A stretch of 17,318 bases of DNA from Candidatus Thorarchaeota archaeon (GCA_038893995.1 JAWAQK010000051.1:1-17318), one strand, 5' to 3'. Counted from the first letter of the stretch, positions 1 to 17,318 are shown. Notes: generated by a model not told the origin, from the letters alone. Translations and numbers: made by a program.

Positions 1-168
1 GGTCTATCAGCACGGATAGCCCATGAGCTGAAGAAGAGAGAGACCCGTTTCCGGTACGAGATGGTATTCGACACGTTTGATGCTGAGGATGCGGAGAAGA
101 AACCACATACGAGCATACAGATAGTGGTGCTGCCACCAGAAGACAATCTCCCGGAGTCTGAGAAATGA
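1..168 (+). CDS. 3' end of a hypothetical protein (partial, runs off the left edge)
   Basis: Frame 1 is open from base 1: GLSARIAHELKKRETRFRYEMVFDTFDAEDAEKKPHTSIQIVVLPPEDNLPESEK, with TGA at 166-168. Composition is protein-like. No recognisable motif. Confidence 0.6.
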   Translation, partial: GLSARIAHELKKRETRFRYEMVFDTFDAEDAEKKPHTSIQIVVLPPEDNLPESEK

Positions 169-280
169 TGTCTGGTATCAGCAGTGGCAGTATCTGTCTG
201 CTCAAACTGACCGATCCAGTGCGCTTCCAGTAAGTACATAAACAGACTCTAGGCGAGTCAATGGCGTAGACAGTCCACAC

Positions 281-290
281 GGTGGTGTGA
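281..290 (+). promoter_or_regulatory. Shine-Dalgarno-like site for porC
   Basis: GGTGGTGTGA lies just upstream of ATG 294 and resembles the archaeal GGAGGTGA consensus. The AT-rich TACATAAA at 235-242 may be the TATA box. Confidence 0.5.
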
Positions 291-293
291 TTC

Positions 294-869
294 ATGGCCA
301 TAGACTTCTCCAAGGGAATAACAGAGGTCCGCTGGCACGGACGCGGCGGACAGGGGGTCGTCACATCGAACCAGATGTTAGGTAAGGCGGCCATGTCCGA
401 GGGAAACTACATTCAGGCCTTTCCAGAGTTTGGTCCAGAGAGGACAGGAGCCCCGGTGAGGGCCTTCTTGAGAGTCAGTCGACTTCCGATCCAGATCTAC
501 TCACAGGTGTATCGACCCAACATCGTGATCTGTATTGATCCGACGCTATTGGATGTAGTCAATCCTGCTGATGGTCTCAGGGAAGGCGGTACGCTTGTCC
601 TGAACACTACTCTCACGCCAGCTCAGGTGAGAGAAAAGTACGGCCTGAAGTCAGGAAAGATCGTGACTGTCGACGCAACCAAGATTGCTCTGGAGGTACT
701 CGGCCGTGCATTCTATAACATGCCAACACTTGCTGCGGCTGTCCAGAGTACCGGGATAGTGAAGCTAGAGACCGTGATCGGGGAGGTCCGGAACAGGTAT
801 CCCGGTAAGGTGGGAGACCTAAATCGTGTCGCAATGGAGCGGGCAGCGAAGGAGGCGGTGGTTGGATGA
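294..869 (+). CDS. porC: Pyruvate/2-oxoacid:ferredoxin oxidoreductase gamma subunit
   Basis: EVRWHGRGGQGVVT and QAFPEFGPERTGAPV motifs; 191 aa; first gene of the gamma-delta-alpha-beta order; ATGA overlap with the next gene. Confidence 0.93.
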   Translation: MAIDFSKGITEVRWHGRGGQGVVTSNQMLGKAAMSEGNYIQAFPEFGPERTGAPVRAFLRVSRLPIQIYSQVYRPNIVICIDPTLLDVVNPADGLREGGTLVLNTTLTPAQVREKYGLKSGKIVTVDATKIALEVLGRAFYNMPTLAAAVQSTGIVKLETVIGEVRNRYPGKVGDLNRVAMERAAKEAVVG

Positions 870-1162
870 GTAAGCGGTTTGACGAGATTCCGATGGCCGG
901 AAACATCATTGTCCCCGGCAATGCCATGGAATACAAGACCGGAGGCTGGAGAGCAGCGCGACCAGTCCACAAGGACGAGACCTGCCTGTGGATCAAGAAT
1001 GGAACTTGCGGTAGGTGCTGGATATTCTGTCCAGACAATGCGGTCCGACTCATTGAGAGGGACGGAAAGTACGCATACGATTACGACTACGATTACTGTA
1101 AGGGATGTGGGATATGTGCAAACGAGTGTCCCACGAAGAGCATAGAGATGAGGAATGAGTGA
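866..1162 (+). CDS. porD: Pyruvate:ferredoxin oxidoreductase delta subunit (2x[4Fe-4S])
   Basis: YKTGGWRAARP, C-x7-CGRCWIFCPD and YDYCKGCGICANECP ferredoxin motifs. Confidence 0.93.
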   Translation: MSKRFDEIPMAGNIIVPGNAMEYKTGGWRAARPVHKDETCLWIKNGTCGRCWIFCPDNAVRLIERDGKYAYDYDYDYCKGCGICANECPTKSIEMRNE

Positions 1163-2372
1163 CATGTCGGGTTCAAAGACGAAGACAGTGACGGAAGGAA
1201 AGAGAATAGAGGGACTCACCGGTGACGCGGCCATCGCAGAGGCGCTCAGACAGTGCGATGTCGATGTCCTGGCGGCATATCCGATCACACCGCAGACGAT
1301 AATCGTAGAAGAGTTTCAGAGGTTTGCCGCGAATGGTGAGACGCACACCAGTGTGATACCTGTGGAGTCCGAGCACAGTGCCCTCTCAGCCTGCGTTGGG
1401 GCCTCTGCCGCCGGGGCAAGGGTCGCCACTGCCAGTGCGTCTGCAGGCCTTGCACTGATGTGGGAGATACTGTACTGCGCAGCCTCAATGCGCCAGCCGA
1501 TCGTACTGGCTGTGGCTAACAGGGCACTCTCAGCCCCAATCAATATACACAATGATTGGTCGGATACCTATGGCGCACGTGACAGTGGTTTCATCCAGGT
1601 GTATTGCCAGAGCTGCCAAGAGGTCTACGACACGACGATAATGGCATTCCGGGTGGCAGAAGATCACAGGGTCCTGTTGCCCATCATGGTATGTATTGAC
1701 GGGTTCATTCTCAGCCACAATGTAGAGCGTGTGGAAATCATTCCCGACGAGGATGTCAAGCGGTTTGTTGGGGTCCGAAGACCCGTACAGCCACTTGATC
1801 CGAGCAATCCGATCACGATGGGCCCACTCTGTCTCACAGACTACTACTTTGAGTTCAAGGAACAACAGGACAGGGCAATTAGGGCAGTACCAGCTGTGTA
1901 CGAGGAGGTCGAGAGAGAATTCCACAAGATGACTGGAAGGTCCTATGGCCTACTCGAGGAATATAGGACGGATGATGCAGAGATCATAATAATCACACAC
2001 AGCTCACCGGCTGGAACTGCGAAGGCAGTCGTAGATGTCCTACGGGAACAGGGGATGAAAGTCGGTGTGCTGAGATTGAAGATGTTCAGACCGTTCCCAG
2101 TTGAAGCGGTCAGAAAGGCGGTCAGAAATGCAAGAGCAGTCGCAGTATTCGAGAAATGTATGTCATTCGGAGCAGTATCCAATCCTCTATCGCTCGAGGT
2201 GAGGGCCGCTCTGTACGATCTTGACAATAGGCCCATGGTGACCGACTTCGTCATAGGACTCGGTGGTCGTGATGTGCCGCCCGAGACAATCGTTGACGGA
2301 GTGAAGAAGACACAGGAATACTTGAAGAGAGGTAACGCGCCTCTGTATGAGACTCTGGGGGTGCGGAAGTGA
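1155..2372 (+). CDS. porA: Pyruvate:ferredoxin oxidoreductase alpha subunit
   Basis: AYPITPQT, VESEHSALS, NRALSAPINIHND, DGFILSH, FRPFP and GLGGRD motifs; 8-nt overlap with porD. Confidence 0.93.
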   Translation: MSDMSGSKTKTVTEGKRIEGLTGDAAIAEALRQCDVDVLAAYPITPQTIIVEEFQRFAANGETHTSVIPVESEHSALSACVGASAAGARVATASASAGLALMWEILYCAASMRQPIVLAVANRALSAPINIHNDWSDTYGARDSGFIQVYCQSCQEVYDTTIMAFRVAEDHRVLLPIMVCIDGFILSHNVERVEIIPDEDVKRFVGVRRPVQPLDPSNPITMGPLCLTDYYFEFKEQQDRAIRAVPAVYEEVEREFHKMTGRSYGLLEEYRTDDAEIIIITHSSPAGTAKAVVDVLREQGMKVGVLRLKMFRPFPVEAVRKAVRNARAVAVFEKCMSFGAVSNPLSLEVRAALYDLDNRPMVTDFVIGLGGRDVPPETIVDGVKKTQEYLKRGNAPLYETLGVRK

Positions 2373-3322
2373 TGAGTGAACCAGCTGCTGTTTCAATCAA
2401 GGACATGCTGAAGAGAAAGCCGATACTCACGTCTGGTCACAGACTGTGTGCAGGATGCGCCGCACCGACTGTCGTGAAGCTGATGGGTATGGCACTCAGG
2501 GGACCCACGATAGTCTGTCAGGCCACAGGATGCCTGGAGGTGGCAACTACAATCTACCCCTACACAGCATGGAATATTCCATGGATACATGTCGCCTTTG
2601 AGAATGCTGCTGCTGTGGCATCTGGAGTGGCTGAGGCCTACCGGATAATGGCCGAGAAGGGCCGTACAGAACACAAGCATGTCGACGTAGTGGCCATCGG
2701 CGGCGATGGAGGTACGTTCGACATAGGGTTCGGTGCCCTCAGCGGAGCACTCGAACGCGGACACGACATGGTCTACATGGTCTATGACAATGGAGCATAT
2801 CAGAACACGGGCATCCAGAGGTCAGGGGCTACGCTTCCTGGACAGGAGACCACCACATCATGGGCGGGAAAGGTCGAACCCGGTAAGAGACAACGAAAGA
2901 AGCCCATAGCTGAGATAGTGGCGGCTCACAAGATCCCCTATGTGGCCACAGTGAGTCCATACTATCACCGTGACTTCATAACCAAGTTCAGAAAGGCACT
3001 GGAGGTAGAAGGGCCCGCCTTCATCCATGCATTCTCGCCATGTCCCAGGGGGTGGCGCTCCGAGTCATCAAAGAGCATTGAACTGTCGAAACTGGCAGTC
3101 GAGACTGGAGTTCACCCGCTGTACGAGATCGTGGATGGTGAGCAGTACATAATGTCCTCACCCAGCAAGAACCTCAAGGAACTTGTCCCACTTGATGAGT
3201 TCCTCAAGATGCAGGGGCAGTTCAAGCATCTATTCGAACCACGCTGGGAGGAATTCAGAAAACAGGTCCAGGCGCAGATACTGGCGGACTGGGAGATGCT
3301 CAAGAAGAAGTGCGGTGTCTAG
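2372..3322 (+). CDS. porB: Pyruvate:ferredoxin oxidoreductase beta subunit (TPP-binding)
   Basis: GHRLCAGC, TGCLEV, GGDGGTFDIG...YDNGAYQNTGIQRS (TPP motif) and SPCP. Start is ATG 2372 (TGATG overlap with the porA stop) or GTG 2369. Confidence 0.93.
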   Translation: MSEPAAVSIKDMLKRKPILTSGHRLCAGCAAPTVVKLMGMALRGPTIVCQATGCLEVATTIYPYTAWNIPWIHVAFENAAAVASGVAEAYRIMAEKGRTEHKHVDVVAIGGDGGTFDIGFGALSGALERGHDMVYMVYDNGAYQNTGIQRSGATLPGQETTTSWAGKVEPGKRQRKKPIAEIVAAHKIPYVATVSPYYHRDFITKFRKALEVEGPAFIHAFSPCPRGWRSESSKSIELSKLAVETGVHPLYEIVDGEQYIMSSPSKNLKELVPLDEFLKMQGQFKHLFEPRWEEFRKQVQAQILADWEMLKKKCGV

Positions 3323-3329
3323 CTGATCG

Positions 3330-3475
3330 CTTCAGAGACTGGCATGCGAAGCACCAGCTCAGACCCCGCATGCAGAGCCAGGCTGAAGGCGGACAAATGA
3401 GAGTGAACTGAGTCACGTTGTCAGACACCAAGAATAGAGCCTTACCCTGCATATCTTGGTGTGACTTGAACTCAG
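3330..3475. other. Two tandem imperfect stem-loops downstream of porB
   Basis: Hairpin 1: CTTCAG 3330-35/CTGAAG 3383-88, CTGGC 3339-43/GCCAG 3377-81, ATGCG 3344-48/CGCAT 3367-71. Hairpin 2: CTGAGT 3408-13/ACTCAG 3470-75, GTC 3420-22/GAC 3463-65, ACACCAAGA 3425-33/TCTTGGTGT 3454-62. Confidence 0.55.
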
Positions 3476-3580
3476 CGGATGTGTCTTTCAGTGGCTCGAG
3501 AACAATCATCGTACCGATCTTGCCTGTCACGAGATCTCAGGTCAACTACGAGGCCGGGACACAAGACCCTGGTCCGGCCC

Positions 3581-3594
3581 AAATATGTTAATAT
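3581..3594 (+). promoter_or_regulatory. Putative BRE/TATA promoter of the small Cys-rich gene
   Basis: AAATATGTTAATAT is an isolated AT-rich island in GC-rich DNA, about 60 nt before ATG 3656. Confidence 0.5.
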
Positions 3595-3655
3595 GTCACC
3601 AGAAGACCTCATACGGGGGTCTATCAACCCAGAACACTCGACGGAGACAGGACAA

Positions 3656-3790
3656 ATGACTTGCCCGGAATTCAATGCCAGTGAGAAGAAGTGTGGCGTG
3701 GACGGCTTCAAGTTCTACGAGGGAATGAACATACCTTGCCATACGCCAGGCATAGACAAGACAAAATGCCCTCGTTTTGCAATGAAGTAG
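3656..3790 (+). CDS. Small four-cysteine putative metal-binding protein (44 aa)
   Basis: MTCPEFNASEKKCGVDGFKFYEGMNIPCHTPGIDKTKCPRFAMK with C-x9-C-x14-C-x9-C spacing. A GGAG SD-like site and a TATA-like element lie upstream. It is the C-terminal part of track ORF 3479..3790. Confidence 0.65.
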   Translation: MTCPEFNASEKKCGVDGFKFYEGMNIPCHTPGIDKTKCPRFAMK

Positions 3791-3799
3791 GTCGTCTGC

Positions 3800-3847
3800 G
3801 GAGGTCCGAACAACGTGTGAAGCGACTCGCATGTTGTTCGGCTCTCC
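3800..3847 (+). terminator. Long stem-loop between convergent genes (possible terminator or RNA stability element)
   Basis: GGAG-GT-CCGAACAACGTGTGA-[AGCGAC]-TCGCATGTTGTTCGG-CT-CTCC: 15 contiguous pairs including 2 G-U, plus an outer stem. No U-tract follows, so terminator function is not shown. Confidence 0.45.
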
Positions 3848-4049
3848 ATCTAGTAACCTTGGCGACTGACAACCCGGCGCCCCCGCGGCAGCCTGAGGCC
3901 GTGGACTGGAGCAGGAGCGATGTCTACTACTACTGACAGCCGTGTCTTGGAACTAGATAAGAATCCCAGGCTTTGCCACTGTAGGTCCTCGATGATCCGC
4001 GAGTCTGTGACATTGCCTCACCAGTCTGACAATGGTGTTCATCTGGCTT

Positions 4050-4583
4050 TCACTGGCAGTATCTCTGAGCGAGCGTCGATGCCACACATGTGAACAACTC
4101 GGAGATCCCTTGTCCCGTCTTTGCTGAGACCTCAAAGAAGTCTGCGCCGATCCTGGAGGCAAACGCGATCGCATCTTCTCTGTTTGCACCTATCTCGCTC
4201 CCTAAAACATCACACTTGTTGGCAACGACAAATGTGATGCAGTCAGGTGCCTCGGATCTCACCCTCTCCATCCATTCATTCAGATTCTCAAGTGTGTAAT
4301 ATCGTGATGCATCAAATACCAAGATCGCCGCCCTCGACCCTCTGAAGTAGTCCTGGACCACATCATGGAACCTTGGCTGTCCGCTCAGGTCCCATATGAT
4401 GAGGGTGACCTCTGAACCATTGACTGCCATCTTCCTGCTGGCAAACCCGGTGCCAATAGTCATCTTCATGTTCTCGTCGAACCGATTCTCCGTGAAGCGT
4501 ACGAGTATGCTGGTCTTTCCTACGCCTCCTTCACCAACGAGGATCGTCTTGAAGATCGTCGGCCTGGTGAGCACCAAGATCAC
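4050..4583 (-). CDS. Rab-like small GTPase (Ras superfamily)
   Basis: G1 GEGGVGKT, G2 TIG, G3 WDLSGQ, G4 NKCD, G5 SAK. RabF-like segments IGTGF, TLIIW, RFHDVV, YFRGS, LVFDAS. The true start may be TTG 4577 or GTG 4574, behind SD-like GGGAGTTGTGA. Confidence 0.93.
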   Translation of the reverse strand: MILVLTRPTIFKTILVGEGGVGKTSILVRFTENRFDENMKMTIGTGFASRKMAVNGSEVTLIIWDLSGQPRFHDVVQDYFRGSRAAILVFDASRYYTLENLNEWMERVRSEAPDCITFVVANKCDVLGSEIGANREDAIAFASRIGADFFEVSAKTGQGISELFTCVASTLAQRYCQ

Positions 4584-4595
4584 AACTCCCTGAGA

Positions 4596-5978
4596 CTACT
4601 CTATTCTCACTAGTTTTCCGCCGCCAGACCTCAACAGCCTCTCGGCACGCCCTGTGATGCCTAACCACATGACAATGAAGCTCAGCAGGAGTATAGATGC
4701 CACGACGGGGTCGATCACACTCCTAAGGAACATGTTGCCTACAATGGTCAGGAACAGACCTATCCCAAGGAACAGCGGACGTGAACGCATGGCAGTTCTG
4801 GCTGCCCTCATCCGGAGATATAGGTGGATGTAAAGGACTGCTGGGAATATCATCAGGATGAACCCCGTAGCGCCCATTACGACGGGGATATTTGGATCGA
4901 GGCGAGGATCGGCTGGATAGAGCCGCACCAAGTAGATCAACGCAGGGATGGCCGCCACCAGAGGTACTACCTCAGCGCGTTTCCAGTTCAGTGCGAGCAC
5001 TGCGGAGAATCCCATGAAGGTATTTGCGAAGACTGCCAGGAAATAAGAGGTGAATATCACTTCGACCACACCGGCCTCAATAGCCCCGACGTTTCGTACC
5101 GTGATGAGGATGTAGGACAGACCGGTGAAACCGAAGAAGAGGGAGAGAAAAAGGGTAGCTGAAGCACGACTCTGACGATACCTCGCCAACAGGTAGGCGG
5201 ATGTTCCAAGCGCGACCGCTGACACGGCCGCCATGATCGCAATCCCCACGAGGATATTAGGTACAGCAGGTGCACTCGTCATCAGCATTGAGAACACCAG
5301 AGCGATGACCGAATACGGAAGGGTGTAGCTGAGTAGCTCGGGAGCCCTGATATTAGGCATCAAGAAGGCCACGCCCGTAGAGGCTAGACAGATGAAACGA
5401 ATCAATGCTATCAATATGTGAAACGATGGATCGTTGCTGACCATGAATAGATAGTAGAGAGGTAGAGTGAACAGTAGCAGTGTCAGCGAAACGTTCGTCA
5501 ACTTGCGGGTCTTGAACGCTAGCGCGCCGAATAGTCCTGCCGGTATCAGGTACATGAACAGGACCATGATCATTAGGGGCACCAGAATGATTGACAGCAC
5601 CCATGGGAACAGTCCCGACATTGCAGATGCAACCAGGAGGGGTAGGACAATGGCCCAGAGTATAGGAGAGTACTTTCGCAATCCAAGTATCCAGAGTGCC
5701 GACCATGATGTCAGAGCGGAGCCTGACAAGAACGGCAACAGGAACAGCGGGACATAATCGACTGTTGCGAAAAACGTCACCCCGGCATAAATGATCAGTG
5801 AGGCCGTGCCAATCAGGGCCAGACCACTGCCAACTGCGTATAGCGGTGTGCCGTACTCCTTGGGATCCAGTGACATCTGCTTCAGACGTTTCTGCGTGTG
5901 TCGAACGATTATGAGACCCGCAAGTATGAGTCCCACTCCCATGAAGAGTTCAGATGCTTGATACATGGCTACCTGCAA
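4596..5978 (-). CDS. Polytopic membrane protein, about 15 TM helices, with apparent internal duplication of a 7-TM unit
   Basis: About 15 hydrophobic segments by eye, short basic loops and no soluble domain. Start is TTG 5978 (GGGGGA upstream) or ATG 5966. Confidence 0.85.
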   Translation of the reverse strand: MQVAMYQASELFMGVGLILAGLIIVRHTQKRLKQMSLDPKEYGTPLYAVGSGLALIGTASLIIYAGVTFFATVDYVPLFLLPFLSGSALTSWSALWILGLRKYSPILWAIVLPLLVASAMSGLFPWVLSIILVPLMIMVLFMYLIPAGLFGALAFKTRKLTNVSLTLLLFTLPLYYLFMVSNDPSFHILIALIRFICLASTGVAFLMPNIRAPELLSYTLPYSVIALVFSMLMTSAPAVPNILVGIAIMAAVSAVALGTSAYLLARYRQSRASATLFLSLFFGFTGLSYILITVRNVGAIEAGVVEVIFTSYFLAVFANTFMGFSAVLALNWKRAEVVPLVAAIPALIYLVRLYPADPRLDPNIPVVMGATGFILMIFPAVLYIHLYLRMRAARTAMRSRPLFLGIGLFLTIVGNMFLRSVIDPVVASILLLSFIVMWLGITGRAERLLRSGGGKLVRIE

Positions 5979-5993
5979 CTTTGTTCGTTCCCC

Positions 5994-6380
5994 CTAGAAC
6001 ATCTTGGTTGCCCAATCCTCCAGATACCCCAACCTAGAGCTATCTGTTCTGAGGATATTTCCTATTTCCTGTAACAGATCGTCAGACACCCTATGGTCGT
6101 ACTGCACGAGGGTGTTTCTGATCTTGCCGATGACCGTGTGCACGTCGTCACTACGATCATCGCAGACCAGGACCACAAGAAGGTCTCCTGACGAGGAGAT
6201 AACGAGCCGAAAGCGGCCCATCACCAGCTCTCTCACCTCGGAGCCAACCATCATCCTCGATACCGTATTGACTGCTGAGAGGAAGCCACCAAGCAGGGCC
6301 TCGTCAGCGTGGAAGTTGCCCAGCTCCAGGCTTGCCAATGTTTCGCCGCCCTGATTGACCAAGTAGAATCCCTGTATCAT
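5994..6380 (-). CDS. Longin/roadblock-like small alpha/beta protein
   Basis: MIQGFYLVNQGGETLAS (beta-hairpin), DEALLGGFLSAVNTVS (helix), three strands, then helices. This is the pattern of longin-fold proteins such as the small TRAPP subunits and SRX. ATG 6380 is preferred over TTG 6389. Confidence 0.75.
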   Translation of the reverse strand: MIQGFYLVNQGGETLASLELGNFHADEALLGGFLSAVNTVSRMMVGSEVRELVMGRFRLVISSSGDLLVVLVCDDRSDDVHTVIGKIRNTLVQYDHRVSDDLLQEIGNILRTDSSRLGYLEDWATKMF

Positions 6381-6390
6381 CTCGACCAAC

Positions 6391-6651
6391 TCAGAAAGAC
6401 TCCATCCATTCTATTGCGCGATCGACGGATTTCTTATCTTCATCCTGCGGCACGGTGCCTAACACCTCCACATCCCTGATAAGAAATGCACGGTCGACCA
6501 TGAGAAGCACTGCGTCTCCGGACTTGCACTTGGCAGTGACGAAGACAGGTACTCGTGTGGCCTGGAGTACGGAGTCCTCGTCGACAACTACACCATCGAT
6601 GATCGATCCACATTTGGGACACTTGACCTGTTTCAGTATGCGTCTTCCCAT
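6391..6651 (-). CDS. Small Zn-ribbon-like protein (86 aa)
   Basis: CPKC ... CKSGD ... LLMVDRAFLIRDVE. SD AGGAGTGAT precedes ATG 6651. Confidence 0.75.
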   Translation of the reverse strand: MGRRILKQVKCPKCGSIIDGVVVDEDSVLQATRVPVFVTAKCKSGDAVLLMVDRAFLIRDVEVLGTVPQDEDKKSVDRAIEWMESF

Positions 6652-6687
6652 GACCATCACTCCTTGTCATTGTCGTTTCCGATAGCA

Positions 6688-6716
6688 AGGTCAGATTCGT
6701 ACTGACCTATGGTCAG
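6688..6716. promoter_or_regulatory. Operator-like overlapping inverted repeats
   Basis: AGGTCAG-N7-CTGACCT (6688-6708) and CTGACC-TAT-GGTCAG (6702-6716) share the central half-site, in a divergent intergenic region. Confidence 0.45.
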
Positions 6717-6743
6717 CAGTCTATGACACGATACTTCGGGGGG

Positions 6744-6773
6744 CAATATTCATTTCTCCTCAATTGATTTAAG
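6744..6773. promoter_or_regulatory. AT-rich divergent promoter region
   Basis: CAATATTCATTT and CAATTGATTTAAG (TTTAAG 6768-73) lie between the divergent starts at 6651 (-) and 6848 (+). Confidence 0.4.
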
Positions 6774-6847
6774 CAGATTCTGTACGGACTGGTACCGAAT
6801 CACAGGAGAGCCCTATCACACCTGTGATCAGATTGGAGTGAACAGTA

Positions 6848-7114
6848 ATGGTAAAGGCCTATGTTCTCGTCAAGACGGTGGCAGGCACAGAGGACAGAGT
6901 CCTGAGGAGTTTCCACGAGATACAGAGCATTGAGGAGGCGCACAAGGTCTTTGGTCCCTATGACATAGTGATAGAGGTCAGGGGCAGGGATATGGAATCT
7001 GTCGTAGACATTGTCACCGGGAAAATACGGACCGTCGAGGGTGTCTTCGACACACAGACTCTTCTAGTCATCGACGTTGACCTGGACCTTTCTCAGAGTA
7101 GCCTGGCCTCCTGA
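6848..7114 (+). CDS. Stand-alone Lrp/AsnC ligand-binding (RAM) domain protein, no HTH
   Basis: KAYVLVK...EAHKVFGPYDIVIEV...KIRTVEGVFDTQTL; 88 aa; GGAGTGA SD upstream. Confidence 0.88.
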   Translation: MVKAYVLVKTVAGTEDRVLRSFHEIQSIEEAHKVFGPYDIVIEVRGRDMESVVDIVTGKIRTVEGVFDTQTLLVIDVDLDLSQSSLAS

Positions 7115-7183
7115 TCATGAGGTCGAACTATATCTTCCAGGAGTCCGTGCACGATTTCGTTAAATGCTGGTTGGGCCAAGACT

Positions 7184-8017
7184 ATGGAGAAAAACCAGAG
7201 GAGCGTGTGGATTATTCCCGTAAGGACCCTCTCGAGGAAGCCGTTTGTCCTGATGCTTCAGGATGATGCTGGCGAGATACGACCAGTGCGACTCGATATT
7301 GACCTTGCCAACAGCAGCAATGCGCTGATCGTACTCGATGAGTACAACGATACATGCTGGGCCTGGATAGGTCGCGATGTCAGTATGCCGACGAAGATGC
7401 ATGCTCTGAGGATTGCAAAGAGTATCCAGAAGAGCGGCCATCGCGTGGGCGATACCACAATTGGAATGGCAACCTCCAAGATCATCGAGGTGATCGAAAG
7501 AGACGAGTCGGACCCTGAGATGGCTGCCAACATAGCAGCATTCCGAAAGGCACTATCACGGAAGTGGCGATACGAGGACAGTGTGCTCGCATACGACGAG
7601 GAAGCTGCATCAGAGAAGGAACCGGAAGCGCCTCACATCCGGGAATCAGCACCCCGGACTGAGACAACACACGTCAGACCTGAGACACCAGTGCGTCACG
7701 TGTCGTCAGCGACGACCGCACAGCCTAGATCTACTACTCCCTCTGTTCCCAGGGCCACCAAGACAGAAGCAATGCCTGACGTTGAGAAGAAGATGGCATT
7801 TCTGCTGTACTCCGCCGTCAAGAACTCGGACCTCGTCTACACGGAGCGTTTCACTCGTGACGGAAAGATGGGCATAAAGATCGAGGCTCCTGGGGCAATG
7901 GTCATAGAGGCCACGGTTGAGGGAAGCGACGTTGTTGTGAGTCCCAGTAACTTCGGCGACTCCGAACAGGCCAAGAGGGTGAGGACCGACTACGAGAACT
8001 GGCTCGCAAGACTATAG
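7184..8017 (+). CDS. Gelsolin-domain protein (one gelsolin domain, Pro/Thr linker, small C-terminal domain)
   Basis: ANSSNALIVLDEYNDTCWAWIGRDVSMPTKMHALRIAKSI matches the gelsolin repeat core (N-x-x-D...ILD...W-x-G...long helix). TTAAAT TATA-like element at 7160-65. Exact start is uncertain. Confidence 0.72.
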   Translation: MEKNQRSVWIIPVRTLSRKPFVLMLQDDAGEIRPVRLDIDLANSSNALIVLDEYNDTCWAWIGRDVSMPTKMHALRIAKSIQKSGHRVGDTTIGMATSKIIEVIERDESDPEMAANIAAFRKALSRKWRYEDSVLAYDEEAASEKEPEAPHIRESAPRTETTHVRPETPVRHVSSATTAQPRSTTPSVPRATKTEAMPDVEKKMAFLLYSAVKNSDLVYTERFTRDGKMGIKIEAPGAMVIEATVEGSDVVVSPSNFGDSEQAKRVRTDYENWLARL

Positions 8018-8062
8018 TCGACCAACATGCATCTCACCTGGGCGCGGCATCCATCAGCGCAG

Positions 8063-8815
8063 TCAGTCGCGTAAGGCTCTGTACCAGTAGACGTACGCTG
8101 TCCTGAAGCCTAGCTTGTGGTAGAGTGCCAGCGCCGGATAGTTCTGTGACTCGACCTGGAGGTATACGTGCTGTGCCCCTTTCTCAAGGGCCCACCTCCC
8201 AATCGCACCAATGATGGAACTTGCAACCCCGGAGCGACGGTGCTCGACTTTGGTTGCAATCGCAAAGAGCCCCAACCAATCCCCCTCAATCACACCCACA
8301 CCGACTCCCGCGTCGTCACCCTCGACCTTGCATGAGGCAAAGATCTTCTCGCCATTGATCCTATCAAGTATGCCTCTTCTGACACGGAGGGACGAATCAT
8401 CATAGCCCTCGGCTCTGCCGTAGGTCCTGAGCCAATGTTCAGTGAGTCTTTCAGAGAGCTCCACCGAGAGACCTCCAGTGTCTGCCAGCCCCTTCAGATC
8501 CATCGTCTGGACCTGGACGGTCATCTCACGTTCAAAACGCCTCTGCTCAAGATATCTGTCTAGTCCAGATGGTAAGCTAGCCTCGGTCATCTGAAACATG
8601 ACGGGCAGACCGCGGCTCACATAGAAGTCTACCACAGACTTCAGGGCATGGTCAAGGGGAAGGTCAGGTTCGCCCACAGTGAGAACGCTATTGGCCCTCC
8701 GCGTGACTCCGTCATTTGCGCGAAGTACCCATCCGCCCAAGTGATAGAGCTCTCTCGCAGGCCAGGCCTGCGCAGCAATACGTTCGAGCGTCCGTATCAG
8801 ATGAGGTTCGACCAT
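8063..8815 (-). CDS. GNAT family N-acetyltransferase
   Basis: N-terminal AWPA...GWVLRANDGVTRRANS; acetyl-CoA motif A IATKVEHRRSGVA; motif B YLQVESQNYPALALYHKLGF. Start is ATG 8815 or GTG 8818. Confidence 0.88.
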   Translation of the reverse strand: MVEPHLIRTLERIAAQAWPARELYHLGGWVLRANDGVTRRANSVLTVGEPDLPLDHALKSVVDFYVSRGLPVMFQMTEASLPSGLDRYLEQRRFEREMTVQVQTMDLKGLADTGGLSVELSERLTEHWLRTYGRAEGYDDSSLRVRRGILDRINGEKIFASCKVEGDDAGVGVGVIEGDWLGLFAIATKVEHRRSGVASSIIGAIGRWALEKGAQHVYLQVESQNYPALALYHKLGFRTAYVYWYRALRD

Positions 8816-8926
8816 CACCGGTCAGAGAACAATCAAGAATACGTAAGGCTACCTGTCGTGGCGCCTCGGAGAGAGCGAATAATTCTAATCGCAATTGACC
8901 CGACAACGAGGACGAGGACATCTGGA

Positions 8927-9865
8927 TTGAGTCGCATTCGCAGGAACATCATGCTTGGCGAATGGGTGATAGTGTCGCCTCATAGAGCGTCACGCCCATT
9001 TCAGGATTCAAGTGCCACATGTCCGTTTTGTCCCGGACAACCAGAGACAGAGGGAGAGTGGGAAGTACTCACACTCAGTAACAGATTTGCGGCCCTCACT
9101 CCCGATCTGGGCTACTTTCCACTATCCAATGACATCGTCATGGAGGCGCCCCCCTATGGAGAATGCAGAGTGGTAGTTCACTCTAGACACCACGATCGTC
9201 AGTTCGAGAACATGAGCATTGACGAGATTGAGAGAGTCATGAGGGAGTACCGGAGGGTCTTTGCTGAGCTCGACACTAAGGAGCATATCCATTACGTCCT
9301 TCAGTTTGAGAATAGGGGTCGTCCGATCGGGGTCAGTCTCGATCACCCACACTCTCAGGTCTATGCGCTCCCATTCATCCCTCCCCGTATCGAGAGGGAG
9401 ATGAACCAGTCCAAGGTCTTCTGGGAAAGGGAGGGAGAGTGCCTGCTGTGCGATATCATAGACAAGGAGATGAAGTCGGGAGACCGTGTCATCAATCAGA
9501 CGGACGAGTTTGTTTCGCTAGTGCCATTTGGCGCGAGACTTCCATACGAGGTACACATCTACCCGCTCGAACATGTTGGATCGCTTGTAGAGATGGAGGG
9601 CCGTCTCAGGGGGCTCAGCACAATGATCCACGATACTACCCTTCGCTTCTCGAGAGTCTTCGACGAGGTGGCCTATGTGATGGTGTTTCACTGTAGGCCG
9701 TCTGCAGGTGAGTATCCGTACTGGCACTTCCACATCGAGTTTTACCCACCCTGGCGAGACCGAAGGAGAATGAAGTACCTGGCGGGCATAGAGACCGGTG
9801 GCTGGACCTATACCAATGATAGCCTGCCAGAGGAGAAAGCGAGAGAACTGAGAGAGGCAATCTGA
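8927..9865 (+). CDS. galT: Galactose-1-phosphate uridylyltransferase
   Basis: Canonical N-terminus (M)SRIRRNIMLGEWVIVSPHRASRP from TTG 8927; CPFCPG Zn site; FENRG...SLDHPHSQ catalytic HPH; HFHIEFYP; AGIE. Confidence 0.93.
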   Translation: MSRIRRNIMLGEWVIVSPHRASRPFQDSSATCPFCPGQPETEGEWEVLTLSNRFAALTPDLGYFPLSNDIVMEAPPYGECRVVVHSRHHDRQFENMSIDEIERVMREYRRVFAELDTKEHIHYVLQFENRGRPIGVSLDHPHSQVYALPFIPPRIEREMNQSKVFWEREGECLLCDIIDKEMKSGDRVINQTDEFVSLVPFGARLPYEVHIYPLEHVGSLVEMEGRLRGLSTMIHDTTLRFSRVFDEVAYVMVFHCRPSAGEYPYWHFHIEFYPPWRDRRRMKYLAGIETGGWTYTNDSLPEEKARELREAI

Positions 9866-9866
9866 C

Positions 9867-11024
9867 GTGTATCCGGTTGAAGATCTGATAGAGACGACAC
9901 GGAAGCTGGCCAAGGGGACCAGACCGAGCATCGTCGTCGCAAAGGCCCCCGGAAGAGTCGAGGTCATGGGCAATCACACAGACTACAATGGCGGACTAGT
10001 TCTTGCTGCCACAATTGAGAGGTACGTGTGGTCTGTTGGTGTCCGATCAGATGATACTGTGGTGTGTTCCAGAGAGTTTGATGAATGTATGACACTTGAG
10101 GATGGGCCTGTCCCACCCTCGCAGGAGCTCAACTGGAAGACATACATTAGAGGCGTACACTGGTCACTGGATAGAAGAGGACACACTTTGAGGGGACTGG
10201 CAGCGAGCGTGGGCGGTGATGTCCCACTGGGGGCAGGGTTGAGTTCGTCCGCTGCTCTCGAGGTGTCCTATACGAACCTGTTGAACGTGCTTGGGGGACT
10301 CCGTCTCAACTCCATCGACCTCGCGACTGTGGCCTATGAGGCTGAGCGCCACTACTGCAACGTTTCGTGTGGAATCATGGATCAGTTCACGTCTCAGTTG
10401 TGCAAGAGAAACTCAGTGCTGGGAATAGATTGTTCAACTCGTATCACGTGGGACTCTGAACTCGATCCCGGCCTGAGACTTGTAGTAGTAGACTCGATGA
10501 TAAGGAGATCCGCAGCAGATGTGCTGAATCAAAGAAGACACGAATGTACCGTGGCCCTCGAGACGCTCAGGCAGGCGGGTTATGAGATCGAAAATCTGTC
10601 TCAGTTGACCCCACGCCAGATACCCGAAATAGAGAGATTACTGGACGACACCGCATTCAAGCGGGTGAGGCATGTAGTTGAGGAGAATGAACGGGTCAGG
10701 ACCGCCACAGATCTCCTGATGGACTACGACTTCTGGGGCTTCGGCAACCTGATGTTTCAGTCTCACGAGAGCTCGAGAGACCTGTACGAGGTATCGCATG
10801 AGAATCTCGATCTGCTCGTCGAGATGTCCCGCTCGATTGAGGGAGTACTGGGTGCAAGAATGACTGGAGCTGGTCTTGGTGGGTCCATTCTGGCCCTCGT
10901 GAAGTACGACCACGTCGAGTCGTTCGTTAGTAGTATAGTGTCGCTGTATGAGAGGGAGACTGGACTGACTCCGTCGGTGATACACGGCGCCATCCCTGGA
11001 GGTCCCGAGGTGAGGTGGCTCTAG
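9867..11024 (+). CDS. galK: Galactokinase (GHMP kinase)
   Basis: APGRVEVMGNHTDYNGG, PLGAGLSSSAA, CGIMDQ and GARMTGAGLGG motifs; begins 1 nt after the galT stop. Confidence 0.9.
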   Translation: MYPVEDLIETTRKLAKGTRPSIVVAKAPGRVEVMGNHTDYNGGLVLAATIERYVWSVGVRSDDTVVCSREFDECMTLEDGPVPPSQELNWKTYIRGVHWSLDRRGHTLRGLAASVGGDVPLGAGLSSSAALEVSYTNLLNVLGGLRLNSIDLATVAYEAERHYCNVSCGIMDQFTSQLCKRNSVLGIDCSTRITWDSELDPGLRLVVVDSMIRRSAADVLNQRRHECTVALETLRQAGYEIENLSQLTPRQIPEIERLLDDTAFKRVRHVVEENERVRTATDLLMDYDFWGFGNLMFQSHESSRDLYEVSHENLDLLVEMSRSIEGVLGARMTGAGLGGSILALVKYDHVESFVSSIVSLYERETGLTPSVIHGAIPGGPEVRWL

Positions 11025-12622
11025 TCGTCTGCATCCACTACAAGGCAGTACCCCTTCTTCATCACCGTATCGACTGCATAGTCAAGCCGATCCGGGTAGT
11101 CAATGTTGAAATGGACGCCCCGGCTCTCTCTTCTCATCCGTGCCATGCGCACAACCAGCTCAGCCACGGTTGCAATGTTGCGCAGCTCGACCAGGTCGGC
11201 GGTGACCCTGAAATCTCTGTAGAACTCCTCAATCTCTCTGGATATGGAGTCAATCCGATTCCTCGCACGCAGTAGACGCTTGTTGGAACGAACCACCCCA
11301 ACATAGTTCGTCATTATTGACCGGATCTCGTCCCACATGTGAGACATCACTACCAGCTCATCAGGATCAGTTGCCATGCCTGGTTCCCACGGTGGAATCT
11401 TGTCAGGCATAAGTGGACGGCTCTGACACTCACGTACAGCCTCAGCAGCGTTGTGTGCCATGACGATACACTCTAGCAGAGAGTTCGATGCAAGCCTGTT
11501 TGCACCGTGAAAGCCAGTACCAGCGGTCTCGCCGATTGCGAACAACCCATCGAGGTCAGTCCGCCCACACATGTCTGTCTTGACACCACCACACAGATAG
11601 TGAGCACCTGGGACCACCGGTATGGGAGATGTGGTGATGTCCACACCAGCCTGGAGACAGGTCGAGTAGACCTGAGGAAACCGACTCTTGATGAACTCGC
11701 GGTCTCGAAACGATATGTCCAGCCACACGTGCTCGTCGCCAGTCCTCTTCAGCTCGTGGTCGATGGCCCGGGTGACGATGTCTCTGGGTGCAAGTTCCAG
11801 GTCTGGATGATAACGTGACATGAATCGATCACCGTCACGGCCCACCAGTACCGCCCCTTCACCCCTCAGGGCCTCCGTGACCAGGAATGACCTGACTTTC
11901 GGGCTGTACAGTAGTGTGGGGTGAAACTGGATCATCTCCATGTTCGTGATTGTTGCGCCCGCACGATATGCGAGTGCAACTCCATCGCCAGTGGCATGCT
12001 CAGGGTTGCTCGTATATCGAAAGACCTTACCCATGCCTCCTGTTGCCAGCACAGTCGCTCTCGCTGCGAATCTCTTCACCTGTCCACTCGACCTGTCGAG
12101 CACGTAGGCCCCTACTACAGAGTTCTTTCGTGTGGCAATACTGACGGCCATGTGGAACTGAAAGATCCTGATGGACCGCTCCTGTGTGACACGACGCACT
12201 AGTACCTCCTGTATGTCACGACCCGTGTGATCACCTATGTGTAACACTCTCCGCCTGCTGTGCCCTCCCTCGAGACCTAGCTCGTAGGTCCCTGTATCTG
12301 CGCGGGCTGAGAACTTGACCCCTAGAGACACCAGGTCTCTGATTCGTTCAGGTGCACTACGAATGAATGATTCCACCACGTCCCTGTGACACAGCCCAGC
12401 TCCGGCTCTCATAGTGTCTGCAATATGGGCCTCAAAGGAGTCGTCGTCTGCCACAACCGCAGCTATGCCGCCCTGAGCGAGAGATGATGCACACTCAGTG
12501 ATCCCCCGCTTGGTGACGATGTTTACAGTGCCATGTCGTGCAGCCTTGATTGCAAAGAGCAGGCCTGCAAGTCCGCTTCCTATGACGAGGTAGTCGGATG
12601 AGATCACATCGTCAGTGGACAA
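11021..12622 (-). CDS. nadB: L-aspartate oxidase
   Basis: GSGLAG FAD motif, AQGGIAA, LEGGHSRRRVLH, QFHPT, TEALRGEGA, LAPRDIV, AHYLCGG, HGANRLASNSLLE, ESRGVH. Likely start is TTG 12622 after SD GGGTGGT. It shares CTAG (11021-24) with the galK stop. Confidence 0.93.
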   Translation of the reverse strand: MSTDDVISSDYLVIGSGLAGLLFAIKAARHGTVNIVTKRGITECASSLAQGGIAAVVADDDSFEAHIADTMRAGAGLCHRDVVESFIRSAPERIRDLVSLGVKFSARADTGTYELGLEGGHSRRRVLHIGDHTGRDIQEVLVRRVTQERSIRIFQFHMAVSIATRKNSVVGAYVLDRSSGQVKRFAARATVLATGGMGKVFRYTSNPEHATGDGVALAYRAGATITNMEMIQFHPTLLYSPKVRSFLVTEALRGEGAVLVGRDGDRFMSRYHPDLELAPRDIVTRAIDHELKRTGDEHVWLDISFRDREFIKSRFPQVYSTCLQAGVDITTSPIPVVPGAHYLCGGVKTDMCGRTDLDGLFAIGETAGTGFHGANRLASNSLLECIVMAHNAAEAVRECQSRPLMPDKIPPWEPGMATDPDELVVMSHMWDEIRSIMTNYVGVVRSNKRLLRARNRIDSISREIEEFYRDFRVTADLVELRNIATVAELVVRMARMRRESRGVHFNIDYPDRLDYAVDTVMKKGYCLVVDADD

Positions 12623-12738
12623 GCCGTAGACCACCCGGGTTGAGGTCACAAACAGGTTCGAACGACAGCTGGGCACTGATGTAAGTGTTGTGGTACTCTC
12701 GATGTGTCGACTTCCTACACGCACTCAAAACGATGAAC

Positions 12739-14370
12739 CTAGTCGCTCACCATGTGCGGGTAGAGAAAGTCCCTCGGTGGAACGAAGTTCTCCTTCAGCG
12801 TCCTTGGCGACACCCATCGTAGCAGATTGAGAGGACTTCCAGCCTTGTCGTTTGTTCCTGAGGCTCGAGCGCCCCCGAACGGTTGTCGACCGACCACAGC
12901 GCCAGTCGGTTTGTCGTTGATGTAGAGATTCCCGGCTGCATCCTGAAGAACATCTATGGCTATCGTGATGGCCTGACGGTCACGCGCAAATATGGATCCA
13001 GTCAGCGCGTATGGAGACGTGTCGTTGCAAAGTCTTAGCGTTTCAGTGAACTCGTTGTCAGGATAGACATAGACAGTCAGGACGGGGCCAAATATCTCCT
13101 CCTCCATCAGTCTGGACCTGGGGTTCTTGGTCAGCACGACCGTGGGTTGGATGAAGTATCCCTCTGAGTCATCATATTCTCCCCCGAACACTATCTCAGA
13201 ATCTGCGGAGTGCTTGGCGAGCTCGATGTATCCCACAATCCTGTCGAAGGCCTCACGGTCTATCACAGCACTCATGAATGTCGAGAAGTCAGTTGGGGTC
13301 GAGACCCGAAGTCTGGACAGGTCGTTGACAAGCGCCTCTCTCACCCTGGGCCAGAGTGACGCAGGGACATACGCCCTCGATGCCGCAGAACATTTCTGAC
13401 CAGCATACTCGAAAGCTCCTCGGATGAGTGCCACTACGAGTTCGTCGACATCTGCGGAATGATGCGCGAACACAAAGCCCTTGCCACCCGTTTCCCCAAC
13501 GAGCCTTGGGAAGCTCCTGTATGACGATATGTTTTCGCCGACGGTCTTCCACATCTCGCGAAACACAGCTGTGCTTCCTGTAAAGTGCACACCTGCCAGT
13601 TGAGGATGCCGAAATACGATCCGGCCAATCATCTCAGCTGAAGCGGGAACGAAGTTGATCACACCGTCTGGCAGGCCCGCCTCTATCAAGAGTTTCATCA
13701 CGAGATAGGATGGATACACTGCTGAAGATGCCGGCTTCCATACGACCGTGTTACCCATGATTGCTGGGGCCGTAGGCAGGTTACCCATTATCGAAACGAA
13801 GTTGAAGGGGGTCACGGCGAACACGAATCCCTCAAGTGGTCGATACTCAATCCTGTTCCACTCCCCCGCCACGGATTCGGGCTGTGTTTCATAGATGGTC
13901 TGCATGTAGTATGTGTTGAATCTGAGAAAGTCAATCAACTCAGCCGCCGAGTCTATCTCAGCCTGGTGTACGGTCTTGCCAAGCCCCAGTATCGCTGCTG
14001 CGTTCATCGTTGCTCTCCAGGGCCCCGAGAGCAGCTCTGCTGCCTTCATGAAGATGGGTGCTCGATCGTACCACGGGACTCTGCTCCAACGTTCTCTGGC
14101 TCTGAGGCTCGACTCTATTGCTTCCCGCACGACCTCCTCTGATGCGGGATGATACTTGCCTATGACCATTCCGTGGTCAAACGGGGTGGTGATCGTCCGA
14201 GTTTCATCGCCACGCACCTCCCTTCCATTGACTATCGCAGGAATGTCTATCACCTCGGAGGCTAGCCTATCGAGCGCATCGTTCAGATCTTTCCGCTCTG
14301 GACTGCCAGGAAGATATCTCAGCACAGGCTCATTCTGAGGACGTCCTATTCTGAATCTCGTTCCAGTCAC
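12739..14370 (-). CDS. pruA: L-glutamate gamma-semialdehyde (delta-1-pyrroline-5-carboxylate) dehydrogenase, ALDH4-type
   Basis: NEPVLRY, QAEIDSAAELIDFLRFN, TPFNF, WKPAS, FTGST, GETGGK, FEYAGQKCSA (catalytic Cys), EEIFGP, NDKPTGAVVGRQPFGGARASGTNDKAGS. Likely start is GTG 14370 after SD GGGGTGA. Confidence 0.93.
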   Translation of the reverse strand: MTGTRFRIGRPQNEPVLRYLPGSPERKDLNDALDRLASEVIDIPAIVNGREVRGDETRTITTPFDHGMVIGKYHPASEEVVREAIESSLRARERWSRVPWYDRAPIFMKAAELLSGPWRATMNAAAILGLGKTVHQAEIDSAAELIDFLRFNTYYMQTIYETQPESVAGEWNRIEYRPLEGFVFAVTPFNFVSIMGNLPTAPAIMGNTVVWKPASSAVYPSYLVMKLLIEAGLPDGVINFVPASAEMIGRIVFRHPQLAGVHFTGSTAVFREMWKTVGENISSYRSFPRLVGETGGKGFVFAHHSADVDELVVALIRGAFEYAGQKCSAASRAYVPASLWPRVREALVNDLSRLRVSTPTDFSTFMSAVIDREAFDRIVGYIELAKHSADSEIVFGGEYDDSEGYFIQPTVVLTKNPRSRLMEEEIFGPVLTVYVYPDNEFTETLRLCNDTSPYALTGSIFARDRQAITIAIDVLQDAAGNLYINDKPTGAVVGRQPFGGARASGTNDKAGSPLNLLRWVSPRTLKENFVPPRDFLYPHMVSD

Positions 14371-14472
14371 GTGAGAATACTCACCCCATACACTTGGTCT
14401 TCGTCGCACAGAAGATAAGTAGAGCTAATGTGGCCAATCACTATTGACGATTACCCTAGTATTGGCGTATAC

Positions 14473-14511
14473 GCGTGAGTTGGGGTCGACTCGATACCTC
14501 CGACCTCACGC
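14473..14511. other. Intergenic stem-loop
   Basis: GCGTGAG 14473-79/CTCACGC 14505-11 closes an imperfect inner stem (TTGGGGT/ACCTCCGA). Confidence 0.4.
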
Positions 14512-14561
14512 TCTAGTGCGGTAGGAATGACTCTCTGAAGCCCTAGGCCTGCAGGCCAGTA

Positions 14562-16979
14562 CTACTTGTGGTAGGTCAGGACCACTGTACCTGATAGGGG
14601 TACAACCCTCAGATACGCTGAGTCGCTACCCTGAAACCTCTCCAGGACGCCGGCACCATAGACTTTGACCATTGACACGGACCGGGACGAAGGAGTGTGA
14701 ACATGAAGCTCATCTGGCAGACGATCCAGACGTATCTCGACCTGATGCTGGTTCGCCGAGGAGCCCAACTCCACTGACACTATGCCCGTCCCAGTCGGAG
14801 CTCTCTTTAGTGACAGTGACTCACTACCTACGAACCATTCTTCTGGGATGCCTGGCAGCACCACGAGGTCATGCCGATTCTCTCGAAGCATCATCATCCG
14901 TGCGAGTATCAACACATCAGCAGCTGCCAGTATCGAGCACCCATCACCCATGCCGCTACCGGGCAGGTCGGGGTCGGTAAACTCCGGTACGAAACCATAG
15001 TCGGTCACATAGGGCTCGATACCAGCCAGCAGTGCCTCAGTTTCATCACGTTTTCCTCTCGCTGCGTATGCACATGCCAATCGAAGTGCAATGTGGGTGC
15101 TGTACCTGTTGTCACCAGGCCTGTGTCGGACCAGTCTTCTCCTCATGTGGTTCTGCTCGACCCACTTGAGAAACGTATCTGTGAGCTGGTCGCCAAGTAT
15201 GTTTAGTCCCGTCAGCCCAGTGACACTGATCAGGTCGGTGACATCGATGGGACCGGCCATACTGTCTAGGGCCTGTTTCAAAGCAGAGGGGTCGCTCTGC
15301 AGTTGCCGGACGATCGAATCCACTTGGGCGCGACATCGCTCTACAATCAGTGCGGACCGAGTCAGGAGACTCGAGGCATTGCGTTCCCTCGCATACGACA
15401 TGATGGCTTCCGATGCTGCCAGTATCCACAACAGGTCAACCAGAGTACTGAAGTTGAACTGGGTGGACATGCTCTGGCGCTGGGGGGCCTGTACCCCTGA
15501 CCCCTCCGCCATCTGAGAGATGGTCTCCATCTCAGATCGCAGTCGTGCAACCCAGTCGTCAGAGACCGACTCATCATCCGGCGTCGAGGGTTCTCGCGTG
15601 ATGGGGGCATACTGTTGTACGTCCTCGGGCGGAATCGATGCCAACGTACGAGATAACATACCGTCCAATGCTTCAGTCCAATTGGGAGCATTGCTCTCAA
15701 TATACGTACGGATACTGTCACTTGGCCGATACAAGTATGCCTGCAAGATTGACCAGACAAAGGGAGGAACGTCACGGTCGGACACAGACAGACTTCTGCG
15801 ACTCACTGCCTCGGCGATCTCCATGCAGACGGACTCCGTGAGACTAGCCGTACCGAACATGTACAGGGCGGACAGGACTCGGGCATACTCACGCCAGCCG
15901 TATTCGCCGCGTGTACAACTATCACCCATTACCAGTCCGAGGGCCCTACAGGCCAGGACCATCTTGCTCTGTGCCAGAAGACGAAACAGGACCTGTGATG
16001 GGAGGTTGATGCTCGTCGATGCCTCTGAGAACCCGTACCACTCACCGATGACCCTGTCCCTTGCCGATGAGTCCTTTGCAAGAGTCTTGCTGTGAGACAT
16101 TGCACCCGTTTCCAGTGGTGACACGAAGAAGAACTCAGCGGTCCGTGCTGGTTTCAGTCGTACGTCATATCGCAAGACGACCGTGCCAAGACCACGTGCC
16201 ATGCTGAAAGAGGTGTCGGACCGTGGGACGGTATCAAGAATATCTGATGAGAGGTGTGGATTGTCAACGGATGTCATGACTACACGACTTGGCAAGTGGC
16301 TCATCTCGAGCGCTGGTACCCCATTGACCATAAGTCTGAGAGATCGAGGGTCCATCTCGATGCTCTCGATGGGTTCAACACCGCATAGAGAGAACGGTCG
16401 AATAGCGACAAAGAAGCTTGTCGATGCCTCATCTAGGGACAGATTCTGTACGCGCAACTCGTTGTAGACTGCCTCGCTGTGTCCATCGCCAGCAAGGTAG
16501 ACAAGCCGAGTTATCACAATGGGTCCTGACTGGTACTCTGTCGTGTATAGGGGCTCTCCATCTGTCTCTTGCTTCAATTGAAGACCTGCATCCTCAGAGA
16601 GCGAGGGGAACACCAGCTGACCCCCCTCGGAATACCAGATGTCGAGAGAACCCGTATGATTCATCGGCCAGAGAAGACCGTGAGAGCTGACGAATGCGGC
16701 TCGCCTTCCTCCCACGCGACCGAGACACACCCAGTCAGTCCTGAAGTCGTTACGGAGGCCGTCTGGCGCTCCCGCCACGGTCCTGAGCTTCAGTGCCTTT
16801 GAAACCCATCGTGGGACTATCTTGGGCTCCGCAGCTGAGAAGACAACACTGTTCAGTTTCAATTGGATTCGGTCCAGCTCCTGTTCCGGAGTCAGGCCCT
16901 GAAGGTCGTCAATACCTATTCTGTGGAGCCTTGCCACCTTTCTGAAACGCTCAAGAGTCTGTCCCAGATCCCCATTCAA
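14562..16979 (-). CDS. Large six-hairpin glycosidase-like protein, possibly degenerate
   Basis: Beta-rich N-terminal region, long helical core and beta-rich C-terminus beginning LVVLPGIPEEWF...APTGTGIVSV, as in (alpha/alpha)6-barrel GH-like proteins. Has a PEF..P...GMGDG...AAAD segment. ORF is confident; fold call is an inference. Confidence 0.6.
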   Translation of the reverse strand: MNGDLGQTLERFRKVARLHRIGIDDLQGLTPEQELDRIQLKLNSVVFSAAEPKIVPRWVSKALKLRTVAGAPDGLRNDFRTDWVCLGRVGGRRAAFVSSHGLLWPMNHTGSLDIWYSEGGQLVFPSLSEDAGLQLKQETDGEPLYTTEYQSGPIVITRLVYLAGDGHSEAVYNELRVQNLSLDEASTSFFVAIRPFSLCGVEPIESIEMDPRSLRLMVNGVPALEMSHLPSRVVMTSVDNPHLSSDILDTVPRSDTSFSMARGLGTVVLRYDVRLKPARTAEFFFVSPLETGAMSHSKTLAKDSSARDRVIGEWYGFSEASTSINLPSQVLFRLLAQSKMVLACRALGLVMGDSCTRGEYGWREYARVLSALYMFGTASLTESVCMEIAEAVSRRSLSVSDRDVPPFVWSILQAYLYRPSDSIRTYIESNAPNWTEALDGMLSRTLASIPPEDVQQYAPITREPSTPDDESVSDDWVARLRSEMETISQMAEGSGVQAPQRQSMSTQFNFSTLVDLLWILAASEAIMSYARERNASSLLTRSALIVERCRAQVDSIVRQLQSDPSALKQALDSMAGPIDVTDLISVTGLTGLNILGDQLTDTFLKWVEQNHMRRRLVRHRPGDNRYSTHIALRLACAYAARGKRDETEALLAGIEPYVTDYGFVPEFTDPDLPGSGMGDGCSILAAADVLILARMMMLRENRHDLVVLPGIPEEWFVGSESLSLKRAPTGTGIVSVELGSSANQHQVEIRLDRLPDELHVHTPSSRSVSMVKVYGAGVLERFQGSDSAYLRVVPLSGTVVLTYHK

Positions 16980-17029
16980 CGTCGACGCCTCGGGTGGACC
17001 GATTGCTGACGATACAGTCCGGCGGGACG

Positions 17030-17078
17030 GTTATTAACTTTCTCAGTGACGTTTCTGGAACAATAAACCCTTAATAAC
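17030..17078. promoter_or_regulatory. Back-to-back BRE/TATA promoters
   Basis: TTAATAA on the minus strand (17031-37, preceded by GAAAG) and TTAATAA on the plus strand (17071-77, preceded by ATAAACCC), each pointing to a divergent gene. Confidence 0.65.
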
Positions 17079-17152
17079 AAAAGGGCATCTGCGTAGGCTG
17101 TTGGACGTAGGTCGGAACGCAGCCGTCAGAGCCGCCACCGAGTGTGACAGGA

Positions 17153-17318
17153 ATGGAAGAAGTACTGACAAGGCCATCCAGGCGCATCAGGAACATGATG
17201 ATGAAAGAGCTTCGCACGATAGCGAAGGACAAGGCTGCGCTATTCCTGATCTTTCTGCTCCCTGCAGCGTTGATAGGGATGCTCTGGTGGGTCATGGAGC
17301 AGAGCGAGATGGGGGGTA
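17153..17318 (+). CDS. ABC-2 type transporter permease, N-terminal fragment (partial)
   Basis: MEEVLTRPSRRIRNMMMKELRTIAKDKAALFLIFLLPAALIGMLWWVM... shows the typical KE-x6-D...F.LP start followed by TM1. Not in the ORF track because it runs off the edge. Confidence 0.78.
   Translation, partial: MEEVLTRPSRRIRNMMMKELRTIAKDKAALFLIFLLPAALIGMLWWVMEQSEMGG

Follow-up and report, generated by a model that had tools for sequence, protein, structure and literature searches.

Several described gene sets couple small Ras-superfamily GTPases to regulators of the roadblock/longin fold class. The conservons or AGPS (CvnA-CvnD and the Mfp operon) encode a membrane sensor, a roadblock protein, a small accessory protein and a Ras-like GTPase (PMC13343842, PMC13621833, PMC11343762). 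The small conservon protein MfpC acts as a GEF, and conservons were long ago proposed as a bacterial counterpart of receptor/G-protein signalling (PMC13343842, PMC13621833, PMC11343762, PMC4316618). In MglA/MglB, the gene for a small Ras-like GTPase adjoins that for a regulator of the roadblock/longin class (PMC9481161, PMC13408092). Among Asgard archaea, an operon that combines LAMTOR1-like, Rab-like GTPase and DENN genes has been described (10.1101/2020.10.19.343400), and Asgard ‘7TM proteins’ and GPCR-like structural clusters appear in a 2026 preprint at catalogue level only (10.64898/2026.10.28.762692). In the cultured Asgard strain MK-D1, the small GTPases as a rule do not share an operon with a roadblock, longin or TRAPPC3 gene, which makes it hard to match GTPases with regulators from genome layout (PMC10933270).

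We analysed a 17,318 nt stretch of DNA (termed the window) from Candidatus Thorarchaeota archaeon (GCA_038893995.1 JAWAQK010000051.1:1-17318), for which the analysis upheld an Asgard origin. Positions 4050-6660 of the window carry four co-oriented minus-strand genes. The features of this cassette and its surroundings, in the order in which the genes are read, are as follows.

6848-7114, plus strand: AsnC-ligand-domain gene, the divergent neighbour of the cassette
6661-6847, no strand assigned: intergenic region that separates the cassette from the divergently oriented AsnC-ligand-domain gene, described from the DNA only
6391-6660, minus strand: Zn-ribbon-like protein; GTG 6660 gives 89 aa, and the more probable start ATG 6651 gives 86 aa
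5994-6389, minus strand: longin-fold protein, 131 aa from TTG 6389 or 128 aa from ATG 6380
4596-5978, minus strand: polytopic membrane protein, 460 aa from a TTG start, with an alternative ATG at 5966
5361-5966, minus strand: repeat 1 (7TM) of the membrane protein, residues 5-206
5277-5345, minus strand: linker TM helix, residues 212-234
4653-5261, minus strand: repeat 2 (7TM), residues 240-442
4623-4649, minus strand: short amphipathic C-terminal helix, residues 444-452
4050-4583, minus strand: Rab-like small GTPase, 177 aa from GTG, with alternative in-frame starts at TTG 4577 and GTG 4574
4509-4535, minus strand: GTPase motif G1, GEGGVGKTS
4377-4391, minus strand: GTPase motif G3, DLSGQ, with the catalytic Gln
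4209-4220, minus strand: GTPase motif G4, NKCD

The closest known analogue of this cassette is the actinobacterial conservon, of which it is not a member. Each is a four-gene operon in which a Ras-superfamily GTPase accompanies a membrane protein, a small protein and a member of the roadblock/longin fold class, yet the two share no sequence family other than the Ras superfamily. Specifically, CvnA is a histidine-kinase-like sensor, whereas the cassette membrane protein is made entirely of TM helices and has no HATPase or HisKA domain. CvnB is a roadblock protein of the MglB type and CvnC belongs to DUF742; in contrast, the corresponding cassette proteins have a longin fold and a Cys/His-containing, Zn-ribbon-like sequence without a DUF742 match. 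The cassette GTPase is Rab-like, and the hosts are Asgard archaea rather than Actinomycetota. An initial annotation of this DNA knew of no characterised equivalent. This claim has to be qualified, because conservons are characterised and follow the same scheme with different parts. No description of the cassette was found in the full texts and passages within reach, a body of literature that takes in few subscription journals.

The gaps between the four genes measure only 1-27 nt (stop to start: Zn to longin, 1-10 nt; longin to membrane, 15-27 nt; membrane to GTPase, 12-21 nt). Read from the sequence, SD-like sites precede three of them: GGAG about 10 nt 5′ of ATG 6651, GGGGGA at 5993-5988 before the membrane gene and GGGAG at 4590-4586 before the GTPase gene. 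A clear SD was not seen upstream of the longin start, which lies only 1-10 nt past the stop of the Zn gene, so that translational coupling to the Zn gene would fit. This layout agrees with the initial annotation, which had described one compact cassette, probably a single operon. The same annotation had placed the start of the Zn protein at ATG 6651, and this is likely to be the true start because homologues begin with MGKKTL and the ESM Atlas record begins at residue 4. For the longin protein, ATG 6380 (MIQ...) corresponds to the start position in most homologues. The intergenic region at 6661-6847, which contains the A+T-rich TTAAAT (6767-6772) and AATATT (6745-6750), is presumed to hold the putative promoter of the cassette. 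The sequencing runs that contain the stretch are all DNA runs of hot-spring metagenomes, with no RNA run among them; the stretch may derive from one of these.

Dozens of related genomes keep the four genes of the cassette together. Adjacency and co-orientation of the Zn, longin and membrane genes were seen in all of the approximately 44 loci examined, which span three GTDB families of the Asgard phylum, and the GTPase gene lies directly downstream, directly upstream or convergent. This is the conservation of synteny across Asgard genomes on which the initial annotation had made its proposal depend. A fifth conserved neighbour was not present in 13 extended loci, nor does the cassette have a conserved coat, SNARE-helix, TRAPPC3 or ESCRT gene at its side. 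Several divergent paralogous cassettes occur per genome. In all 27 cassettes compared, paralogues inside one genome included, the membrane, longin and Zn parts have their nearest neighbours in cassettes of the same gene order, with the GTPase gene either last or first. The genes of the cassette are thus inherited as a unit. The distance matrices of the parts are correlated (membrane-longin, 0.90; longin-Zn, 0.84; membrane-Zn, 0.81; GTPase, 0.66-0.74), a pattern that is expected for any linked genes and is not proof of contact.

A second and very distant cassette family with the same gene order exists elsewhere in this genome and in 35 of the 85 genomes of the family to which this genome belongs. 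Its membrane protein (hhalign E 4e-7, 455 columns) and its Zn protein (E 2e-10) are remotely homologous to those of the window, and no relation is detectable between the longin profile and the 124 aa protein of the second family (E 0.18). A pattern search of the genome contigs with alignment A1 gave 49 matches, of which none was confirmed.

The GTPase matches Pfam Ras (PF00071) at 1e-40, with 139.4 bits against a cut-off of 21.6. In addition to the motifs listed above it has the switch-I T42 and a G5 SAK, and GEGGVGKTS, T42, WDLxGQ, NKxD and SAK are invariant in 31 cassette GTPases (alignment A5). Its closest PDB sequence matches are Rab35, RABA1a, Rab2, Rab11 and the Thorarchaeota Rab 7ezb (E 3e-33 to 3e-31), and the best 60 such matches, including Sec4 and Ypt proteins, are all Rabs (E 3e-33 to 4e-29), so that the protein is classed as Rab-like from sequence matches in the PDB. 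The C-termini in alignment A5 are variable and hold no conserved prenylation Cys (CC, CXC or CAAX); the window protein ends in ...RYCQ, a Cys that is not conserved. Like MglA, the protein is a small Ras-like GTPase encoded beside a protein of the roadblock/longin class. In contrast to MglA/MglB, it is Rab-like with a canonical DxxGQ, its putative regulator is a longin rather than a roadblock protein, and it has 7TM and Zn partners that the Mgl pair lacks.

The AF2 model of the longin-fold protein is of moderate confidence (pLDDT 76.6, pTM 0.72). Its elements (E5-12, E17-22, H30-46, E52-57, E60-67, E70-76, H82-96 and H103-117) follow the longin order b-b-a-b-b-b-a-a and not the roadblock order a-b-b-a-b-b-a. 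A Foldseek search against the PDB matched the model with AP2 sigma2 (5e-6), the Ykt6 longin (6e-5), a TRAPP subunit (8e-5), zeta-COP, sedlin (TMq 0.67-0.69) and the VAMP7 longin, with roadblock/LAMTOR chains ranked lower (TMq about 0.4). The best matches are coat and SNARE longins, not the known GEF longins. The longin fold of the initial annotation is borne out by this strand and helix order and by the solved longins among the matches. At the sequence level, the protein has no Pfam or NCBIfam match at E <= 0.01 and nothing relevant at E <= 5, and the profile of its alignment against PDB sequences found nothing significant; the best lead was Mon1 LD1, at E 1.6. Three residues, G15, G35 and W126, are invariant (alignment A3). 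The last of these lies in a poorly modelled tail (5997-6035) that ends in ...EDWATKMF.

The combination of a longin/roadblock-class protein with a Rab-like GTPase recalls the eukaryotic longin-platform Rab regulators (Mon1-Ccz1, the TRAPP core and DENN/folliculin), and the Asgard LAMTOR1-like/DENN operon likewise has an Asgard host and a Rab-like GTPase. Unlike the platform regulators, the cassette longin is a single 131 aa domain with no detectable sequence relation to them. DENN and LAMTOR are absent from the cassette, where the partners are instead a double-7TM protein and a Zn protein.

The small protein encoded first in the cassette has a putative metal site formed by C14-P-x-C17, C45 and D49. 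Position 49 is His in at least 90% of 33 homologues (alignment A4) and Asp in the window protein, and L9, C14, P15, C17, P38, C45, D56 and W85 are invariant in the same alignment. Judged by the paired knuckles on a small beta structure that define a zinc ribbon, the protein offers one CPxC knuckle plus C45 and H49, the latter Asp in the window. Even at E <= 5 it belongs to no Pfam or NCBIfam family and gives only sub-threshold rows for Pfam Zn_ribbon; its alignment profile has no significant match among PDB sequences. The nearest neighbours of its low-confidence ESM Atlas model (pTM 0.51) are small proteins restricted to Asgard archaea and a bacterial CPXCG Zn_ribbon_21 cluster (TM 0.51/0.65). 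The C-terminal helix ends in ...IEWMESF, with W85 as the invariant Trp. The longin and Zn proteins therefore each end in a conserved, Trp-containing C-terminal helix of the form W-x-x-x-[FL]-COOH.

The membrane protein of 460 aa was modelled by AF2 with high confidence (pLDDT 92.7, pTM 0.89) as 15 TM helices arranged as 7TM, linker TM and 7TM, with no soluble domain. Its N- and C-terminal halves align with each other (hhalign probability 97.5, E 7e-12, 187 columns), and controls with reversed or column-shuffled alignments gave E >= 0.003. This similarity points to a genuine internal duplication. The odd linker helix between the repeats places them in parallel. From the model helices, together with the positive residues of the loops (351 K+R inside and 24 outside across the whole family), each repeat is predicted to have its N-terminus outside and its C-terminus inside. 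Conservation is greatest on the cytoplasmic side, where the near TM halves reach 2.44 bits (outer halves, 1.74) and the loops 1.98 (outside, 1.38), and least on the outer face. The cytoplasmic side also holds almost all of the invariant positions (E214, Y218, R266, T275, A329, P339, G443 and T157/T161). All 70 representatives found among 1.84 billion proteins are at most 502 aa long and show no fusions, so the output of the family is not a fused domain.

Residues 238-447, which comprise the C-terminal repeat, superpose in VIA-align on the 7TM bundles of adhesion, class C, Frizzled and class A GPCRs (Z 11-16.5, about 200 aa aligned, rmsd 3.2-3.6). The highest scores were obtained with 8oyx (Z 16.5, modestly above the Z of about 14 that helical models can reach by chance) and with ADGRL3 (Z 16.3, rmsd 3.6 over 200 aa). 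GPCRs or designed GPCR-like folds account for 49 of the first 50 entries, the exception being LYCHOS/GPR155 at rank 40, and Z at rank 50 is 10.7. Foldseek with the AF2 model of the membrane protein found nothing in the PDB at E < 0.1 (best E 0.12), and neither Pfam nor NCBIfam offered a family, a 7tm match or a transporter match even at E <= 5. The Atlas model of the C-terminal half is nearest to the 7TM domains of bacterial GGDEF/SpoIIE proteins, with weak TM-scores of 0.37-0.43. With GPCRs and prokaryotic 7TM receptors the membrane protein shares the seven-helix bundle, the N-out/C-in topology and, following TM7, a short amphipathic helix. Prokaryotic 7TMR sensors are fused to GGDEF, SpoIIE or HisKA domains, whereas the cassette protein has no extracellular or fused output domain; and in contrast to GPCRs it is a covalent tandem of two bundles, without sequence similarity to the 7tm Pfam families. 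The resemblance to GPCRs in the model appears to be one of shape. Also considered was a microbial rhodopsin, helio- and schizorhodopsins included. This identity was rejected because there is no Lys in the invariant or near-invariant columns of alignments A2 and A6, and so no conserved Schiff-base Lys in TM7; moreover, no rhodopsin is among the top 50 fold matches of VIA-align.

On balance, the cassette probably constitutes a self-contained, membrane-coupled small-GTPase switch. The double-7TM protein would be the membrane partner, with the longin and Zn proteins bound to its conserved cytoplasmic face. Each of these two proteins may insert its Trp-containing tail helix into a different 7TM repeat, in the way that a GPCR receives the C-terminal helix of G-alpha. 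By analogy with longin Rab GEFs, roadblock/MglB and CvnB/CvnC, the longin and Zn pair might act as GEF and/or GAP and so set the nucleotide state of the GTPase. Switching of the GTPase, or its recruitment, would then take place at the membrane and depend on the state of the 7TM protein. In place of a heterotrimeric G protein, the seven-helix bundles would have a monomeric Rab-like GTPase as their partner, with the longin and Zn proteins as intermediaries. A four-chain complex prediction (GTPase, longin, Zn and membrane partner) gave a score that was not specific when compared with a control in which the GTPase was replaced, and it weighs neither way.

A stronger version of this switch, in which the double-7TM protein is a true receptor whose bundles are shifted by a signal, so that the longin and Zn Trp helices turn the pair into an exchange factor for the GTPase, is in our estimation decidedly unlikely. 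If it were true, the cassette would represent an archaeal receptor-to-G-protein pathway built from the fold classes that eukaryotic GPCRs and Rab GEFs belong to, with a possible relation to the origin of these.

Control could also run in the reverse direction. The double-7TM protein might be a passive anchor, in a role similar to that of Yip/PRA1-type Rab receptors, or an effector controlled by the GTPase, with the longin and Zn proteins as adaptors. A GTPase that lacks a conserved lipidation motif, as this one does, would need a protein anchor. Furthermore, the short loops and poorly conserved extracellular face of the membrane protein give little hint of a conserved ligand site, and it evolves fastest among the parts, with a mean within-type distance of 0.63 (GTPase, 0.36-0.44). 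However, fast-evolving outer faces are typical of receptor families too, the fold matches of the membrane protein are receptors, and the presence of several divergent paralogous cassettes in one genome suits diversified inputs better than a generic anchor. We consider this reversal rather unlikely.

The cassette might alternatively be a primitive trafficking or membrane-remodelling unit, in which the GTPase and the longin protein label a membrane domain or give it its shape, with the polytopic protein as a cargo or tether. The matches of the longin fold to AP2 sigma2, zeta-COP, Ykt6, TRAPP subunits and sedlin are compatible with such a unit, as are the closeness of the GTPase to Rabs and the abundance of such parts in Asgard genomes (10.1101/2020.10.19.343400). 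But the fold similarity of longins cannot tell these roles apart, the longin protein carries no SNARE or adaptor extension, and trafficking genes are missing from the conserved neighbourhood described above. A function of this kind is very improbable.

Still less can be said for a transporter or channel that is gated or regulated by the three soluble proteins, although the fifteen helices with their internal duplication would be compatible with a transporter architecture and weak Foldseek rows include CLC, MATE and LYCHOS. These rows have TM-scores of only 0.12-0.15 (CLC and MATE) and 0.27-0.31 (LYCHOS), all at E >= 0.1. No transporter family is present among the top 50 VIA-align entries (Z 10.7-16.5), where the one entry outside the GPCR and designed GPCR-like folds is LYCHOS, a protein with both a 7TM GPCR domain and a transporter-like domain. 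The parallel orientation of the repeats, the lack of a Pfam or NCBIfam transporter family and a conservation that is concentrated at cytoplasmic ends rather than along a mid-membrane pathway also argue against transport, which is extremely improbable. At the level of fold, the protein is closer to receptors than to the known transporter that the initial annotation had named as grounds for abandoning its proposal; the tandem-7TM architecture without a soluble output domain, which it had also described, agrees with the AF2 model and the controlled repeat alignment, and its Rab-like GTPase with the Pfam and PDB matches. Finally, the idea that the genes are unrelated neighbours, or that small ORFs among them are spurious, has in its favour only the lack of a Pfam family for three of the four proteins and is refuted by a gene order that is kept, at protein identities of 20-55%, in the approximately 44 loci and in 12 of the second family, which, with all four frames conserved as proteins, places the cassette far beyond chance.

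The cassette is an exception to the pattern in MK-D1, since it combines a single Rab-like GTPase with a single longin, Zn and membrane protein each. Because this pairing is repeated in diverged paralogous sets, partners that belong together can be cloned for direct tests. The cassette points to a membrane partner that can be tested, and to likely regulators, for one GTPase switch in archaea closely related to eukaryotes. If the 7TM protein controls the GTPase, the cassette would represent a prokaryotic pathway from receptor to small G protein in the group most closely related to eukaryotes, with a logic like that of bacterial conservons and shapes like those of GPCRs and longin GEFs, and it would show a membrane route for a Rab-like GTPase that has no lipid anchor.

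Asgard archaea carry dozens of small GTPases, and 23 small-GTPase matches were found in this genome. Genes similar to that of the Zn protein adjoin further GTPase genes of the same genome, on contigs C3 and C48.

The initial annotation described positions 4050-6651 as a candidate membrane signalling module with a small GTPase, encoded by co-oriented genes with short gaps and SD-like sites. This layout holds up: four minus-strand open reading frames form a cassette with gaps of 1-27 nt (1-10, 15-27 and 12-21 nt, the ranges being set by start-codon choice), and purine-rich SD-like sites (GGAG, GGGGGA and GGGAG) can be read in the sequence before three of the four starts.

Genes of the cassette in the window
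6391-6660, minus strand: Zn protein, 89 aa (likely start ATG at 6651)
5994-6389, minus strand: longin-like protein, 131 aa (open reading frame)
4596-5978, minus strand: membrane protein, 460 aa (open reading frame)
4050-4583, minus strand: Rab-like GTPase, 177 aa (open reading frame)

Around the cassette lie metabolic or unrelated genes (POR subunits, AsnC ligand-domain, GNAT, GalT, GalK, flavoprotein and aldehyde dehydrogenase). The gene at 6848-7114 (plus strand), divergent from the cassette, encodes an 88-aa stand-alone AsnC/Lrp ligand-binding-domain protein without an HTH. Elsewhere in the same genome (locus L047, contig C48, 11544-13868), genes for a GTPase and a Zn-like 168-aa protein are followed by a full-length AsnC/Lrp regulator; a link of AsnC/Lrp genes to the cassette or GTPase is not conserved across the other loci examined. 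The window also encodes a 277-aa protein that is rich in Pro, Thr and Glu in its middle part and has no Pfam or NCBIfam family (7184-8017, plus strand), an 805-aa open reading frame with no Pfam family at E <= 0.001 (14562-16979, minus strand) and, between the POR genes and the cassette, a small Cys-rich open reading frame with no Pfam or NCBIfam match (3479-3790, plus strand).

Comparison of gene neighbourhoods across Asgard genomes, one of the checks proposed for the module, bore the arrangement out: the Zn, longin and membrane genes adjoin, co-oriented and in this order, in every locus examined (about 44). The GTPase gene has three placements: immediately downstream of the membrane gene, as in the window; immediately upstream of the Zn gene; or convergent to the others. 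In 13 extended loci, no further conserved neighbour was found. The distance matrices of the parts correlate at 0.90 (membrane-longin), 0.84 (longin-Zn) and 0.81 (membrane-Zn), and at 0.66-0.74 for pairs that include the GTPase. The nearest neighbour of the membrane, longin and Zn parts shares gene order in 27 of 27 cassettes, including paralogues within one genome. Such comparisons show that the parts are inherited as a unit; co-divergence does not prove contact.

The membrane protein belongs to a rare family: three matches turned up in 5.8 billion proteins searched by word index, and an exhaustive profile search found 70 relatives among 1.84 billion representatives. Because none of the 70 exceeds 502 aa, there are no fused forms among these representatives. 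The homologues with a taxon name belong to MAGs of Candidatus Thorarchaeota, Promethearchaeota and Candidatus Lokiarchaeota, which makes the host an Asgard archaeon, most likely of the Thorarchaeia. Of 400 genomes of the phylum, 51 have the family, counting the window's own: besides that genome, they comprise 43 of the 85 others in the window's GTDB family, all three of a second GTDB family, 3 of 19 in a third and a single marginal match (E 7.5e-4) in a fourth. In many of them there are two or three copies. Hot-spring metagenomes contain the window's DNA. Positions 4050-6660 are nearly complete (0.98 and 0.95 of sampled words) in two hot-spring metagenome DNA runs of one study, one of which may be the source sample.

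The high-confidence model of the 460-aa protein (pLDDT 92.7, pTM 0.89) has 15 TM helices and a short C-terminal amphipathic helix, and no soluble domain. Its halves are homologous (hhalign probability 97.5, E 7e-12, 187 columns; reversed or column-shuffled controls gave E of at least 0.003), and the protein is organized as 7TM, linker TM and 7TM, with parallel bundles. Over the family, loop Lys and Arg residues number 351 on one side versus 24 on the other, which implies an N-out, C-in topology. Conservation is 2.44 bits in the cytoplasm-near TM halves versus 1.74 in the outer halves, and 1.98 bits in inside loops versus 1.38 in outside loops; nearly all invariant residues are on the cytoplasmic side. 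In these alignments, the conserved surface of the protein is the cytoplasmic one.

In an exhaustive structural comparison, residues 238-447 superpose on GPCR bundles over about 200 residues (rmsd 3.2-3.6). The best matches are a designed GPCR-like fold (Z 16.5) and ADGRL3 (Z 16.3), where the tool warns of a chance level for helical bundles of up to about 14. GPCRs or designed GPCR-like folds make up 49 of the best 50 entries, and the remaining one, LYCHOS/GPR155, bears a 7TM GPCR domain. Given this chance level, and because Foldseek returned nothing better than E 0.1 for the model, we limit our claim to a modelled receptor-type 7TM shape and do not claim homology to GPCRs. For the ESM Atlas model of the same half, the nearest structures are 7TM modules of bacterial GGDEF and SpoIIE proteins, with weak TM-scores (0.37-0.43). 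A rhodopsin is ruled out, since no Lys is conserved in the family alignments.

The cassette GTPase matches Pfam Ras at 1e-40, and every one of its 60 best solved sequence relatives is a Rab, among them the Thorarchaeota Rab 7ezb. An alignment of 31 copies shows no variation in motifs G1-G5, the switch-I Thr or the catalytic Gln; the C-termini of these copies are variable and hold no conserved Cys. Judged by sequence, the protein is therefore a complete Rab-like switch that lacks the usual lipid anchor.

No sequence family was found for the 131-aa protein in Pfam, NCBIfam or a profile search against PDB sequences. Its model, built with a 36-sequence alignment (pLDDT 76.6), has the longin element order b-b-a-b-b-b-a-a and matches the AP2 sigma2, zeta-COP, Ykt6, TRAPP subunit, sedlin and VAMP7 longins, with roadblock/LAMTOR chains ranked below them. 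The zinc-ribbon identity proposed for the 89-aa protein is plausible but not established. CPxC and a third Cys are invariant among 33 aligned homologues, and at least 90% have a His four residues after the third Cys; the window's protein retains C14, C17 and C45 as presumed ligands, and Asp replaces the presumed fourth, His, at residue 49 (6514-6516). The C-terminal helix is conserved in each of the two small proteins; it contains an invariant Trp and closes on a hydrophobic residue (longin, W-A-x-K-M-[LF]; Zn protein, W-M-x-S-F).

A further cassette family (type 2), very distant from the window's (type 1), has the same gene order and is also present in the window's own genome:

C3 50696-57636 (locus L046, 1197-8137), outside the window: two tandem type 2 cassettes

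Type 2 parts are a Zn protein, a 124-aa protein, membrane proteins of about 480 aa, predicted to have 13-15 TM helices and encoded as a tandem pair in one C3 cassette, and a Ras-family GTPase. By hhalign, the membrane proteins (455 columns, E 4e-7) and Zn proteins (E 2e-10) are remote homologues of the window's; no relation of the 124-aa protein to the longin was detectable (E 0.18). Both small proteins likewise have a Trp near the C-terminus. Of 85 genomes of the window's GTDB family, 35 have type 2 and 57 have type 1 or type 2; the type 2 gene order is identical in 12 of 12 loci.

We propose that the double-7TM protein binds the longin and Zn proteins at its cytoplasmic face, possibly with their tails docked one per 7TM bundle. 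Held there, the pair would regulate the nucleotide state of the lipid-less GTPase, which would thus be switched or recruited at the membrane. The 7TM protein might instead be a mere anchor, or itself the target of the GTPase; these readings stand slightly behind, and its role as a receptor that senses a signal is ahead, though not by much.

Among characterised systems, the actinobacterial conservon (AGPS) comes closest. It comprises a sensor-kinase-like membrane protein, a roadblock protein, a DUF742 protein and a Ras-like GTPase; in the Mfp system, the DUF742 protein is a demonstrated GEF (PMC13343842, PMC13621833, PMC11343762, PMC4316618). The cassette follows this logic with a different protein in every position, which makes it an analogue of the conservons rather than one of them. 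The initial annotation's remark that it knew of no characterised equivalent needs qualifying in this respect. The Asgard operon reported by Liu et al. (10.1101/2020.10.19.343400), with LAMTOR1-like, Rab-like GTPase and DENN genes, differs in gene set from the cassette, and Tran et al. (PMC10933270) describe MK-D1 GTPases as generally outside operons with their regulators. A 2026 preprint (10.64898/2026.10.28.762692) catalogues Asgard 7TM and GPCR-like structural clusters and gives no gene context. No published description of the cassette was found in a full-text literature search, whose coverage leaves out most subscription journals.

In the window's own genome (2.3 Mb, 91% complete), the profile of the cassette GTPase has 23 matches. 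Zn-like genes adjoin other GTPase genes there too, for example on C48. Several longin-profile matches fall at the N-termini of 400-720-aa proteins (contigs C38, C6, C50 and C20), and a 283-aa protein (C7, 23495-24346) is matched by the GTPase profile as well as by the longin profile.
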